From Patescibacteria group bacterium (lineage in GTDB: Bacteria; Patescibacteriota; WWE3; UBA101185; UBA10185): 64,000 bases of DNA. Shown here one piece after another: positions 1 through 64,000 of the stretch. How positions within the stretch are numbered: position 1 is the stretch's first letter; the number at the start of each line of letters is the position of its first letter. The stretch covers positions 108,670 to 172,669 of the forward strand of contig JAHJEV010000003.1 in NCBI GenBank assembly GCA_018825365.1. Direction: 5' to 3'. Both the position numbers and the translations under genes were made by a program. The notes under the pieces are model-generated. The model ran no database searches. It was not told the DNA's origin and worked only from the letters and a program-made list of their open reading frames with translations.

Positions 1-117
1 AGGTTTTCGAAAAAAAGAACAAAGTTTGGTACTATCTTTCGCTTGTAGCATTTTATGCCTTTTACGCAGGATACCTTGCTATTTGGACAAGGGGTATAAG
101 AATTACGGATGGAATTA

Positions 118-1308
118 TTAGCTTGTAAATAGTGTGATTTTAGGTTCCTGGGATATTATTTCCAATGCTGACCCGACTATATTTTTCATGTCGCATTTTT
201 TTATAGCTTTAAGTTCGTAAAGGTGGTTTTGGCTTTCGTTACCGTGAAGCAAAAGGTCTGAATAAAACTCGGCAATCTGGGAAGTTTTTTCAAATCTAAA
301 TTTGAAATCAGCAATAATTCTTTTTTTCACGTGTTCGATATTTCTGACGCTTGCGATTTTTTGGATGTTGTTTAATGCGGCAAAAACTACTTTTATGACT
401 TCTTGAACTTTTTCTTTTTCACAGGATAAGGAGATACTAAAAAGTCCATAGGTTCCTGTTGAAAAAGAATTACAGGATATACCATAAACGTACCCAAGCT
501 TTTCCCGAATTAGGTTTTTAAGAAAAGTATCCAATACCAAAGCTAGTATTGCTGATGAGTACTTCCTATCCTCGTTTGTTTTGTATCCGTAGAAGTCTAT
601 CTTAATGTAGTTTTGTTTAATTCCATTCATCTTTATTCTTTGGGTTTCCCTTTTTTCATTTCTTTTGTGTTTCACGTGGTCGGACCTTTTACCTTTCGGT
701 AAGCGACAAAAAAAGTTCTCAATGTAGGGGACGATGCTATTTTGACTAACATTCCCGCAAAGAACAAGAACAAAATTGTTTGGTGTGTAGCGTCTCTCCT
801 GAAAGAAATTTATGTTTTTAGTATTAAGTTCCCTGATGCTGTTTTCATAACCCGTGTTTTTTATAGACAGTCTGTCATTTGGGAACAAAATTTTATAAGA
901 CATTGAGTTAATAAGTCTTTCAGGTATATTTTGGGATCTTTTTATTTCCTGAATAACTACTTTTTTCTGAATCAATATGTCCTCACTTGAAAAGTCGTTT
1001 TTATCAAAAATGTGAAAAAGAAACTCAAGTCCATCCAAAACGTCTTCTTTTAGTACTTTGACCATGTACAAGACGTCATCTCTGCTTGTCACACCCAGAA
1101 TCTTCCCACCGTTTATAAGAATTTTATTTTTGTTTCCTTTAAGGAGGTTTAAATGCTCTAGCAAGTGAGCCGCGCCTATTTGACTTGCGTTTTCATAACT
1201 ACTTCCCGCAAAACCTTTTAGGTGGATAGTAACAGAATCTACATTTGCGCGAGGAATTACGCAAATCCTCAGCCCGTTTTTTAATTTCTTGATTTTAGGT
1301 ACACGCAT
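118..1308 (-). CDS. M16 family zinc peptidase (insulinase/pitrilysin-like)
   Basis: 396-aa ORF. Inverted zinc motif HxxEH (HLLEHL) lies near the N-terminus. Ends with TAA. Confidence 0.7.
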   Translation of the reverse strand: MRVPKIKKLKNGLRICVIPRANVDSVTIHLKGFAGSSYENASQIGAAHLLEHLNLLKGNKNKILINGGKILGVTSRDDVLYMVKVLKEDVLDGLEFLFHIFDKNDFSSEDILIQKKVVIQEIKRSQNIPERLINSMSYKILFPNDRLSIKNTGYENSIRELNTKNINFFQERRYTPNNFVLVLCGNVSQNSIVPYIENFFCRLPKGKRSDHVKHKRNEKRETQRIKMNGIKQNYIKIDFYGYKTNEDRKYSSAILALVLDTFLKNLIREKLGYVYGISCNSFSTGTYGLFSISLSCEKEKVQEVIKVVFAALNNIQKIASVRNIEHVKKRIIADFKFRFEKTSQIAEFYSDLLLHGNESQNHLYELKAIKKCDMKNIVGSALEIISQEPKITLFTS

Positions 1309-1361
1309 TTTTAACTAATATATTGACTTTAGCTTAGTCTGGATTTAATCTTAGTGTAATT

Positions 1362-1892
1362 ATGCTTCCCGAATATAAAAAATACATTAAATTTTTCACT
1401 GTTGCACTTTTCCTTGTTTTTACCTTTAAATCAACGTTTGCAGCTACTTTGACACTCACAAAAATTGGAGTTTTGGATCTTGGAGGCAAAACTTATAATG
1501 AATGGTGGTATACGGGAACCAACCCAACCTTTTACGGTACAGCCGCGAAAGATTCTACTGTTAGTTTAAAGATTGCAGAAACGACTTTTACGACGACAGC
1601 GGATGTCGCAGGTAATTGGTCTTACCTCGTTAGTATGGCAAAAGGAGACTATGCGATTGAGATTTCGTCAGGGACAGAGAAACTCTCTTTCACTTTGCAC
1701 CTCGGCCAAACAATGTCCGATTCTACTTCACAAACCAGTCCCTCAGCCCCCGGCACACTGTCCACAGGATTTAACCAATTTATTGGGGTAACATTCGGAA
1801 TCGGGGTAATACTACTGGCTACGTATTTATACTTTTCTACAGATAGCAAAAGAAAAACCATTTTTGAGAATAGGATGTTGAAGGAAGATTAA
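1362..1892 (+). CDS. hypothetical secreted/surface protein with C-terminal membrane anchor
   Basis: N-terminal signal-peptide-like hydrophobic segment, Thr/Ser-rich beta-rich body, and a C-terminal TM helix followed by basic residues. Confidence 0.45.
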   Translation: MLPEYKKYIKFFTVALFLVFTFKSTFAATLTLTKIGVLDLGGKTYNEWWYTGTNPTFYGTAAKDSTVSLKIAETTFTTTADVAGNWSYLVSMAKGDYAIEISSGTEKLSFTLHLGQTMSDSTSQTSPSAPGTLSTGFNQFIGVTFGIGVILLATYLYFSTDSKRKTIFENRMLKED

Positions 1893-2069
1893 ACCCCTCA
1901 CTCTATTTTGTAATTTTCAAAGCTAACTTGTGAAGTTCCTCATGTGTTGGAGTACAGCCTTCGGCATCTAAAACCATTTTCAAAGACTCGCCTTTCCTTA
2001 GCGGATAAAGTTTCAAGTGTAGATGATTAATTTCGATTCCTTCAAAAAGTGCGGAAACTCTTTCTATAA

Positions 2070-2300
2070 TTAGATTTTTTCTAACAGTATCGAAACCTTT
2101 TTGGCAGCACTTATTAGGTTGTGGACATCCCTATCCTCGTTATGAAAAACGTTCGAGCTTAAATGTTGTTTTGGTATTATTAAAGTCATCCCTTCTGTTG
2201 TGGGGTGTATATCTAAAAAAGCAAGAAAATCCCTGTCCTCCCAAATTTTTTCACATGGAATTTCTCCTTTTGCAATTCTACAAAAAATACAATTGTCCAT
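2070..2300 (-). CDS. HIT family hydrolase (N-terminal part; reading frame continues to about 1896 after a 1-nt shift)
   Basis: N-terminus CIFCRIAKGEIP...LIIPKQH is typical of HIT/Hint proteins. The revcomp of 1896-2147 in the adjacent frame encodes the missing C-terminus, including the histidine-triad-like INHLHLKLYP. Confidence 0.6.
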   Translation of the reverse strand: MDNCIFCRIAKGEIPCEKIWEDRDFLAFLDIHPTTEGMTLIIPKQHLSSNVFHNEDRDVHNLISAAKKVSILLEKI

Positions 2301-2496
2301 GACTAAATATTACCAAAAACTAAATAGGAATTCAGTGTCTTAATAGAGACGTTGAGGATTACAAAAAACTAGGATTACAAAAAGGGTTATTGTATTAGTA
2401 TCAATACCTCTAGGTAACAATTGTAGTTGAAATCGTCTTTACACCTGGTTTTTCTTTTCGCGCAACCCGCACAGGTTCTGTCTCACCTTTATGTTT

Positions 2497-3018
2497 TTAG
2501 TTCTTTGGCGATTCCTGGAATTGTATGTTGCTTGGAATTACGAACATTGAGTTATCAGCGGTCCAAGGTGTACACTCGGTTGCTGGAGTAGTTTCCGTTG
2601 AAGTAGCCTCTGGATCTGTTGTATTAGGTCGAATCGGCAAATCGGTAACTTTTATTTTTGTGCCCACATCTTCTCCTGTGGCCCATGAGTATATCCACTC
2701 ACCGTCAGAAATGTTGTTAAATTCCATCAGCACACCGTCAGGATTATGATTATTTGTAACTGTGTTAGATTTATCACCAGAGACATATGAAGTTCCTGAA
2801 AAAGTTCCATTTTCATCGGTCGCTGAGAAAATACACTTTTGGCCTTGGTCTGTGTTTGCAGTATTTGTTGGGTTAGTTATTACAGCCTCTTCTTTACCAG
2901 TAGTGGTTTTTGGCGTATTACTAGTTGTTGTAGTGAATTTTTTTACGAAACCAATTAACAAAATTGATGCAAATATTAAAGCCAAAAGAATTAATAAAAT
3001 TAAAAGCTTTTTTTTCAT
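2497..3018 (-). CDS. hypothetical secreted Thr-rich protein
   Basis: Lys-rich N-terminus, one TM/signal helix, a poly-Thr linker, then a globular C-terminal domain. Confidence 0.45.
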   Translation of the reverse strand: MKKKLLILLILLALIFASILLIGFVKKFTTTTSNTPKTTTGKEEAVITNPTNTANTDQGQKCIFSATDENGTFSGTSYVSGDKSNTVTNNHNPDGVLMEFNNISDGEWIYSWATGEDVGTKIKVTDLPIRPNTTDPEATSTETTPATECTPWTADNSMFVIPSNIQFQESPKN

Positions 3019-3073
3019 ATCTACCCCCCAATAATTAAAATACTACATGTGTTTAGATTATACATATTTTAGA

Positions 3074-3838
3074 TCAGTATGTCTGACGATTATTATTTTT
3101 ATTCTTATACATGTTTCGATCAGCCGTTGAGAGCATGAACCTCATTCCATTCTTATCGTTAGCTGTTGTGTAACCCATCGATACACTAAGTGGAATTTTG
3201 GATTTTTTATTTTGGCGAAGAACTTTATTATTAATAGTATCCATGATTCTAAGTGCTATTTTGTTGTCGGCTTTTGGAATTAAAATAACGAATTCATCTC
3301 CCCCCATTCTAGCCGCTACATCACTTTTTCTAATAGATTTTTTTATAATTTCCCCGGTATTTTTAATTACTTTATCACCCGCAACGTGTCCGTGTGTATC
3401 GTTAATCGTTTTTAACTTATCTATATCTAGGAAGATGACTGAAACGGGAGAGTCCCTTCCGTTTTTAAATCTTTCAAACTCAGTTTCAAGAAACCCTCTG
3501 TTATAAAGACCTGTCATGGAGTCGTGAGTTGCACGATAAGCGTAACCACTTTTATCAGATGTATCTCGCGCGAGTATTATGCAACCCTGTTCCATTTTAT
3601 TTAACGGCTTAATATTAAGGTTGTAGTATAAATAATCGTCTATGAAAGTAGTTTTTCCGGTGTTTAGCTTCCGAATGTTTTTAGGTGAGATAATTAAATC
3701 CTTAAATTTTTTGGGAAAGATGTCTGGAGATATTCTACTTGCGTTCTTATTGGAATATATCAGATCCCCGTTTCCATCATAAAATGCAAAGCCAAGGGGT
3801 AGTAATTCTAGGATTTTTTTATATTCTTTTATATTCAC
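3074..3838 (-). CDS. diguanylate cyclase (GGDEF domain) with N-terminal PAS-like sensor region
   Basis: Intact GGDEF motif (RMGGDEFVILI). An RxxD I-site (RKSD) lies 5 residues upstream. DxLTGLxNR-like motif (DSMTGLYNR). Confidence 0.8.
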   Translation of the reverse strand: MNIKEYKKILELLPLGFAFYDGNGDLIYSNKNASRISPDIFPKKFKDLIISPKNIRKLNTGKTTFIDDYLYYNLNIKPLNKMEQGCIILARDTSDKSGYAYRATHDSMTGLYNRGFLETEFERFKNGRDSPVSVIFLDIDKLKTINDTHGHVAGDKVIKNTGEIIKKSIRKSDVAARMGGDEFVILIPKADNKIALRIMDTINNKVLRQNKKSKIPLSVSMGYTTANDKNGMRFMLSTADRNMYKNKNNNRQTY

Positions 3839-4056
3839 TTTTCTATTATATCAATTGAGGTTACGCTGACAGGAGAAACCGGTTTTGACATCTCACCATT
3901 CCCACTATCTATAACTTCAGACTCTGCAATTTTATCCACAGTTTCCACCCCATTTATAACAGTTCCAAATATCACATAGTTTTTTGGCAGGTCCGTTCTG
4001 TCTTTTTGCATTATAAAAAACTGGCTTCCATTTGTGTTGGGGCCGGCATTTGCCAT
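3835..4056 (-). CDS. peptidyl-prolyl cis-trans isomerase, cyclophilin type (C-terminal part of a frameshifted gene)
   Basis: MANAGPNTNGSQFFI is the cyclophilin signature. It continues from 4100..4486 in another frame. Confidence 0.7.
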   Translation of the reverse strand: MANAGPNTNGSQFFIMQKDRTDLPKNYVIFGTVINGVETVDKIAESEVIDSGNGEMSKPVSPVSVTSIDIIEK

Positions 4057-4099
4057 CGCGACGGTTCCTTTGGTGTATTCTCCATCAAAAGGCTCGTCA

Positions 4100-4486
4100 T
4101 TAAATATGGTATCCCGGGCCGCCGCTTCCCGTTCCGGTTGGATCGCCGCCTTGTATCATGAAATCCTTTACGACTCTGTGAAATATAGTGTTGTCGTAAA
4201 ATCCCGATCTTGCAAGATAAATGAAGTTCGTAGCGGTTATCGTTGCGTCCAACGTATTAATTTGGATTGTTATATCACCGTAGGTGGTGTGTAGAACAGC
4301 TTTATAATCTTTTGTTATATCAACTTTAGTCTGTGGCGGTTGCACTTGATTTTTGTTTATAATGCTTGGTGCGATCTCAGTGACCTGTTTAGGCGCTGAG
4401 TTAAATGATTTGTCGCTACCAAAAATCACAACTACGATTATCAAAAGGGGAATCCCCGCAAGTATAGCAATTTGTTTTATATTCAT
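4100..4486 (-). CDS. peptidyl-prolyl cis-trans isomerase, cyclophilin type (N-terminal part of a frameshifted gene)
   Basis: N-terminal TM anchor, then a cyclophilin core ending GGPGYHI. Joins the ORF at 3835..4056 after a 1-nt frame change at a T-run near 4081-4083. Confidence 0.7.
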   Translation of the reverse strand: MNIKQIAILAGIPLLIIVVVIFGSDKSFNSAPKQVTEIAPSIINKNQVQPPQTKVDITKDYKAVLHTTYGDITIQINTLDATITATNFIYLARSGFYDNTIFHRVVKDFMIQGGDPTGTGSGGPGYHI

Positions 4487-4672
4487 AAACTATTCTCCTA
4501 ACTTTTATTTTAAAAATATTATAGTTTTCTTAAGTCCCGTTTCCAAGTCTACTGTAGATTCTCAAGATGATCCATTCAGTTACGACTATAGTTTTCATAT
4601 TGATATCTTACACGATTGTCGTAAACTTTTTAATTAGAAGCTTTAGTGAATCTCTGCTAATATTAAATAAGT

Positions 4673-5503
4673 ATGTATCTATCAATTGATTTAGGCAGAT
4701 CTACAACAAGGGTAGCCTCAACAACAGATCTTCAAAAGATCCATAAGATAGTTAAATTTCCAACCGACACAAACTTTGAAAAACAGGTAAAACATATAAC
4801 TACTGCCATATATGATGTTTCAGATAACGATCACATTCACTCTGTTGCCTTAGGTGTTCCCGGGATATTAGATAAAAATTCAAAGAAGTTTGTTTCAAGT
4901 GCAAACTACCCTGTTTTGGCGGGTCTTTCATTTAATTCACTTCTTCCGGATAGTTTAAGAAACGCAAAATTGATTGTAGAAAATGACGCATTGTTTGGTG
5001 GGCTTGGAGAAGCTTACTTTGGAGCCGGAGTGGAATTTAACACCCTTGCCTATTTGACTTTGAGTACCGGGGTTGGTGGAACAAGAATAGAAAAAAGCAA
5101 AGAAGGTAGTTACACATTTATCGAATCGGAGCCCGGACACCATATTATTTGTGAGACTGATAAGGTGGCTGATAAGACAGGGATATTTGGAACGTTTGAA
5201 TCTTTTTGCTCAGGTTCGTATTTTGAGATGAGATACGGTGAAAAACCTACAAATATTAAAAAAGATAAAGTGTGGGAGGGTTATGCCAAACATCTATCAA
5301 GCGGAATTATTAATATCATTTCTTTATGGAAACCACAGGTTATAGTTCTTGGAGGCGGGGTGTCCAACAACTTCGACTGCTTCTATCCATATTTGAAAGA
5401 ATACTTATCAAAGCAGACCTTTTTTACAATTCCAGATATTGTAAAGTCTCAACTTGGAGATGAGTCCGGGGTATATGGTGGGTTTGTTTTACTTCGGGAG
5501 TAA
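4673..5503 (+). CDS. ROK family sugar kinase / glucokinase-like (ASKHA fold)
   Basis: N-terminal DLGRSTTRV phosphate-1-like motif. ENDALFGGLGE and LSTGVGG are ROK-like glycine motifs. Confidence 0.55.
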   Translation: MYLSIDLGRSTTRVASTTDLQKIHKIVKFPTDTNFEKQVKHITTAIYDVSDNDHIHSVALGVPGILDKNSKKFVSSANYPVLAGLSFNSLLPDSLRNAKLIVENDALFGGLGEAYFGAGVEFNTLAYLTLSTGVGGTRIEKSKEGSYTFIESEPGHHIICETDKVADKTGIFGTFESFCSGSYFEMRYGEKPTNIKKDKVWEGYAKHLSSGIINIISLWKPQVIVLGGGVSNNFDCFYPYLKEYLSKQTFFTIPDIVKSQLGDESGVYGGFVLLRE

Positions 5504-5506
5504 AAA

Positions 5507-5938
5507 ATGAAATTTTGCATAATATATAAATATCAAACGACTAAAGATAAATCTCAGCTTGGAAAGGAGCTTGAGCAGCTCTCCTCTCTTATCTCTGACC
5601 TTGGCGACAACGAAACCTTTATATTTGACAGAGATGTAAAAAACTGGAGTGATGTTGACATACCGCGTGAGGAATCTTCTAAAATGATGTTTTCCAGAAT
5701 AAAGCAGTCTGATGGAGTTATTGCATATGTTAGCCACAACGAACCTAGCGAGGGCATGGCAATGGAATCCGGATATGCTAAAGCTTTAGGTAAAAAAATA
5801 ATATTGGCTTGCAAGAAAGGAAGTTCCGCACTAAGGGTTAGAAGTATCTGTGACGCTTATATTGAGTTTGAAGATATGGAGGATTTAAAAATCCAAATGT
5901 CAGATTACTTAAAAAGTGCCTTTGCCGTATCCCAATAA
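5507..5938 (+). CDS. nucleoside 2-deoxyribosyltransferase-like / DNPH1(Rcl)-like nucleotide hydrolase family protein
   Basis: The motif SEGMAMESGYAKALGKKIILAC matches the S-x-G-x-x-E-x-G-x-A-x-A-x-x-K signature of the NDT/DNPH1 family. A paralog is present at 55319..55735. Confidence 0.5.
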   Translation: MKFCIIYKYQTTKDKSQLGKELEQLSSLISDLGDNETFIFDRDVKNWSDVDIPREESSKMMFSRIKQSDGVIAYVSHNEPSEGMAMESGYAKALGKKIILACKKGSSALRVRSICDAYIEFEDMEDLKIQMSDYLKSAFAVSQ

Positions 5939-6984
5939 TAGGAATTTCCATTAAGTTTCTGAAAATACCACCATTCTGCTCCCCACAGATAGAGATTTTT
6001 AAAACCTGATTTCTGGGCGTAACTTATCGTAGATATGAAATCAGCACGGGACATGGTTTTATCCGTCTCGTTTTGTGAGAGTTGCGAGTTAATACCGGGT
6101 CCCCAAGGTTCCCCTTGGAGTTCAGTAATATAAATCTTATCGACTGGAACCCCAACTAGATTAGCCTTGATTTTATAGGTCCAGTAGCTAAGTGGGTATT
6201 GGAAATATATGAATCTGCCGCCAAAAATGTGCCAAAAGTCATACCAGATTTTTCTATACATCGATATCCCAAGGTAGTCTCCAAGTTCATAGGTAGGTTT
6301 CCAGAAACCACCCTCTCCGCTATCTTGAACAAGAATAGGTCTTTTATCCATGCTTCTTACCAACCCTATTTCTTTTATCACCAATTCCCTTTTGATTTCA
6401 GGTTTGCTGCATGTCCCAAAAGGCCAGAAAGGCTCGTTTTCCACCTGCCACATTTTTATTGATGAGAAGTCTTTAAATTCTTTTATGGTAGCTTTTATGT
6501 AGTTAAGCAAGGCTTGTTCTCTTAAGGCATCGCTTGGTAACTCCTTCCACCAAGATGGTTCGAAGCATTCCGGATATCTTGGTACTTTTCTTCCGATAGC
6601 TAAAATCACGTTTAGATTTCTTTTTTGTGCTTCCTGTATCTGCCATTTGATGTTTGAGAAGTCGTAAACATCCGGATTTTTCTCTATCTCATCCCAATAG
6701 GCTACTAACCTTACGTTTTTTGCCTCCAGATCATCAAGGATAGTTAGGTAGGTTTCTCTCCAATTAAGCCCCATCTGTTCGGAGTATCTGTTAGAAAAAG
6801 TGATCCCGTAATTAATTTCTTTTTGAACTTTAGGTCTTAGTGCAAAAAAAAGAATCACCGGGGAAATTAAAAGAAGAATCGAAAAAACTAGAATTATCTG
6901 GATTACCTTCAGGGAAAATAACCTACGAAGCAGACTCCCTGCTTTTTCAAATTGTCTTTTCAGGGCAGATTTGTGGGCAAACAT
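5905..6984 (-). CDS. glycoside hydrolase, clan GH-A (GH5-like), membrane-anchored
   Basis: N-terminal TM helix. The NEP acid/base motif (VENEPFWPFG) and an ITELQ nucleophile-like motif are typical of (beta/alpha)8 GH-A hydrolases. Confidence 0.5.
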   Translation of the reverse strand: MFAHKSALKRQFEKAGSLLRRLFSLKVIQIILVFSILLLISPVILFFALRPKVQKEINYGITFSNRYSEQMGLNWRETYLTILDDLEAKNVRLVAYWDEIEKNPDVYDFSNIKWQIQEAQKRNLNVILAIGRKVPRYPECFEPSWWKELPSDALREQALLNYIKATIKEFKDFSSIKMWQVENEPFWPFGTCSKPEIKRELVIKEIGLVRSMDKRPILVQDSGEGGFWKPTYELGDYLGISMYRKIWYDFWHIFGGRFIYFQYPLSYWTYKIKANLVGVPVDKIYITELQGEPWGPGINSQLSQNETDKTMSRADFISTISYAQKSGFKNLYLWGAEWWYFQKLNGNSYYWDTAKALFK

Positions 6985-6985
6985 T

Positions 6986-8167
6986 TTATTCTCCTAATGA
7001 ATTATTATGGCAGATTTCACCATAGTAATAAAAGGACTTTCTTGGCTTTCTGGCTAAAGTTTTTCTGTCTATTGCAACAAGACCAAATTTTGGCCAGTAA
7101 CCTTCATGCCATTCAAAATTATCAATTAACGACCAATAGAAATATCCTTCCAATTGAACTCCCATTTGCATGGATTCGTAACAAGCAATAAGCATAGCCT
7201 TAATAAATACTTTTCTAAGTTTATCCTCGGTATCTGCAAGACCGTTTTCTGTTATGTAAATCGGTACCTTATACCTTTTCATATGTAAAAGTACTTTCTT
7301 TAAACCTTCTGGGTTAATCCACCAATTTAAGTTACTTACCATACCCGCCGGATGTATAGGTTTTAAATTTTTAATTTGGTTAGTGAAGTAGTAGTTTAGG
7401 CCAATCACATCTACATGTTTTAAAATCGGATAGATAAAAAAGTCTGAGTTGAGGAAAAACAGGAACTTTGCCATAAGTCTGTCTAAAAAGAAAGGCCTTA
7501 CTTCAAAAGTTTCATACCAAACAATGTGTTTGACAATACCGACAGTGTAGTTTCCGACTGATTTTATTGCCTTCGCAGCTTCGTTATGAGCTTTCATCAA
7601 AATTAACTGGCATTTATAGGATAAAATAGGATTCACTTTATTAGGTGGCCATATACCAAGAAGGTAGCATATCATTGAGAGAACTTGAGGTTCATTGATT
7701 GTAAAAAATACATTTGTCAGTGGGCCTAACTCCTGGGCGCATTTTTTCGCGTACCTGGCAAAATACCACGGCGCCTTTAAATTTACCCAGCCACGTTTTT
7801 TTGCAAACCAGATTGGATTGGTAAAGTGATGAAGGGTTACATAAGTTTTTAAGCCTTTGTCTCGGGCTGCTTTCAGGACCTTCTTATAATGATCTAATTC
7901 TTTTTGATCAAACACTCCCTCCTTAGGTTCTATTCTTGCCCATTCCACGGAGAGTCTTATTCCATTGTTGTGCATTTGTTTTGCAAGTTCAAAGTCTTCT
8001 TCGTATCGGTTGTAGGAGTCACAGGCAAGTCCCGATGGTTCTAGGGGGTATTTTTGGCCGCGTTTTTTGTTGTGTTCCCACAACCACCAGTCGGTGTTAC
8101 TGTTGTTACCCTCAGTTTGATAGGCTGACACTGCTGTGCCCCAAATAAAGTCTGCTGGAAATTTCAT
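6986..8167 (-). CDS. GH1 beta-glucosidase
   Basis: GH1 signatures FTINEP (acid/base) and YITENG (nucleophile). The N-terminus FIWGTAVSAYQTEG is canonical for GH1. Confidence 0.85.
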   Translation of the reverse strand: MKFPADFIWGTAVSAYQTEGNNSNTDWWLWEHNKKRGQKYPLEPSGLACDSYNRYEEDFELAKQMHNNGIRLSVEWARIEPKEGVFDQKELDHYKKVLKAARDKGLKTYVTLHHFTNPIWFAKKRGWVNLKAPWYFARYAKKCAQELGPLTNVFFTINEPQVLSMICYLLGIWPPNKVNPILSYKCQLILMKAHNEAAKAIKSVGNYTVGIVKHIVWYETFEVRPFFLDRLMAKFLFFLNSDFFIYPILKHVDVIGLNYYFTNQIKNLKPIHPAGMVSNLNWWINPEGLKKVLLHMKRYKVPIYITENGLADTEDKLRKVFIKAMLIACYESMQMGVQLEGYFYWSLIDNFEWHEGYWPKFGLVAIDRKTLARKPRKSFYYYGEICHNNSLGE

Positions 8168-9018
8168 ATTTTATTTTGACTTCCAAAGATTTTTATTTTG
8201 TATTCAACAACTTTTTGCATTTCTTTGATCGGTTTTTGCATATATTTATAAGCAGCAATCTCTTTTGTGTTTTTAAGCTCTTCCTCAAGTGTCATTTTAA
8301 AAGTTATTCTTAACTCGGAATTTACGTTTATTTTCACAACCCCACATTTAATTGCCTCTTTTATATCATCTTCTATAATTCCCGACCCGCCGTGTAAAGA
8401 AAGGAAAGTATTTGGATTTTCCTTATGGATTTGTTTCAGAAGATCCAGATTGAGATGTTTGTTTTCCGAATATATCCCGTGAAGGTTTCCAACAAAGCTA
8501 GCAAACACATCTATGCCTGTTTTTTCTATAAACGCCTTAGCCTTGTCGGGATCTGTATATAGATTTTGGTCTACACTTGGTTTTTCACCCGTATGGTCCG
8601 CAGAACTCCCCTCGATACTGTCTATTTCCCCCTCAATAACCACCCCATTTTTGTGTGCATAGTCTGCAAGCTCTTTGCCTACTTTTACAGCCTCTTCAAA
8701 AGGAAGTTTTCCTCCGTCAAAATGTACGTAATCAAAGCCTGAGTCTATCGCCTGTTTAATCTTTTCTGGGTCAGTTCCATGATCAAGATTCAAAATTATA
8801 GGGATGTGAAGTTGTTTCTCAAAAGTTCTTGCTAATGAGACCATTTGAGAAACACCAATGTGTTCAATTTCACCCGGAGAACATTCAATAAGTATCGGTG
8901 AGTGAAGATTTTTTGCGGCATTTGTAATTGCCTTTAGAGTTTCAATATTTGCACAATTAAAAGCGCCAATTGCAAATTTCTCTTTTCGTGCTTTTTCAAG
9001 ATATTTTAATGCGTTCAT
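8164..9018 (-). CDS. fba: class II fructose-bisphosphate aldolase
   Basis: The N-terminus ...EKFAIGAFNCANIE... and the NLDHG, HFDGG and SLHGGSG motifs are typical of class II FBA/tagatose-bisphosphate aldolase. Confidence 0.8.
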   Translation of the reverse strand: MNALKYLEKARKEKFAIGAFNCANIETLKAITNAAKNLHSPILIECSPGEIEHIGVSQMVSLARTFEKQLHIPIILNLDHGTDPEKIKQAIDSGFDYVHFDGGKLPFEEAVKVGKELADYAHKNGVVIEGEIDSIEGSSADHTGEKPSVDQNLYTDPDKAKAFIEKTGIDVFASFVGNLHGIYSENKHLNLDLLKQIHKENPNTFLSLHGGSGIIEDDIKEAIKCGVVKINVNSELRITFKMTLEEELKNTKEIAAYKYMQKPIKEMQKVVEYKIKIFGSQNKI

Positions 9019-9122
9019 TTTAGGCAGCTTTCAAAAACTCTTCTTATATATATTCTATAGATACTGAGTGTGTTTTCAAACGACTTTGATTAGAAGACTC
9101 AAAACACTTATAATTTGACGAT

Positions 9123-9716
9123 ATGTATTTCACCCACAGTTTAGTCGGAGCAGTAGCTCAAAGATTTGTAATCGATAAAGTTGATAAGAAGTTTACTGAA
9201 AAAGAAAAACGTGTTTTATGGATAGTTGGAATAACGGCATCGGTCTTACCCGATTTTGATCTTATCTACTCGGCACTCAATCACATGGCCAACCACAGGG
9301 GATTTATTACTCACGGGCTATTTATCTATTTGTTAATGAGCCTTTTTTTATACCTTCTGAGTTTTACTAAAGATAAAAAGGAGTTCGGACAAAAGTTTTT
9401 TAAAACTCTGGTGTTGTGTTTTCTTATCGGAATATCGGTTCATTTTTTGATGGACTTTATGGTAGGAGGAATCGTTTTTCTTGCCCCCTTTAGTTATAAG
9501 GTTTATGGTCTGGAGATGTCGTTTGAAAGATACAACGGGAATTGGCTTTTTAGATACCTGGAATCCAGATACATGTTTTTGGAATTGTTTAACTTAAGCT
9601 ATTTCTTAATTGTTTTAAAAAATAAAAAATATTTCTTCGGAAAGATTGTAGCTTTTGGATACTTATTAATGGCAATCTTTGCTTTCGTTTTTATAAATAT
9701 GATATTCTTCACGTAA
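9123..9716 (+). CDS. membrane-bound metal-dependent hydrolase (YdjM/DUF457-like)
   Basis: Starts MYFTHSLVG. LPDFDLI, HRGFITHGL and HFLMDF motifs are present. Several TM helices. Confidence 0.5.
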   Translation: MYFTHSLVGAVAQRFVIDKVDKKFTEKEKRVLWIVGITASVLPDFDLIYSALNHMANHRGFITHGLFIYLLMSLFLYLLSFTKDKKEFGQKFFKTLVLCFLIGISVHFLMDFMVGGIVFLAPFSYKVYGLEMSFERYNGNWLFRYLESRYMFLELFNLSYFLIVLKNKKYFFGKIVAFGYLLMAIFAFVFINMIFFT

Positions 9717-9859
9717 TATTGACGAAATTGATTTTAACTATATAATTTTTCTTATATGGACCGCAGATTAGTTATAAAAATCTACAGAGGTTGGCATAAC
9801 GCTTAAGTTGAAGCGGGCTGACTTTTGTGATGTCAAAAGACTAATCGAATACAAGTTAA

Positions 9860-9881
9860 CCCGCGAAAGCGGGATTTTTTG
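9860..9881 (+). terminator. intrinsic terminator candidate (GC stem with GAAA tetraloop plus T-run)
   Basis: The stem-loop cccgc-gaaa-gcggg is followed by attttttgt. Confidence 0.4.
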
Positions 9882-9912
9882 TACAAATTTTTAAATAATA
9901 AGAGATAAAAAG

Positions 9913-11244
9913 ATGAATAAAAACTTAATTAATAAATTTAAAGAGAATTTAGGGGGCATTATAAAATATAAAAGTATCTCTACAGATAAGGCGTACAAGC
10001 AAGAGATGAAAAAGACAGTCGAAGCGTTAGAAACCCTTTTTAAGAGAAATGGATTTAAAACGCAGGTATTGAAAGGAAAAACAACAAATCCATATGTTTA
10101 TGCAGGTCTAAACATAGATAAAAACAAGAAAACCATACTCATATATGGTCACTACGATGAGATGCCGGTGGGAGATACTAATAAGTGGGTAGGAGACCCT
10201 TTTAAACTTACTGAGAAAAACGGAAGGTTGTATGGCCGCGGGGTTATCGATAATAAAGGACAGTTCCTAATTCACTTTACCGCAGTTACAGAACTGGCTA
10301 AGAATAATAATTTAAAATACAACGTTAAGTTCTTACTTGAAGGAAATGAGGAAACAGGAAATACGGAGATTGCGGAAGTGATAAGAGTCAATAGAAAACT
10401 TTTATCTTGCGATTTTGTTTTGATTTCTGATGGGGAGACGACAGCTAATCGGCCGACCATTGAGGCAGGTTTTAGAGGAGGGTCCAATGTCACACTTGGT
10501 TTTAAAACCGCAAAGGGGGATGTTCACTCCGGTCTTTACGGCGGAGCAATACCAAATGCCGCTCACGAACTTAGCATCTTGATATCAAAGTTTTATGATA
10601 AAAACAATAAAGTTGCGATCCTGGGATTCTACGAGGGTCTAGACAAACCCACTAAATCGGAGCTTTTAAATAACAAAAGTCTTAAATTTAGTTCACTTAA
10701 ATTGAAGGAGCTGACAGGAATAAAATCACTTAAATGTGAAAAAGGGATAGATTTTTTTACCCAAACAGGTTTAAGACCGATGCTTACAGTGTCGGGAATG
10801 AAATCCGGATACACCGACGAAGGCTACAACAACATAGTCCCCTGCTATGCTGAGGCTAAAATAAATTTCAGATTTGCGGCATCCCAAGACCCTAGGAAAA
10901 TACTTTCGGACTTTAAAAAGTTTGTAATGAGAAACAAACCAAGCTATGTATCCTGCGAAATAAATGTTTCAAGTTCTTGGCCGGCATTAAAAATGGCTAC
11001 CAAAACAAAACTAGTGGAAAATATTAAAAAGATTCTAGAGGAAGTTTATAAGGAAAAGGTCGCATTTAGATTTGTTGGGGGAAGCATTCCTGTAATAGGT
11101 TTTTTTAAAAGTATATTAAAAACGCAGGTTGTTTCTATCCCACTTGCAAATGAGGACTGTAACATGCATGGTACAAATGAGAATTTTAAGCTTAAATTAG
11201 TAGAGAAAGCTTTAGAATTCTCAACAAGCTTCTTTGCCCGTTAG
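9913..11244 (+). CDS. M20 family dipeptidase (PepV/Sapep-like)
   Basis: GHYDEMP, a metal-binding D in VIDNKGQ, and LEGNEETG are M20 signatures. 443 aa. Confidence 0.75.
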   Translation: MNKNLINKFKENLGGIIKYKSISTDKAYKQEMKKTVEALETLFKRNGFKTQVLKGKTTNPYVYAGLNIDKNKKTILIYGHYDEMPVGDTNKWVGDPFKLTEKNGRLYGRGVIDNKGQFLIHFTAVTELAKNNNLKYNVKFLLEGNEETGNTEIAEVIRVNRKLLSCDFVLISDGETTANRPTIEAGFRGGSNVTLGFKTAKGDVHSGLYGGAIPNAAHELSILISKFYDKNNKVAILGFYEGLDKPTKSELLNNKSLKFSSLKLKELTGIKSLKCEKGIDFFTQTGLRPMLTVSGMKSGYTDEGYNNIVPCYAEAKINFRFAASQDPRKILSDFKKFVMRNKPSYVSCEINVSSSWPALKMATKTKLVENIKKILEEVYKEKVAFRFVGGSIPVIGFFKSILKTQVVSIPLANEDCNMHGTNENFKLKLVEKALEFSTSFFAR

Positions 11245-11278
11245 TATGAAGATTGTTATACTGACAAAGTAAGTGTTT

Positions 11279-11352
11279 ACCGGCGTAGCTCAGTGGTAGA
11301 GTAGCGGTCTCCAAAACCGTTGATAGAGGTTCGATTCCTCTCGCCGGTGCCA
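11279..11352 (+). tRNA. tRNA-Trp (anticodon CCA)
   Basis: Hand-folded cloverleaf. Acceptor accggcg/cgccggt with A1-U72, anticodon loop CTCCAAA, G73 discriminator and encoded CCA (E. coli-like Trp identity). Confidence 0.9.
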
Positions 11353-11373
11353 AAATTTGTTTATAATAAAGGT

Positions 11374-12405
11374 ATGAGTGAAAACATGAAAAGAGTCTTA
11401 ACAGGAATAAGGCCTACAGGTCCATTGCATTTGGGACATTATGTTGGTGCTTTGAAACAATGGGTTTTACTTCAGGATGAATATGAGTGCTTTTTTATGA
11501 TCGCCGATGTTCAAGCCTTAACCACACACGCCGGTAACCCCAAGGTAATAGAAGAATCGGTTAGGGATGTTTTACTGGATTTTTTGGCAGTTGGACTGGA
11601 TCCGACAAAACCTAATGTTCATTTTATACTTCAAAGTGCAATTCCTGAGCTTGCTGAGCTTACGGTTTATCTTTCAATGGTCACTCCTTTTACGTGGATG
11701 CAAAGCAATCCTACAATTCAGCAAGAAAGTAAAGCTTTAGGTAAAGGTATATCTACAGGTTTTATGTGTTATCCGGTAAGCCAGGCGGCTGATATTTTGT
11801 TTGTTTCTCCTGATCCAACTGAGTCAAAGGAAGAAATATTAGTTCCGGTTGGTGAAGATCAGGTCCCGCATCTAAGAGATACAAACAGCATCGTCTCTGC
11901 TTTTAATAGGACATACTCCCCTACTTTTAATGAATGCAAACCCTTATTGGGAGATTATCCAAGACTTGTTGGTACAGATGGACAATTGAAGATGTCAAAG
12001 TCTTTGGGTAACTGTATAAACCTAGGCGACGATGAAAAAACAGTTGAGAAAATGGTTAAAGGAATGTTTACCGATCCGAATAGAATTCATCCAAACGACC
12101 CGGGGACAGTTGAGGGGAATCCTGTCTTTATATACCACGACATTTTTAATCCCGATAAGAAAGAGGTTTGCGATTTAAAGAAAAGATACAAGGATGGAAC
12201 GGTTGGGGATGTCGAAGTTAAAGAAAAACTTAACGTAGCTATTCAGTCTTTTCTGAAACCTATAAGAGAAAGAAGAAAGCATGCTGAGAAAATGGATATC
12301 AAGAAGTTTTTGGAAGACGGAACAGATTTTGCAAGAGGTCTTGCAGTTAAAACTTTGAGTAGAACTAGAAAAGCCATGCATTTGGATTATCCAAGTTTGA
12401 AATAG
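11374..12405 (+). CDS. trpS: tryptophan--tRNA ligase
   Basis: HIGH-type motif PTGPLHLGHY and KMSKS motif. The start was moved from the ORF-track 11320 to the in-frame ATG at 11374, because the track ORF overlaps tRNA-Trp. Confidence 0.9.
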   Translation: MSENMKRVLTGIRPTGPLHLGHYVGALKQWVLLQDEYECFFMIADVQALTTHAGNPKVIEESVRDVLLDFLAVGLDPTKPNVHFILQSAIPELAELTVYLSMVTPFTWMQSNPTIQQESKALGKGISTGFMCYPVSQAADILFVSPDPTESKEEILVPVGEDQVPHLRDTNSIVSAFNRTYSPTFNECKPLLGDYPRLVGTDGQLKMSKSLGNCINLGDDEKTVEKMVKGMFTDPNRIHPNDPGTVEGNPVFIYHDIFNPDKKEVCDLKKRYKDGTVGDVEVKEKLNVAIQSFLKPIRERRKHAEKMDIKKFLEDGTDFARGLAVKTLSRTRKAMHLDYPSLK

Positions 12406-12496
12406 TATACTTTTATGTTAAACTATCTTTGTTTTTCCTCGTGTGGTATGGCTCAATACACGATGAGGTGGGAGAGATTAAGAAGGGTGGGTGCTT

Positions 12497-12572
12497 AGCG
12501 GGGTAGCCTAGTTAGGTTCAAGGCGTCTCAGTTTAAATGAGAAAATCTCAGGTTCAAATCCTGACCCCGCTA
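12497..12572 (+). tRNA. class I tRNA with anticodon UUA (ochre-suppressor-like); A1-U72, A73, no encoded CCA
   Basis: Hand-folded, every stem Watson-Crick: acceptor agcgggg/ccccgct, D gcct/aggc, anticodon stem tctca/tgaga with loop GTTTAAA (positions 34-36 = TTA), 5-nt variable loop, T arm tcagg-TTCAAAT-cctga. It is followed by ttagc, not CCA. Confidence 0.7.
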
Positions 12573-12602
12573 TTAGCTTATTTATTTAAACCAATCTTTT
12601 AA

Positions 12603-12645
12603 AGGAAGTCTCAAGTAGATGTATCTACAAAGACTTCCTATTTTT
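12603..12645 (+). terminator. intrinsic terminator downstream of the UUA tRNA
   Basis: ggaagtct ... agacttcc gives an 8-bp stem with an internally palindromic loop, followed by tattttttcc. Confidence 0.6.
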
Positions 12646-13110
12646 TCCTAGTCCAACAGTTCTTTCACGCCCCCAAAAGCTATTCTGTCGTGAACATACT
12701 CTTTAGCTGTCAAAAGCTTGGTTGGAGTTATAACGAAATCGCCCTACTTACTATTTATGTCATCCAAAGCCTCTACAAGCCTTTTTTTCCTGTCAATATC
12801 GTTAAAAAGCTCTAGTGTTGGCTGATATCGTAAGGAACGAGTCCAAAACACGGTTCTGCGAGTATTTCGACCGGTTTTTTGTATGGTGAGCCGCATAAAA
12901 TCCTAAAAACTTCCTTAAAGATGTCTCTGGAATCAAAAAGGTTGTGTTTGACGACTTTCCCGTGGTGCCAATAGGTTCCGTCTTTGTAACTTATCGCATA
13001 AAATTGGGGCTACCTCCTCAGGAGTACTAAAAGGTTTTGGTGGTGCAAAGGAATTTCCAAAGCTTTTTCTTTCAAAAGAAACATCATCCATTTCCCATCC
13101 GGTTTTTCTT
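12640..13110 (-). pseudogene. decayed ORF remnants (several frames, no intact ORF)
   Basis: Reverse-strand translation gives protein-like stretches (e.g. ...ITPTKLLTAKEYVHDRIAFGGVKELLD, ...FKEVFRILCGSPYKKPVEILAEPCFGLVPYDISQH) interrupted by stops and frame changes. The six-frame track shows no ORF of 60 aa or more here. Confidence 0.35.
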
Positions 13111-13136
13111 AAATTAGAGACAGTTTTGGCCAGACT

Positions 13137-13892
13137 TTGTTTAAACCTGATTTTATAATATCATTAATAGTAATGCCCAAAGCTCCTTATATTAAAAAAC
13201 TGGAAACGATCGAAGACTTTGACGTTTGGGAAGTAGACGGCGAGCATATTCGAAACAAGATAAACAGAGAATTCACAAACTTCGGACAGCATTTCAGATT
13301 CGATTTTATCCCTACAAAAGAATTTTGGCTTGATAAGCAGCATGGATCTGACGAGAAGGACTACTTTATAGATCATATGTTGGTTGAATGGCATATGATG
13401 AAAAACGGGGTTCCTTACGATAAGGCATTGGGAGCGGCGGACTCACTTGAAAAAAGAGAACGTTCTAAGTCTGATTTGATGAAGAAACTTGAGAAGAAAG
13501 TAAGCAGCATTAATTCTGATATTCCAAAGGAAATATATAAGGAGAAACTTAATAAGTATAAGAGTGTGGTTGAAGTATGTATTGTAAGTGGAGAGGCCGT
13601 AAGAGGACTTTACTTTGTTGATTTCACTGAGGGTGGGCATCATTTTGTGTATGATTTTATTCCCTTAAATGAAGTTTGGATTGACGATGATCTTCCTCCC
13701 GGAGAAAGAGGTTTTGTAATACTTCACGAATTACACGAAAGATTCCTTATGTCTAACGGGATAGATTATGCATATGCACACAGGTCTTCCAGCATTATCG
13801 AATACAAATGTAGAAATAACGAAAAACTTTTAAAAGAGGCAATTGACGCGGAGATAGAAAAAAATAAACAGATTCTGGAAACAATAGTTTAA
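13137..13892 (+). CDS. hypothetical protein with an internal tandem duplication of a roughly 90-aa domain
   Basis: Repeat 1 (...WEVDGEHIRNK...FRFDFIPTKEFWLDK...HMLVEWHMMKNGVPYDKALGA) and repeat 2 (...VSGEAVRGLYFVDFTEGGHHFVYDFIPLNEVWIDD...ILHELHERFLMSNGIDYAYAH) share F.DFIP..E.W.D and H.L.E....M.NG..Y..A. Confidence 0.5.
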   Translation: MFKPDFIISLIVMPKAPYIKKLETIEDFDVWEVDGEHIRNKINREFTNFGQHFRFDFIPTKEFWLDKQHGSDEKDYFIDHMLVEWHMMKNGVPYDKALGAADSLEKRERSKSDLMKKLEKKVSSINSDIPKEIYKEKLNKYKSVVEVCIVSGEAVRGLYFVDFTEGGHHFVYDFIPLNEVWIDDDLPPGERGFVILHELHERFLMSNGIDYAYAHRSSSIIEYKCRNNEKLLKEAIDAEIEKNKQILETIV

Positions 13893-13908
13893 TTGCTATA
13901 ATTTCTCC

Positions 13909-15462
13909 GTGATAAAGTTTCTTAAATTTTTAAGTTTACTACTTTTTATTGGAATATTCCTGGGTGTGAGACTTCCAAGACTGGGCACCGAAACTTTTAA
14001 CAGTGACGAGGTGTATTGGCATGACAGGTCGGAGGACTTTTTAAACGCGCTAAGCTCTAAAAATTACGCCAAAACTTTTCAGAAATACCATCCTGGTGTT
14101 CCCATAATGTGGGAACTTACGATTACGTCTCTTATTACGAGCAAGTTACAAAATACTTCCGTAGGAAATATTTTTGCTAATGATGAAAAGCTCCACATGG
14201 ATGTGATGCTCGGCCTTGATATCTGGCTTTGTGTTCTTGCAGTTTGCATTTTACTTGTATTGAGCAAGGCTTTGAAAAACTGGTGGTTGGCTTTACTTTG
14301 CATGGTAGTTTTGGTAATAGAGCCGTTTTATCTTGGTAATTCAAGGCTTATTCATCACGATGCGCAGATATCTTTGTATGTGATTTTAGCTTTGGCGATA
14401 ATTTATTTAAATACAAAGAAATTTAATTTTTTCCAGGTCGTGTTAGCTTCTTTGTTATTGTCACTGGCCGCCTTGTCAAAAACTTTGTTTATTGGAGCTT
14501 TTGTCTTTAGTTTGCTCGCGGGAGGTTTATTAACACTTCTAAATCAGGGGTTCAAAAAACCCATTTATTTTATGGTGACCCTTTTAGTTTTTTCGGTTGG
14601 TTTTTACTTTGCCCTATTTCCAGCACTTTGGGTGGAACCTATTCAAACGTTAAACAAGATATTTATTCAAAGCCGAAAGGTTGGTGAGGATGATGGGCAT
14701 GGCCAGATTTTCTTCGGGGTTCCAACTAAAAACCCAGGGCCATTCTTTTACCCGATACTTTTTATCATTAAAAATTCTTTGTTTTTAATGATTGGTTTTG
14801 TGATTTTTGTAAGTAGTGTAATTTTCAAATTAGTAAAGTGGGTGCTTAGAAAAAGTTCAGGAAAACTTAAGGATATTCCCTTTGAGATATTTGCGGGAAT
14901 TTTTTACCTCGGTTATTTTTGTGTGCTTCAGTACTTTAGTAAAAAAGTGGACAGGTATGTTATTCCTATATATCCGTTTTTCGCTATCGGGTCTGTTTTT
15001 GGCTGGGCGGAATTTGTTAAAAAGAGATTTTATCTTGCAGTTATTCCGCTGTTTTTGTTTGTCTACTCTGTTGCCATTCCTCTTTATAAATTATTTCCCC
15101 ACTATTTGCTTTATAACTCACCTATTTATGGAGATGCTTCAGTTGGGAACGAAATTATCGGCCAGAAACTATTCGGGATTGGTGTGTTTGAACTTCGAGA
15201 CAAAATCATTTTCAGGTTTGGGGAAAAGGCAAAAATAGGCGCGAGCGATTTTGAACCGCTGGCATCTATATATAAGGGCGGGTATGTCGATAATGTTTTA
15301 GTTGCGCACCCGAACAGTTACAATGTGATGGTATTGGGACCAAATAAACCATTCCCACCGAGCATGAAAAACGAACCTACCATTAAGTTTTACAAAGTCG
15401 ATTCTGTTTATATTAATGGCTTGGAGTTTTGGAGAATTTATCACAAAAGAGTTATTCACTAA
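13909..15462 (+). CDS. GT-C fold membrane glycosyltransferase (ArnT/PMT-like, GT39/GT83 family)
   Basis: 517 aa with about 12 predicted TM helices. The N-terminal region has a conserved loop with D/E residues typical of the ArnT/PMT family. Confidence 0.55.
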   Translation: MIKFLKFLSLLLFIGIFLGVRLPRLGTETFNSDEVYWHDRSEDFLNALSSKNYAKTFQKYHPGVPIMWELTITSLITSKLQNTSVGNIFANDEKLHMDVMLGLDIWLCVLAVCILLVLSKALKNWWLALLCMVVLVIEPFYLGNSRLIHHDAQISLYVILALAIIYLNTKKFNFFQVVLASLLLSLAALSKTLFIGAFVFSLLAGGLLTLLNQGFKKPIYFMVTLLVFSVGFYFALFPALWVEPIQTLNKIFIQSRKVGEDDGHGQIFFGVPTKNPGPFFYPILFIIKNSLFLMIGFVIFVSSVIFKLVKWVLRKSSGKLKDIPFEIFAGIFYLGYFCVLQYFSKKVDRYVIPIYPFFAIGSVFGWAEFVKKRFYLAVIPLFLFVYSVAIPLYKLFPHYLLYNSPIYGDASVGNEIIGQKLFGIGVFELRDKIIFRFGEKAKIGASDFEPLASIYKGGYVDNVLVAHPNSYNVMVLGPNKPFPPSMKNEPTIKFYKVDSVYINGLEFWRIYHKRVIH

Positions 15463-15589
15463 TTATGAATAAAGAAGTTTTGAAGTATATTGTTAAAAAT
15501 AAGGCCATTATGCCAAGAACAGCTAAGATTTAAATTTCCTAGGTAAGATAATCTAAAGCCATAAATTCAAAGTTTATGGCTTTCTTGTT

Positions 15590-18151
15590 TTGTTATGGAA
15601 AGAAAGTATTAAAACAGTTAGTATTTATAATATGGGTTTTCCTAAATATACTGCCCTATCTGTTGAGGAAACTATAAAGGATCTTGAGACATCTTCAGAG
15701 TTTGGTTTAACGAATAAATCTGTTCGTGAAAGACTTTTGAAATACGGCAGTAACGAATCCGGGTCTCATGAAGTAAGTGTATGGGAAATTTTTTTGAGGC
15801 AGTTTAAATCCGCATTTGTCTACCTTTTACTTGTAGCTTCCGTTGTGACCTTTGTCTTAGAGGAATATATAGATTGTTCCATGATATTGGCTTTTGTTTT
15901 GATAAATGTTTTTTTAGGGTTTGTTCAGGAATACAAATCGGAAAAAACAACAAAATATTTAAAAAAATTTACTGACCGAAAAGCCACAGTTTTAAGAGAA
16001 GGTAAAGAAATACTAATAAGTTCTTCAGAATTAGTTCCGGGAGACATTGTTCAAATTGAAACCGGTGATATAGTCTCAGCTGATTTAAGACTAATTAAGG
16101 CTAATAACCTGGTGATTGACGAGTCGACATTGACTGGCGAGTCAGTACAAATAGGGAAACACATAGAAAAACTGGATTCTGAAAAAACGGATCTATATAA
16201 AGCTACAAATATTATATTTTCCGGTACTACGGTTGTCGAAGGCAAGGCGTATGCAGTTGTGGTGGCAACCGGAAAGGATACTGTATTTGGAAAAATAGCA
16301 AAAATAACAACTGAAACTAAAGAAGTCAGTGCGTTTGAAAAACAAATTAATAAATTCAGCAAGTTTATACTATTTTTAACTTTAATCACCCTTGCGCTTG
16401 TTTTTGTAGTTCACCTTGTGTTTAAAAGGACGGTGTCGTTTGTCGATTTAACGGTGTTTTCTGTAGCACTGGCGGTAGGGGTAATTCCAGAGGCAATGCC
16501 TCTTGTATCTACTTTTTCCTTGTCTCTTGGAGCTGCAATGCTTGCCAAGAAGCATGTTGTCGTAAAAAGACTTTCTTCAATTGAAGATCTTGGAGGAATA
16601 CAAATTTTATGTTCCGATAAAACAGGTACTATAACTGAAAATAAGCTTACAGTGGCAGATATTTTTTCTGAAAATGAGGAAGAAACCATAAAGTATGGTC
16701 TTTTGGCGTCTTCAGTTACAACCGGTGAGGTAACTTCTAATAACGCCTTTGATTTGGCCATCTATTCAAAAGTGAGTAATAAGGAGAGAAAATTATTCTC
16801 AAGCGAAAAAAGGATATACGAAATACCTTTTAACCCAACAAGAAAAAGAAACAGCGTGCTTGTAAAAGGTGAAAATCTTAACACCTTAATAGTCAGAGGC
16901 GCACCGGAGGTAATAATACCCTTTGTTAAAAATCTATCAGAAGCTATGGGGGATAAAATAATACAATGGCTTTTGGAAGAAGGGCGGTTGGGTAGAAGAA
17001 CCATAGCAATTGCAAAGAAAACTTTTGAGGACGAAACGTATAAAATAAGTGATGAGGAAAATAACCTTGAACTTATTGGCTTAATTTCCTTTGAAGATCC
17101 AATAAAAAAGAGCACTACTGCAGCTGTATCTAAAGCAAAAAGTTATGGTGTGACTGTAAAAATAATTACCGGAGATAGTCCTGAGGTAGCCGGAGCAGTT
17201 GGGTATAAAGTTGGTATTGCGAATAGGTTTTCGGATGTAATAACCGGAGAGGAATTTGCAAAACTTAAAAGAGATGAACAAAAGGAAGTTTTGAAATCAA
17301 TTAATGTGTTTGCAAGAGTGTCTCCCGAACAGAAATACCAAATTATTAAGCTTTTACAGGAAGATTTTGAGGTTGGCTATCTGGGAGAAGGAATTAATGA
17401 TGCTCCGGCTTTAAAGGCAGCGGGAGTTGCAATAGTAGTGGACAGCGCTGCAGACGTTTCCAGAGAAGTTGCCGATATAATTTTACTGAAACACAACTTG
17501 CAGGTAATTGTAGATGGAATAGAACTTGGTAGAAAAACTTTCGTAAATGTAACAAACTACATAAAGGCTACTCTGGCCTCCAATTTTGGCAACTTCTACG
17601 CGATGGTATTTGCTACCTTAATGATAGATTACCTACCGATGCTTCCGGTACAAATCCTTCTTGTTAATTTACTCTCTGATTTTCCTATGATCTCAATTGC
17701 AACTGATAGACCGATAAAAAGTGAGCTTAGAGAGCAGAAAAACTACTCTATTAAGGATATACTTCTTCTCGCAACATTACTTGGACTTGTGAGCACTGCC
17801 TTTGATTTTATGATGTTTGGCATGTTTGTTGAAAAAGGTCCCGGTGTTCTTAGAACCAACTGGTTTATTGGAAGTATTTTAACAGAGTTAGTCCTAATTT
17901 ATTCTATTAGGACCAGAAAGTTCGCCTTTAATTTGAAAAAAATGCCGTCCATCCAAATAATTGTTTTAACTTTTGTAGCTGCCTTTTTTACTGTGTATAT
18001 ACCCCTTACCAAATTTGGGGTGGAAGTCTTTCAATTTGTTAAACCTACATCAAACTATTTATGGCTACTCCTAGCTATAGTGATTGCTTACTTTTTAAGC
18101 ACAGAAACGGTTAAAAGACTTTACTACAGACATATAAATCCTATTAAATGA
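15590..18151 (+). CDS. P-type cation-transporting ATPase (type IIA/IIIB, Ca2+/Mg2+-like)
   Basis: Phosphorylation motif CSDKTGTITEN, a TGES-like actuator motif (TGESVQ), the hinge GDGINDAPALKAAGVA, and 10 TM segments. The true start is probably MGFPKY at about 15632. Confidence 0.85.
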   Translation: MLWKESIKTVSIYNMGFPKYTALSVEETIKDLETSSEFGLTNKSVRERLLKYGSNESGSHEVSVWEIFLRQFKSAFVYLLLVASVVTFVLEEYIDCSMILAFVLINVFLGFVQEYKSEKTTKYLKKFTDRKATVLREGKEILISSSELVPGDIVQIETGDIVSADLRLIKANNLVIDESTLTGESVQIGKHIEKLDSEKTDLYKATNIIFSGTTVVEGKAYAVVVATGKDTVFGKIAKITTETKEVSAFEKQINKFSKFILFLTLITLALVFVVHLVFKRTVSFVDLTVFSVALAVGVIPEAMPLVSTFSLSLGAAMLAKKHVVVKRLSSIEDLGGIQILCSDKTGTITENKLTVADIFSENEEETIKYGLLASSVTTGEVTSNNAFDLAIYSKVSNKERKLFSSEKRIYEIPFNPTRKRNSVLVKGENLNTLIVRGAPEVIIPFVKNLSEAMGDKIIQWLLEEGRLGRRTIAIAKKTFEDETYKISDEENNLELIGLISFEDPIKKSTTAAVSKAKSYGVTVKIITGDSPEVAGAVGYKVGIANRFSDVITGEEFAKLKRDEQKEVLKSINVFARVSPEQKYQIIKLLQEDFEVGYLGEGINDAPALKAAGVAIVVDSAADVSREVADIILLKHNLQVIVDGIELGRKTFVNVTNYIKATLASNFGNFYAMVFATLMIDYLPMLPVQILLVNLLSDFPMISIATDRPIKSELREQKNYSIKDILLLATLLGLVSTAFDFMMFGMFVEKGPGVLRTNWFIGSILTELVLIYSIRTRKFAFNLKKMPSIQIIVLTFVAAFFTVYIPLTKFGVEVFQFVKPTSNYLWLLLAIVIAYFLSTETVKRLYYRHINPIK

Positions 18152-18322
18152 AACTTGCATCAGTTTCTTTTGTATATATAAATAGCTGAAAGGGATAGTA
18201 AGCTAAGTCTAGTAGTCCCAAACTTTCACACAATATGTATTTTTAGAAAAACTTCAAAGCAGTAGCGACCCACTCTTTATATATTAGTAAAGCGTTGCGC
18301 AAATTTAATATATACTTAGCTT

Positions 18323-18673
18323 ATGTTTAAAATAGTAAAAACAGTTTTTATGTTAATAATGATTCTGGTCGGTTTAGTTATTATTTTTGCGTCTTATCAT
18401 CTATATAAAGGTTTTAAGTCAGGTGATATTACATCTTATTTTATGAAGTACGCGGCAAAGTCAATTGTAGACAGGACCAAATTATCTCCTACACAGGTGG
18501 AATATTTGGATGCTGGGGACTTTGAAAGTTTAGTGAAAGATATAGAACAAAACATTACTCAGGAACAAATCGATTGTTTCACTAATAGTGTTGGGGACGA
18601 GCGAGCAAAAGAGTTAGTAATTGACAAAAACCCCACACCGCAAGAAATATTGAAGCTTTCTAAGTGTCTTTAG
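18323..18673 (+). CDS. hypothetical small membrane-anchored protein
   Basis: N-terminal TM helix followed by a charged soluble tail. No recognisable domain. Confidence 0.4.
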   Translation: MFKIVKTVFMLIMILVGLVIIFASYHLYKGFKSGDITSYFMKYAAKSIVDRTKLSPTQVEYLDAGDFESLVKDIEQNITQEQIDCFTNSVGDERAKELVIDKNPTPQEILKLSKCL

Positions 18674-18694
18674 CTGTAAAATGGATTTCTTTTC

Positions 18695-18780
18695 TGGTGG
18701 GAAGGGTGGGGTTCGAACCCACGAAGGCTAAAGCCAACGGTTTTACAGACCGCTCCATTTGACCACTTTGGTACCTTCCC
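18695..18780 (-). tRNA. tRNA-Tyr (anticodon GTA), class II with long variable arm
   Basis: Minus-strand fold: acceptor gggaagg/ccttccc, anticodon stem gcggt/accgt with loop CTGTAAA, long variable arm, T arm gtggg-TTCGAAC-cccac, A73 and encoded CCA. Confidence 0.85.
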
Positions 18781-18920
18781 ATAATTAAAAGACTGAAAGG
18801 ATGATAGCACAAAAAAACTACCGGAGAATGTGCTTGTTCTGCGGCCCTGGAAATAGTATGAGATAAGATCCCATTTAGTACTTTACTAATTTGTGTCCTT
18901 GCCATATTCTTAAACGCGTT

Positions 18921-18990
18921 TAACATGCTCATTTTTCCCCTGATAACCCGACTACCATTATTAAAATCCCGAGCATTAAAAAACCACGTT
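18921..18990 (-). repeat. diverged duplicate of the pyrH 3' end (gene fragment; att-like direct repeat of 24879..24965)
   Basis: Minus-strand translation WFFNARDFNNGSRVIRGK matches VVVFDVRDFNNVSRVIKGEK at the real pyrH C-terminus. There is a 16-nt identical core cattattaaaatcccg, and some differences are synonymous, indicating a homologous gene fragment. Confidence 0.6.
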
Positions 18991-19003
18991 TACTACTGGT
19001 AAA

Positions 19004-19291
19004 TTAGTGCTTAGGGGTTTCCAAGCTCAATTTCTTGAGTAGTTCAAGAGTAACTCTGACTGATGGGTTTTCGTCATTTATAAAATGAACTCGATTGCCA
19101 AATCGGTCGATCAGCTGAGTAACGAATTCATCCGCCCAGGAGGGTGTAAAAGTGATTACACCTTCAAAATCAAGTTCCAACATTTCAGTTTCAAGTACGC
19201 CCTGCAATAGTGGCGCTATTGCGGCTAACGCCTCACGCCCGTCTTGTCTTGATGTAAGAATGTTTCCGAATTTTTTAAGTTCTATTTTCAT
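19004..19291 (-). CDS. DUF4325/STAS-like (anti-sigma-factor-antagonist-like) small protein
   Basis: 95 aa with a STAS-like alpha/beta pattern (…LELDFEGVITFTPSWADEF…). It lies 8 nt downstream of, and is apparently co-transcribed with, the GHKL ATPase gene. Confidence 0.5.
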   Translation of the reverse strand: MKIELKKFGNILTSRQDGREALAAIAPLLQGVLETEMLELDFEGVITFTPSWADEFVTQLIDRFGNRVHFINDENPSVRVTLELLKKLSLETPKH

Positions 19292-19298
19292 ATTTTAC

Positions 19299-20030
19299 TT
19301 AAAACCTTATTAATGCTAAACAGCCACTGTAATATAGATCAGTTTTACTTATCTTCAACTCTTTAACCTCATTAGTAATAGAAACTTTAGCGTTCCCACT
19401 GTAAAAGTCGAGTTCAATGGCCCTATTTAATACTACTTCCAGCACGAATTTAAGTCCATTCCCTCTTGCTTCAGGAGATCTGCCTGATATCACTTCAGTA
19501 AATGCAATGCGCAAAGCGTCCTCATCGTTTTTAATATCAATCACTCTTTTTAGAGTTCTTAAAATACCCTGTCCCCTGTCCGCCAGGGCTATCTGTCTTT
19601 TGTTTGTATCATACGAAAAGAGTATACCTGGGATGTCTGGCCAATTTCCTAGATTATGGTCAAAGGAGTTATTTCCTATTTCTCCTACTATGGCAACAAT
19701 AAGCGGATAATACTCTTTTAGATCTGGTAGCTTTTCCAGAGCACTTTGCAGCTTTGAAAGTCTTCCTTTAAACTCTGCGCTGGTTGGACAGTAAAATGCA
19801 CTTTCTGGTTCTTTGGGGGTAGCCAACATCCACTCCATGGCTGTTGCAAAAATATTTTGTTTGTATATCTCAAGATCCAGTTGCACATAGTATCTGTGAC
19901 CGCCTTCAGTTCTTTTAGCCGGAAATTTACCGCTCCTGTCCCATCTTCTAAGGGTGGTGGTGGTTACATCTAAATATTCCGCGGCTTCGCCTATACTTAG
20001 TCTTTTAGTGTTTTCCATATACTTATACAA
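19299..20030 (-). CDS. fusion of MerR/excisionase-type HTH and GHKL (histidine-kinase-like, RsbW/SpoIIAB-type) ATPase
   Basis: N-terminal HTH (LSIGEAAEYLDVTTTTLRRWDRSGKFPAKRTEGGHRYY). The C-terminal GHKL Bergerat fold has an N-box (GEIGNNSFDHN), a G1 box (DRGQGI) and a G2 box (GNGLKFV). Confidence 0.6.
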   Translation of the reverse strand: MYKYMENTKRLSIGEAAEYLDVTTTTLRRWDRSGKFPAKRTEGGHRYYVQLDLEIYKQNIFATAMEWMLATPKEPESAFYCPTSAEFKGRLSKLQSALEKLPDLKEYYPLIVAIVGEIGNNSFDHNLGNWPDIPGILFSYDTNKRQIALADRGQGILRTLKRVIDIKNDEDALRIAFTEVISGRSPEARGNGLKFVLEVVLNRAIELDFYSGNAKVSITNEVKELKISKTDLYYSGCLALIRF

Positions 20031-20258
20031 CTTTTATATCATATTTCCTAAACTTGTACAACTTGTGTGTAAACTTATACATTCGGTAACACCCATCAAG
20101 CCACAACAACAAAAATCGAGGTTCAGATTTAAAAATATCAAAGGAAGCCTTAACAAGCGGCTACAGGGGGTTTGAGGCTTTGTAGCCGCATAAATGTCCT
20201 GTCTGACTGACTGCATGGGAATTTGTGGGAACTTCTTACAACACTGATTTAAAAATAC

Positions 20259-20708
20259 TTAGGAAAGCTTATTAACTAGAACGACTAGTGCGGTTCTGGA
20301 TTCTATAACAAGATCATATTTTAAGGCTTCCTTTACTCTGAGCCATTTGAAGTCGCTATGCTCAGATGATATAGCTACTTCTCCACCAACACTTTTTGAT
20401 AAACCCACGAGAATAACGTATGGTAGACCTTTATATTTCCCAGAAGAAATAATTTCGCTACGCCAGTAAGCTATTTTATCTGTCGGAATTACAACTAAAC
20501 CTGTTTCCTCAAGCACCTCTCTTTCTAATGCGTTAGAAATATCTTGCCCTATATCTAGCTTTCCTCCAGGTAGCTCCCATTTGTTAGGCATGTATGAGTC
20601 GCTAGGAGAACGCTTTATTATCAAAATAAGACCATCTTCGTTTTGAACAATCGCTCGAATTACAAGTACTACTTTCGGTCGTTTTTGTCTATCGGATTTA
20701 ATGTTCAT
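20259..20708 (-). CDS. Nudix hydrolase
   Basis: Nudix box GGKLDIGQDISNALEREVLEETGL (Gx5Ex7REuxEExGu). Confidence 0.8.
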   Translation of the reverse strand: MNIKSDRQKRPKVVLVIRAIVQNEDGLILIIKRSPSDSYMPNKWELPGGKLDIGQDISNALEREVLEETGLVVIPTDKIAYWRSEIISSGKYKGLPYVILVGLSKSVGGEVAISSEHSDFKWLRVKEALKYDLVIESRTALVVLVNKLS

Positions 20709-20771
20709 AATTTATTATATTTTACCGCATTTCTGATTAGGGAAGTGTTACTACATTTTATGTGAAAACCA

Positions 20772-20812
20772 TGGCTGGCTAGGTGGGAAGTTGTTGGAAC
20801 TTTTAAGTTAGA
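20772..20812 (+). repeat. intergenic repeat family member R1 (tggctggct...gggaa...ggaact)
   Basis: Shares tggctggct-N-gggaa-N-(t)tcgaact/ttggaact with R2 (21714) and R3 (24731). Confidence 0.4.
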
Positions 20813-20823
20813 TCCTTCAGGTG

Positions 20824-21639
20824 TTAATCGAATTTTATAAAGTAAGCAGTTTTTTCCTTATAGAAGCCAAATTTTTGGGTTGTTTCTGCTATGTATTTGT
20901 AAGTATCGGATGTAAATGGGCTGTCTTTTAATTTTTTAATAAATTCCTGGTTTTGTAAAAGCTGAATAAACCCATCAGTGTATACACAGACTAAGTCACC
21001 TTTTTTAAGTTCTACCTCTCCGGTTTGAAGATATTGTTCAAATCCCTCTCTACCGTCTATCACTCCATATCCATATTCTTTACCATCCACAATAACTTGA
21101 TGGTTTCTAATATCTTTTCTCCAGTGTTTCCTTGTTTCGATCTTTCCCCAATCAAAGTTTCCATCTAGATATTTAGCAGATTGTTCAACATAAGACTTAA
21201 GCATTGGGTGATCCACCAAGTCATTACCAAAGACGGATATAAAGCAATCATCCAAAACACCATATATTAACCTGTTTTCCTTAATCCATATTGTTGAGGT
21301 AGTAGCAGCTCCAATAGTAAAGCCATTATTTTCTTTATTCTTATAGAGAGGGCTTTTACAATTAAACTTTGCAACCTCTTTATTAGCTTCTAAATAGGCT
21401 TGTTTGATTGAGTCGGTCGAGAAATTCTTACTCTCGAGGTTATGTACAACTTGATTACATATAATTCTAGCTACCTCATATGAGTCAGAGGGTACGGGGT
21501 AAAGTGTTGGATCCGTTGGGTCGTGTGTTACCCCATCTGCAACTACAAAAATGTTCTCTTTATTTGAATGTAAATAGCAGTCTTCTTGAGGTGCATATGG
21601 GTGTTTTAAATTATTTTCATGGTACAGAATAAACTTCAT
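20824..21639 (-). CDS. hypothetical protein, possibly a PP2C/SpoIIE-like phosphatase fold
   Basis: Weak PP2C-like motifs (...QEDCY..., FVVADGVTHD, VCVYTDGFIQLL). 271 aa. Low confidence. Confidence 0.35.
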   Translation of the reverse strand: MKFILYHENNLKHPYAPQEDCYLHSNKENIFVVADGVTHDPTDPTLYPVPSDSYEVARIICNQVVHNLESKNFSTDSIKQAYLEANKEVAKFNCKSPLYKNKENNGFTIGAATTSTIWIKENRLIYGVLDDCFISVFGNDLVDHPMLKSYVEQSAKYLDGNFDWGKIETRKHWRKDIRNHQVIVDGKEYGYGVIDGREGFEQYLQTGEVELKKGDLVCVYTDGFIQLLQNQEFIKKLKDSPFTSDTYKYIAETTQKFGFYKEKTAYFIKFD

Positions 21640-21713
21640 GTATTTATTTTATCACCAGAGGTTGTATTTTATCGTAGGGTGATGATTTATATTGCTATGA
21701 CAACAAAAACCTT

Positions 21714-21800
21714 GGCTGGCCGTAAGGGAACAAGCTCGAACTGTGGTTTTGGTCTAAATCCTGGCTTTTAATCCAGTGGTAGGGGCCTAATAATCCTGTT
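21714..21800 (+). repeat. intergenic repeat family member R2
   Basis: ttggctggccgtaagggaacaagctcgaactgtggttttggt...taataatcctg aligns with R3 over the 5' 40 nt and the 3' aataatcctg block. Confidence 0.45.
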
Positions 21801-21913
21801 TGAAACCTTCACAAACTGACAATGTGCCTATAAACCGATTCTGATAGAAGACAGGATGCTACAAGTAAAGAACATTCGATGCTTACATACTTCCACTATG
21901 CTAAAATTTAGCT

Positions 21914-22969
21914 ATGGGCAGACTAGAAATAGGTAGCAGGTGGAAGTTTGAGATAGTCGCGTTTCTGATAACTGGTCTTTTATTGTATAAGGTTGATTTT
22001 AGTATAGACACTGATTCTTATTTCTATTTTAAAAAGCATGATATATATTACGACTATCAAGCAGCCAAACAATTGCAACACGGAGAAAACCCATACAATA
22101 GAATATTAGAAGGTAACATGATTGAAAATGATAAATACGCTACTCAGCTGCCTCTTTATTTTTATTTTCTTGCCCTAATAGGGAAAATTTCTCAAAATAA
22201 CTTTGACGTGTTTTTGGAAAACTTTAGACTCGTTTTATTTTGGTTCCATTTAGCGGGGGGCGTTTTTATGTATCTCCTTTTTCGCCGTATCAATAAACTT
22301 TTTGTAGGATATTGTGCTGCAGTTTTTTATATGTTTAATGTATGGAGTTTAAATAGTTTTATGTATCTTAAACAAGATATGATAGCCATAGCCTTACTTG
22401 TTTTATCTTTTTACTTCTTCAGAAATAAAACTTATCGCTGGATCTCATACGTATTATTTGGGCTATCGCTTGGAATAAAACATATAGGAATTTTTGCTTT
22501 TCCAATATATCTTACACCAATTCTTTTTAAAGAAGATTCTTTTAAGCGCTTTGGTCTCAATATGTTACTGTTGTTCTCTACGATACTTATACCAGCAGCT
22601 CCTCTTTTAATTGATAATTCGTTAAGTTTTGTAAATTCCATGCTGTTTAGTCTTACGCGGAGTCCTCGCAGCTCTGAAATAATTTATGGGTACAACGAGT
22701 TGCTTGTAAAATACAACCCCTCTTTTAATAAAGGCACTTTATTTCAGCAGTTACTCCCAAGGCTGCCCCTTTTTATTGCCTCTATCCTGTGCTTACTAAT
22801 GCTCTTACTAAGAAAGATACCTTTATCTGTGTATCTTTTTATTTCAATACTGGTATTTGCTATATTTAACCCTGTAATTTTCCCTCAATATATAACATGG
22901 GTTACCCCAATGGCCCTTATTTCTCTAGTTGATTACACAGACCACGTTCAACTACAAAAACGTGTTTAA
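21914..22969 (+). CDS. polytopic integral membrane protein (possible GT-C/DUF2029-like glycosyltransferase)
   Basis: 351 aa with 9 or more hydrophobic helices. No soluble domain. Confidence 0.45.
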   Translation: MGRLEIGSRWKFEIVAFLITGLLLYKVDFSIDTDSYFYFKKHDIYYDYQAAKQLQHGENPYNRILEGNMIENDKYATQLPLYFYFLALIGKISQNNFDVFLENFRLVLFWFHLAGGVFMYLLFRRINKLFVGYCAAVFYMFNVWSLNSFMYLKQDMIAIALLVLSFYFFRNKTYRWISYVLFGLSLGIKHIGIFAFPIYLTPILFKEDSFKRFGLNMLLLFSTILIPAAPLLIDNSLSFVNSMLFSLTRSPRSSEIIYGYNELLVKYNPSFNKGTLFQQLLPRLPLFIASILCLLMLLLRKIPLSVYLFISILVFAIFNPVIFPQYITWVTPMALISLVDYTDHVQLQKRV

Positions 22970-23162
22970 ACAAATGTCTCCCCCAGCCCAAGATCCTAAA
23001 AGCCTGAACTAAAAAGATTTTCAGATTTATACTACAACCCTTTTATAGTAGTAGAAATTTAAATAATCCTCGCCGCATAATTATTGTAATATTGTATTTC
23101 TTGACAAACCACTATAAAAGGGTGCTATTATTTTGTAGCACAGAAAAGATACTTTTACTTAA

Positions 23163-23849
23163 ATGTTTAAAAATACGGGAAATACAAGTAGTAAAAAGAC
23201 AAGGGAGATTAGCTTAAAAACTGTTTTTACGTATATTTTCGGTGCTTTATTCTTGATCTTCTTCCTCTTTTCTGGAGTCGTAACAATTAAAGCGGGACAG
23301 TTGGTTATTGGTGTTCTTTATTTTATTTTAGCTGTCCTAGTCCTTGTACCTCACCACCACTTGAGAGTTACCAAAACTTTAAAATTTGTAATTTTTGTCG
23401 TGCTTTTCTTCGTACTCGCCTACTTTAGCGGTCGTAGCACTCCCCCTGTTGCGCAAAAGTATGAATATTTTGCATTAGGGGAAATATTTAACATTGCATT
23501 TGGAAATAACACATTTTCAATGGTAGTTAGAGAAGCGAAACATGATGCTAAAATTAGTATCTCTGGAAAAGAAGTAACTACATCTGGTTACTTTATTATT
23601 GTTACAGGAGATATCGTAAATCTTGGCTCGGAAGCTGTAGATTTTAAATTTAGCGTAACCCCTGAATTAAAGGATAAACAAGATAGACGTTATACCTTAT
23701 ATGGAACAGGTCTAGCTGTAGGAAAATTGCAACCCGGTGTGGCTAAAGAAGTTTCCTATGTTTTTGAAATTCCTAAAGATGCAACGGGATTAGAATTTAT
23801 TGTTAGTGATAAAACCGATGTTGCTAAATCGGTAGATTTAAAAAGATAA
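23163..23849 (+). CDS. membrane-anchored protein with a C-terminal beta-sandwich (DUF4352-like) domain
   Basis: Two N-terminal TM helices, then the pattern FIIVTGDIVNLGSEAVDF...YVFEIPKDATGLEFIV, which is typical of DUF4352-type domains. Confidence 0.4.
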   Translation: MFKNTGNTSSKKTREISLKTVFTYIFGALFLIFFLFSGVVTIKAGQLVIGVLYFILAVLVLVPHHHLRVTKTLKFVIFVVLFFVLAYFSGRSTPPVAQKYEYFALGEIFNIAFGNNTFSMVVREAKHDAKISISGKEVTTSGYFIIVTGDIVNLGSEAVDFKFSVTPELKDKQDRRYTLYGTGLAVGKLQPGVAKEVSYVFEIPKDATGLEFIVSDKTDVAKSVDLKR

Positions 23850-23852
23850 TTA

Positions 23853-23888
23853 CGGTGAGGTTTTTTAAATTTTACCTCACCGTTTTTA
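23853..23888. terminator. bidirectional intrinsic terminator between convergent genes
   Basis: cggtgaggt-tttttaaatttt-acctcaccg has a perfect 9-bp stem flanked by T/A runs on both sides. Confidence 0.6.
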
Positions 23889-23904
23889 AGTAAACAAGTA
23901 AAGA

Positions 23905-24579
23905 CTACGTTCCAAACTGTCTGTCACCCGCGTCTCCCAGCCCAGGCAAAATGTAGCCTTTTGGATATTTACTTTGTCCATCGCTTAGCTTTCTGTCAAC
24001 CGTGGCGACAACAATACGAACATCTGGATGAGTATCCGATAGAGCTTTTATTCCCTCGGGCGCTGCTATCACCCCCAGATATACTATCCTCTTAGCTCCC
24101 CTTTCTTTTAAACGAGAAATGGTGGCGATTGCCGAGCCTCCTGTTGCAAGCATAGGATCAGGTACTAACCAAACGAAATTTTCACACTCCATAGGAATTT
24201 TACTACGTCCCCATACAGGCTGAAGAGTTTCCTCATCTCTGTACATGTCAATATGGAAAATCTTGGCTTCGGGAAGGATTTCTTGTATGGGAGCTACCAT
24301 TCCCAGAGCTGCCCGGAGTATTGTTGCTACCGCAACTTCTTCTGTGAAAACATACCCTACTGTCTCTTCTAGAGGTGTAGACACTTGTGTAGATTTTACT
24401 TTTAGATCAGAAAGAGCGGCATACACCAAGGGGTACGTTAATCGCCCAAGAATTGTACGAAACTGCTCTGATTTAGTATGCACATCCCTCAGTTCCGTCA
24501 GCCAAACCTTAATCAGTGCGTTTGAGTCCAACACAATCAAGCTTGAACATTCCATGATACTATCTCCTTTTTTTAGCAA
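23905..24579 (-). CDS. upp: uracil phosphoribosyltransferase
   Basis: PRPP-binding motif VWLVPDPMLATGGSA and a UPRTase C-terminal GYILPGLGDAGDR motif. The real start is probably the internal Met (MECSS...). Confidence 0.85.
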   Translation of the reverse strand: MLKKGDSIMECSSLIVLDSNALIKVWLTELRDVHTKSEQFRTILGRLTYPLVYAALSDLKVKSTQVSTPLEETVGYVFTEEVAVATILRAALGMVAPIQEILPEAKIFHIDMYRDEETLQPVWGRSKIPMECENFVWLVPDPMLATGGSAIATISRLKERGAKRIVYLGVIAAPEGIKALSDTHPDVRIVVATVDRKLSDGQSKYPKGYILPGLGDAGDRQFGT

Positions 24580-24730
24580 GATGCTTTTTTGAACAGACCA
24601 ACATTGATTCTAAGTATTTATTAGAAAGTGTCAATGATATTTAATATTATTAAAAATTAATGGAAGTATACTTCAGTCTAGTTCACTATTGGATTAGTTG
24701 ATTTTATGCTGTTGTGACAATGTAAATCCT

Positions 24731-24862
24731 ATGGCTGGCTATTAGGGAACAAGTTCGAACTGTTTGTAGCTGTTAAAGGAAAATTCGACGATTTCAGGTT
24801 CATGACGTAACATTGCACTCTAGAAGGTTTTGGTACTTATAACTAGCTGCAAAATAATCCTG
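24731..24862 (+). repeat. intergenic repeat family member R3
   Basis: atggctggctattagggaacaagttcgaactgt...ggttttggt...aaaataatcctg contains the perfect 10-nt palindrome agttcgaact. Confidence 0.45.
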
Positions 24863-24878
24863 GAGAGAATAATATTAT

Positions 24879-25592
24879 TTATGGTGTGATTAGTGTACCT
24901 ACTTTTTCTCCTTTAATCACACGACTAACATTATTAAAATCCCGTACGTCAAAAACAACAACCGGAATATGCTGGGATTGACAAAGAGCAAAGGCCGTAT
25001 TGTCCATCACCATCAAACCTCTAACCAATGCTTCCTGAAACGTAAGTTGCGGAAACTTTTTAGCATTTGTGTTTGTCTTCGGATCACTATCATAAACCCC
25101 ATCCACATTAGTTCCTTTCAAGAGAATATCAGCATTTATTTCTGCTGCTTTTAGTGCGGCTGCAGAGTCGGTGGTGAAAAAAGGGCTGCCGGTACCACCC
25201 GCCAGTATTAAAACGTAGCCTTTTTCTAAATGATGCACAGCTCGCAAACGAATAAAAGGTTCGCAAGCCTGATCCAGCCTTAAAGATGACATCACCCGTG
25301 AGGTAACTCCTAGGACGTTTAATTCCTGTTGTAATGCCAAGGCGTTCATAATCGTCCCCAGCATACCAATGTAATCCAACTGCGCCGGATCAGCTGTTCC
25401 CTTCTGATGATCCCGTCCCCTAAAGAGATTACCACCACCGTTGACTATCGCCAGCTGAATACCAGCTTCATCGATAAGCTTCTTTACGCCAAGTGCAATT
25501 AATCCTATTGCTTTGAAATCCAAACCCACCTTTTTTTCTCCTCCAAACACCTCTCCGCTTAGTTTTAACAGGACACGCTTGTATTCTGACAT
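24879..25592 (-). CDS. pyrH: UMP kinase
   Basis: N-terminus RVLLKLSGEVFGG and the amino-acid-kinase family fold. 237 aa. Confidence 0.9.
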   Translation of the reverse strand: MSEYKRVLLKLSGEVFGGEKKVGLDFKAIGLIALGVKKLIDEAGIQLAIVNGGGNLFRGRDHQKGTADPAQLDYIGMLGTIMNALALQQELNVLGVTSRVMSSLRLDQACEPFIRLRAVHHLEKGYVLILAGGTGSPFFTTDSAAALKAAEINADILLKGTNVDGVYDSDPKTNTNAKKFPQLTFQEALVRGLMVMDNTAFALCQSQHIPVVVFDVRDFNNVSRVIKGEKVGTLITP

Positions 25593-25733
25593 TGTTTAGA
25601 ATTATAAACCTTTTAACAGGTAAGGTGGTAAGTGCTTATCGGGGATGGTACAATGCAAATAATTAAGTTTGGTAGAGGTAGTTTGACCAAAACACTCCTT
25701 TGTGTAGGAGAGACGTAGGTAAAATCCTGCCCC

Positions 25734-27062
25734 CTACCCCAGTTTAGTCTTAAGAAAGGTGACGAGATCTTTTTGTTTAATGTTACTTTGCTCTCCCGTC
25801 TTCATGTTTTTTAAAGTTATTGAGGATTCTTTTAATTCTTTTTCACCTATAATGCCCGCGTATTCGACGCCCAGTTTGTTGGAGTACTCGAGTTTTTTAG
25901 TAAGGGATGCCTGATGAGCATAAACTTCAGTGGGTATTGACCTTAACCTTAATTGAGTAGCTATACCAAATGTCTCCGACAACGATTCTGTTAAAGGTAG
26001 TAGTAAAACCTTTGTTGGCGTTAGAGAATGTTTGTCTATTAAATTAAGTTCGTTAAGTTGATAGAAAAGTCTCGTTAAGCCTAAGGAAATCCCAACTCCG
26101 GGTAACTTTTCTTCTGTATAGTATTCGGCTAAATTATCATATCTACCCCCAGAGCAAACAGCTCCTAATTCTGGGTAATCAACTAAAACTGTTTCGTATA
26201 CTGTACCGGTGTAGTAATCTAAACCCCTTGCTACCGATAAATCTATTTTCCAGTTGGTTTCAGGAATATCCAGATACTTAATATATTGCACAACTTCCTC
26301 AAGCTCATTTACTCCGTCTTTGAACATGTTGTTTTCGATTTTAAGTTCTCGTAAACGTTTTATTGTACTCGATGCATCCTCATGTATCGTTAGAAGATTC
26401 GTCAAAACCTCAACCTGATCACTATTTATGTTAAGATTCTTTAATTCCTTTATAAAAACTTCTTTACCAACCTTTTCTAGTTTGTCTATTAACCGCATAA
26501 CATCTGCAACCTGCTCCTTAATGCCTAAATCTTCGATAAAACCGGATAATATTTTTCTGTTGTTTAATTTGATGCAGAACTTTCCTATGCCTAATCTGTT
26601 AAATGTAAAGTACGTTACTGCTAGTATTTCAGCATCATTTACAAAATCTAAATTACCTTTACCTATGATATCTACATCACATTGATAAAACTCTCTAAAC
26701 CTACCTTTTTGTGGTTTTTCACCTCGATAAACTTTACCAATTTGGTATCGTCTAAAAGGAAAAATCAGATCTCGAAAGTGCTGGCTTACATATCTAGCTA
26801 GAGGGACTGTTAGGTCAAATCTAAGAGCCTGGTCGGTATCACCCTTTTTAAATCGGTAGGTTTGCTTAGTCGCTTCAGATCCTGCCTTGGCTAAAAGTAC
26901 CTCTGCTCTTTCAATAATGGGGGTATCTAACGGTACAAAACCAAAAAGCTCGTAGCTTTCCTGGATTGTCCTGAGCATGGAATTGAAAACTAGCTGTTCG
27001 TTAGGCATGAGTTCCATGAAACCCGGTAGTATCGATGGTTTTATTAGGTTCTTGTTGTTCAT
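25734..27062 (-). CDS. hisS: histidine--tRNA ligase
   Basis: Class II aaRS motifs and the HisRS-specific regions (…RYDNLAEYYTEEKLPGVGISLGLTRL…). The start was trimmed to the MNNKNLIKP Met, where plus-strand 27060-62 reads cat. Confidence 0.85.
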   Translation of the reverse strand: MNNKNLIKPSILPGFMELMPNEQLVFNSMLRTIQESYELFGFVPLDTPIIERAEVLLAKAGSEATKQTYRFKKGDTDQALRFDLTVPLARYVSQHFRDLIFPFRRYQIGKVYRGEKPQKGRFREFYQCDVDIIGKGNLDFVNDAEILAVTYFTFNRLGIGKFCIKLNNRKILSGFIEDLGIKEQVADVMRLIDKLEKVGKEVFIKELKNLNINSDQVEVLTNLLTIHEDASSTIKRLRELKIENNMFKDGVNELEEVVQYIKYLDIPETNWKIDLSVARGLDYYTGTVYETVLVDYPELGAVCSGGRYDNLAEYYTEEKLPGVGISLGLTRLFYQLNELNLIDKHSLTPTKVLLLPLTESLSETFGIATQLRLRSIPTEVYAHQASLTKKLEYSNKLGVEYAGIIGEKELKESSITLKNMKTGEQSNIKQKDLVTFLKTKLG

Positions 27063-27201
27063 ATCTCTTAAAGTGCTATAATCTGTGCACTTATGATAAG
27101 AACGATAGCACATCACCATATTCATGTAAATATTTGCTCCATCTGCAAAACCTCTTTTGGAGGTTTTTTTGTTTTTACAGATATCTATTTAAGGAGACCT
27201 T

Positions 27202-28695
27202 ATGAAAATAGATCATAAACCCATTGATGTAGATGATTTAGTAGGAGTTACAAGAAGTTTTGAAAAGGTATCAATTTCTCCTAGTTTAAAGTTGCCAATA
27301 GCTAAGGCAAGAAAAATTGTTGATGAAGCTGTTACTGCGAAAAAAATCGTCTATGGTATTACTACAGGTTTCGGTGCATTTAAAAATAAGTCTATTGATC
27401 AAAAGGAAACTAAGCAATTACAGGAAAACCTTATCTTATCTCATGCTGTTGGAGTAGGAAATTTTTTTCCTACAGAAACAGTAAGAGGGATAATGCTTCT
27501 AATCGCAAATTACCTTTCGAAAGGTTATTCGGGAGCAAAATGGGAAACAGTTCAAACAATTATTGAAATGCTAAACAAAAGTGTTCATCCCCTTATTCCG
27601 GAAAAAGGGTCTGTAGGTTCTAGTGGAGACCTCGCTCCCTCGGCACATATGGTGCTTGTTCTTATAGGTAAGGGCGAGGCTGAGTATAAAGGAAAAATTA
27701 TGACTGGCGCCGAAGCTATGCGTAAAGCTGGAATTAAACCAGTACAATTAAGTTCCAAGGAGGGTTTAGCATTAATTAATAACACCACAGCAATGAGCAG
27801 TGTTGCATCTCACGTTGTTCATGACTTTCGATGGTTAATCGAGTTGGCCGATACTTGCGCTGCCCTTTCATTACAAGCGCTTAGAGGTACAGATAAGGCT
27901 TACGACGCAAGAATCCATGCTATAAAACCTCATGATGGTCAAATACAAACAGCAGCTAACTTGAGAGCTTTACTACGAGGCAGCACTTTTGTGGACAGGA
28001 CCCGTGTTCAGGAAGCATATTCATTCAGGTGTTTACCACAAATTCATGGTGCAATACGTGAAGCTTATTACTATGTAAATAAAGTTGTTGGTACTGAGAT
28101 AAATAGTGTTACAGACAACCCATTGATATTTTCAGGTGACGAACCAGATGTGATTTCAGGTGGGAATTTCCACGGAGAACCTGTTGCTATAGCAATGGAC
28201 ACTATGGGAATTGCCTTATCAGAAATTGCAAACACGTCCGATAGAAGAATTGCAACATTGTATGATCCTTCAACAAATAATGGACTACCGGCATTTCTTG
28301 TTGTTAACGGAGGTCTAAATTCAGGATTTATGATCATGCAGTACACTACTGCGTCTTTAGTCTCGGAAAATAAAATATTAGCTCATCCGGCATCGGTGGA
28401 TTCTGTTCCTACTTCCGCCAACATAGAAGATTTAGTCTCAATGGGTACAATAGCTTCGAGAAAAGCAAGAGAAATTTTTGACAATACAGCTAATGTGTTG
28501 ACCATAGAGCTAATTTCCGCTTGCCAGGCTATTGATATAAGAAACCGAGATTTGTTCCCAAAGCTTAAACTTAGTAAACGAACTGAAAAGGTATATAAAA
28601 AAGTAAGAGAAATCGTACCGTTTATCGATAAAGATACCGTTTATTATCCATACATGCGTGCGGTAAGATCCTCACTACAAGACTTACTAAAGTAA
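27202..28695 (+). CDS. hutH: histidine ammonia-lyase
   Basis: HAL/PAL family, 497 aa. The MIO-forming region reads GSVGSSGDLAPSAHM, so the triad is SSG rather than the canonical ASG. Confidence 0.85.
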   Translation: MKIDHKPIDVDDLVGVTRSFEKVSISPSLKLPIAKARKIVDEAVTAKKIVYGITTGFGAFKNKSIDQKETKQLQENLILSHAVGVGNFFPTETVRGIMLLIANYLSKGYSGAKWETVQTIIEMLNKSVHPLIPEKGSVGSSGDLAPSAHMVLVLIGKGEAEYKGKIMTGAEAMRKAGIKPVQLSSKEGLALINNTTAMSSVASHVVHDFRWLIELADTCAALSLQALRGTDKAYDARIHAIKPHDGQIQTAANLRALLRGSTFVDRTRVQEAYSFRCLPQIHGAIREAYYYVNKVVGTEINSVTDNPLIFSGDEPDVISGGNFHGEPVAIAMDTMGIALSEIANTSDRRIATLYDPSTNNGLPAFLVVNGGLNSGFMIMQYTTASLVSENKILAHPASVDSVPTSANIEDLVSMGTIASRKAREIFDNTANVLTIELISACQAIDIRNRDLFPKLKLSKRTEKVYKKVREIVPFIDKDTVYYPYMRAVRSSLQDLLK

Positions 28696-28704
28696 TTGAC
28701 TAAT

Positions 28705-28732
28705 TTGACTGTGTATCTTTTTGTAGTAATAT
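28705..28732 (+). promoter_or_regulatory. sigma70-like promoter upstream of the leader ORF and GNAT gene
   Basis: -35 TTGACT (28705-28710), a 16-nt spacer, and -10 TAATAT (28727-28732). Confidence 0.4.
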
Positions 28733-28760
28733 ACTGCTAATACGGAGTAGGAAAGGAGGC

Positions 28761-28793
28761 ATGGAGGTTTTTTTTGCCCTGTTGTTACGTTAG
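28761..28793 (+). CDS. 10-codon leader peptide (MEVFFALLLR) with its own SD
   Basis: GGAAAGGAGG lies 1 nt upstream of the ATG. The stop lies 40 nt upstream of the GNAT start, which has a second SD (AAAGGAGGA). Confidence 0.3.
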   Translation: MEVFFALLLR

Positions 28794-28833
28794 ATACTGT
28801 TTAAATCACAATACAAATGTAAAGGAGGACGAA

Positions 28834-29517
28834 ATGAACGAGGGTACTTTAATGAGTCGGTTCGACGCAAAAGTTCTGCGATCAAAGCCCCAAGTATTGC
28901 ATCAACTTGCGGAGCTCTACTGTGACATTTTTTCGATGGATCCAAACTTCGGTGAATATCGTCAATGTCCAGTTTGCAAGGGGTACTTTAACCACCAGCA
29001 GGTTGAAGTCGAGGGTGTTCGTTTCTGCGAGAATAACCACCCTAAAACGGAAATCGTTCCTGCATGGGAAGTCGAGAAAGTGAAAGTTGAGATCTTGGAT
29101 CAATCCAGTGAGCAAGGTTTCTTTGGAGTCTTGGCGTTCCTTAACCAGAAGGTTGTTGGCTTTGCTTGGGCGCGTGTGATTTTGTTCCCTGAGGTTCGGA
29201 AACACTGGGGTGACAAGATCATCGACAAGGTACAACCGTACGCCAAAACACTAAACCTGGTTTACTTTGACGAGCTTGCTGTTGATCTCAAGAAGCGCAA
29301 CAAGGGTTTGGGTAAGGAGATGGTTGTGTTCGTTTGCCGATGGGCAAAACAAGAACACCCCGATGACATGACTTTGCTTAGAACCCACAAGGACTCCCCC
29401 GCCAAACACATCTACGAGTCGATTGGGTACATTATCTTCGCAGATGACACGGAGTATGGGGGCGGACGCGTGATGATGAAAGCTGACCGCTGCCGCGATC
29501 TGAATGTAACAGTATAG
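28834..29517 (+). CDS. GNAT family N-acetyltransferase with an N-terminal Cys/His zinc-ribbon-like segment
   Basis: Acetyl-CoA motif A (RNKGLGKEM). CPVC...C.NNH cluster. GC content is visibly higher than in flanking genes. The start was chosen at the SD-preceded ATG, since the ORF-track start at 28774 is TTG. Confidence 0.55.
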   Translation: MNEGTLMSRFDAKVLRSKPQVLHQLAELYCDIFSMDPNFGEYRQCPVCKGYFNHQQVEVEGVRFCENNHPKTEIVPAWEVEKVKVEILDQSSEQGFFGVLAFLNQKVVGFAWARVILFPEVRKHWGDKIIDKVQPYAKTLNLVYFDELAVDLKKRNKGLGKEMVVFVCRWAKQEHPDDMTLLRTHKDSPAKHIYESIGYIIFADDTEYGGGRVMMKADRCRDLNVTV

Positions 29518-29614
29518 AGTTATTCGCTCTTGGGCAGCTTACCTATGAAAACGCCCCATGGAAAGTGTCAACGTTGAGAAAAGTACAATCTGGGCGCTAA
29601 TTAAGGATAAAAAC

Positions 29615-30745
29615 TTAATCGGCGCCTTCTTTTTTTATGAAATCTTCTATAACATATAATGTTTGGTTTACGGTATCAATGTCCACGTATTCATTTGCAC
29701 AATGAGACATTGATGTTGGTCCAGGTCCGAATATCACAACACTTCCCTTCCATTTTTCTTGTAATAACTGGACTTCAAAATATCCTGTTTCATTTATACT
29801 AGAGTATTCGCAGGTAAGGTGGTTTCGAGCAACTGAGTCTTCAAAATCTTTGATGTTTTCCTTTGGCGTATACATATGCCCGACGAGAAATTTAAAATCT
29901 ATATTTGTTATTTCCAGCTTAAGTAAAGCACCAATTTCCCTTATCTTATCTTTAACGTATTCTTTTGTAATTTTAGAGTCAGCAAGTCTAATTTCACCCA
30001 CACATTTAGCGTAATTAGGTACCACGTTGCCACTATAAGAAACATCACCATCAAGTTTTAACACACCACCGTTTAAATAAGCCAGATTTAACGAATTTAC
30101 GGTGTCGGGTTTATCAAATTTTGAAATCTCTTTTTGTAATAGGTCAAATAACTCTACGGTTTTTTCTATAGCGTTAATACCTTGGTGCTTAACTCCTGCG
30201 TGACAGGATTTTCCGTGGGTTTCAAAACTGAACTCTGTAACACCTCTACAACCATTTAGAACCTTTAGACTAGTTGGTTCAATACTGATTATAAATTTAG
30301 GTCTAAACACGTACTTTTCGATTAATTTATAAGCACCTTTGAATTCATATTCCTCATCAACTGTAAAAACGTATGCAATGTCATCGGAATCTTTATGAAC
30401 TTTAGCTATCTCAAGCATAATGGCAAGCCCTGCCTTCATATCTACAGATCCAAGTCCATACAGTTTACCGTCCTCTTCTCTACTTTCGAATGGATTTTGT
30501 GTTTCAATTTTTGGCGGGACTGTATCCATGTGACCAAAGAAAATAATTTTTGGCGACTTATTTTTATAGGCAATAATATTAGCCCTGTTATTTTCTACGT
30601 TCTGTCTTTCTACTTTTAGGTTTGTGTTTGAAGACAGAAAATTATATATATAATCGACTAATTTACTCTCGTCCTTATCTTCTGAAACATAAGATGGGAT
30701 GTTTATTAGTTCTTTTAAAGTTTGTAATACCTGATTTTTCCTCAT
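29615..30745 (-). CDS. M20 family metallopeptidase (ArgE/DapE-like deacylase)
   Basis: GHMDTVP, SVDMKAG and EPT motifs. The start was set at MRKNQVLQTLKELI (ATG at 30745). The longer track ORF overlaps the convergent gene. Confidence 0.75.
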   Translation of the reverse strand: MRKNQVLQTLKELINIPSYVSEDKDESKLVDYIYNFLSSNTNLKVERQNVENNRANIIAYKNKSPKIIFFGHMDTVPPKIETQNPFESREEDGKLYGLGSVDMKAGLAIMLEIAKVHKDSDDIAYVFTVDEEYEFKGAYKLIEKYVFRPKFIISIEPTSLKVLNGCRGVTEFSFETHGKSCHAGVKHQGINAIEKTVELFDLLQKEISKFDKPDTVNSLNLAYLNGGVLKLDGDVSYSGNVVPNYAKCVGEIRLADSKITKEYVKDKIREIGALLKLEITNIDFKFLVGHMYTPKENIKDFEDSVARNHLTCEYSSINETGYFEVQLLQEKWKGSVVIFGPGPTSMSHCANEYVDIDTVNQTLYVIEDFIKKEGAD

Positions 30746-30836
30746 ATTGTTAATTTTTACAACTAATTTGCAAATAACACAAGCTTGTAGTAATATCTCA
30801 ACGAATGCCCAATTTTCAAGTAAAGAGGAGGAAGAG

Positions 30837-31607
30837 ATGAATACACAGGATATTGTAAATTCTATGGATAGGATGCCTGGTAATCCCGATGCCGCCTGGA
30901 TTGAGAGTATCGTTAGTGTTGCAATTAAGACTGGGGTCTTGGACCTTTCTGTCTTTGTGTGTCCAAAATTTAACACCGTAGCACTGTATTCCAAACAACC
31001 GGAGGAGTACATGCCAGCTACAGCGGATGACCCAAACGATCTATTTTTCCAGAGGATACCTAAACTTAAGAAGGTATTAGCAGATCTGAAGAACACAGGG
31101 GTTTCTCCAAAACTTCACATCCTTGTTGGTGACAATGATGCTGAGGTTTATATTTTCCCGTTTATGAGGGGGTTTAATCTGAACTTAGCTAAGTTTGATA
31201 AACGTCGCGCTGCGTACCTTCAAAGTTTTGAAGTGCGTGCGGGCTCTTTGTTCAGTAAAGATGCTGAGGTTCAAAGTCTTGGACTGAACAATGTTGTTCC
31301 CGGAACGTCTGAGGCAAAAGTGGCTGAAGATGAGCTTCAAAGTGAGCTTGTATTTTTCGGCTGGCTTTTTGGGGAAACAGGTCCTTACAAAGGCAACCTC
31401 AAATTTGACCAACAGACACTTGAGGAGATGGTCAGATTAAAATTTGCCTTGTACGGAGCGCAGGGAAAATTTCTCCAGAAAATCGGGGGAATATTGCTCC
31501 AAACTGAAGGTCCGAAAATCTGGTTACAGCGTACACGTATGCTGAGGTGTACCGGAGCCACTACTGTGCCAGCAATCTACCCATGGATCCGTAAGGAAGA
31601 AATGTGA
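30837..31607 (+). CDS. hypothetical protein (higher-GC gene with strong SD)
   Basis: AGAGGAGGAAG lies 6 nt upstream of the ATG at 30837. GC content is elevated relative to neighbours. No recognisable domain. Confidence 0.5.
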   Translation: MNTQDIVNSMDRMPGNPDAAWIESIVSVAIKTGVLDLSVFVCPKFNTVALYSKQPEEYMPATADDPNDLFFQRIPKLKKVLADLKNTGVSPKLHILVGDNDAEVYIFPFMRGFNLNLAKFDKRRAAYLQSFEVRAGSLFSKDAEVQSLGLNNVVPGTSEAKVAEDELQSELVFFGWLFGETGPYKGNLKFDQQTLEEMVRLKFALYGAQGKFLQKIGGILLQTEGPKIWLQRTRMLRCTGATTVPAIYPWIRKEEM

Positions 31608-31664
31608 TTTCGAAAGAACTAAGTTATACAAAGGACGCAAAAAGAATCAAATCTTTAGCGTCCC

Positions 31665-32249
31665 TTATTTTTTGCTAATATTTAAAACTGGTCTAAGAAT
31701 TAGTAAAACCACTATTGTGTTGACAAGAATTATATATAGGGGGTAAGCAAACGCTTCAAATACCCACTTTTCCGTAGCTAATAGATTTAAGGCTGCTGAA
31801 ACTGCACCAATAAAGAAGAAGGTCCATACCTCGGACTCAGGCATTTTATAGGATTTTATTATAGTTGGAAGGAAACCAGTAAAATCTGCAGCGATAGAAG
31901 AAAATATCGCTGTCGTTGGATTTCTAGTATAAATCCAAACTGCAATACCGAACAAAGCTATAACAAAGCAAAAAATATCAAGTTTGGAAAAACCACCCAA
32001 ACCGTACTTTATACTCATTAAAAAGATAACAAAGGAACTAACTGCAAAAACGCCCGACAGCCAAATAGCTACCCGATTACCTTGTGCAAACATTGATGCT
32101 GTTGCAAGGGAACTAATAATAAATAAAACCAGTCTTGTTGTTCTATGAGGTTTAGCTTTACCTTTTAAAATAGAGATATAATATACAAAGTAAGCAACAA
32201 GGGCTAAAGCGGTACTTAGAAAAGTTAGTAAGTTTTGCATAGAGAACAT
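31665..32249 (-). CDS. hypothetical polytopic membrane protein
   Basis: 194 aa with about 6 TM helices. Confidence 0.45.
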   Translation of the reverse strand: MFSMQNLLTFLSTALALVAYFVYYISILKGKAKPHRTTRLVLFIISSLATASMFAQGNRVAIWLSGVFAVSSFVIFLMSIKYGLGGFSKLDIFCFVIALFGIAVWIYTRNPTTAIFSSIAADFTGFLPTIIKSYKMPESEVWTFFFIGAVSAALNLLATEKWVFEAFAYPLYIILVNTIVVLLILRPVLNISKK

Positions 32250-32459
32250 AGGTTATTACATTATATATGTAATTTGAGAAAATTAAGAACATGTAAAAGA
32301 ATTATATTTTGGTTTCTATTTTCAACACTCTCTTTCATTTCCTGAGCCCACCTACAAACATTTTGGTACGGTCCCTCTACAAAGGAGAATCCAAAAAGAG
32401 TTTTGGTGGTGATAAGATGAAAATTGTTTTTTTTACATTTTTCTGATAAAATCTAACCA

Positions 32460-34475
32460 ATGAAAGTTAGTGAACTAAAAAGTTTCCAGAAATCAATTTT
32501 GCAGGGGATTCCAGATAAACTTCCCAATGTCAAACTATATGATGAGAATATAAACCATGCTCCGAAAAGAAAAGACATCCTTTCAAAAGAAGAAAAAAGG
32601 TTGGCAGTTAGAAACGCCTTACGCTATTTTCCTTCGAAATTTCATCAAGTGCTCGCTAAAGAATTTGCAAAAGAACTAGAGGAATATGGAAGAATTTACA
32701 TGTACCGCTTTAGACCAGATTACAGGATCTACGCCAGAAAAATAAGTGATTACCCACACAAATCAACACATGCTGCTGCAATTATGTTAATGATTAACAA
32801 CAATTTAGATACTTCCGTAGCGCAGCATCCATATGAATTGATTACCTATGGTGGTAACGGTGCGGTTTTCCAAAATTGGGCGCAATATCTTTTAACAATG
32901 AGATATCTGGCTACAATGACAGATGAACAAACGCTTGTTATGTATTCTGGTCATCCTTTGGGTCTATTCCCTTCACATAAAGACGCCCCGAGAGTTGTTG
33001 TCACAAACGGCATGATGGTACCAAACTATTCTAAACCTGACGATTGGGAACGGTTTAATGCTTTGGGTGTCACTCAATACGGCCAAATGACGGCCGGCTC
33101 ATATATGTATATCGGTCCCCAGGGGATAGTTCATGGCACGACAATTACCATTCTTAACGCCGCAAGAATTTTGCAAAAAGGATCTGACGATTTAGGAGGT
33201 AAAATTTTTGTGTCTTCAGGTCTGGGTGGTATGTCAGGCGCTCAAGCTAAAGCCGCCGTAATTGCAGGTGCGGTTGGGGTTATTGCGGAAGTTAATCCTA
33301 AAGCCATAGAAAAAAGGTACACCCAAGGGTGGCTTAATGAGGTTTTTCAGGATCTTGACAAACTTATAGACAGGCTAAAACTTGCTCAGAAAAATGAAGA
33401 GGCTGTCTCTCTCGGGTATCAGGGAAATATTGTAGATCTTTGGGAAAAACTTGTTCAAGAAAAGATCAAGGTCGATTTAGGGTCAGATCAAACCTCACTT
33501 CACAATCCTTATGGGGGTGGTTATTATCCTGTTAGCTTAACTTTTGAGGGAGCAAAAATAATGATGGTTTCCGATTCTCAAAAGTTTAAGGAGTATGTTC
33601 ATCAATCTCTAGTCAGACAGGTTGCAGCCATAAATAAGATGGTGGCGCGGGGAATGTATTTCTGGGACTACGGCAACGCCTTTTTACTAGAGGCTAGCAG
33701 AGCTGGCGCTGACATTCTTAAAGCCGACAAAACTTTTAAGTATCCTTCCTATGTAGAAGATATAATGGGTCCAAAATACTTTGATTATGGTTTTGGCCCT
33801 TTTAGATGGGTGTGTACATCGGGTGACCCCAAAGACTTAGCACTAACAGACAAAACTGCAGCTCGTGTCCTTGAGATTATTACAAAATCTGCTCACTCAG
33901 AAATCCGTCAACAACTGGAAGATAATATTAAGTGGATTACTAATGCCGATAAAAACAATTTAGTTGTTGGATCACAAGCTAGGATTCTCTATGCCAATTC
34001 TGAAGGAAGACTGAAGATAGCAAAAGCATTTAACGATCTAATTAGGAAACGGTTAATCTCTGCACCTATTGCTATAGGTAGAGACCATCACGATGTTTCA
34101 GGTGCGGATTCCCCATACAGGGAAACCTCTGATATTTACGACGGATCCCGCTATACAGCTGATATGGCTGTTCAGAATGTAATAGGGGATTCCTTCCGTG
34201 GGGCTACCTGGGTTTCAATTCACAATGGAGGTGGGGTTGGTTGGGGTGAGGTAATAAATAGTGGTTTTGGGTTGGTTTTGGATGGAAGTAAAGACGCCGA
34301 AAGAAGGCTTAATTCAATGATTTTTTGGGATATACATAACGGTTTGGCTAGAAGAAGCTGGGCAAGAAATAAAGGAGCTATACTGTCCATAAAGAGAGCT
34401 TTGAAGGAAAATCCAAAACTAAAAGTTACCGAACCTAACTCGGTTAGTGAGAAGATTGTTTCCTCTCTTTTTTGA
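32460..34475 (+). CDS. hutU: urocanate hydratase
   Basis: Urocanase signatures (MLMINNNLD, ITYGGNGAVFQNW, NAD-binding GLGGMSGAQ). About 100-aa N-terminal extension. Confidence 0.85.
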   Translation: MKVSELKSFQKSILQGIPDKLPNVKLYDENINHAPKRKDILSKEEKRLAVRNALRYFPSKFHQVLAKEFAKELEEYGRIYMYRFRPDYRIYARKISDYPHKSTHAAAIMLMINNNLDTSVAQHPYELITYGGNGAVFQNWAQYLLTMRYLATMTDEQTLVMYSGHPLGLFPSHKDAPRVVVTNGMMVPNYSKPDDWERFNALGVTQYGQMTAGSYMYIGPQGIVHGTTITILNAARILQKGSDDLGGKIFVSSGLGGMSGAQAKAAVIAGAVGVIAEVNPKAIEKRYTQGWLNEVFQDLDKLIDRLKLAQKNEEAVSLGYQGNIVDLWEKLVQEKIKVDLGSDQTSLHNPYGGGYYPVSLTFEGAKIMMVSDSQKFKEYVHQSLVRQVAAINKMVARGMYFWDYGNAFLLEASRAGADILKADKTFKYPSYVEDIMGPKYFDYGFGPFRWVCTSGDPKDLALTDKTAARVLEIITKSAHSEIRQQLEDNIKWITNADKNNLVVGSQARILYANSEGRLKIAKAFNDLIRKRLISAPIAIGRDHHDVSGADSPYRETSDIYDGSRYTADMAVQNVIGDSFRGATWVSIHNGGGVGWGEVINSGFGLVLDGSKDAERRLNSMIFWDIHNGLARRSWARNKGAILSIKRALKENPKLKVTEPNSVSEKIVSSLF

Positions 34476-34801
34476 TAACAAGAGAATGGAGAGAATAACA
34501 AAGAAAAATACTAATGGAAATATTGATGAATCCACACTTTTATTCCTATTTGAAGCATTTGGACGATTACCTAAAATAATAAAATTGTAATATCAAAAAT
34601 GTGACCTACACAACGATCGAAACTAAAGGTACATGAACTGTCGAATTCCTACTTTTGAGCGATTCTTTCATACCTTAATTATTTTAAATAGGGAGATAGT
34701 GTTTTATAGGAATCAAGTTTACAGTGCAAACGTATAGATGGTTTATGTTCTAAAGTTATTATTTGCTTTATTAAGCATCTAGGTCACATAAGTATACCGT
34801 T

Positions 34802-34875
34802 TGGCTGGGGGACAGGGATTCGAACCCCAATAGCTGGGACCAAAACCCAGAGTCCTACCGTTAGACGATCCCCCA
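34802..34875 (-). tRNA. tRNA-Gln (anticodon TTG)
   Basis: U1-A72 acceptor tggggga/tccccca, anticodon stem ctggg/cccag with loop TTTTGGT, G73 and CCA encoded. Confidence 0.85.
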
Positions 34876-34938
34876 TTAATGTTGCAATTATAATAGTAAC
34901 TTAGATAAATGGCAAAGAAAAAATTGTTAGTACGATCT

Positions 34939-35015
34939 TGGTGGGCGGTAAAGGGATTGAACCTATGACCTCACGGATGTAAACCGTGCGCTCTAACCAG
35001 CTGAGCTAACCGCCC
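34939..35015 (-). tRNA. tRNA-Val (anticodon TAC)
   Basis: Acceptor gggcggt/accgccc, anticodon stem cacgg/ccgtg with loop TTTACAT, A73 and CCA. Confidence 0.85.
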
Positions 35016-35037
35016 TAAATCACGTTTGATAATAAAT

Positions 35038-35113
35038 TGGTGGGGAGGGAGGGACTCGAACCCTCATAGCCGGTTTTTCAGACCGGTGCCGTGACCATCT
35101 TGGCTACCGCCCC
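35038..35113 (-). tRNA. tRNA-Phe (anticodon GAA)
   Basis: Anticodon stem ccggt/accgg with loop CTGAAAA, T loop TTCGAGT, one C-U mismatch in the acceptor stem, A73 and CCA. Confidence 0.8.
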
Positions 35114-35127
35114 GTATTTACAAACTT

Positions 35128-35203
<76 letters not shown>

Positions 35204-35251
35204 ACAGTAAGATATTATAACAACAATCCTGTCGTTTTTTTATTCATACTT

Positions 35252-35336
35252 TGGTGGGCGGGACAGGACTTGAACCTGCATGGGTTGCCCCACTAGCTCC
35301 TTAAGCTAGCGCGTATGCCAATTCCGCCACCCGCCC
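35252..35336 (-). tRNA. tRNA-Leu (anticodon AAG), class II
   Basis: Acceptor gggcggg/cccgccc, anticodon stem ctagc/gctag with loop TTAAGGA (positions 34-36 = AAG), 13-nt variable arm, A73 and CCA. The loop context is identical to the Leu(CAG) loop TTCAGGA. Confidence 0.75.
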
Positions 35337-35409
35337 TGGATGGATAGATTATACTATATTACAGGAAAACGATAAGTCCCATAAATTTCTATGCTAAAAT
35401 ATATTTGTT

Positions 35410-37200
35410 ATGATAGATACTGGGGTTGGTAAACAAAAAACTATAAAAATACTTAAAAGCGCTGGTTCAAACCCACTTTTTATTACAGTTTTCATTTATC
35501 TGGTCAGTATAGTAATCGTAGGATGTTGGGGAAATTTTCCTTCGAATGATGATTTTTATTATCTTACGCAGATAAAAACTTTTTCAAATGGAATATTTAC
35601 AAAAAGTGCACTTATTGGTCCAACCTTTATTTTGCAGGGTCTTATGGGTTTTTTGTGGAGTAAATTTTTTGGGTTAAGCTATATATCCTTGAGGGTTCTC
35701 ACGATATTAGTAACAATTTTTTGTATTGTGGGGTTGGACAGGGTTTTTTCAGTCCTAAATGTCCAAAGGAAAATAAGAACCCTGACTTTAATACTAATCA
35801 CGTTTATTCCACAATTTTACGTCAGCTCTCTTAGTTTTATGACTGAGAATTACTTTCTGTTTTACATAATTTGGTCTTTATATTTTTTTCTATCGTACAT
35901 AAAAACAAGACGTGATAGATCTTTGCTTATCGCCTGCATTTTAGGCGGGCTCTCAATAATGATCAGGCAGTACGGGGTTGTGCTGTTGGTTGCCTATTTA
36001 ATTGTGTATGTTATTTCTAATCTTAAAAAAATAAACATTAGAAAACTTTTGCTAATTCTCATACCCTTCATAGTGTTTGGATGTATGGGTTTGTTTTGGC
36101 CGAAATTTAAGAGTTTGGGGGATCCCAAGAGCTTGAACATGCTGCTTTTTTTTGCTAGCGTGAATTTGTTTATTTCCAGAGTAACAAGCACATCAGTTCT
36201 CCCATATATAGGGTATTTACTTCTGCCATTTACGGCTTCTTTGTTTTTAAAACAAAGAAATTACATCAAAATTTTCACTTTAGCTATCGCACTACCCATG
36301 TCTTATGAATTCTTTAAAATTGATGTTTTTAAACTAAGAAATCTTTTTTACCTTGAGGGATTTTATGCGAGGCTAATGGTTAATATTAGAGAAAATCTAT
36401 TTAACAATACCCTTTTTAAGCTGTTCCTTTCATATTTAATTTCCGTATCTCTATTAGCCATTGCTTTTTATCTGATTGACAAGCTGATTGGAAAAATTAA
36501 AGATACAAAAAACAAGGGAGTCGCTGTTGCTAAAGCTAATATAAATTTTCACAAGTTAACACTGCTTTTATTGATATTGGGTTTTTATGTTATCGCGGTT
36601 GTTACCGACAGGGTTTTTGACAGATACTTGGTAAATTTCTTCATCATTTTACTAATATATGTTGCGACAAGCGCTCAAGAGAGGGGTTTTTCGATACACT
36701 GGACGACTATACTAATGACCGCCTTTATTTGCGTAGTGACTTTTTTCTTATCCTTTCACCATTACAGGGAACTGCAGCTTAAATGGAAATTTGCCGATAA
36801 ACTTATGGCTATGGGTGTTGGGAAGTATCAAATATTTATCGATAACGTTTATGCCAGAACAGCTTATATGGAATTAATAAACAATTATGACGGAAGATAC
36901 GCGGCGAAACCAGAAAACTACGACCCTATCTGTTTTGTGCAGGAATACGTAAAACAGCAAAGCAACGCGCTGAATTCACTAATTGTTTATGTTAATAACA
37001 GGGCATTTGTTAGGAAATATTTTGCAAACCCCACTGTACTAAACGCGGGACTGCTGAAAGAAAGAAGCAATCATTTTGACTCCACGGATATTTTGATGAT
37101 CGACGAGGAATATCCAAGTCCTGTCTACAACCTTCTTGGTAAAAGAACCTTTGTCAGGGCTTTTTGCACGGAACCTATTCAGAAAGTAAAAGGGATTTAG
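35410..37200 (+). CDS. GT-C fold membrane glycosyltransferase (ArnT/PMT-like)
   Basis: 596 aa with more than 12 TM helices. N-terminal DD/FYY loop. Architecture is similar to 13909..15462 and 40651..42279. Confidence 0.5.
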   Translation: MIDTGVGKQKTIKILKSAGSNPLFITVFIYLVSIVIVGCWGNFPSNDDFYYLTQIKTFSNGIFTKSALIGPTFILQGLMGFLWSKFFGLSYISLRVLTILVTIFCIVGLDRVFSVLNVQRKIRTLTLILITFIPQFYVSSLSFMTENYFLFYIIWSLYFFLSYIKTRRDRSLLIACILGGLSIMIRQYGVVLLVAYLIVYVISNLKKINIRKLLLILIPFIVFGCMGLFWPKFKSLGDPKSLNMLLFFASVNLFISRVTSTSVLPYIGYLLLPFTASLFLKQRNYIKIFTLAIALPMSYEFFKIDVFKLRNLFYLEGFYARLMVNIRENLFNNTLFKLFLSYLISVSLLAIAFYLIDKLIGKIKDTKNKGVAVAKANINFHKLTLLLLILGFYVIAVVTDRVFDRYLVNFFIILLIYVATSAQERGFSIHWTTILMTAFICVVTFFLSFHHYRELQLKWKFADKLMAMGVGKYQIFIDNVYARTAYMELINNYDGRYAAKPENYDPICFVQEYVKQQSNALNSLIVYVNNRAFVRKYFANPTVLNAGLLKERSNHFDSTDILMIDEEYPSPVYNLLGKRTFVRAFCTEPIQKVKGI

Positions 37201-37207
37201 TATTAAT

Positions 37208-37293
37208 TGGTGCCGGAGACAGGATTTGAACCTGCAATCCTTTTGGGAACAGCCTCCTGAAGACTGCGTGTATGCCATTTCCACCACTCCGGC
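37208..37293 (-). tRNA. tRNA-Leu (anticodon CAG), class II
   Basis: Acceptor gccggag/ctccggc, anticodon stem cagtc/ggctg with loop TTCAGGA, long variable arm, A73 and CCA. Confidence 0.85.
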
Positions 37294-37555
37294 TTATACA
37301 GTCCTATTCTATCAATATTACGTCATACGCACAAAAAAGCCCGGGGTGTGATTATCCGGGCCTACGAAATTTTCTACACGCTTCTGTGCTTATTGCTGGA
37401 ACGTGCTGGTTTAGTTTTATTCCTCTCCTTCCGATTTCTCTCGGAGGATTTAGATTTATGATATTTTCTGAACCAGTCTACAATTCTGCAAGCGACATCG
37501 GGCTGTGTATGATTCGACATCCTCTCTCCTTATCGAAATAAAGTTTTGGTGTGAC

Positions 37556-38179
37556 CTATTGTAGTAAATCTAACAGCTCTTGAGGCCTATTTATTATAAA
37601 ATCGGGTTTATATTCAGCCAGCTTAGACTCAAAATTATAACCCCAAGTTACCGAGGCTACCTTTAAACCCGCTGCTTTTGCTGCCCTTATGTCCCGAGTT
37701 TCATCCCCAACATATATCGTTTCTTCTTTTTTAAGATTAAACCTCCTTAAGGAATTCAAAAGGGCCTTTTCTTTATGAAATAAACTAAATGTCGAAAATA
37801 TAAAATCAAAAACTTCTAGATTATTGAAATTTAAAAACTTTTGAACTATTTTTTTCTGATTTGATGTGACAATTCCAAGCTTAACCTTTTTGGATCTAAG
37901 TTGGTGCAGTACGTGTGGGAGGTCGTTAAATGTAGGCAGGCCCTCTATCTCCTTTTGAAGTTTTTTTCTATACTTAAGTACGAAAAAAAGAAGCTTTACC
38001 TTTGAAATTTTAAATTCCTTAACAAAATCTTCCATATCCAAAGATCTAAATTCTTCGGGATTTATTTTCTCGTCGGATAGAAGTTTAAGCTCTTTGTTAA
38101 TTTCCATCGCGGCATTAACAGCAAAGGGAAATGTATCTGCAAGCACACCATCAAAATCAAATATTATATTTTTGATCAT
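37556..38179 (-). CDS. HAD superfamily hydrolase (phosphoglycolate phosphatase/beta-PGM-like)
   Basis: Motif I IIFDFDGVLADT, motif II VTS, motif IV GDETRD. Confidence 0.75.
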   Translation of the reverse strand: MIKNIIFDFDGVLADTFPFAVNAAMEINKELKLLSDEKINPEEFRSLDMEDFVKEFKISKVKLLFFVLKYRKKLQKEIEGLPTFNDLPHVLHQLRSKKVKLGIVTSNQKKIVQKFLNFNNLEVFDFIFSTFSLFHKEKALLNSLRRFNLKKEETIYVGDETRDIRAAKAAGLKVASVTWGYNFESKLAEYKPDFIINRPQELLDLLQ

Positions 38180-38614
38180 TTATTTCTTAACCAATCTAAT
38201 TTCGTATACTGCCCCATCTAAAATTCTTGTGGATGAAAGGGCATCGGTTAGATCGTTACCATTTTGAAAGACCGCCCATTTGTAACCGTCCGAAGCTTTA
38301 GTGTTAAATAATGAGTCAATTTCAACCCCATGCGTGTAATCAACCTTCTCAAACACAAGCCCTTTGTTATTTCTTAAATCCTCTAAAAAACTCATAATCG
38401 AATCTGTGTTTTTGACGTCAGTTTTATAGTTAAATGTTTTTGAACCTGTGTTTACAATTAAACTTGCACTTATCGTCCAGGTTTTTTCTATCTTAGGTTT
38501 AACATTGTCTTTTGGGAAAAGGTTTTCTGTTTTGAGTATTGATTTTACATAAAAAAATGAGACAACAATAAAACTTAAATAACCCAAACCTAAGATTATC
38601 GTTTTCCTTGGCAT
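38180..38614 (-). CDS. hypothetical membrane-anchored protein
   Basis: N-terminal TM helix and a 120-aa soluble domain. It overlaps the stop of the upstream gene (operon-like). Confidence 0.4.
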   Translation of the reverse strand: MPRKTIILGLGYLSFIVVSFFYVKSILKTENLFPKDNVKPKIEKTWTISASLIVNTGSKTFNYKTDVKNTDSIMSFLEDLRNNKGLVFEKVDYTHGVEIDSLFNTKASDGYKWAVFQNGNDLTDALSSTRILDGAVYEIRLVKK

Positions 38615-38659
38615 GTAAAAATAATATCACGGAAATTTAGGTATAATATATAAGTTAAT

Positions 38660-38737
38660 GCGCCTGTAGCCTAATGGATAGGGCACTTGTCTTCGGAACA
38701 AGGTTATGTGGGGGTTCGACTCCCCCCGGGCGCGCCA
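38660..38737 (+). tRNA. tRNA-Arg (anticodon TCG)
   Basis: Acceptor gcgcctg/cgggcgc, anticodon stem cttgt/acaag with loop CTTCGGA, G73 and CCA. Confidence 0.8.
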
Positions 38738-38929
38738 TTTAAAGATCCGCATTTCCGTATGCCCCCAAAACTGTGCAGACCCCCTTTGAGAAAATCATTC
38801 GGGGCCTTTTCATTTTCAATATTTTTTAAATAATATTTTCAGTCCTAGTATTGACATTACATAAAAATACATTCATTATTTTATCAAGAGCGATGAATTT
38901 AACTCTGCCCAACAAATTTATAAAAAAGG

Positions 38930-38962
38930 TAAGCACTTTGATAGGATTCGAGTGCTTTTTTT
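38930..38962 (+). terminator. intrinsic terminator
   Basis: Stem aagcact...agtgctt followed by ttttttt. A TTGACA at 38851 with an ATTATT -10 lies about 80 nt upstream, so a short transcript (candidate sRNA) is possible. Confidence 0.45.
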
Positions 38963-39114
38963 ATTGCTTTTAAAAGAATGGGTTAAATGAACCTTGGTGA
39001 GATGCCCAAGTCGAGGATCTAAAACTAACTTGAAAATTTAAACAGTTTTGAACAACTGGAATGGTTAACATGAAATTTAACCAGTATTAATTTACTCATA
39101 AGGAGGGTGAAACA

Positions 39115-39162
39115 ATGCCAGCAAAGAAGAAAAAGGTAGTCAAGAAAAAAAAGAAGAAATAG
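39115..39162 (+). CDS. 15-codon lysine-rich mini-ORF (MPAKKKKVVKKKKKK)
   Basis: Strong SD AGGAGGG 7 nt upstream of the ATG. 11 of 15 codons are AAA/AAG. A T-run follows the stop. Lies about 100 nt upstream of tRNA-Lys(CUU). Confidence 0.35.
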   Translation: MPAKKKKVVKKKKKK

Positions 39163-39261
39163 TTTTTTTCTAAACAGCAGTCAATACGTAATAGTAGAAG
39201 GCTGCTGTTTGATTTGGTATGAAATGCGAGGAGAGAATATAATGTATAATGTCATGGGTTT

Positions 39262-39336
39262 GGGGACGTAGCTCAGTGGTAGAGCAGTGGACTCTTAATC
39301 CATTTGTCGAGGGTTCGAATCCCTCCGTCCTCACCA
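39262..39336 (+). tRNA. tRNA-Lys (anticodon CTT)
   Basis: Acceptor ggggacg/cgtcctc, anticodon stem gtgga/tccat with loop CTCTTAA, A73 and CCA. Confidence 0.85.
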
Positions 39337-39355
39337 TTCATAACTTAAAATTAAT

Positions 39356-40114
39356 TTGTATAATAAAGATATGTCAATAAAAGATTCATTTTCAGAAATA
39401 TTTGATAATAAAAATAGAGTACTTATTATTTTGGGACATCCGGATGATAATGAAATTATCTGCGGGGGTATTGTTGCAAGATTACTAGCAGAAGGGAAAA
39501 AAGTAAGGAACGTAGCTATGACAAATGGAGGTAAGGGGTTTCAAAACAGAACCGACGTGTCAGAGAAAGAGTATTCAGAAATAAGAAAATTTGAACAAGT
39601 AGAAGCTGGAAAAGAACTGGGATTGGCAGAAGAGAATATTTTCAACTTGGATATCCCAGACGGTGAGTTAGAAGATACCGTAGAAAACATTGGAAAAGTA
39701 GTTTTCCATATCAGGCAATTTAAGCCCGATATCATTATTACCCAAAATCCCTTTGATCCTATAAACGCCTTTAATTCAGAAATACATTGGGTAAACCACC
39801 GGGATCATAGGCACACAGCTCTCATAACAATAGACGCAGCCTACCCATATTCAAGAGATAGAGGGTTCTTCCCGGAGCATTTCACAAAATATAATCTTGA
39901 GCCTCACGAAGTTTCAGAGCTTTTGTTTTCAGATGCGTACGCTTATCCAGACGTACGTTACTTTGATATTACTAAATATATTAATAAAAAAAGAAACGCG
40001 TTACTTAAACATAAAAATGCCTTTACCCCTGAAATTGTTGAAGAAGAATTTCTTGAAGAAACAAGACTTGAATCGGGAAAGAACTTTGAAAGATTAAAAT
40101 ACATCAAAATCTAA
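39356..40114 (+). CDS. PIG-L/LmbE family N-acetylglucosaminyl deacetylase
   Basis: LIILGHPDDNEI (HPDD motif) and a downstream HxDH (NHRDHRH) region. Confidence 0.7.
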   Translation: MYNKDMSIKDSFSEIFDNKNRVLIILGHPDDNEIICGGIVARLLAEGKKVRNVAMTNGGKGFQNRTDVSEKEYSEIRKFEQVEAGKELGLAEENIFNLDIPDGELEDTVENIGKVVFHIRQFKPDIIITQNPFDPINAFNSEIHWVNHRDHRHTALITIDAAYPYSRDRGFFPEHFTKYNLEPHEVSELLFSDAYAYPDVRYFDITKYINKKRNALLKHKNAFTPEIVEEEFLEETRLESGKNFERLKYIKI

Positions 40115-40282
40115 TACTCGCGACGGCATCCAATTCTAACTATTTCCTTATCTATACCAATACACGTTGTTTTTCGAGTTGAAATATAAAAAAACGCCCA
40201 AGATCACCAGAACAAACGGGATGTATTCTTTTATCTTTTTAAACCAGCTTTTCTTGGTTGTCATATATGTTATTATTTTAGC

Positions 40283-40654
40283 ATGCTACAAATATTTAAG
40301 TCCCATCACCCTACCAGACACATTAGAAGTTTTAAGCATGCGTTTAACGGAATTTTTCACGCACTCCTAAACGAAGCTAACTTCAGAGCTCAGATTGTAA
40401 TAGTAATCTTTGCAATAATTTTTGGCAAATTACTTAAGATATCAAATGTGGAATGGGCTCTTATAACACTTTCCATGAGCCTTTTACTCGCATCAGAACT
40501 TATAAATACAACCGTGGAAGAAATCATGGATCATTTCGTAAGACATAATAATCAAATTGCAAAAGTAGTTAAGGATTTAACCGCGGGATTTGTTCTAATT
40601 AACGCAATCGGCTCATTAATTGTTTTTTACTTGGTATTTGGAAATAAGATTTAA
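40283..40654 (+). CDS. dgkA: diacylglycerol/undecaprenol kinase DgkA family
   Basis: 123 aa with 3 TM helices. Alignable to E. coli DgkA (FKHAFNG, ASELINTTVEEIMDH, AKVVKDLTAGFVLINA). Confidence 0.7.
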   Translation: MLQIFKSHHPTRHIRSFKHAFNGIFHALLNEANFRAQIVIVIFAIIFGKLLKISNVEWALITLSMSLLLASELINTTVEEIMDHFVRHNNQIAKVVKDLTAGFVLINAIGSLIVFYLVFGNKI

Positions 40655-42279
40655 AATCCTTTAGCTTTTATATCATCCAAGGTTCCCGTTTCCATTATAT
40701 ATATTCTTACCAGGTCACTTCCATTTCTCGTAAGAGTATGTACGGGCTGGTAACGGGAAATCCAATAAGCGGCCTTATCGTAAATAATATTGTTTTCAAA
40801 GCTTTGGGGGCTTTTAACATATACAAAAAATCCTGCCGCTTCTTTTTCTCTGTCAAACGGAATGTAGTACCTGGAAATTGCCTGTCTCTCGTTTGACATA
40901 TAAGCGGTAACTTCCGGGAAGGATGTTACAAACTCCCTTATCCCCTCCCAATCTCTAAAATAAGGAAAACCAAATAAACTTGAGTGGTACAACAAATTAA
41001 CCTGGGAAAATGTCCAAAACAAAAACTTCTCATGTTCCCACGGGTATTCCTTTGAGTTATCAACATAAATTACATAGGACTGGGCAAGCAAAAATACTGA
41101 AAGTATCACCACCCCGGCGGTATTAACTAGTTTCATTAGGTTATATTCAAATATTTTGAATGTCAGGCTTTCAAGCGTAACAAGACCGTAAGCCAAAAAT
41201 ACAAAGCACGGAATCAGGTAACAATATATGTGGGTTCCCGGAATATGTACATATACCTCGAAAAACAGAAACGGCACTAAAAACCATAAGGTTAATGCGT
41301 AAATTAATAAGTGATTTTCTTGAATTATCTTCATGTGATCAGTTGAGTGAACAAAAAACCTTTTTACAAAACTTGGGAGCTTTTTAAGTTTAAGAATGTG
41401 TCTCGAAGAAAGACCAAGTATTAAAAACATCAAGCCTAAAATGAAAAGGATCCTATAAATATGCACGGTGTATATTGGCTGATAAATTGAAAAAAGATAC
41501 AAAGAGCTTGATATTTTTTGAGACACGTCCCCACTAATTCTCCCTTGCCAATACAACTTCGTTGCGGGACTCAAAGAAAATACAGATGGAATGTAAAAAA
41601 TGAGGATTAAAAAAGCAGAAACTAAACCTGCAAGTACAAAATGCTTAATCTTATCGCTTTTTAACAAAACCTTACTTTTGAACCATTCATATAACAAGTA
41701 GGCCATAAAAGGAAATATAAAAATCCCGTCGTAATGAGATAGCAATGATAATGCCCAGGAAATCAAAGAGATATAAAGACCTTTGACAGCGAAGTCTTTG
41801 TTTTTTACAGCCAGTGACAACGAATATAAAGATAAAACCATAAACAAAATTACGAACGCCTGGTACTGAGCTATTCTTGAAAAAGCGATGAAAAAACCGT
41901 TTGTTGCAAAAAACACTGAGGAGTAAAAAGCTATCTTCTTTCCAAAATAAAGGTTTATAAACTTGTAGAAAATATAAACTGAAAGTAAACCCGCGACAGC
42001 AAAAGGTAACCTTACAAGAAACTGGTTATTGTAATTGTTATCAAAAATCTTTATCAAGAAAGTGATAATAAATTGAATAGGGCCTTTCCTTTGATCCATA
42101 ACAAACTGAAAAAAAGATTGGCCGGAAGGGGGAAAGTACAATGCTTTTATCTCATCTCCCTGGTAATCAGAGTAACCCAAATTTACGAATCTTAAAATAA
42201 AAGATGGGACTAAAATTAAAATCAGACAAATGTTTTCTTTTGTCCATTTAAAAATCCTTTTAAGCCCCATCATATTCAT
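40651..42279 (-). CDS. GT-C fold membrane glycosyltransferase (GT39/ArnT-like)
   Basis: 542 aa with about 12 TM helices. N-terminal YSDYQGDE loop. Its start overlaps the stop of the upstream helicase gene (ATGA). Confidence 0.55.
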   Translation of the reverse strand: MNMMGLKRIFKWTKENICLILILVPSFILRFVNLGYSDYQGDEIKALYFPPSGQSFFQFVMDQRKGPIQFIITFLIKIFDNNYNNQFLVRLPFAVAGLLSVYIFYKFINLYFGKKIAFYSSVFFATNGFFIAFSRIAQYQAFVILFMVLSLYSLSLAVKNKDFAVKGLYISLISWALSLLSHYDGIFIFPFMAYLLYEWFKSKVLLKSDKIKHFVLAGLVSAFLILIFYIPSVFSLSPATKLYWQGRISGDVSQKISSSLYLFSIYQPIYTVHIYRILFILGLMFLILGLSSRHILKLKKLPSFVKRFFVHSTDHMKIIQENHLLIYALTLWFLVPFLFFEVYVHIPGTHIYCYLIPCFVFLAYGLVTLESLTFKIFEYNLMKLVNTAGVVILSVFLLAQSYVIYVDNSKEYPWEHEKFLFWTFSQVNLLYHSSLFGFPYFRDWEGIREFVTSFPEVTAYMSNERQAISRYYIPFDREKEAAGFFVYVKSPQSFENNIIYDKAAYWISRYQPVHTLTRNGSDLVRIYIMETGTLDDIKAKGF

Positions 42280-44330
42280 TTTACACCATAAACAAAAAGC
42301 TCATTCATCGCCCTTGTTACAGCAACAAAGGCTTTTCTGGCCTCAGGGAGGATTTTAATCTTTTTTAAATTTAGTCCTAAAATATATACCTTAGAAAACT
42401 CAAGACCCTTACAATCATCAGCCGACATTAAATAAACTCCTCTTGGAACGTAAGTTATTTTTTTTGTTGACTCAAGTTTTATCACCTTATCCTTTAGGGA
42501 TTTGATCTTTGAAAGGATTTGTTCCGCTTTTTCAGTATCACCAAAGCAAATTATCCCGATACTTTTATCTATTTTTTTCGAATCTCCTTTTATTCCCTCT
42601 TCAAATTTCTTATACACCCCATCGATATCCTGGAACAAGATCTCAACAGGATCATCACCAACCCGATTAATAGATTTGGGTAAATACTTGTTCGAGTAGT
42701 TTCTAAGAACTTTATTTGCAAATATTATAATTTGTTTTGTACTTCTGTAATTCTTATCCAACTCAAATTTAATTGCTACTCTTGCTTCTTTAATGACATC
42801 CGGAATTATTTCCCAATTTTCTATTCCGTTTTCCTGAAGAGTCTGATTCAAGTCACCAAAAAGAGCAAACCTTCCTCTCAAAACAACTTTGCTTAAGAAT
42901 AAATACTCAAGCGGACTAAAATCCTGAGCCTCATCAACAACACAATACTCATATTTCCTAAACTTTGTGAGTCCAACAAGTTCTGAGTAAATATAAAGGT
43001 AGGCTAAAACTTTTGAGTAGTTAAGCTTTTTGTTTATGTCAAGACCCGTTTTTTTTGCGACCCTTTTGATAGTTTTTTCTTTAATCTCACTTTTTAAAAC
43101 GTTTGCCTGTCTTAATATTTTTCTTAGAGCCAAAATATTTTCTTTATATAACCACGCCTGTATGGAATCTGGGTTTTTAGCGAACCGCTCTTTCTGAACC
43201 GTAAGCTCCTCAGTAATATCCTCCAAAATATCCGTTATATTTTCGTACGGTGTTTGGTTGTAGCTATATTTAAAACTTGCGAACGTTCCGAGCTCCGGGT
43301 CTTTGAATATTTTATTTATTTTTCTTTCGTACTCCTTTTGAGCTAACAAAACAGACTTCATCAATTTTTTAACGCCGGTTGGATTAAATTCAGAAAGGTT
43401 TCGGGTGTCTGCAAGATCATAATTTGCTTTAAGCCCCTCCTGAAACATTAAATTGTATGCTACGTCCTTGACGGTTTTATAAGTAAGATCAAAAATACCT
43501 AGTCTTGGAAAAAGAGTAGAAAGATAGCCCGCAAGGATCTGACTTTTGGCAACAAGCAAGCATCTTTCGGGATGAATGAGGTTTGGGTAGTTAAAAAAGA
43601 TGTGCGCAAGCTTGTGGATTGCTACAGTGCTTTTACCGCTGCCAACGCAACCCTGAACCACACAAATTTGTCTGGGGTCAGCTTCTATAATATCAAGCTG
43701 GGACTCCTGTATTGTCTGAACTATGTCCTCCAATACTCCTCCCGATCTCGTTTTTATTTTCTCTATAATTACTGTTGATTCATCTAATTGAAGGTCGTTA
43801 TCAAAATAACCAACAAGTTTTCCATCCTGAATCTCAAAGGTTCTTTTAATCTTTAAGTCTCTTGTTTGCTTACCAAGGGGAGTTTCATAAAAAACACCTT
43901 TTTGTGGGTACCTGTATCTGTAATAAACCGATGCCACCTTGCTTCTCCAGTCAGTAATAATCGGTTTTTTCTCAGTAAAAGAAAACTTTCCGATGTAAAA
44001 CTTATCCGTCTTTTTAAACGAGGGGTCAAATAAATCTATTCTTGAAAAATAAGGTTCGCTTAAAAGAAAGCCTATTTCCTCAAGTGACTTGTATTTTCCT
44101 TTTATATTTAAGGCGGCATTTTTTTGGTGAAGCTGCTCAAGTAAAACATCAAAATCAGATGTCTGATAGCCATAAGAGCTGCCACCGCTTTCCCTTAACT
44201 CCTTAAGTCTTTCAAGATTTTCGGAACTTATAACATCAAGTTTCAAAGTTGCAGATTTTCTAGCTTTCTTAAGCTTTAGAATAGTTGTTTTAAGATGTGA
44301 TTCTTCTTCTTTTCTTACTTTGGGTTTCAT
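42276..44330 (-). CDS. HelD/UvrD-like superfamily 1 helicase
   Basis: Walker A GCVGSGKST, DEAQ-type motif II VVDEAQDF, and UvrD C-terminal motifs (KGLEF, VAVTRA). HelD-like N-terminal domain of about 210 aa. Confidence 0.7.
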   Translation of the reverse strand: MKPKVRKEEESHLKTTILKLKKARKSATLKLDVISSENLERLKELRESGGSSYGYQTSDFDVLLEQLHQKNAALNIKGKYKSLEEIGFLLSEPYFSRIDLFDPSFKKTDKFYIGKFSFTEKKPIITDWRSKVASVYYRYRYPQKGVFYETPLGKQTRDLKIKRTFEIQDGKLVGYFDNDLQLDESTVIIEKIKTRSGGVLEDIVQTIQESQLDIIEADPRQICVVQGCVGSGKSTVAIHKLAHIFFNYPNLIHPERCLLVAKSQILAGYLSTLFPRLGIFDLTYKTVKDVAYNLMFQEGLKANYDLADTRNLSEFNPTGVKKLMKSVLLAQKEYERKINKIFKDPELGTFASFKYSYNQTPYENITDILEDITEELTVQKERFAKNPDSIQAWLYKENILALRKILRQANVLKSEIKEKTIKRVAKKTGLDINKKLNYSKVLAYLYIYSELVGLTKFRKYEYCVVDEAQDFSPLEYLFLSKVVLRGRFALFGDLNQTLQENGIENWEIIPDVIKEARVAIKFELDKNYRSTKQIIIFANKVLRNYSNKYLPKSINRVGDDPVEILFQDIDGVYKKFEEGIKGDSKKIDKSIGIICFGDTEKAEQILSKIKSLKDKVIKLESTKKITYVPRGVYLMSADDCKGLEFSKVYILGLNLKKIKILPEARKAFVAVTRAMNELFVYGVK

Positions 44331-45022
44331 AGTTCAAAACCTTCCTTGGCAACTAAAACAACAAACTCCCCTTTAAGTTTGGAATTGGAGTAAATATTTA
44401 ATAAATCTGAGATACTTCCTCTAATGATTTTTTCGTGAAGCTTTGTCATTTCGTTTGCAAGGCATACATGGCGCTTTCCCAGTGACTCATTAATTTCCTC
44501 CAAAAGCTTTATTATCCTAAAAGGAGATTCGTAAATAATTAATGTAGCCTCCTTATCACCGTATGATTTGAGAAGTTTTACCCGATCGTTTTTTGATTTT
44601 GGTAAAAAACCCAAAAAACTAAACTTATCGGTAGGAAAACCCGACTCAACAAGAGCCGATATTAAAGCGGAAGGACCAGGTATAGATTGGACTACAAAAT
44701 CCTTTTTAATCAGTTCCCTAACAAGTTTGTACCCCGGATCTGATATTAAAGGTGTACCACTATCGGAAATCAAGGCAGCATTCTGCCCAGATTCAAGTAT
44801 GTCCACTATTTTAGGAAGCATGGTGGGGTGATTTTGGTCCCTGTACGATAGCTGGGACTTTGAAATCTCATATTTCTTGAGTATTTTATCGGTTTCCCTT
44901 GTATCTTCAGAAATAATAAGGTCAACGCCCCTAAGTATTTCCAGAGCTCTGAGGGTTATGTCGGACATATTTCCGATTGGCGTTGCAACAATAAATAGAA
45001 TTCCTCTGCTCATATTTACCAA
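44327..45022 (-). CDS. rsmI: 16S rRNA (cytidine1402-2'-O)-methyltransferase
   Basis: Tetrapyrrole-methylase fold. The N-terminus LFIVATPIGNMSDITLRALEIL matches RsmI. Confidence 0.85.
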   Translation of the reverse strand: MVNMSRGILFIVATPIGNMSDITLRALEILRGVDLIISEDTRETDKILKKYEISKSQLSYRDQNHPTMLPKIVDILESGQNAALISDSGTPLISDPGYKLVRELIKKDFVVQSIPGPSALISALVESGFPTDKFSFLGFLPKSKNDRVKLLKSYGDKEATLIIYESPFRIIKLLEEINESLGKRHVCLANEMTKLHEKIIRGSISDLLNIYSNSKLKGEFVVLVAKEGFEL

Positions 45023-45513
45023 AAACCTCTTTTACGACGCTCTATTCTAGCACTTTTTAAGGAAAATTTCAGAAAATCGTACTTGAACACCGTGTTGGAA
45101 ACTTACTGAAAAACGTATTTCACAAAATAGTCTGCAAATATAAAACCCCCTTCTGATTTAAGGAGGGGGTAAGAACCAAACGGCAACTCCAACGACTGTG
45201 ACCGCCAAGGGAAGCAGGATATAGATCGTGTATGTTGCCACAAGTTTTTCGCTCACGTAGAAAGAACATTAGCAAACTAACCAAGGCGACAGCACACATA
45301 GCTGTCAAGATCAGCTTACCTAACGTGGTCATTTTAGTCTCCTTTTCCTGTTTTTTGGCTGTCGAAATAGTACCAACAGCTTAATATTATGCCTATTGTA
45401 ACACAGAAACAGGAATCGAACCGTTTTTTAGAAGATAGGGTGTTGTAAAAATACCAATTTGCTACATAATTTTGAGTTGGTATAACAATGAAAACGCTGG
45501 TTGAAAGTTAAAT

Positions 45514-45699
45514 CTACTTAAGCTTTTGAACTTCTTTGTGAAGTGTGTGTTTTCTCAGCTTTGGGTTGTATTTTTTCAATTCAATCTTTTCCGTGCTATT
45601 AACACGATTTTTCTCGGTTATGTAGGAACGCATACCGGTTTCGGTGCATTCCATAGCTATTAATATTCGATTACCTTTCTTTTTTGCCACGTATTGCAA
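45514..45699 (-). CDS. rpmG: 50S ribosomal protein L33
   Basis: AKKKGNRILIAMECTETG...KYNPKLRKHTLHKE is the bL33 zinc-ribbon consensus. Confidence 0.85.
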   Translation of the reverse strand: MQYVAKKKGNRILIAMECTETGMRSYITEKNRVNSTEKIELKKYNPKLRKHTLHKEVQKLK

Positions 45700-45734
45700 T
45701 ATATTATAAAATCAACTAAATTTCAACTATCTTT

Positions 45735-48176
45735 ATGGAAAGCTACGATCACTCAAAAATAGAAGAAAAATGGAAAGATAAGTGGTTTGAAGATAATGTT
45801 TATGAAGCAATAGACTTTTCCGACAAGCCCAAAAAATACATCCTTGCTGAATTTCCATATCCATCGGGCAAGGCCTTACACGTCGGACATGCGATGAGGT
45901 ACACCGTACCTGATGTTTACTCAAGATTTTTAAGAATGAATGGATATAACGTCATGTTTCCGATGGGTTGGGATGCGTTCGGACTTCCAGCCGAAAATTA
46001 CGCAATAAAAACCGGCGGACATCCTTCAAAGATCAATACTGACATTATCCCGCACTACAAAGATTGCATGATGAGAATGGGCTATGGAGTTGATTGGAAC
46101 CGTGAAATAAACACCACGGACCCAAATTATTACAAGTGGACGCAGTGGTTGTTTTTGAAGTTTTTTGAACAAGGTCTCGCGCAATACAAGGAAACCCCTG
46201 TTTGGTGGTGTGAGAAATTAAAGACAGTTTTAGCCGATGAGGAAGTACTAAACGATAAAGACGGAAATAAAATATCAGAAAGAGATGGAAATCCCGTTGA
46301 AAAGAAAATGCTCAAGCAGTGGGTTCTAAAAATACCTCAGTATGCTGAAAAACTACTGCGGGGATTAAAGGACTTGGATTTTCCTGAAGCTATAAAGATT
46401 GCACAAACAAATTGGATAGGAAAAAGCGAAGGTGCTGAGATTGATTTTGAAATAGAAGGAGAAAAGGTGAGTATTTTCACAACAAGACCAGACACTATTT
46501 ATGGGATTACCTTTATGGGAATTGCTCCGGAAAATCCTTTAATAACTAAGATTTTTGAGCATATTAAAAACAAGGATGCGGTTTCTGAATATATAAATAA
46601 ATCAAAAAATAAATCTGATCTTGAAAAACAAATGTTAAAAGAAAAAACCGGGGTTGAACTTAAAGGAATTACCGCAAAATGCTTACTTATTGGTAGGGAA
46701 GTTCCGATTTACGTTGCCGACTATGTTTTGATGGATTATGGAACCGGAGTTGTTATGGCAGTTCCGGCACACGATGAAAGAGACTTCAGCTTTGCTAAAA
46801 AGTATGGGATTGAAATTATTAAAGTTATTGAAGGAAATGATAAAAAAACAGATTTGTATATAGGTGAGGGAATAATGATAAACAGTGATAAATACAATGG
46901 CATGAAATCAGAAGACTTCAAACTAAAAATAGTTGAAGATTTAGAGCGGGAGGGTGTTGGGAAGAAGGCTGTAAGTTACAAAATCAGAGACTGGGTATTC
47001 TCAAGACAGAGGTATTGGGGTGAGCCATTTCCACTATTACATCTTGAAGATGGTTCTGTAGTGGCAATCTGCGACACAAATAACCCCAAGCAAGTAAAAG
47101 AGATGCTTCCCGTTACGTTACCAGATGTTCCCGATTACTCACCTACTTCTGACGGATCTTCGCCCTTAGATAAAAATAAAGAGTGGGTAAATATTGAATT
47201 TAAAGGTAGAAAAGCAAAAAGAGAGACCGATACAATGCCTAATTGGGCCGGATCTTGTTGGTACTACCTTAGATACTGCGATCCAAAAAATGACGAGACA
47301 TTTGCAGATATGGAAAAACTTAAATACTGGTTGCCTGTTGATAAGTATTTTGGAGGTGCGGAACATACAACGATGCACCTACTCTACTCACGTTTCTGGC
47401 ATAAGTTCTTATATGATCAAAAACTTGTTCCGACCGAAGAACCCTATCAATGGAGGTTAAACGGCGGGCTTTTACTGGGAGCAGATGGAAGAAAAATGTC
47501 CAAGTCCTACGGAAATACGGTAGAACCTATGGAGTATGTAGATCAATATGGTGCGGACTCAACAAGAATGAGCATTTGCTTTTTAGGGCCGTATGAAGAC
47601 ACATATCCTTGGAATACAAACAGCATTAAGGCTGTTCGTAAATTGATCTCAAATGTTTACCAGATGAAAAACAAGATTACTAACGACCCCGCATCGAAGG
47701 AAATTACAAAAGCGTACAACTTAATGCTTAAAAATGCTACGAGTATGATTGAAGCGCTGAAAATGAATACTTGCATAAGTGAGTTTATGATTTTTATTAA
47801 TATTCTTAAAAAAGAAACGAAAATAAATAAGGAAATTTACAAAGGCTTTATAAAAGCATTCGCTCCGTTCGCACCTTTCGCTTCTGAAGATATTTGGCAG
47901 GAAATTAATGGCTATAGAAAGTGGAAAAAGGAAAACAGTGTGCACTTACAGCAGTGGCCAAAATTCGATATAAACGTGCTAGAAGAAGACACAGTTTTAA
48001 TACCGGTTCAAATAAACGGCAGGGTTAAAGCAGAAATTGAAATTACAAGGGATGCTGATGAAAATGGAGCCAAAAAAACCGCTTTAAACAACGAGAAAAT
48101 AAAGGGTCTAATCGGGGATAAAAAGCTACTTAGTGTTATTTATGTAAAAAATAGAATTATTAATTTACTTCTTTGA
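45735..48176 (+). CDS. leuS: leucine--tRNA ligase
   Basis: HIGH-type motif (PYPSGKALHVGH), KMSKS, the editing domain, and a typical N-terminus IEEKWKDKW. Confidence 0.9.
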   Translation: MESYDHSKIEEKWKDKWFEDNVYEAIDFSDKPKKYILAEFPYPSGKALHVGHAMRYTVPDVYSRFLRMNGYNVMFPMGWDAFGLPAENYAIKTGGHPSKINTDIIPHYKDCMMRMGYGVDWNREINTTDPNYYKWTQWLFLKFFEQGLAQYKETPVWWCEKLKTVLADEEVLNDKDGNKISERDGNPVEKKMLKQWVLKIPQYAEKLLRGLKDLDFPEAIKIAQTNWIGKSEGAEIDFEIEGEKVSIFTTRPDTIYGITFMGIAPENPLITKIFEHIKNKDAVSEYINKSKNKSDLEKQMLKEKTGVELKGITAKCLLIGREVPIYVADYVLMDYGTGVVMAVPAHDERDFSFAKKYGIEIIKVIEGNDKKTDLYIGEGIMINSDKYNGMKSEDFKLKIVEDLEREGVGKKAVSYKIRDWVFSRQRYWGEPFPLLHLEDGSVVAICDTNNPKQVKEMLPVTLPDVPDYSPTSDGSSPLDKNKEWVNIEFKGRKAKRETDTMPNWAGSCWYYLRYCDPKNDETFADMEKLKYWLPVDKYFGGAEHTTMHLLYSRFWHKFLYDQKLVPTEEPYQWRLNGGLLLGADGRKMSKSYGNTVEPMEYVDQYGADSTRMSICFLGPYEDTYPWNTNSIKAVRKLISNVYQMKNKITNDPASKEITKAYNLMLKNATSMIEALKMNTCISEFMIFINILKKETKINKEIYKGFIKAFAPFAPFASEDIWQEINGYRKWKKENSVHLQQWPKFDINVLEEDTVLIPVQINGRVKAEIEITRDADENGAKKTALNNEKIKGLIGDKKLLSVIYVKNRIINLLL

Positions 48177-48201
48177 CATTTTCAGAATAACAAATTAAAA
48201 T
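48173..48201 (+). promoter_or_regulatory. consensus sigma70-type promoter for the downstream ncRNA candidate
   Basis: -35 TTGACA (48173-48178), a 17-nt spacer, and -10 TAAAAT (48196-48201). It overlaps the leuS stop. Confidence 0.5.
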
Positions 48202-48208
48202 ACTACTA

Positions 48209-48418
48209 GGTCTAATCGGGAGACTGAAGTTGGCTCGTTCGTGGATCGTTCGTGGAATGTCTGACAAGCTCGTAGATGGATGTTCGTAACTTGTTCAGTC
48301 CCGATGTTTAAACGGTGTCACACCGCACACGTTAAACCTGAGCAAATCATCTAAATCGGTGTTGCTTAAAGGGCTGTGCGGTTGTCTCCTCTTACAACTT
48401 CTCAGCCCGATTTTTTTT
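48209..48418 (+). ncRNA. candidate structured ncRNA of about 210 nt (function unknown)
   Basis: Locally elevated GC. Long-range complementary pairs (atcgggagactgaa/ttcagtcccgat, caccgcacac/tgtgcggttg). It ends in a strong intrinsic terminator and is bounded by convergent genes. Confidence 0.45.
48371..48418 (+). terminator. intrinsic terminator
   Basis: gggctg-tgc-ggttgt-[ctcctctt]-acaact-tct-cagccc followed by T8. Confidence 0.65.
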
Positions 48419-48428
48419 AAAGATGTAG

Positions 48429-49169
48429 CTATTTCAATCTAAAGGTTACGGTAACCGTTTTTGAAACTGTTGTGGACCCCGTCTCAATTGGGAGACCCCC
48501 GCCTCCCCCACCGAAACCTTTTAAATCACCGTACGCTACCGACCCGTTGTAATTAGAACCCTCAACTATACTAATGACCTCCCCCAATTTCTTTCCGCCT
48601 GCTTTGGCGATCTTTTCAGCTTTAGTTTTGGCATCAACTATGGCTTTGACTAAAATAGAAGCCTCGTCAACTTGGGTCTGATCTATAGTGAGATTTGGAC
48701 CGTACATTGTCGTTTTTTCAAACTTAACTAACAACGCTGTAAGTGCATCGGATTTAGTTAAATCCCTTAAAGTTATTGAGATTGAATAATTCGCATGCCA
48801 ATCACCCGGTTTATAAACTGTAGTACCCTTTTCATAGTAAGGATCCTGGTTTTGATAGATATTCATATTTTGAGTAAGAATATCCTTATCCGGAATACCA
48901 AAATTTGACAGTGCACCAGCAATTTCGTTGGCCCTTGCAGCTGCTTCGTCTACGGCCAACTGCTTGTCCTTATTCTGAATATCCACACTAACACTAAAGG
49001 TAGCTATCTGGTTGGAAACTTGAGATTGCGCCGAGCCTATAACAGTTATTGTTTTTACGGTCTTACATTTATAGAAAAGGTAGTATACAATGCACAAAAC
49101 TAGAAGTGATGTGGCCAAAAAAATAACTAAACGTATATGTCTTCTACACAGGGCTATGATTTTTTCCAT
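48429..49169 (-). CDS. SIMPL/DUF541 (YggE-like) periplasmic protein
   Basis: N-terminal TM/signal helix, a two-lobed DUF541-like pattern, and a Gly-rich C-terminus GFGGGGGGLPIE. Confidence 0.55.
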   Translation of the reverse strand: MEKIIALCRRHIRLVIFLATSLLVLCIVYYLFYKCKTVKTITVIGSAQSQVSNQIATFSVSVDIQNKDKQLAVDEAAARANEIAGALSNFGIPDKDILTQNMNIYQNQDPYYEKGTTVYKPGDWHANYSISITLRDLTKSDALTALLVKFEKTTMYGPNLTIDQTQVDEASILVKAIVDAKTKAEKIAKAGGKKLGEVISIVEGSNYNGSVAYGDLKGFGGGGGGLPIETGSTTVSKTVTVTFRLK

Positions 49170-49185
49170 GTGATAATATTATCAC

Positions 49186-49698
49186 ATGTCAGGGGTTCAA
49201 TTTATTGTGTTTATCCGAGGCTTACCCGGAGCGGGAAAGTCTACCATCTCCAACAAAATATGCAACATTACTGGCTACGTACGTATAGATCCTGACTTAA
49301 TACCAGATAAATACAATATTTCGCTGCATAAAGAGAGGATGAGAAAATACAAAATTTGCCTCAATGAAGCTATAAAGTCTATTAGAAATGGTCTTTCAAT
49401 AGTATGGGCTCAACCTTGGAGAAAAATCAAAAATATCCAGCTTACAATTAACCGCATAAATAACCTTAACGTTAAACCTATATTAGTTAATATAAATATC
49501 CCAGTCGAGGAATCGTGGAATCGTAGCAAAAATAGATTTTATAACAATAGACAAGATTTTGATAATTACATATCCAAGTTTGCTGTTTTTGATAATAATT
49601 TTAAAATCGATTCCGTTGATATTGAGGGTACTGAAGACATCAACACAAATGTAGACAGAATAACGAAATTCTTAAGGAATAATGTGCCAGATGAATAA
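49186..49698 (+). CDS. P-loop NTPase (AAA_33/zeta-toxin-like small kinase)
   Basis: Walker A GLPGAGKST at the N-terminus. 170 aa. Confidence 0.5.
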   Translation: MSGVQFIVFIRGLPGAGKSTISNKICNITGYVRIDPDLIPDKYNISLHKERMRKYKICLNEAIKSIRNGLSIVWAQPWRKIKNIQLTINRINNLNVKPILVNINIPVEESWNRSKNRFYNNRQDFDNYISKFAVFDNNFKIDSVDIEGTEDINTNVDRITKFLRNNVPDE

Positions 49699-50455
49699 AA
49701 TTAACATTAAAACCCAAGATGAAATCGAAATAATGAGAAAAGCCGGAAAACTTCTTTCGGATATATTAAACGGTCTGAAATTAATGATAAAACCAGGATT
49801 AAATATCTGGGACTTAGAAGAACGATTCATAGCTTTTTGCAGTGAGAAAAACGTATCACCAGCTTGTAAGAATTACGCACCTAAAGGATATCTACCCTTT
49901 CCAACGGGACTTTGCATTAGCATAAATAGTCAGTCGGTACATTGTTTTCCAAGAAAAAACACAATTCTAAAAGATGGGGATATAGTTAACGTAGATACCG
50001 TAATAACTTTATCAGGTTTAAACGTAGACTCCGCGTTTTGTACTTGCGCTGGGGTACCAACTGGTATGGCAGAAAAACTAATGAAAACCGCCAAAGAGGC
50101 GTTGTGCAGAGCTACAAACGAGGTAAAAGAAGGTATTAAAATCGGAGTGCTCTCGCAGACCCTACAAAAAACGGTAGAACAGGCAGGGTTTAACGTTTTA
50201 AGGGATTACGCGGGTCATGGAATCGGGTATCACATGCACGAAGAACCGGAAATACCTTGTTTTGGAGGTAAGCACGAGGGCCCAAAACTCAAAAATGGCA
50301 TGACTATTTGCATCGAAGCACTCACCTGCTCCGGTAGCGCTAGAGTTGAAAATCTAAATCCCTGGGAGACAAAAATGGCCGATAACGGGCTGTTTTGTAT
50401 TTTTGAGCACACAGTACTTGTTACAAAAAAGGGATACGAAATCTTAACTGAGTAG
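49682..50455 (+). CDS. map: type I methionine aminopeptidase
   Basis: MetAP metal ligands and the pita-bread fold (…DGDIVNVD…, HGIGYHMHEEP). The real start is probably MNKINIK. Confidence 0.85.
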   Translation: MCQMNKINIKTQDEIEIMRKAGKLLSDILNGLKLMIKPGLNIWDLEERFIAFCSEKNVSPACKNYAPKGYLPFPTGLCISINSQSVHCFPRKNTILKDGDIVNVDTVITLSGLNVDSAFCTCAGVPTGMAEKLMKTAKEALCRATNEVKEGIKIGVLSQTLQKTVEQAGFNVLRDYAGHGIGYHMHEEPEIPCFGGKHEGPKLKNGMTICIEALTCSGSARVENLNPWETKMADNGLFCIFEHTVLVTKKGYEILTE

Positions 50456-51883
50456 CTAGTTAGTGTTGATCCTTTTCCAATTTGCAAAATCCAAAAACCT
50501 ATCCCAGTAAGTAAATGTATATTTCTGACCTACCCCGGAAATTCTTTTGGATACGTAGTAATGTTCAATGGGGTGGTAAAGGAAAATTACCGGAACTTGT
50601 TCATTAATAACTCTCTGAAATTCGTTGTAGTGAACAGCTCTGGTTTCGTTATCAAGTTCATTTCTACCCTCCTCTAAAGCCCTATCGCTTCTCATATGGC
50701 TAAATCCCGAAAGATTAAGTCCCGGCGCGTTGCTTTGGACTGAGTGCCACAAAACATACCTATCCGGATCCCTTCCAACTTCCTGCCCATAAAATAGTAT
50801 CTCAAAATCTCTAGGAATTATTACCTTGTTTACAAAATCTTCTGCAGATTCTTTGACAACGATAACCTTAATACCAAGCTTATCCTCCCAAATATCTTTT
50901 ATCTGCTCAACAAATCTGACGTGGCTTTTATCATTCGGAACTTTTATTTCCACAACGGTGTCTGCAATTGAACCAGAAACCGTTTTGTCATATTTATCAA
51001 ATTGTAAAGCTCTGTCGGTGAAAACACTTCTGCTTATTGGACCTTGTACAGCAATTCCCCTGTCCAAAATTATATCTGTGATAGGAAGCACTGCCTCAAG
51101 TTTTTTCCTAAACTCAACATCCTTAAATTTCTCATTTCTTAAATTAAAGTAAAGCGAATAGTAGATTCCCTGAATTGGGAATTTGTAATCAGTAAAATTT
51201 TCAAGATTGGAACAACAGTTCGAGTCAGACATAAACCCCTCGATTTCTCCAAGTTTAGCGGCTGTTTCTAACTCGTTCTCATTAGGATAAAACTTAAAAA
51301 CTATTTTTTTGATCGCATAGTCGTTTTTTGTTGTAACTAAAACGACCCCATTGATGAAAGCTCCTTTCTTTTCAACCCTCGCTACCCTAAAATCTGCGCT
51401 TGAGACAGGAATTAAATGATTCATTTTCTCTTCCGCACCCTCAGGAAGTACATCAACAGTTAATAAACTCAAAAATGGTGCGTATTTATTAGGAAGTGTG
51501 TATCTAACGGTAAGATCATCGATCTTGTCTGTTGCAACACCAGAAAGATCCACAGACTTGTATGAAGTATAAATAAGATCATTTGCGATTATTTTCTTTC
51601 CATTTGTCCAGTATTGGTTATCCTTAAGTTTTATAGTGTATGTAAGACCATCCTCAGAAACTGTCCAAGTATCTGCAAGGTCAGGGACGGTTGCACCATA
51701 GATATCGTATTTAAAAAGTCCTCTGAAAATAAGGTTGGAAACAGATTTTTCTATCTCATTTTGAGCTTGGGTGGGAAGAAATGATTGGGGTTGCCCAACA
51801 ACACCTTCCACATATTTGGACGTTGGTATAACGGCAAGCAGAAACGAATAAACATAAAGTACTATTTGTTGAAAGATATTCAT
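50456..51883 (-). CDS. ABC transporter substrate-binding protein, family 5 (peptide/nickel type), apparently orphan
   Basis: SBP_bac_5-like N-terminal region (LADTWTVSEDGLTYTIKLKDNQYW) with a signal/anchor helix. No permease or ATPase genes are adjacent. Confidence 0.55.
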   Translation of the reverse strand: MNIFQQIVLYVYSFLLAVIPTSKYVEGVVGQPQSFLPTQAQNEIEKSVSNLIFRGLFKYDIYGATVPDLADTWTVSEDGLTYTIKLKDNQYWTNGKKIIANDLIYTSYKSVDLSGVATDKIDDLTVRYTLPNKYAPFLSLLTVDVLPEGAEEKMNHLIPVSSADFRVARVEKKGAFINGVVLVTTKNDYAIKKIVFKFYPNENELETAAKLGEIEGFMSDSNCCSNLENFTDYKFPIQGIYYSLYFNLRNEKFKDVEFRKKLEAVLPITDIILDRGIAVQGPISRSVFTDRALQFDKYDKTVSGSIADTVVEIKVPNDKSHVRFVEQIKDIWEDKLGIKVIVVKESAEDFVNKVIIPRDFEILFYGQEVGRDPDRYVLWHSVQSNAPGLNLSGFSHMRSDRALEEGRNELDNETRAVHYNEFQRVINEQVPVIFLYHPIEHYYVSKRISGVGQKYTFTYWDRFLDFANWKRINTN

Positions 51884-51995
51884 AATACAAGTTAGATTTT
51901 ACCAAAAATGACGAGGTATTTCTGTACGCAGGGCCAGGATGAAATTTATCCGATTTGGCGTATAATACCTTACAGCTGCCCAAACTACTATTAAC

Positions 51996-53075
51996 ATGTC
52001 TAAAATCAGTGATCTATTTACTAATAACAACTGGTCGCCACAAACAAAAGACCGAGTTTTCAAGGTTTTAAGGTGGTTTGTTGCTATTATTGGCTTACTT
52101 GTTGTTATATCGATACTTTCACCAACAGCACTAAACATACTCTTAAATATACTTAGAGTTATAAGTATTGGAATAGTAAGTATTTTCTTTGTCCTGGGAA
52201 TACTTGTAGTAATCGGTTTAAGAAAAGAGGCTACCAGAATTTTGGATATTTTGCTTGAGGGGTCGCTTAGCTTTATAGATGTTGTTGAATTTTTGAAAAT
52301 TCTTTACCACAGATTTCTGGAAATGTTGAAGGAGTTTTTGATCTATATTACGCCAATTCTTGCCTACATAACCGCGGGGGTTATTTATATTCTTCTTCTT
52401 GTTATCTACAAGACCATAGGAAGAAGTTACGACGTGACTTTGTTCACCATACTTATAACAATTATATTGGTGGCTTCCGTCGCTTTACTAAATAGAAACA
52501 AAAATCAAGACGAACCGGCTACCACGTATACAAAAAGAGTTGCCATAATATATAAGAGGTACTTTATAGATAGTTTTGAAATTGTTCTATTGCTTTTCTT
52601 CCTAACTATAGACAGCACTCGCCTCTTTTTCCTTCCTGATAGCTTAAATGTAAAAATACTATCTAAATTTGATGGCTATGACTTAATGACCAGGGCATTT
52701 ACTACAACCCATCTAAACTGGACCATAAATATAGTTACGGTTGCGATAGTAAGTGAAATTATAAGATACTCGATGAGAATCACCGCTTTGGCAAAGCGAT
52801 ACTACGCATCCATTTTGGAGCCAAGGAGAATCGTCAGAATAAAAATTGCTGTCAGAATGGCTTTTGGGAATGCGAAAGATGATATTGTAAGGTTTATAAC
52901 ATTCACAACTGTGTTGTTTTCTGTTTTCTTGATATTCCCAAGATTAAAGCTTCTATCCTTAGCTGTAACGAGTTTAACGAACCTGGCAATTGACTTGCTA
53001 ATCCCAGAGAGACTTGTAATCTCACGGGGCAAGGACTTAATAAACAGGGTAATTAACAAGATTTTTAAACTTTAA
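51996..53075 (+). CDS. hypothetical polytopic membrane protein
   Basis: 359 aa with multiple TM helices. No recognisable domain. Confidence 0.4.
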   Translation: MSKISDLFTNNNWSPQTKDRVFKVLRWFVAIIGLLVVISILSPTALNILLNILRVISIGIVSIFFVLGILVVIGLRKEATRILDILLEGSLSFIDVVEFLKILYHRFLEMLKEFLIYITPILAYITAGVIYILLLVIYKTIGRSYDVTLFTILITIILVASVALLNRNKNQDEPATTYTKRVAIIYKRYFIDSFEIVLLLFFLTIDSTRLFFLPDSLNVKILSKFDGYDLMTRAFTTTHLNWTINIVTVAIVSEIIRYSMRITALAKRYYASILEPRRIVRIKIAVRMAFGNAKDDIVRFITFTTVLFSVFLIFPRLKLLSLAVTSLTNLAIDLLIPERLVISRGKDLINRVINKIFKL

Positions 53076-53155
53076 CTTTCAGTTGTATCTTTAGTTAAAA
53101 TTTTCCAAATGTTGTCAAATTACTGGTATATTGATAGTATATCTTGTTATTTTAC

Positions 53156-53230
53156 GGCCCCATCGTCTAATGGTTAGGACGTCGGGTTTTCATCCCGGCA
53201 ACCGGAGTTCGATTCTCCGTGGGGTCACCA
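53156..53230 (+). tRNA. tRNA-Glu (anticodon TTC)
   Basis: Acceptor ggcccca/tggggtc, Glu-type D loop TAATGGTTAGGAC, anticodon stem tcggg/cccgg with loop TTTTCAT, A73 and CCA. Confidence 0.85.
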
Positions 53231-53488
53231 ACTCGCTTTTACTCAAATTCTGATTTATAGAAAGCTCGAAGATTGGGGTTAATTCAGGTGTTCCACTAAT
53301 TAATTCTTTGTAGGTCGGGAAAATCTTAAAAAACGCTTTCAATCTAGAACCCTTTTCTATTGGATTTCGCACCTCTGAAAGGAATTTCGATAGGTGTTCC
53401 ATAATCCTATCTAGATGATTTATAACCTGCTTAAAACTATCATCTGAAAGCTCCTGAGAGGCCCTACGCTCCTTTAATAAGGCAATGT

Positions 53489-54482
53489 CTATATCGATAT
53501 CTTCATATTTACTTTCAAGTGCTTTTCTAACGCTATCTGAGGAAGTTTTGTGGTTATCTCGTAGTATTTTCGTGAATTACTGTCGTAACTATTTTCTGAA
53601 AAGGAGTTGACAAAGATTGTAAACGGAGATAATGTGTAGGAGCTGAAACTGGAGAGTGAGCCTTGCGCCGCTGGCCAGTTTTTTGCGTTTAGCATATAAT
53701 TTTCAGACCTTCTATCTTTTTGTAAAGCCTAGACTTCTCAGCATTTTTTACGCCAGTTGGAAAAACAAATAGCTTACTTTTCGCACAACCCCTAATCATT
53801 TTTTGATAGGTGTTCATTGAGCTTATCTTTTTGTCTCTCTTTAAATGTAGAACTTCCATCCTTAAACCGTATGCCAACAAGTCACTTACTTGAGATATTG
53901 TATCAACATTCCTCTTAGTTAAAAATGAAACACCAGTTAGATGATTTTTAACATCTTGGTGCGTAATAGAATCAGTAGGAATACCACTCGACTGATAATT
54001 AAAAAACTGTTGATAGATATTTAGGTCTTGGATAGGAGTGGAAGCTTCCTGAACTATCTGACCTTTTTCATTTTTTGCTATGAGCACTCTGATGTAATTC
54101 TCAATTATTTCCTTATAGGCTCTATTATCACAGTCCTTTGGTCCCAGTTATTCCTAAAAGCAACCTGTTGGTCTACAGCAACCGACAATAAATACATTGG
54201 ACAGTGCCTGAAAAAATCAGCTAAATTTTGAGTGAAACTCTTAAATAAGGAAATATTGTTTTTAAATATTTCGAATTCCTTCTCTTTTCTCCCTATAAGT
54301 TTTGAGTGCAGAATAATTTCAGTAGTATCCCAAAACTTGAATTTTATATGGTCGAGGTTGTTCATCAGGTCTCTTTTGTTGTCATCATTCATAACACACC
54401 CAGTTAATATAAAATAAGATGAGTTTTTATATCTCTTCGGAGACGACTCTCCAAGTTCATCAATGTACATTGTTAGACTCAT
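53489..54482 (-). pseudogene. DUF3800-like gene broken into 3 or more frames (fragments 54105..54482, 53689..54087, 53489..53695)
   Basis: The N-terminal fragment starts MSLTMYIDELGESS...YFILTGCVM, which resembles the [FY]IDESG N-terminal motif of DUF3800. Successive fragments are in different frames. It lies immediately downstream of tRNA-Glu. Confidence 0.45.
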
Positions 54483-54641
54483 AGGTGCATTCTACCACTG
54501 GAGCACATCGTATGTGATTGTAGTTCGATACACGGATGGGTAATTCGTCTTCAGTTAGTCTTGTCTGAAATACAAGGTTTAAAGAGTGTTTATATGTCGG
54601 GGGCGTAAACCCCAACCAATTCAAAAGCTGATGATATAAAG

Positions 54642-55274
54642 GTGTTCCACTTTTGGTACAATAAGGTCACCAAAAACATGACTTTCGACAGACAAAAATA
54701 CTACGATGCGGCAAAGAATCAGTTGGAACCCGGAATATTCAAGCATTCCCTGGCACTTGAGAGTTGTATGTGTGGATTATATGACTACCTCAAAGCCAAT
54801 AATCTACTAACCCCACAAGACCCGTCAAAAGAGGACTGGGCGCTGGCAGGACTTATACACGACATAGACTTTTCTGGTGAATTTAAAGAGCAACATCCAT
54901 CTAAAACCAGAGAGGCACTTTCATTGTATGGGCTGGAAATATCCGATACGGTATATAACATCGTGCAGGCACACGCCGTTGGATCTACTGGTGTAAATTT
55001 TAAGAACAAGGCAGAATGGGCAATTTTTTGCGCTGACTCTCTAACCGGACTAATAATGGCAGTAGCTTATGTATACCCAAGCAGAAAGTTAGCTGATGTT
55101 AAAGTATCTTCAGTTTTGAAACGTTTTTTAAAAGAACCAAGATTCGCTGCCGGGACAAGACGTGATGAAGTTTCCATGTGTAGCAACCCCCAAGGTTTAA
55201 ATCTACCACTAGAGAAATTTATTGAAATTTGCTTAACCTCGATGCAGTCTATTGCGGGCGAGCTAGGTTTGTAA
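54642..55274 (+). CDS. HD domain phosphohydrolase
   Basis: H...HD metal motif (HSLALESC ... LAGLIHDIDF). The real start is probably MTFDRQKYY. Confidence 0.6.
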   Translation: MFHFWYNKVTKNMTFDRQKYYDAAKNQLEPGIFKHSLALESCMCGLYDYLKANNLLTPQDPSKEDWALAGLIHDIDFSGEFKEQHPSKTREALSLYGLEISDTVYNIVQAHAVGSTGVNFKNKAEWAIFCADSLTGLIMAVAYVYPSRKLADVKVSSVLKRFLKEPRFAAGTRRDEVSMCSNPQGLNLPLEKFIEICLTSMQSIAGELGL

Positions 55275-55318
55275 ACACCAAAACCCCTGTACTGAATTAA
55301 AATGCTAAAATATACAAA

Positions 55319-55735
55319 ATGAACATATTTATTGGCTACAAATATAAAAACAATAAAAATAAGGACACACTACAAAATAACTTAGAGAAAATATCCAATA
55401 AACTGGAAGAAGCATGCCACAAGTGTTTTGTTTTGGGCAGGGATGTGCATGGCTGGCATATAAACCACATCTCAACATCAAAAAGTATTTCCCCGATAAT
55501 TTCAAATATTAGAAAATCTGACCTTTTATTCGCATTTATTGATCATCCCGGCGAAAGCCTGGGACTGAGATTTGAAACACTTTGTGCAAAGGTACTGGGA
55601 AAGAAAATCATCATAGCCATTAAACGAAATCTTTCGGAAAAATTCTTTAGAAAATTGGCAACTGATACACTAGAATTTGAAAATATCGATGATTTAATTG
55701 CTAAAATTCCTAATTATTTTCAAAATCTAGATTAA
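55319..55735 (+). CDS. nucleoside 2-deoxyribosyltransferase-like / DNPH1(Rcl)-like protein (paralog of 5507..5938)
   Basis: HPGESLGLRFETLCAKVLGKKIIIAIK has the same signature and length as the 5507 gene. It lies directly upstream of tmk. Confidence 0.5.
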   Translation: MNIFIGYKYKNNKNKDTLQNNLEKISNKLEEACHKCFVLGRDVHGWHINHISTSKSISPIISNIRKSDLLFAFIDHPGESLGLRFETLCAKVLGKKIIIAIKRNLSEKFFRKLATDTLEFENIDDLIAKIPNYFQNLD

Positions 55736-55738
55736 TAA

Positions 55739-56365
55739 ATGTATATCGTATTTGAAGGCATAGTGGGTACCGGAAAAACTACCCTCTCAAAAAAACTCTA
55801 CGATTATCTTAAAGAAAAGTATCCTAGGAAAGAAGTTGTCTGGACTCGTGAGCCGGGAGGAACTGAAATTGCACAAAAGATACGGGAATGTGTTCAAGGA
55901 ACTAATTTTAATGAAGACATGGACCCAATATGCGAGGCATACCTTTACGCTGCTTCTCGTGCTCAATCTTTAAGAACAATCGTAAAACCGATTATAGAAA
56001 AAGGTGGTATTGCAATTGCTGATAGAAGCTTTATTACGAGCATGGCAAACCAGGGATACGGAAGAGAGTTAGGAGTCAAAAGGGCTCTTAAAATAAATGA
56101 GCCAGCAGTTGAGGGAATACATCCCGACTTAGTAGTTTTTTTGGACGTAGACCCCAAAATAGCAATCACAAGGGTCTATGATGGCAGCGGCGACAAATTC
56201 GAGAGGTTCGGAATCGATTTTTACAGAAAGCTACATAGTGGTTACAAAAAGATATCAAAAATGAAAATGTTTAAGAATAAATGGGTAAATGTGAAAGTTG
56301 AAAAAGATTCCATTGAGAAAAACTTCAAACTTATACTAAAGGCAGTCAAACCTTATCTTCCTTAA
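55739..56365 (+). CDS. tmk: thymidylate kinase
   Basis: P-loop FEGIVGTGKTT, a DR(Y/F)-like region, and a LID region. 208 aa. Confidence 0.85.
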   Translation: MYIVFEGIVGTGKTTLSKKLYDYLKEKYPRKEVVWTREPGGTEIAQKIRECVQGTNFNEDMDPICEAYLYAASRAQSLRTIVKPIIEKGGIAIADRSFITSMANQGYGRELGVKRALKINEPAVEGIHPDLVVFLDVDPKIAITRVYDGSGDKFERFGIDFYRKLHSGYKKISKMKMFKNKWVNVKVEKDSIEKNFKLILKAVKPYLP

Positions 56366-57573
56366 AAGTATTTCTTTCCTTTTAGTTTTGTCGGCATATA
56401 TTCCTGACCTGTTTTTTCAGCCTTTAAACTATGCTCATATTTGTAACCCCTGCCATAGCCGATCTTTTTCATGAATTTAGTGGGAGCATTTCTTATCTCC
56501 AAAGGAACCGGCAGGTTTCCATATTTCTCCACATCTTCTTTAACCTTTCCATAAGCCATATAAAGCAAGTTGGACTTGGGAGCTTTCGCGCAATAAACAA
56601 CGGCCTCGGCCAAAGCTAAATTACACTCCGGCATTCCAATAACCTCACAGGCTTTAAATGCTGAAACGGCAATAACCAAAGCGTTTGGGTCTGAAAGTCC
56701 AATATCCTCCGATGCAAACCTAACAACTCGTCTTGCTATATAAATAGGGTCCTGACCTGCTTCAAGCATTCTCCCTAGCCAATACAAAGCTGAGTCGGGA
56801 TCTGAACCTCTCATTGATTTATGAAGTGCTGAAATTGTATTGTAAAACTCCTCGCCTTTTAGATCAAACCCCAAATTTCTTCTTTGCAAAGCATCTTCAA
56901 TATTTTTCATTTCAATTTTCTTACTCTTGGTAAGGTGTGAAGCGATCTCAAGCACATTTAGGGATATTCTGGCATCTCCGTTTGACGCTGTGATTAAAAA
57001 ACCAAAGGCATTCTCATCTAGCTTTTTTTTTAACAATTTTAATCCCCTACTTATTATTATTCTTAAATCGTTTTCTGGGAGTTGGGATAGAATAAGCACT
57101 CTGCATCGGGACATTAATGGACTTATAACCTCAAAGGACGGGTTTTCTGTAGTTGCACCTATGAATATAATTATTCCTTTTTCTACATGCGGTAATAGAG
57201 AATCCTGCTGGGCTTTGTTAAACCTATGTAGTTCATCGATAAAAACAATAGGTACTCTGAAATCCTCATTTTCGCAGAATTTAAAGCCTTTATTCAAGTT
57301 TGCATCCTTTTTGGGAATTATTTTCTCTATTTCTTTTATAGAAGTATTAACTGCTGAAAATTCATAAAACTTTCTGTTAAGTTCATTTGCAATTATTCTT
57401 GCAAGAGTGGTCTTCCCTGATCCCGGAGGTCCCCAAAATATTAATGATGGGAAAAAGTCTGAATACTTGGATTGTTTTATTAATGATGAAACTACCTCTA
57501 TTATTTTCTTTTGGCCTACAAAATCTTCAATTTTTGAGGGACGAAGTTTGTCAGCCAGAGGTTGATACGCCAT
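56362..57573 (-). CDS. rarA: replication-associated recombination protein A (AAA+ ATPase)
   Basis: Walker A GPPGSGKTTLARI, Walker B FIDELHRF, and the MgsA C-terminal domain. Confidence 0.85.
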   Translation of the reverse strand: MAYQPLADKLRPSKIEDFVGQKKIIEVVSSLIKQSKYSDFFPSLIFWGPPGSGKTTLARIIANELNRKFYEFSAVNTSIKEIEKIIPKKDANLNKGFKFCENEDFRVPIVFIDELHRFNKAQQDSLLPHVEKGIIIFIGATTENPSFEVISPLMSRCRVLILSQLPENDLRIIISRGLKLLKKKLDENAFGFLITASNGDARISLNVLEIASHLTKSKKIEMKNIEDALQRRNLGFDLKGEEFYNTISALHKSMRGSDPDSALYWLGRMLEAGQDPIYIARRVVRFASEDIGLSDPNALVIAVSAFKACEVIGMPECNLALAEAVVYCAKAPKSNLLYMAYGKVKEDVEKYGNLPVPLEIRNAPTKFMKKIGYGRGYKYEHSLKAEKTGQEYMPTKLKGKKYF

Positions 57574-57664
57574 GTATAAAGTTTATACTAAATTTCTTTT
57601 CGTGTAAACTTCGGGTATTTAATATTTAAATACAAAACGCTATGATATAATAATCAACATCTCT

Positions 57665-57739
57665 GGGGGCGTAGCTCAGCGGTAGAGCAGCGGCCTTTTA
57701 AGCCGCGTGTCCTGGGTTCGATCCCCAGCGCCCTCACCA
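57665..57739 (+). tRNA. tRNA-Lys (anticodon TTT)
   Basis: Acceptor gggggcg/cgccctc, anticodon stem gcggc/gccgc with loop CTTTTAA, A73 and CCA. Confidence 0.85.
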
Positions 57740-57785
57740 TAAAAAAATAGACAAGTACTGGTGTGTGCTTGCCTATTGCAAAAAG

Positions 57786-58130
57786 TTATTTGCTGCGTTC
57801 GTCCGAATTCTCCTTGCACCGTTGAATGAAGCCCGGAGTTACAACATATCTGGCTCCGTCACTGTGCTTAATCCATCTATATTCCAACAACCACTCAAAC
57901 CCCTCGCGAATGCTGTCTTCTTCCTCCGGTGGGCTCTCAAGTTCCCCAGTAATGCAAAGTTCACTATGTGTAAACTCTCTCCACTGGTTTCCTTGAGAAC
58001 AAAGCGTGACGATGAGACGAGCTGTAACATCCATTTCGAACTTCCCAAAGAAACTGGCAAACGCATGCGTATTTGGATCTTGTGGTTTCAAGGAAATATC
58101 TCTAGGGCTTACTTTATTAGGTGTACTCAT
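57786..58130 (-). CDS. hypothetical protein in a higher-GC patch adjacent to tRNA-Lys(TTT)
   Basis: 114-aa ORF. GC is visibly higher than in flanking genes. No recognisable domain. Confidence 0.4.
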   Translation of the reverse strand: MSTPNKVSPRDISLKPQDPNTHAFASFFGKFEMDVTARLIVTLCSQGNQWREFTHSELCITGELESPPEEEDSIREGFEWLLEYRWIKHSDGARYVVTPGFIQRCKENSDERSK

Positions 58131-58254
58131 GTCTTCTCTCCAATCTGTATTTCAGGATATTAACCGAGGTATACTAAATAATCTTTCGGCTGTCAAGTAT
58201 AGACAACGAAGACGTGCAAGAACGATTTACATGAAAGAGTAAAATTAATTTAGT

Positions 58255-59079
58255 ATGGTCAAAAAGAAACGCACTCGGAAAGATACGCTAGATGTTTTGA
58301 TTTTAGCTTCTGCGGCTATTGTTCTTTCAACCTTTCTCGTGATTAAGTTGCTCGCAATCTCAGGTTTCAACCTAAGAAATTTTGTTAAACGGTCACAAAA
58401 TGTAGAATCCGACCAAAAACCCTATTCATTAAATATCCCCATAATTACGTACCACTATATTGAGATTGTTACAGATAAGAATGATTTTCTGAGAAAAAAC
58501 ATGGCGATTACACCAACGGAATTAAAAAGGGAAATTAACGAACTCAAAAGTCAAGGGTACGAATTCGTGTTTATTAAAGAAATCCCAAAGCTTCTTCATA
58601 TGGAAACCCCGCCGACAGGGAAATTTGTTGCAATTACATTTGACGATGGGTATAGGGACTTTTACACCGATGCTTTCCCTGTAATAAAAGAAACAGGTGT
58701 TAAAGCAACTGTCTTTGTCATTACTGGATTTGTTAACTATCAAAACTACATGACCGACGAGCAGATTAAAGAGGTTTCCCAAAGCGGACTAGTAGAAGTG
58801 GGTGCTCACACAATGAGCCATATCGATCTAAGATCTATTACTTCCGCCCACGCTGATAGCGAGATTGTTGGAAGCAAAGATTATCTGGAATCAAAACTTG
58901 GTATAAAAGTAGAATCATTCTCATATCCTTTTGGCGGATTTAACAACGAAATAACTCAAATGGTAAAAAATGCTTCGCATACCTCAGCCGTATCGGATAT
59001 TTCTGGAACAACCCAATCATTAAGTAACCTGTACTCACTTTCAAGAATTCGGGTAGGGTACTTCTTTAAGTTTGAATAG
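58255..59079 (+). CDS. polysaccharide deacetylase (CE4/NodB homology), membrane-anchored
   Basis: NodB motifs (ITFDDGYRD, catalytic His in GAHTMSH). N-terminal TM helix. Confidence 0.7.
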   Translation: MVKKKRTRKDTLDVLILASAAIVLSTFLVIKLLAISGFNLRNFVKRSQNVESDQKPYSLNIPIITYHYIEIVTDKNDFLRKNMAITPTELKREINELKSQGYEFVFIKEIPKLLHMETPPTGKFVAITFDDGYRDFYTDAFPVIKETGVKATVFVITGFVNYQNYMTDEQIKEVSQSGLVEVGAHTMSHIDLRSITSAHADSEIVGSKDYLESKLGIKVESFSYPFGGFNNEITQMVKNASHTSAVSDISGTTQSLSNLYSLSRIRVGYFFKFE

Positions 59080-59826
59080 TTACTTCTTAACCAACTTGTA
59101 AAAAATAGAAGGTCCGAAATAAAAGTAAGACAGGATTCCCTGAGTTAAATTTTCAAACCTCAAGAGAATTTTGACCGGGAAGTACCTTGTGACAAAAGAA
59201 ACCCTAAAATTTGAAACTGAGAGTTTTTTTTCAATTTTAAAACCAGCTTCTTTAAGCATCTTTTCGATTTCTTTAGGATGGTGGTTTAGAAATGTGACAT
59301 CTTTTGTTGCCACGCTAACTGAGTCGCGACTAAAGTACTTAAGGTTACCTTTAAACAAGTTTAGTAAAACTGACTTAAAATGCATTTTATTGGCTATTTC
59401 TAATATAAAAACCCCGTTATCATTCAGTACCCCGTAAATTTGCTCAAAAACACTCTGTAAATCATCCAGGTGATGGGAAACCCGGATCATTGCAGCGTAA
59501 TCAAATTTTTCGGTAGAGCAGGACGCTAATTTGTAAACATCGCACTGGATAGTTTTTACATTTATACCCATCTGCTTCCCTGTTTCTTTCGCCAAATCTA
59601 GAAGTCTTTGGGAACAATCAAAAACAGTAATTGACCCAAAGTAATCCTTAAAAATAGGAATCAGCCTTCCAAACCCACCCCCGATATCAATAACGTTTTT
59701 ACTGCTATCTATATTTTTTGGAAGAAGCTTTTTCAAAGCTATAAACTCAGCCGTGTGTTCGTAGTCACGACCCTCCCAATATCTGGTGTAATCATAGTTT
59801 TTATCGTTGTAATCAACACTAAGCAT
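59080..59826 (-). CDS. class I SAM-dependent methyltransferase
   Basis: Motif I VIDIGGGFGRL, and a motif post-I acidic residue in TVFDCSQ. Confidence 0.7.
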   Translation of the reverse strand: MLSVDYNDKNYDYTRYWEGRDYEHTAEFIALKKLLPKNIDSSKNVIDIGGGFGRLIPIFKDYFGSITVFDCSQRLLDLAKETGKQMGINVKTIQCDVYKLASCSTEKFDYAAMIRVSHHLDDLQSVFEQIYGVLNDNGVFILEIANKMHFKSVLLNLFKGNLKYFSRDSVSVATKDVTFLNHHPKEIEKMLKEAGFKIEKKLSVSNFRVSFVTRYFPVKILLRFENLTQGILSYFYFGPSIFYKLVKK

Positions 59827-59924
59827 GATTTAAATATACCTAAACGTCCAGATATTAACAAGAAACGAAAGAGGCCCCGCGTTTGCGGAGCCTCCGAATC
59901 AAAGTATTCCCATAAGAGAAAAGC

Positions 59925-60200
59925 TTATCTTCTGAAAGATCTTTCTGGTCTTTCTTCCTTTGGTCTTGCGACTGAGACTACGATATTTCTTCCTTCCATG
60001 TCTTTGTCATTCAAGTCCTTAATCGCGTTTTGAGCAGATGCATCATCTTCTAACTCTACGAATCCAAATCCTTTGGATCTTCCACTCATTTTATCGAATA
60101 TAATAGTCGCGGAAACAATATTTCCGTATGAGGCAAATAATGTTTTTAAACTATCATCGTTATAGCTGTAAGGTAAATTACCTACGTATAATTTTGTCAA
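59925..60200 (-). CDS. RRM-domain RNA-binding protein
   Basis: RNP-2 LYVGNL and RNP-1 KGFGFVE. The start was placed at a TTG preceded by SD GGAAGGTGG. The longer track ORF upstream lacks an SD. Confidence 0.6.
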   Translation of the reverse strand: MTKLYVGNLPYSYNDDSLKTLFASYGNIVSATIIFDKMSGRSKGFGFVELEDDASAQNAIKDLNDKDMEGRNIVVSVARPKEERPERSFRR

Positions 60201-60613
60201 ACTAACACACCACCTTCCGTACAAACAAAATACAAACAAGTCTCTTAGAAAATGGGAAATGCTTTGAGTTAAAAAGTCAAGATTTCTATCATTCGTAAGA
60301 GCACGCCTAAGATTGTAGCACATATCTCTCAATTTACCTATGGCAATATCCTTATAAGGCGATGGCTCTCTTTTTACCTGTTATAAATAGTTTGGGTTCC
60401 GATAAGATCCCCCAACGTTACGTTTTTATAAATCCAATACGAGCAGACCAGGAACAAAACACATGCGAGTGCAAATGCTGTCTTTGAAGACAAAAATGAA
60501 TAGAGATTTTTCACAGCACTATTATCTATCAAATCAAGGGAATAAAAAAGACCCTTCAATAAAAAGGGGGGCTACCATTGTGTGAGGAGTGTGAGGAGAT
60601 AAGTTCTTTAAAG

Positions 60614-61120
60614 CTACTTTTTAATAACCCTTTCTTTAATTCTTGTAGCCTGTTTTCCGATTCTTTCTCTTAAGTAATATAGCTTTGCCCTTCTAACTTT
60701 TCCTCTTTTTACCACCTTTAAAGACTCGATGTTAGGGGATGAGAGCGGAAATATTCTTTCAACTCCGATGCTGTTAGATGAAATTTTTCTGACAGTGAAT
60801 GTTTTTGAAATACCTGTACCTTTTCTTGCTATAACAATTCCTTGGTATGGTTGGATTCTTGTTTTATCGCCTTCAATAATTTTATAGTTTACCTTAACCG
60901 TATCCCCAACTCTAAAATCCTCAATTTTTGACTGACCTGATTTTACCGGTTCCTCCACAACTTCTTCTTCCTCAACTTCGGATTTCTCACCTTTAACGGT
61001 GGTTTCCTCTGCAGGTGTTTCGGAAATCGAAGAATCTTCCTGTTTTTCATCAACAGGTTCTTCTTTTGTTTCTTCTGCGTTTTCTTCAGTTTTTCCCAGA
61101 TCCTTCTTTTCTTCCGCCAT
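60614..61120 (-). CDS. rplS: 50S ribosomal protein L19 (with a possible 55-aa acidic N-terminal extension)
   Basis: The core [33 protein letters not shown]... is canonical bL19. Upstream, the only ATG gives an E-rich extension. An alternative GTG start with a purine-rich SD about 150 nt downstream would give a standard-length L19. Confidence 0.75.
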
Positions 61121-61158
61121 AGCTGTGAAAGAGTAACAAATTTAGGTACTTTTTTCAA

Positions 61159-63300
61159 TTACATTTTTCTTGCAGCAACTTTTGCCGGTTTTAGTACATT
61201 AACATTCAGTCCGTTTCTTCCAAAGCTTGCCTTAACTCTATCGCCCTTTGTAACTTCGTTCTTGATTATCATACCGGACAAAACATTATCCAACTCCTTT
61301 TGAATAAGTCTCCTTAACGGTCTTGCTCCATAATCTTCACTGTAACCGGTTTCCGCAAGATATTTGATAGCAGAATCCGCTATTTCAACACTTATTCCTT
61401 GCTCTTTAAGCATTTCCTCTGTCTTTTTAACAAGCCTTTTTGTGATTTCTTTAATATCTTCTGGTGACAAAGTTGAGAAAATTACAATTTCATCAATTCT
61501 GTTTAGAAATTCGGGTCTGAACGAATCTTTCAAGATTTCCTGGACTCTCCTGTTAAAGTCTTCGTTGCTTTCGGAGTGTTTTTTTACACCTTTGTCAAAA
61601 CCTATTTCTGATCTCCTCAAAAATTCCGATCCAACATTTGAAGTCATGATCAAAATAGTGTTTTTGAAATCTACAGTTCTTCCCTTGCTGTCAGTTAGTC
61701 TTCCATCTTCCATTATTTGAAGCAATGTATTAAATGTATCCGGATGAGCTTTCTCAATTTCATCTAAAAGAATGACTGAGAAGGGTTTTCTTCTCACAAC
61801 ATCGGTTAACTGTCCTCCCTGGTCGTATCCGATATATCCTGGAGGAGCCCCAATAAGCTTACTTACCGAATGTTTTTCCATATACTCACTCATATCGATT
61901 CTTATCATCATATCCTCATCACCATACAAAGCCTCAGCCAATGCTTTTGCCAGTTCGGTTTTTCCTACTCCCGTTGGTCCCAAAAACAAAAATGCTCCGA
62001 TTGGTCTTTTTGGATCTTTAAGACCGGCCCTTGCCCTTCTTACAGCTTCAGACAAAATGGAAATAGCATTTTTTTGAGCAACAATTCTTTTTCCGATGGT
62101 TTGTTCAAGTTTCAAAAGTCTTTCTCTTTCAGCAACATTTAAACTTTCAAGGGGAATACCGGTTGCTCTGGAAACAACCTTATTTACTGCTTCGGCTCCA
62201 ACTTCCGGAATTTCTTCAAGTTTTGTTTTTGTCCATATTTCCAAAAGCTCAGCTTTCACCTTTTCCAAAACCTCTACTCTTTTTTTCAGTTTTGATTTTT
62301 CTTCACTAGTAAGATCTCTTTTTTTAAGTTTTTTATTTATCTCAGTAATTTCCTCCTCAACATTCTTCAAATTTTCCGGTTCTTTAACTTGAGAAAGCCT
62401 GATTAAGGCGCACGCTTCGTCAATAAGATCAATGGCCTTATCAGGTAAAAATCTATCGCTTATATATCTATCGCTCATCTTTACTGCCGCCTCAATTGCC
62501 GAATCCATTATTTTTACATTGTGGTGTTTCTCATACCTTTCCCTTAAACCTTCTAATATTTCTACCGTCTGATCGGTAGTTGGCTCATTAACCATTATGG
62601 GCTGAAACCTTCGCTCCAAAGCAGCGTCTCGTTCGATATATTTTCTGTAGTCATCAATTGTTGTTGCACCAACCATTTGAAGCTCGCCTCTTGAAAGCGC
62701 AGGTTTTAAGATATTTGCGGCATCCATTGAACCTTCCGCGCTGCCCGCTCCAACAACCGTATGAAGTTCATCAACAAAAAGAACGATCTGACCTGAGGAA
62801 TTAATAACTTCCTGAATAATATCCTTAAGTCTTTCTTCAAACATACCTCTGTGTGAAGTTCCGGCAATGACTGATGCTAAATCAAGCATAAAAACTCTTT
62901 TTCCTCTTAATGGTTCGGGAACAATTCCCTCAACTATTTTTTGAGCCAAACCTTCTACAATAGCTGTCTTTCCAACCCCGGGATCACCAATTAAAACAGG
63001 ATTGTTTTTTGTCCTTCTGGATAAAATATGGATTACCCGATCTATCTCGTCTTTTCTTCCGATAACCGGATCTAGTTTTCCCTCACGCGCCATTTGAGTT
63101 AAATCTTTGCCAAATTTATCAAGTTTTGAGGCAGTTTCTGAAGTTTCTTGCATTACCTCTTGGTAACAAATCTCACACAAAGCCATATAGACTTGTTTAC
63201 CGTCAATAATTCTTGTTATTGGTATTCTGGCGGGTCTTTGCCCGCATCTGTGACATAAGACCATACTACGAATACTAGCACTCTCAGCACGTGAGTGCAA
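61159..63300 (-). CDS. Clp-family AAA+ chaperone (ClpE/ClpC-like; two nucleotide-binding domains plus N-terminal zinc ribbon)
   Basis: NBD1 Walker [12 protein letters not shown]2 GPTGVGKT, and an N-terminal CxxC...CxxC motif (CHRCGQ...CEIC) as in ClpE. Confidence 0.8.
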
Positions 63301-63310
63301 GACCTATATA

Positions 63311-64000
63311 CTAATGCTCCCAAACATCACTTACAAAAGGCTCTGATAATATCGGTAGCTTCTTTATAAACAGTTCCGCAGCTCTGCACATTTCCTGTGA
63401 TTGTATCTTTGACCATTCTTCAGCCTGATCAGCTCTTACCTCACTTACAATTTCATCGTGAACCGTCAAAATAAGCCTCACGTCAAAACCTTTTTCCTTA
63501 ATTTTGTCATTCATAAAAACTAGTGCGTACTTAATAGCGTCAGCGTTAGTTCCTTGAATCGGGTGGTTTTTTGCCTGTCTTTCAATATGTCCTATTTTTC
63601 TTTGGTACTCTGGATCATCTTTTTCAGGTTTAATGTACCATCGTTTTCTACCGGCGGGAGTCGTGCTCCAACCATCTCTTACAGCCTGCCTTGCAACTCC
63701 ATCCAAAAATTTCCTAACTCCAGGGTAGAGTCTATAATATTTGTCGAGGTATTCCTTGCCTCTTTCAGCCGAAACTCCTATTTGCTTTGCCAAACTATTG
63801 GAGCCCCTTCCGTACATAAGTCCAAAATTTATTGATTTAGCGGCAAATCTTTCCAAGGGATGCTTTTTTGCAAAATCATCAGTAAGTTTAAGGTTAAACA
63901 TCAAAGCCGCAGTATGAGAGTGAACGTCAACTCCCTTTTTAAACGCGCCTATCAAAGCGGCGTCTCCCGAAAGATCAGCCATAATTCTCATTTCCATCGT
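63311..64000 (-). CDS. polA: DNA polymerase I, C-terminal fragment (gene continues beyond the window end)
   Basis: Family A polymerase motif B (RFAAKSINFGLMYG) and motif C (LTVHDEIV). The ORF is open to the window edge. Confidence 0.8.
   Translation of the reverse strand, partial: TMEMRIMADLSGDAALIGAFKKGVDVHSHTAALMFNLKLTDDFAKKHPLERFAAKSINFGLMYGRGSNSLAKQIGVSAERGKEYLDKYYRLYPGVRKFLDGVARQAVRDGWSTTPAGRKRWYIKPEKDDPEYQRKIGHIERQAKNHPIQGTNADAIKYALVFMNDKIKEKGFDVRLILTVHDEIVSEVRADQAEEWSKIQSQEMCRAAELFIKKLPILSEPFVSDVWEH

What the first reader, a model, noticed from the sequence alone, without database searches (positions are those of the whole stretch)
39100..39336. Lysine-only 15-codon ORF with a consensus SD about 100 nt upstream of tRNA-Lys(CUU)
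MPAKKKKVVKKKKKK is encoded almost entirely by AAG/AAA codons, with AGGAGGG placed 7 nt before the ATG and a T-run right after the stop. Runs of Lys codons stall or slide ribosomes, and AAG codons specifically need tRNA-Lys(CUU), which is encoded immediately downstream. This looks like a leader-peptide sensor of Lys-tRNA availability coupled to transcription of the tRNA gene, or else a genuine ultra-short polybasic peptide. Either would be unusual.
Basis: partly seen in the sequence, partly recalled or inferred. Interest (0 to 1): 0.5.

Follow-up and report, generated by a model that had tools for sequence, protein, structure and literature searches.

The report
Tiny stand-alone polylysine peptide gene
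A 15-codon gene that encodes almost nothing but lysine looks real and conserved. It belongs to a widespread, unannotated class of tiny polylysine genes found from CPR bacteria to soil Chloroflexota, and it does not appear to be a sensor controlling the lysine tRNA gene next to it.

Summary
A Shine-Dalgarno site (AAGGAGGG, 39100-39107) sits 7 nt before ATG 39115. The ORF MPAKKKKVVKKKKKK ends at TAG 39160-39162, followed by a T-run, and tRNA-Lys(CUU) starts 99 nt further on.

The tRNA-sensing leader model is not supported:
- An 11-bp hairpin follows the ORF.
- A promoter-like box (TAATGTATAAT) lies between that hairpin and the tRNA. It is conserved in five WWE3-type lineages, two of which lack the ORF.
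- The purine-only ORF cannot form an antiterminator.
- Of 49 distinct similar mini-ORFs in metagenomes, only the two from this same lineage lie near a tRNA-Lys.

- In-frame K-rich versions exist in relatives found through neighbouring genes (25 aa; 22 aa MAVKKKK...).
- SD-led, terminator-followed 13-47 aa MPAKKK(K)... ORFs occur in 28-72% GC contigs. These include two NCBI Chloroflexota MAGs where the ORF is unannotated.
- Synonymous changes occur at Pro/Ala/Gly codons.
- AAG is enriched and breaks up poly(A) runs.
- Anti-SD complementarity is unusually long.

No Pfam, NCBIfam, PDB, Rfam or literature match was found. The function, probably a nucleic-acid-binding polycation, is inferred and not shown.

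The parts
38851..38879 (+). Promoter-like site (TTGACA, 17 nt, CATTAT) at the head of the conserved upstream unit.
   Evidence: 10 of 12 matches. The block AGTATTGACATT is identical in L003 and L137, and CATTAT is also identical in L137; L003 has a different -10 region.
38884..38962 (+). Conserved leader or sRNA-like RNA. It has a single-stranded motif CTCTGCCCAACAAATTTATAAAAAA (38903-38927), a hairpin AGCACT/AGTGCT (38932-38956) and a T-run to 38962. It may be the 5' leader or attenuator of the polylysine gene, or a separate small RNA.
   Evidence: The motif occurs only in loci that carry the mini-ORF. The reading frame is not conserved in L003, so it is probably not coding. No Rfam match.
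39100..39107 (+). Shine-Dalgarno sequence AAGGAGGG, 7 nt upstream of the ATG.
   Evidence: AAGGAGGG is conserved in L003 and L137. Across the class, anti-SD complementarity has a median of 9 nt, against 6 nt for long ORFs caught by the same pattern.
39115..39162 (+). 15-codon ORF MPAKKKKVVKKKKKK plus TAG stop. This is the polylysine micro-gene.
   Evidence: In-frame K-rich counterparts exist in L003 (25 aa) and L137 (22 aa). AAG makes up 60% of its Lys codons, against 29% in the window's long ORFs.
39163..39171 (+). Pyrimidine run TTTTTTTCT between the stop codon and the hairpin.
   Evidence: In the MFE fold it pairs weakly with the purine 3' end of the ORF.
39172..39218 (+). 11-bp hairpin (AAACAGCAGTC / GGCTGCTGTTT, 39172-39182 and 39200-39210) with a GATTTGGT tail. 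This is the likely intrinsic terminator of the micro-gene.
   Evidence: z = -3.9. The stem is kept in L137 and kept through two compensatory changes in L003, where the T-tail is stronger. Of 48 class members, 67% have a hairpin with a T-rich tail, against 6.8% of random segments.
39214..39256 (+). Promoter-like region of the tRNA gene: TTGGTA, 18 nt, TATAAT (39238-39243), and a second TATAAT at 39245-39250. The conserved block is AGAGAATATAATGTATAATGTCATG.
   Evidence: TAATGTATAAT lies 11-13 nt before the tRNA in the window, L003, L137, L134 and L135. The last two have no mini-ORF.
39262..39336 (+). tRNA-Lys(CUU). It is a neighbour and not part of the micro-gene.

Best explanation
The 15-codon ORF is a real, independently expressed micro-gene. 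A strong SD drives translation of a roughly +10-charged peptide, (M)PAKKKKVVKKKKKK. A hairpin right after the stop ends the transcript. The tRNA-Lys(CUU) gene 99 nt downstream is read from its own promoter.

The gene belongs to a widespread, unannotated class of SD-led, terminator-followed polylysine ORFs of 13-47 aa. Most begin MPAKKK(K). Their length drifts by in-frame gain and loss of K-rich codons.

What is shown: the anatomy, conservation of the ORF as a coding frame, its independence from the tRNA, and the codon signatures.

What is inferred: that the peptide accumulates, and that it acts as a small polycation binding RNA or DNA (ribosome, tRNA or nucleoid). This would work like the tiny basic ribosomal proteins bS22/eL41, bL37 and Thx, or like Ala/Lys-rich tails of ribosomal and histone-like proteins, without being a member of those families.

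The adjacency to tRNA-Lys(CUU) is best read as lineage-specific synteny.
For: Anatomy:
- SD, ORF, hairpin and promoter are all present.
- The ORF is not a chance product: 0 of 200 shuffles gave one.

Conservation found through neighbouring genes, so without bias toward the ORF:
- L003, a WWE3 MAG whose PIG-L is 87% identical, has MPAKKKKKTAKKAVKKKVVKRKKKK.
- L137, whose 144-aa neighbour is 66% identical, has MAVKKKKPAKKAKKKVTKKKKK.
- Both have AAGGAGGG, a hairpin (with compensatory changes in L003) and the same tRNA promoter box.

The wider class:
- A metagenome scan returned 47 distinct K-rich ORFs of 50 aa or fewer, in contigs of 28-72% GC.
- In high-GC groups the peptide is kept while Pro/Ala/Gly third positions and the TAA/TAG stop vary.
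- Two NCBI Chloroflexota/Limnocylindria MAGs, reached through the neighbouring nth gene, carry MPAKKKAKKSSKKK(H/K) with a perfect SD and a terminator. No gene is called there.

Stand-alone architecture:
- 32 of 48 loci have a hairpin with a T-rich tail within 80 nt of the stop, against 6.8% of controls.
- The neighbouring genes are unrelated from lineage to lineage.

Translation-type signatures:
- After codon 7 in low-GC loci, AAG is used 56 of 105 times against 25 expected (p = 8e-11).
- The longest A-runs are shorter than genomic codon usage predicts: L003 5 vs 13.6, L137 6 vs 11.9, window 8 vs 12.4.
- Anti-SD complementarity is longer than in control ORFs (p = 6e-8).

Independence from the tRNA.
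Against: - There is no expression, ribosome-profiling or peptide evidence.
- The peptide is low-complexity, so homology between lineages cannot be proven. The shared MPAKKKK start was imposed by the search pattern. Longer, unrelated proteins also begin MPAKKKK.
- The window's hairpin has a weak T-tail (GATTTGGT), so some read-through into the tRNA is possible.
- The ORF-to-tRNA spacing of about 100 nt is kept in three WWE3 lineages. That is suggestive of more than accident.
- The function is inferred purely from charge and analogy. There is no hit to any family.
- The orthologous groups are not statistically independent, which inflates the p-values.
Confidence: 0.62

Rival explanations
1. Leader-peptide attenuator. 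Translation of the Lys-codon ORF senses Lys-tRNA(CUU) supply and, through the downstream hairpin, sets how much transcription reads into the tRNA-Lys(CUU) gene.
For: - The ORF sits about 100 nt upstream of tRNA-Lys(CUU) in three WWE3 lineages: window, L003 and L137.
- AAG, the codon read by this tRNA, is enriched.
- The hairpin starts only 9 nt after the stop, so a terminating ribosome could touch it.
- The T-tail is weak in the window.
Against: - A conserved -10-like box lies between the hairpin and the tRNA. It persists in L134 and L135, where thyX replaces the ORF.
- There is only one stable hairpin. The ORF contains 3 U and cannot pair with either hairpin arm, so no antiterminator exists.
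- The logic is inverted: stalling on AAG would favour termination, giving less tRNA.
- 47 of 49 distinct class members have no tRNA-Lys nearby.
- AAG enrichment is explained by avoidance of A-runs, and it also occurs in members with no tRNA neighbour.
Confidence: 0.07
2. The RNA, or the act of translating it, is the functional product, and the peptide is not. One form: a short, highly ribosome-avid mRNA with near-perfect anti-SD complementarity that titrates or parks 30S subunits or ribosomes. Another form: a purine-rich regulatory RNA. In both, the polylysine peptide is a by-product.
For: - Anti-SD complementarity is unusually long: up to 12-13 nt, with a median of 9 against 6 in controls.
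- The peptide sequence is only loosely constrained in its middle (A/S/G/V/T/K interchange) and its length varies from 13 to 47 aa.
- Polylysine is a translation-slowing sequence. This is established knowledge and was not tested here.
Against: - Third-position variation at Pro/Ala/Gly codons with the amino acids kept, a fixed stop position, and exclusion of acidic and hydrophobic residues all point to selection on the peptide.
- A-runs are broken up, as expected if faithful decoding matters.
- No conserved RNA structure spans the ORF.
- No Rfam family matches.
Confidence: 0.2
3. Chance ORF in AT-rich intergenic DNA, or a decaying remnant of a longer Lys-rich gene, with no function.
For: - The window is 37% GC and A-rich runs are common.
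- The window's version (15 aa) is shorter than its relatives' versions (22 and 25 aa).
- Two related lineages lack it.
Against: - 0 of 200 shuffles produce such an ORF.
- The SD, frame, stop-then-hairpin layout and K-richness are kept in relatives whose neighbouring proteins are only 66-87% identical.
- Equivalent 14-16 aa ORFs persist in 62-72% GC genomes, against the mutational bias of those genomes.
Confidence: 0.04

Closest known systems
Tiny basic ribosomal proteins: bS22 (related to eL41 and mS38), bL37, Thx
   Same: They are very short (24-33 aa), more than 60% Lys/Arg, often unannotated because of their size, and bind rRNA pockets by charge (PMC10618245, read). Like them, this ORF has a strong SD and is missed by gene callers.
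   Different: - Those proteins are Arg-rich helices with conserved Met, Leu and His positions and an essentially fixed length.
- This peptide is Lys-only with A/V/T/S spacers, is 13-47 aa across the class, and begins with Pro-Ala.
- There is no NCBIfam, Pfam or PDB sequence match.
- Ribosome association has not been tested.
Lys/Ala-rich histone-H1-like proteins and tails (chlamydial Hc2; the C-terminal Ala/Lys-rich region of uS19 in Parcubacteria)
   Same: They share the AKK/VKK/TKK-type low-complexity composition. Longer proteins of 73-93 aa with MPAKKKK followed by repeated (V/A)AKKK units occur in similar low-GC contigs. PMC9297842 reports an Ala/Lys-rich uS19 extension of about 25 aa in CPR.
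   Different: - Those are 100-200 aa proteins, or tails fused to folded domains. This is a free 15-mer.
- The only Pfam signal is HC2 at E = 0.11, for an 85-aa relative. That is far below the cut-off.
Amino-acid-sensing leader peptides of transcription attenuators (trpL, hisL, pheL, leuL and similar)
   Same: They are short SD-led ORFs packed with codons for one amino acid and followed closely by a hairpin.
   Different: - There are no overlapping alternative structures.
- A promoter lies between the ORF and the supposed target.
- The target is a tRNA gene and not a biosynthetic operon.
- ORF and target do not co-occur across relatives.

Membership tests
Ribosome-mediated attenuation leader peptide | Short ORF enriched in codons of the sensed amino acid. 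| tested here: met
   10 of 15 codons are Lys.
Ribosome-mediated attenuation leader peptide | Mutually exclusive terminator and antiterminator structures that overlap the ORF. | tested here: not met
   The window and L003 each fold into a single stable hairpin. The ORF is unpaired and nearly pure purine, so it cannot pair with either arm.
Ribosome-mediated attenuation leader peptide | The regulated gene is transcribed only through the leader, with no promoter in between. | tested here: not met
   TTGGTA-18-TATAAT lies at 39214-39243. The TAATGTATAAT box is conserved before the tRNA in five lineages, including two without the ORF. This is sequence evidence only; promoter activity was not measured.
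Ribosome-mediated attenuation leader peptide | Leader and regulated gene co-occur across relatives. | tested here: not met
   L134 and L135 have the tRNA without the ORF. 47 of 49 distinct class members have no tRNA-Lys within 300 nt.
bS22 / eL41-type ribosomal protein | Sequence match to the family profile or to solved chains. | tested here: not met
   No NCBIfam hit at E <= 10 for five class members. No relevant Pfam hit. No PDB chain at E <= 10. The 15-aa window peptide itself is below the tools' 20-aa minimum, so longer relatives were tested instead.
bS22 / eL41-type ribosomal protein | Physical presence in the ribosome (the h44/h45 pocket). | not testable with these tools
   This needs cryo-EM or top-down mass spectrometry of purified ribosomes.
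Histone H1-like Lys-rich nucleoid protein (Pfam HC2) | Profile match above the Pfam gathering score. | tested here: not met
   The best result was HC2 at 13 bits against a 40-bit cut-off, for an 85-aa relative. The 25-, 42- and 47-aa members gave nothing.
Intrinsic (Rho-independent) terminator downstream of the ORF | GC-containing stem-loop followed by a T-rich tail. | tested here: met
   The window has an 11-bp stem with a GATTTGGT tail, which is weak. L003's tail is TTTTGTTTCTT. 67% of class members meet the criterion, against 6.8% of controls. The consensus scanner did not flag the window's hairpin, because its 17-nt loop and tail fall outside that scanner's limits.
Any described RNA family (Rfam 15) | Covariance-model match over the ORF or the leader. 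| tested here: not met
   Only tRNAs reached the gathering score in the window and in 18 loci. In 38730-39270 the best E-value was 0.41, a match to an unrelated sRNA on the opposite strand.

The most novel reading that the evidence does not exclude
Polylysine peptides of about 15 residues (MPAKKK...) are an ancient, unrecognised gene family shared by CPR bacteria and Chloroflexota. They are translated from mRNAs with near-perfect anti-SD complementarity. They act either as a stoichiometric polycationic component of the ribosome or nucleoid, or as a regulator of ribosome availability. The family would have stayed invisible because it is too short for gene callers, is masked as low complexity, and is destroyed by trypsin. 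In the WWE3 lineage it would additionally be controlled by a conserved upstream leader RNA.
Probability: 0.3. Interest if true: 0.8.

Novelty: new variant of a known kind. Interest (0 to 1): 0.6.

Why it matters
If these ORFs are translated, bacteria from very different phyla maintain genes whose whole product is a 13-25-residue lysine run. Four consequences follow.
- It exposes a systematic blind spot. The ORFs are absent from a 15-billion-protein collection. They are not called in NCBI MAGs. They would also be invisible to tryptic proteomics.
- Polylysine is usually treated as a translation-impeding or quality-control-triggering sequence. A conserved gene made of it, with codon choice tuned to avoid slippery A-runs, gives a natural system for studying how bacteria decode such tracts.
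- For CPR bacteria, which have reduced ribosomes, a free polycationic peptide is a candidate missing RNA-binding component.
- It corrects a tempting but wrong inference that a Lys-codon ORF next to a tRNA-Lys gene must be a tRNA sensor.

Tried and rejected
- Family and structure look-ups found nothing: NCBIfam, Pfam, PDB sequences, and Rfam at gathering and permissive thresholds.
- Exact-sequence look-ups of 16 class members in the protein collection all failed. The 15-aa peptide is below that tool's minimum length.
- Literature searches found no description of such peptides. Terms tried: MPAKKK, lysine-rich or polybasic small proteins, Lys-codon leader peptides, and CPR lysine-rich.
- Loci anchored on PIG-L beyond L003 (L004-L013) have lost synteny and show no mini-ORF within 6 kb.
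- Contigs for P0002, P0006 and P0007 were too short to reach the ORF position.
- An acidic partner ORF is not general. It appears in only 2 of 56 loci, and the window has no remnant of it.
- The upstream conserved ATG...CTGCCCA stretch was considered as a second small ORF. This was rejected because the frame is broken in L003 and there is no SD.
- CTGCCCAA as a repeated motif in the window: 4 matches, and 6 of 100 shuffles do as well, so this is not significant.
- Downstream folding z-scores against random segments were uninformative in high-GC loci. An explicit hairpin-plus-T-tail test replaced them.

Full report
**Observation**

- AAGGAGGG lies at 39100-39107, and ATG at 39115.
- The fifteen codons are ATG CCA GCA AAG AAG AAA AAG GTA GTC AAG AAA AAA AAG AAG AAA. 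TAG follows at 39160-39162.
- A T7 run follows the stop.
- tRNA-Lys(CUU) lies at 39262-39336 (ARAGORN; Rfam).

An SD-led ORF of 8-45 aa with at least 60% Lys occurs once in the window. It occurred in none of 200 dinucleotide-preserving shuffles.

The window comes from GCA_018813105.1, contig JAHJCK010000002.1. This is a 37% GC Patescibacteria/WWE3-type MAG.

- Nine nucleotides after the stop there is an 11-bp hairpin (39172-39182 / 39200-39210) with the tail GATTTGGT. It dominates the fold of the region (z = -3.9).
- Then comes TTGGTA-18-TATAAT at 39214-39243, with a second TATAAT at 39245-39250. That puts the second box 11 nt before the mature tRNA 5' end.
- Upstream there is a TTGACA-17-CATTAT promoter-like site (38851-38879). 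It is followed by a conserved single-stranded motif (CTCTGCCCAACAAATTTATAAAAAA), then a hairpin and T-run ending at 38962.

**Relatives reached through neighbouring genes**

These searches were not biased toward the ORF.
- L003 is a WWE3 MAG whose PIG-L is 87% identical. It has MPAKKKKKTAKKAVKKKVVKRKKKK behind AAGGAGGG. Its hairpin keeps the stem through two compensatory changes and has a good T-tail. It also has the ATAATGTATAAT box and tRNA-Lys(CUU).
- L137 has a 144-aa neighbour that is 66% identical. It carries MAVKKKKPAKKAKKKVTKKKKK with the same SD, hairpin, promoter box, tRNA and upstream leader unit.
- L134 and L135 have neighbours 72% and 63% identical. They keep tRNA-Arg, tRNA-Lys(CUU) and the TAATGTATAAT box. 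They have thyX where the ORF would be, with no mini-ORF and no leader motif.

So the tRNA and its promoter box stand without the ORF. The ORF and the upstream leader travel together.

**A wider class**

One metagenome scan used the pattern GGAGG, N5-10, then ATG CCN GCN (AAR)x4.
- About half of the hits are complete K-rich ORFs of 8-47 aa. There are 47 distinct ones, in contigs of 28-72% GC.
- In high-GC contigs, three flank groups carry 14-16-aa versions such as MPAKKKKAAKKGKKK. Third positions of Pro/Ala/Gly codons and the TAA/TAG stop vary. The K-rich, small-residue composition and the short length (14-16 aa) hold, with A/S/G/K swaps in the middle.
- A 45-nt stretch of about 30% GC kept in 62-72% GC genomes is hard to explain without selection.
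- One group was placed by its neighbouring endonuclease III in Chloroflexota / Candidatus Limnocylindria.
- Fetching two NCBI MAGs through that neighbour found MPAKKKAKKSSKKKH and MPAKKKAKKSSKKKK. These variants would not have matched my pattern. Each has AGAAGGAGGTGAT or GGAGGAGGTGAT upstream and a clean terminator. No gene is called there.

**Architecture and codon signatures of the class**

- 32 of 48 distinct loci have a perfect-stem hairpin with a T-rich tail within 80 nt of the stop. Only 6.8% of random segments from the same loci do (folds).
- Neighbouring genes differ from lineage to lineage. Examples are ECF sigma with nth, HemN-like genes, fmt with a site-2 protease, and serS with secA. 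These are therefore not leaders of a particular operon.
- Anti-SD complementarity is longer than in long ORFs captured by the same pattern: median 9 against 6 nt, and up to 13.
- In low-GC loci AAG is over-used. After codon 7 it appears 56 times out of 105, against 25 expected. Per locus the figures are, for example 73% against 21% in L082.
- The effect is to shorten A-runs well below what genomic codon usage would give: 5 against 13.6 in L003, 6 against 11.9 in L137, and 8 against 12.4 in the window.
- Long A-runs cause slippage and ribosome sliding. That is established knowledge and was not tested here. The bias therefore fits selection for faithful expression, and it removes the need to invoke the tRNA(CUU) neighbour.

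**Why the tRNA-sensor model fails**

1. A promoter-like box conserved in five lineages lies between the hairpin and the tRNA. It remains when the ORF is absent.
2. The ORF has three U residues and cannot pair with either hairpin arm, so there is no antiterminator.
3. A ribosome stalled on AAG codons would leave the hairpin free. Low tRNA supply would then lower read-through, which is the wrong sign for homeostasis.
4. Only 2 of 49 distinct class members with enough downstream sequence have a tRNA-Lys within 300 nt. Both are copies of the window and L003 lineages.

What remains in its favour is the constant spacing of about 100 nt in three WWE3 lineages, and a weak T-tail in the window. I give this model 0.07.

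**What the gene most likely does**

The shown facts support a stand-alone, strongly initiated micro-gene whose product is a polylysine peptide. The function is inferred. A +10 peptide with only small spacers will bind polyanions, and the ribosome, tRNA or nucleoid are the obvious partners.

The nearest precedents are listed below.
- The tiny basic ribosomal proteins bS22/eL41, bL37 and Thx. These are also routinely unannotated (PMC10618245).
- The Ala/Lys-rich uS19 extension reported in CPR (PMC9297842).
- H1-like Lys-rich proteins.

Membership in these families was tested by sequence and not met. The variable length (13-47 aa) also argues against a fixed ribosomal pocket.

A rival I cannot exclude (0.2) is that the very SD-avid mRNA, or its translation, is the functional entity and the peptide is not.

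**Caveats**

- The shared MPAKKKK start across phyla was imposed by the search pattern. Unrelated longer proteins also begin that way. Low complexity prevents proof of homology between phyla.
- The orthologous groups are not independent samples, so p-values are inflated.
- There are no expression data.

**Novelty and score**

No database or paper I could search describes these ORFs. I rate it a new variant of a known kind (very small polycationic proteins), with interest 0.6.

The more novel reading is an ancient family shared by CPR and Chloroflexota, acting on the ribosome or nucleoid. I recall from the literature that these lineages have been proposed as sister groups; I did not check this here. 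I give that reading a probability of about 0.3.

Noticed in passing
window 38851-38962 (also L003 5318-5452 and L137 1560-1680, minus strand): A conserved unit lies upstream of the polylysine ORF. It has a TTGACAT promoter, the single-stranded motif CTCTGCCCA..AAATT.AT(A)AAAAA, and a hairpin with a T-run. The motif block is nearly identical between the window and L137, although overall identity of the first 170 nt is only about 60%. The motif occurs only in loci that have the mini-ORF. In L003 its terminator abuts the next SD, which suggests an attenuator or leader, or else a separate sRNA. No Rfam match.
   Followed up: partly
window 12496-12573 (+): ARAGORN calls a tRNA with anticodon UUA ('tRNA-Stop'), and Rfam scores it as tRNA at 65.5 bits. 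It has a 5-bp anticodon stem (TCTCA/TGAGA) and the loop GTTTAAA. Yet TAA is the commonest stop codon of long ORFs in the window (22 of 42). It may be a suppressor-like or otherwise unusual tRNA.
   Followed up: partly
L003 5465-5662 (also L082), and L053 174-272: A small, very acidic ORF ends 41-47 nt before the polylysine ORF in two unrelated lineages. In L003 it is 65 aa with a DE-rich tail; in L053 it is 32 aa. It is absent from the window and from most other loci (2 of 56). It could be an acidic partner or chaperone, or a coincidence.
   Followed up: partly
L142 3672-3719 (-) and L144 3675-3722 (-), plus many metagenome loci (e.g. L088, L060, L114): The SD regions of the mini-ORFs match up to 12-13 consecutive nucleotides of the anti-SD complement (AGAAGGAGGTGATC, TAAGGAGGTGAT). 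This is far longer than in ordinary genes caught by the same search pattern.
   Followed up: yes
L048, L098, L091, L074, L099 (metagenome loci): Proteins of 73-93 aa consist only of MPAKKKK followed by repeated (V/A/P)AKKK units. Other proteins have MPAKKKK-led K-rich tails fused to folded domains, such as the SWIB-like domain in L086. None of the 73-93-aa repeat proteins is in the protein collection by exact sequence (L086 was not looked up). Together with the mini-ORFs they form a length continuum.
   Followed up: partly
L134 6990-7170 and L135 2072-2092: In two WWE3 relatives, thyX sits between tRNA-Arg and tRNA-Lys(CUU), where the window has the leader and the polylysine ORF. In L135 the thyX stop codon lies inside the conserved TAATGTATAAT box of the tRNA.
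   Followed up: yes
window 51976-51983 (+): A second CTGCCCAA lies 12 nt upstream of the ATG of the ORF at 51996-53075, just after a TATAAT. The motif count in the window is not significant (6 of 100 shuffles reach 4 matches).
   Followed up: partly

What the first reader, a model, noticed from the sequence alone, without database searches (positions are those of the whole stretch)
48173..48418. Stand-alone structured ncRNA candidate of about 210 nt with consensus promoter and strong terminator downstream of leuS
TTGACA-17-TAAAAT sits exactly at the leuS stop. The downstream 200 nt is GC-enriched relative to its surroundings and contains two long-range helices (48217-48230 with 48295-48306, and 48325-48336 with 48388-48399), a duplicated cgttcgtgga motif, and a terminator whose 5' arm overlaps the second helix, giving riboswitch-like mutually exclusive structures. 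No gene follows, since the next gene is convergent. It does not match the RNase P, SRP or tmRNA consensus motifs by eye, so it may be a 6S-like or novel regulatory RNA.
Basis: seen in the sequence. Interest (0 to 1): 0.55.

Follow-up and report, generated by a model that had tools for sequence, protein, structure and literature searches.

The report
Conserved pseudoknotted small RNA gene downstream of leuS
Between the leucyl-tRNA synthetase gene and a convergent gene, this candidate-phylum (Patescibacteria) bacterium and its relatives carry a roughly 210-nt RNA gene with its own promoter and terminator and a conserved fold, which matches no described RNA family and whose function is unknown.

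Summary
The observation mostly holds. TTGACA-17-TAAAAT overlaps the leuS stop. A -18.8 kcal/mol hairpin plus U8 ends the unit 10 nt before the convergent SIMPL/YggE gene. There is no conserved ORF, and no Rfam hit even at E<=10.

The region is a real, conserved element. Twelve metagenomic or MAG loci carry a 165-250 nt unit in the same leuS-to-SIMPL gap; nine of them are distinct sequences differing from the window, and every locus with enough upstream sequence shows TTGAnn-16/18-TAnnnT. Closer relatives such as L002, L079, L102 and L109 have only a gap of about 0-90 nt there.

Sequence turns over fast, but the architecture persists:
- a variable 5' hairpin;
- a hairpin whose loop (UCACACCG) pairs with CGGUGU just upstream of the terminator, an H-type pseudoknot;
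- the terminator itself.

Covariation supports these helices: 83.8% of cells paired against 30-49% when partners are slid, and 9 pairs with two-sided changes.

It is not 6S, SRP, RNase P, tmRNA or a T-box. A riboswitch reading is weak, because there is no downstream gene and no conserved core.

Best reading: a lineage-restricted, independently transcribed structured small RNA of a new family. Its mode of action is inferred only, either cis-antisense to the SIMPL 3' end or trans-acting.

The parts
45735..48176 (+). leuS (813 aa), the upstream flanking gene; its stop codon lies inside the -35 hexamer
   Evidence: Pfam tRNA-synt_1, the LeuRS editing domain and Anticodon_1.
48173..48178 (+). -35 hexamer TTGACA
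   Evidence: TTGAnn is conserved at the same position in 8 of 8 homologous loci with enough upstream sequence.
48196..48201 (+). -10 hexamer TAAAAT
   Evidence: TAAAAT is the commonest -10-like hexamer directly upstream of apparently leaderless genes in this window.
48208..48418 (+). Predicted transcript of about 210 nt; the start is inferred as about 7 nt after the -10 hexamer
   Evidence: Inferred from the promoter and terminator. No expression data.
48215..48305 (+). P1, a variable 5' hairpin domain with base AUCGGGA/UCCCGAU; its apex holds the window-specific tandem duplication at 48231-48252
   Evidence: The base is conserved in L097 and L100. The domain is replaced by a short, unrelated hairpin in L001, L092 and L098. 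It is not more stable than shuffles in the window (z +0.4).
48306..48337 (+). P2 hairpin (GUUUAAAC/GUUAAAC) presenting the conserved loop block B1, UCACACCG (48318-48325)
   Evidence: The P2 stem covaries among the type B sequences and L105 (CAGCAG/CUGCUG, CAGUAG/CUACUG, GCAAG/CUUGC).
48320..48325 (+). 5' strand of the pseudoknot, ACACCG
   Evidence: Pairs with 48357-48362. RNAalifold predicts this helix independently. L105 shows a compensatory A-U to G-C change.
48357..48362 (+). 3' strand of the pseudoknot, CGGUGU; part of the conserved block GGUGUUGCUUAAAGGGCU (48358-48375)
48371..48408 (+). Intrinsic terminator hairpin with loop CUCCUCUU (48386-48393)
   Evidence: -18.8 kcal/mol, z -5.0. 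The base pairs covary (G-C to A-U, U-A to A-U).
48411..48418 (+). U8 tract of the terminator
   Evidence: All homologues carry T5-T8 here.
48323..48329 (+). CCGCACA, a possible alternative partner of UGUGCGG (48375-48381) in the terminator's 5' arm; a candidate antiterminator, unproven
   Evidence: Read from the sequence; 82.5% of cells paired, but with no covariation.
48429..49169 (-). Convergent SIMPL/YggE-family gene; its stop codon lies 10 nt beyond the U tract

Best explanation
Window 48173-48418 is a small non-coding RNA gene that is transcribed on its own. It consists of a sigma-70-type promoter overlapping the leuS stop codon, a transcript of about 210 nt, and a strong intrinsic terminator that abuts the stop codon of the convergent SIMPL/YggE gene. 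It belongs to an RNA family not present in Rfam. The family is confined to one clade of Patescibacteria (WWE3-like) and always sits in this leuS-to-SIMPL gap.

The RNA has four parts:
- a fast-evolving 5' hairpin domain (P1);
- a hairpin (P2) whose loop pairs with 5-7 nt lying 0-8 nt upstream of the terminator, which makes an H-type pseudoknot;
- an A/U-rich spacer;
- the terminator.

Shown by the data: the transcription signals and their conservation, the helices and their covariation, the absence of a conserved ORF, and the absence of any match to a known family.

Inferred: that the RNA is expressed, and what it does. My preferred mode of action is a stand-alone regulatory RNA, not a leader or riboswitch.
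- The conserved pseudoknot-plus-terminator domain would be the shape-recognised or stabilising core.
- The SIMPL gene has no terminator of its own, and the shared hairpin has only a weak U tract in the reverse direction. SIMPL transcripts should therefore overlap the RNA in antisense.
- This makes cis-antisense control of the SIMPL mRNA 3' end the most concrete mechanism, at about 0.2-0.25 probability.
- Trans-acting base pairing or protein binding is about equally likely.
For: - **Promoter.** TTGAnn-16/18-TAnnnT is found in all 8 loci with enough upstream sequence, although the spacer sequences differ. TAAAAT is the genome's usual -10 hexamer.
- **Synteny.** A unit of 165-250 nt lies between leuS and SIMPL in L001, L092, L096, L097, L098/L099, L100, L101, L105, L106-L108, L110 and L112.
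- **Structure.** On alignment A2, 83.8% of cells are paired, against 30-49% with slid partners. Nine pairs change on both sides, against 0-4. None of 500 shuffles reaches the observed value.
- **Independent prediction.** RNAalifold predicts the B1:B2 helix and the terminator without being told.
- **Pseudoknot.** The helix is ACACCG/CGGUGU in types A and B, GCACCGA/UUGGUGC in L105, CCCUGA/UCAGGG in L110, AUCCUA/UAGGAU in L112 and UCUGG/CCAGA in L106. My Fisher combination of the loop-shuffle p values over five variants gives about 0.005.
- **Stability.** All ten RNAs fold better than shuffles, with mean z -2.8.
- **Strand.** G-U pairs in the terminator (column 121-167 in 7 of 8 sequences) and in the pseudoknot fit only the plus strand.
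- **Non-coding.** There is no conserved ORF.
- **Not a known family.** No Rfam family matches at E<=10 in the window, and none at E<=5 in 9 homologous loci. ARAGORN finds nothing.
- **Single copy.** The covariance model finds only one copy in the 64-kb window.
Against: - There are no expression data.
- The pseudoknot statistics are modest for any single sequence (loop-shuffle p 0.03-0.3), and I chose the loops and pre-terminator segments by eye.
- Within types A and B the pseudoknot is almost invariant. The covariation rests on L105, L101 and the type C sequences.
- The homology of the type C RNAs (L106, L110, L112) is inferred from synteny, architecture and a P1 motif shared with L105. The model R1 does not detect them.
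- In the window itself, local hairpins compete with the pseudoknot.
- The element is missing from several related lineages at this locus. It is therefore dispensable, or has moved.
- The anti-Shine-Dalgarno-like CUCCUC loop motif is not significantly enriched (6 of 10 against 3.6 expected, P about 0.11).
- No target was identified; the duplex search was uninformative.
Confidence: 0.55

Rival explanations
1. It is a riboswitch-like or attenuator element. The pseudoknot would be an aptamer for a ligand, a protein or a tRNA. When it forms (B1:B2) the terminator can fold. When it does not, B1 pairs with the terminator's 5' arm (CCGCACA 48323-48329 with UGUGCGG 48375-48381), and transcription reads through as antisense into the convergent SIMPL gene.
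For: - The architecture matches small pseudoknot riboswitches: a hairpin loop paired with a 3' segment immediately upstream of an intrinsic terminator.
- B1 can pair either with B2 or with the terminator arm. The alternative helix is paired in 82.5% of cells, against 14-52% with slid partners, and has one compensatory change in L105.
- B1, B2 and the 8-nt spacer are nearly invariant in types A and B, while the flanking genes are 70-89% identical.
Against: - No co-oriented gene follows in any locus.
- The core sequence is not conserved between types A/B and type C, so there is no common binding pocket.
- The alternative helix is only 4-7 bp and shows no covariation above shuffles (147 of 500).
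- That helix is absent from L097 and from type C.
- Set against terminators of about -19 kcal/mol, it is weak.
- No riboswitch family matches.
Confidence: 0.1
2. It is a divergent copy of a known housekeeping RNA (6S, SRP, RNase P or tmRNA) that Rfam models fail to recognise in this candidate-phylum lineage.
For: The size (about 200 nt), the strong promoter and the terminator would suit 6S RNA. Reduced genomes keep few accessory RNAs. In the window alone, a closing stem between the 5' and 3' ends can be drawn (AUCGGGAGACUGAAGUUG with CAACUUCUCAGCCCGAU; read from the sequence).
Against: - No Rfam match even at E<=10, and ARAGORN finds no tmRNA.
- The consensus fold is several hairpins plus a pseudoknot, not a rod with a central bubble.
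- The window's 5'/3' closing stem is absent from L097, L100, L001 and L098.
- The GGAAAGUCC motif of RNase P and the domain IV motifs of SRP RNA are absent.
- The element is missing from this locus in related genomes, and its sequence turns over far faster than a housekeeping RNA core would.
Confidence: 0.04
3. It is not an RNA gene. The region would be only the shared terminator and 3' untranslated spacer of the convergent leuS and SIMPL genes, with a fortuitous promoter-like sequence. The similarity among loci would reflect recent common ancestry.
For: - The only terminator for leuS, and the only hairpin after SIMPL, lies here.
- A promoter match of 11 of 12 is not rare in this AT-rich window (6 observed against 3.7 expected).
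- P1 in the window is no more stable than shuffles.
- Related genomes manage without the element.
Against: - Both promoter hexamers are retained in 8 of 8 loci, although the spacer and the downstream sequence diverge.
- The RNA body has diverged more than the flanking coding DNA (0.58 against 0.78-0.89 for the window against L001 and L092). Yet specific blocks and helices are kept, with compensatory changes.
- A terminator alone needs about 45 nt, not 165-250 nt maintained down to 53% SIMPL amino-acid identity.
Confidence: 0.12
4. It encodes a small protein: a leaderless or short ORF, for example a type I toxin-like hydrophobic peptide such as the 27-aa ORF MLLKGLCGCLLLQLLSPIFFKDVAISI at 48359-48442.
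For: A hydrophobic 27-codon ORF with a GTG start begins in the conserved block. Leaderless translation appears common in this genome.
Against: - In the homologues this frame runs for only 11-31 codons and is shifted by indels (sequences, read by eye).
- No ORF or peptide is shared among the ten RNAs.
- There is no SD sequence, and the GTG is not at the 5' end.
- The conserved block is invariant at would-be wobble positions as well.
Confidence: 0.02

Closest known systems
Stand-alone bacterial small RNAs with their own promoter and Rho-independent terminator (for example RsaE/RoxS-type riboregulators of Firmicutes; recalled from general knowledge)
   Same: It is a discrete transcription unit of about 200 nt in an intergenic region. 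It has stem-loops followed by an intrinsic terminator, no ORF, a narrow phylogenetic range and fast sequence turnover.
   Different: There is no sequence or Rfam relationship. The most conserved part is an intramolecular pseudoknot, not a single-stranded seed. The C/U-rich loop motif is not significantly enriched. No target is known.
cis-Antisense RNAs at convergent gene ends and bidirectional terminators
   Same: The RNA's terminator lies 10 nt from the SIMPL stop codon and is the only hairpin available to end SIMPL transcription. The two transcripts must therefore overlap. Perfect complementarity is maintained automatically, which tolerates the observed fast sequence drift.
   Different: The overlap is inferred, not observed. 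The antisense mechanism does not explain the conserved pseudoknot or the invariant blocks.
Small H-type pseudoknot riboswitch aptamers placed just before a terminator (preQ1-I/II, SAM-II/V, fluoride)
   Same: A hairpin loop pairs with a segment immediately 5' of an intrinsic terminator, preceded by an A-rich linker (AAAU). The loop strand has a possible competing pairing with the terminator arm.
   Different: There is no downstream regulated gene. No nucleotide core is conserved across the whole family. No Rfam match. The competing helix lacks covariation.
6S RNA (Rfam RF00013)
   Same: Similar length, a strong housekeeping-type promoter and a non-coding transcript.
   Different: The 5' and 3' ends do not form a conserved closing stem. 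There is no central bubble and no Rfam hit. The element is patchy among close relatives.

Membership tests
6S RNA | Match to the Rfam 6S covariance models | tested here: not met
   No hit at gathering score, at E<=10 on 48100-48500, or at E<=5 on 9 homologous loci.
6S RNA | A rod-like fold: the 5' and 3' ends pair in a closing stem, with a large central bubble and a terminal stem | tested here: not met
   The MFE and consensus folds are several hairpins plus a pseudoknot. The closing stem that can be drawn in the window is not present in the homologues.
6S RNA | Binds the sigma-70 RNA polymerase holoenzyme and templates product-RNA synthesis | not testable with these tools
   Requires biochemistry.
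Riboswitch or cis-regulatory leader | Lies in the 5' untranslated region of a co-oriented regulated gene | tested here: not met
   The next gene is convergent in the window and in every homologous locus.
Riboswitch or cis-regulatory leader | Aptamer core nucleotides conserved across all members | tested here: not met
   Blocks B1 and B2 are invariant only within types A and B. L106, L110 and L112 keep the architecture with different sequences.
Riboswitch or cis-regulatory leader | Mutually exclusive terminator and antiterminator pairings | tested here: inconclusive
   The CCGYA/URCGG alternative is paired in 82.5% of cells but shows no covariation. It is absent from L097 and from type C.
T-box leader | Lies upstream of an aminoacyl-tRNA synthetase gene, with Stem I and the T-box sequence; matches the Rfam T-box model | tested here: not met
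   The element lies downstream of leuS, and there is no Rfam hit.
SRP RNA, RNase P RNA, tmRNA | Match to the Rfam models or to ARAGORN's tmRNA detection | tested here: not met
Intrinsic (Rho-independent) terminator | A G+C-rich hairpin directly followed by a U tract | tested here: met
   48371-48408 at -18.8 kcal/mol, z -5.0, then GA and U8. It is conserved and covaries in the homologues. The simple pattern scan did not call it.
Sigma-70-type promoter | -35 and -10 hexamers separated by a 16-18 nt spacer, conserved in orthologous positions | tested here: met
   11 of 12 match in the window. TTGAnn-16/18-TAnnnT in 8 of 8 loci. Promoter activity itself was not tested.
H-type pseudoknot | A hairpin loop pairs with a downstream single strand, with covariation | tested here: inconclusive
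   In favour: 5-7 bp of complementarity in 10 of 10 RNAs, one compensatory A-U to G-C change, different helix sequences in type C, and prediction by RNAalifold. Against: p values for single sequences are 0.03-0.3, and some non-cognate pairs also reach 6 bp.
Small-protein gene or type I toxin | A conserved ORF with translation signals | tested here: not met

The most novel reading that the evidence does not exclude
The conserved pseudoknot next to the terminator may be a sensor of a metabolite, a protein or a tRNA. Such a sensor would set how much transcription escapes as antisense RNA into the convergent SIMPL/YggE gene. That would be a new riboswitch-like class in a candidate-phylum lineage that regulates by convergent antisense read-through instead of controlling a downstream ORF. 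More broadly, it may be a new shape-recognised RNA with a dedicated protein partner in Patescibacteria.
Probability: 0.12. Interest if true: 0.72.

Novelty: new member of a known kind. Interest (0 to 1): 0.5.

Why it matters
Almost nothing is known about regulatory RNAs in the Candidate Phyla Radiation. These organisms have tiny genomes, few regulators and, judging from this window, many leaderless mRNAs.

This RNA gene keeps its promoter, pseudoknot and terminator across lineages whose neighbouring protein has diverged to about 53% identity. Selection is therefore maintaining it.

It gives a concrete, testable entry point for RNA-based regulation in these uncultivated bacteria, through metatranscriptomes and structure probing. 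It could also be submitted as a new Rfam family. It is not a surprise in kind: narrow-range structured small RNAs are found regularly.

Tried and rejected
- **BLASTN and nhmmer** of the region against 80 leuS loci found only L001, and only weakly. Sequence search alone is nearly blind here.
- **The metagenome scan** with the 18-mer GGTGTTGCTTAAAGGGCT returned 16 loci. Only L092 and L096 are relevant. The others belong to an unrelated marine repeat family or are chance hits.
- **A protein search with the leuS C-terminal 250 aa** returned nothing closer than 51% identity and gave no new loci.
- **The covariance model R1** found no second copy in the window. The 17-bit hit at 45468-45576 lies antisense to an rpmG-like ORF and is spurious. 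R1 does not reach the type C loci.
- **Target prediction** with RNAduplex against 59 translation-initiation regions gave only long, gapped and meaningless duplexes. An earlier run timed out.
- **The anti-Shine-Dalgarno idea** came from the CUCCUC or CCUCC motif in loops, and from CCUCCUUUCU in L105, which I recognise from memory as resembling the 16S rRNA 3' tail (not checked with a tool). It was rejected as evidence: 6 of 10 RNAs have the motif against 3.6 expected, P about 0.11.
- **Also considered and rejected:**
  - A tRNA-Leu or T-box-like reading of UGGUGU/ACACCG, which would need the acceptor stem to unwind and has no Rfam support.
  - Origin by duplication of the leuS 3' end, since only a 12-nt direct repeat supports it.
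  - A group I intron, a self-cleaving ribozyme (pistol-like) or a type III antitoxin; none has an Rfam hit or the required neighbouring genes.
- **Literature searches** found nothing on this element.
Full report
**What is in the window**

leuS (45735-48176, plus strand, 813 aa; Pfam tRNA-synt_1, LeuRS editing domain, Anticodon_1) ends in a TGA that lies inside TTGACA (48173-48178). Seventeen bases further on is TAAAAT (48196-48201). A convergent SIMPL/YggE-family gene (48429-49169, minus strand) has its stop codon 10 nt after a run of eight T at 48411-48418.

The 38 nt before the T run fold into an interrupted hairpin, GGGCUG.G.GGUUGU-CUCCUCUU-ACAACU.C.CAGCCC. Its energy is -18.8 kcal/mol, with z -5.0 against dinucleotide shuffles. 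The simple terminator scan missed it because the stem is interrupted. From the spacing, the transcript should start near 48208 and be about 210 nt long.

The second helix, at 48325-48336 with 48388-48399, is not complementary. The nearest true complementarity is 48323-48329 (CCGCACA) with 48375-48381 (UGUGCGG).

GC is 0.42-0.47, higher than the leuS 3' end but no higher than the SIMPL 3' end. The whole-RNA fold is only marginally better than shuffles in the window (z about -1.7). A promoter match of 11 of 12 is not rare in this AT-rich window: 6 sites against 3.7 in shuffles. From the window alone, then, the case is suggestive but not compelling.

**Known families**

Rfam 15 gives only tRNAs in the window at gathering score. 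On 48100-48500 it gives nothing relevant at E<=10, only a plasmodium snoRNA at E 6.8. ARAGORN finds no tRNA or tmRNA. Nine homologous loci also have no Rfam match at E<=5. The element is therefore not a recognisable 6S, SRP, RNase P, tmRNA, T-box, riboswitch or ribozyme family member.

**Relatives**

The leuS protein places the window in Patescibacteria. The best named hits are MAGs labelled WWE3 or Saccharibacteria.

In L001 (leuS 87% identical) the same gap holds a unit of similar length. It shares the promoter, two short blocks and the terminator, but little else. In more distant relatives (L002, L063, L079, L005, L006) leuS is followed almost directly by the convergent SIMPL gene, with a gap of about 0-90 nt, so the element is absent there.

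A metagenome scan with the conserved 18-mer found an identical copy (L096) and a variant (L092) in the same JGI sample. The other 14 hits are unrelated.

Homologues of the SIMPL protein were traced to their contigs. This gave further syntenic copies:
- L097, L098/L099 and L100;
- L101 (3' half only);
- L105 and L106-L108;
- L110;
- L111 (terminator only);
- L112 (5' end cut).

One further contig has a 212-nt gap but no DNA was available. Loci L102 and L109 have gaps of only 26-37 nt.

The element therefore persists in lineages whose SIMPL protein is only 53-57% identical to the window's, but it is patchy. The covariance model built here finds no copy in the held flanks of the loci that lack it.

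**The promoter is conserved**

All eight loci with enough upstream sequence carry TTGAnn, a spacer of 16-18 nt and TAnnnT at the end of leuS. The forms are TTGACA-17-TAAAAT, TTGATA-16-TAAAAT (three times), TTGATT-17-TAAAAT, TTGAAG-17-TAGAAT, TTGATT-18-TATAAT and TTGACT-18-TAATAT. The spacer sequences differ among them.

In the window, TAAAAT-like hexamers end 0-12 nt upstream of the start codon in 16 of 59 crude gene calls, where about 1.8 would be expected. This hexamer is therefore the genome's working -10 element, and many mRNAs appear to be leaderless.

**Architecture**

Three sequence types share one plan.
- Type A comprises the window, L097 and L100.
- Type B comprises L001, L092 and L098.
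- Types A and B differ completely in the 5' hairpin domain P1. It is about 90 nt in the window, with a base of AUCGGGA/UCCCGAU, and 30-35 nt in type B.
- Both types share block B1 (UCACACCGYA) in the loop of hairpin P2.
- Both also share block B2 (GGUGUUGCUUAAAGGGCU), of which GGGCU opens the terminator.
- L105 has diverged versions of both blocks.
- Type C (L106, L110, L112) has different sequences but the same order of elements: P1, an enclosing helix (CCCGC/GCGGG), a P2 hairpin, a short linker and the terminator. Its P1 has a 3' arm of GCAA(R)C(A)ACCA, a motif shared with L105.

**Helices and covariation**

On the eight-sequence alignment A2, my structure of P2a, P2b, pseudoknot and terminator is paired in 83.8% of cells. 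The figure is 30-49% when the 3' partners are slid by 1-3 columns. Nine pairs change on both sides, against 0-4 in the slid controls. None of 500 column shuffles reaches the observed percentage paired, number of covarying pairs or covariation score.

Examples of the changes are:
- P2b: CAGCAG/CUGCUG (L001), CAGUAG/CUACUG (L098) and GCAAG/CUUGC (L105);
- terminator base: GGGCUG/CAGCCC against GGGCUA/UAGCCC and GGGCAG/CUGCCC.

G-U pairs fit only the plus strand (column 121-167 in 7 of 8 sequences).

RNAalifold was run on A2 without my structure. It independently returns B1:B2 (columns 35-40 with 95-100) and the terminator as the consensus. All ten full-length RNAs fold better than dinucleotide shuffles, with z from -1.6 to -4.5 and a mean of -2.8.

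**The pseudoknot**

B1 sits in the P2 loop and pairs with the start of B2. The helix is:
- ACACCG/CGGUGU in types A and B, with G-U or a 5-bp version in some;
- GCACCGA/UUGGUGC in L105, an A-U to G-C double change;
- CACACUGA/UUGGUGUG in L101.

In type C the P2 loop is likewise complementary to the 5-6 nt lying 0-2 nt before the terminator: CCCUGA/UCAGGG (L110), AUCCUA/UAGGAU (L112) and UCUGG/CCAGA (L106).

The statistics are moderate.
- Loop shuffles reach the observed helix in 3-30% of trials for a single sequence. My Fisher combination over five independent variants gives about 0.005.
- Non-cognate loop and pre-terminator pairs mostly give 2-5 Watson-Crick pairs, but occasionally 6.
- The helix energies are -5 to -9 kcal/mol.

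In the window, local hairpins compete with the pseudoknot. One is an inner P2 stem. The other is a P3 hairpin, GAGCAAA...UGUUGCUU. I therefore rate the pseudoknot as supported but not proven. An A-rich linker (AAAU, or GAAU) precedes its 3' strand in nearly all variants, as is usual for compact H-type pseudoknots (general knowledge).

**Non-coding**

The longest ORFs in the ten RNAs run from 5 to 42 codons on either strand and share no peptide. The hydrophobic 27-codon GTG frame that starts in B2 in the window is 11-31 codons long and is frame-shifted in the homologues (sequences).

**Rate of change**

Between the window and the type B loci, the RNA is 58-59% identical while the flanking 240 nt of leuS and SIMPL are 78-89% identical. 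Under this scoring, 58-59% is close to what unrelated AT-rich sequence gives. Within type A the RNA is 68-70% identical, similar to the flanks. The body therefore drifts quickly, and the 5' domain has been replaced, while the promoter, B1, B2 and the terminator are held. The window's tandem 11-nt duplication lies in the apex of P1, which shows that this part tolerates indels.

**What it most likely is and does**

Shown by the data: a conserved transcription unit with a promoter and a terminator; a conserved fold with covariation; no coding potential; a single copy in 64 kb; no known family.

Inferred: expression and function.

A riboswitch or leader reading fails on its defining context, because no co-oriented gene follows. 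It also fails on a conserved core. Its only positive point is the alternative pairing of B1 with the terminator's 5' arm. That pairing is short, lacks covariation, and is missing from L097 and from type C.

A 6S reading fails on both fold and model match.

A reading as terminator and spacer only does not explain the retained promoter, or the 165-250 nt of structured sequence.

I therefore favour a stand-alone regulatory small RNA of a new, lineage-restricted family. The most concrete mechanism the anatomy offers is cis-antisense.
- SIMPL has no terminator of its own.
- In the reverse direction the shared hairpin is followed by only UUUAAG (0-5 U across the variants).
- SIMPL transcripts must therefore at least enter, and probably traverse, the RNA gene in antisense.

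This mechanism would tolerate the fast sequence drift. It does not by itself explain the pseudoknot and the invariant blocks, which suggest recognition by shape, by a protein or through tertiary structure. Trans-acting base pairing remains possible. The anti-Shine-Dalgarno-like loop motif that first suggested it is not significantly enriched, only 14 of 59 genes here have an SD-like sequence, and the target search was uninformative.

**Verdict**

The feature is real and conserved, and it is a new family of a known kind: a bacterial small non-coding RNA. My probability is about 0.8 that it is a functional structured RNA, about 0.55 for the stand-alone regulatory RNA reading as stated, and no more than 0.25 for any single mode of action. 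Interest is moderate. Such RNAs are essentially unexplored in the Candidate Phyla Radiation, and this one is well defined and testable, but narrow-range small RNAs of unknown function are common finds.

Noticed in passing
window, whole (for example 55300-55320, 35390-35410, 21895-21915, 32440-32460): Many genes look leaderless. In 16 of 59 crude gene calls a TA[ATG]AAT hexamer ends 0-12 nt before the start codon, where about 1.8 would be expected. Only 14 of 59 have an SD-like GGAG, GAGG or AGGA.
   Followed up: partly
window 49167-49188: The divergent SIMPL (minus strand) and AAA_33 (plus strand) genes have start codons separated by a perfect 16-nt palindrome, CAT-GTGATAATATTATCAC-ATG. This looks like a pair of back-to-back leaderless promoters, or an operator.
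   Followed up: no
window 48105-48116 and 48209-48220: An exact 12-nt direct repeat, GGTCTAATCGGG, occurs inside the leuS coding region and at the predicted 5' end of the RNA. The chance expectation in this 800-nt stretch is about 0.02. The repeat is absent from L001 and its meaning is unknown.
   Followed up: partly
window 45023-45734: The apparently long gap upstream of leuS holds unlisted small genes on the minus strand: an rpmG (ribosomal protein L33)-like ORF at 45514-45699, and a 70-aa ORF at 45120-45332 with an SD sequence and a nearby hairpin. The weak covariance-model hit at 45468-45576 is antisense to rpmG and is spurious.
   Followed up: partly
L082, L083, L084, L086, L089, L090, L093, L094 (marine metagenome contigs): The 18-mer GGTGTTGCTTAAAGGGCT also occurs in an unrelated repeat family with units of about 49 nt (..CTCGTAAGGTGTTGCTTAAAGGGCTTCGGGGCGGCGCGCGCTCAAA..), present in several copies per contig. 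Its nature was not examined.
   Followed up: no
L092 and L096 (both JGI Ga0180009); L001 against L092: The type A and type B variants of the RNA coexist in one metagenome. L001 and L092 are 97% identical in the SIMPL 3' end but only 81% in the leuS 3' end, while the window and L092 are 89% identical in the leuS 3' end. This suggests recombination around the RNA locus.
   Followed up: no
window 34805-35336 (minus strand) and elsewhere: Thirteen tRNA genes lie in the 64-kb window, including a cluster of five on the minus strand at 34805-35336.
   Followed up: no
L105 2182-2394 (minus strand of the locus; J1/2 region of the RNA): The L105 variant contains CCUCCUUUCUA, which I recognise from memory as resembling the 3' terminal sequence of 16S rRNA (anti-SD plus tail); this was not checked with a tool. 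Across the family the anti-SD-like motif is not significantly enriched.
   Followed up: partly
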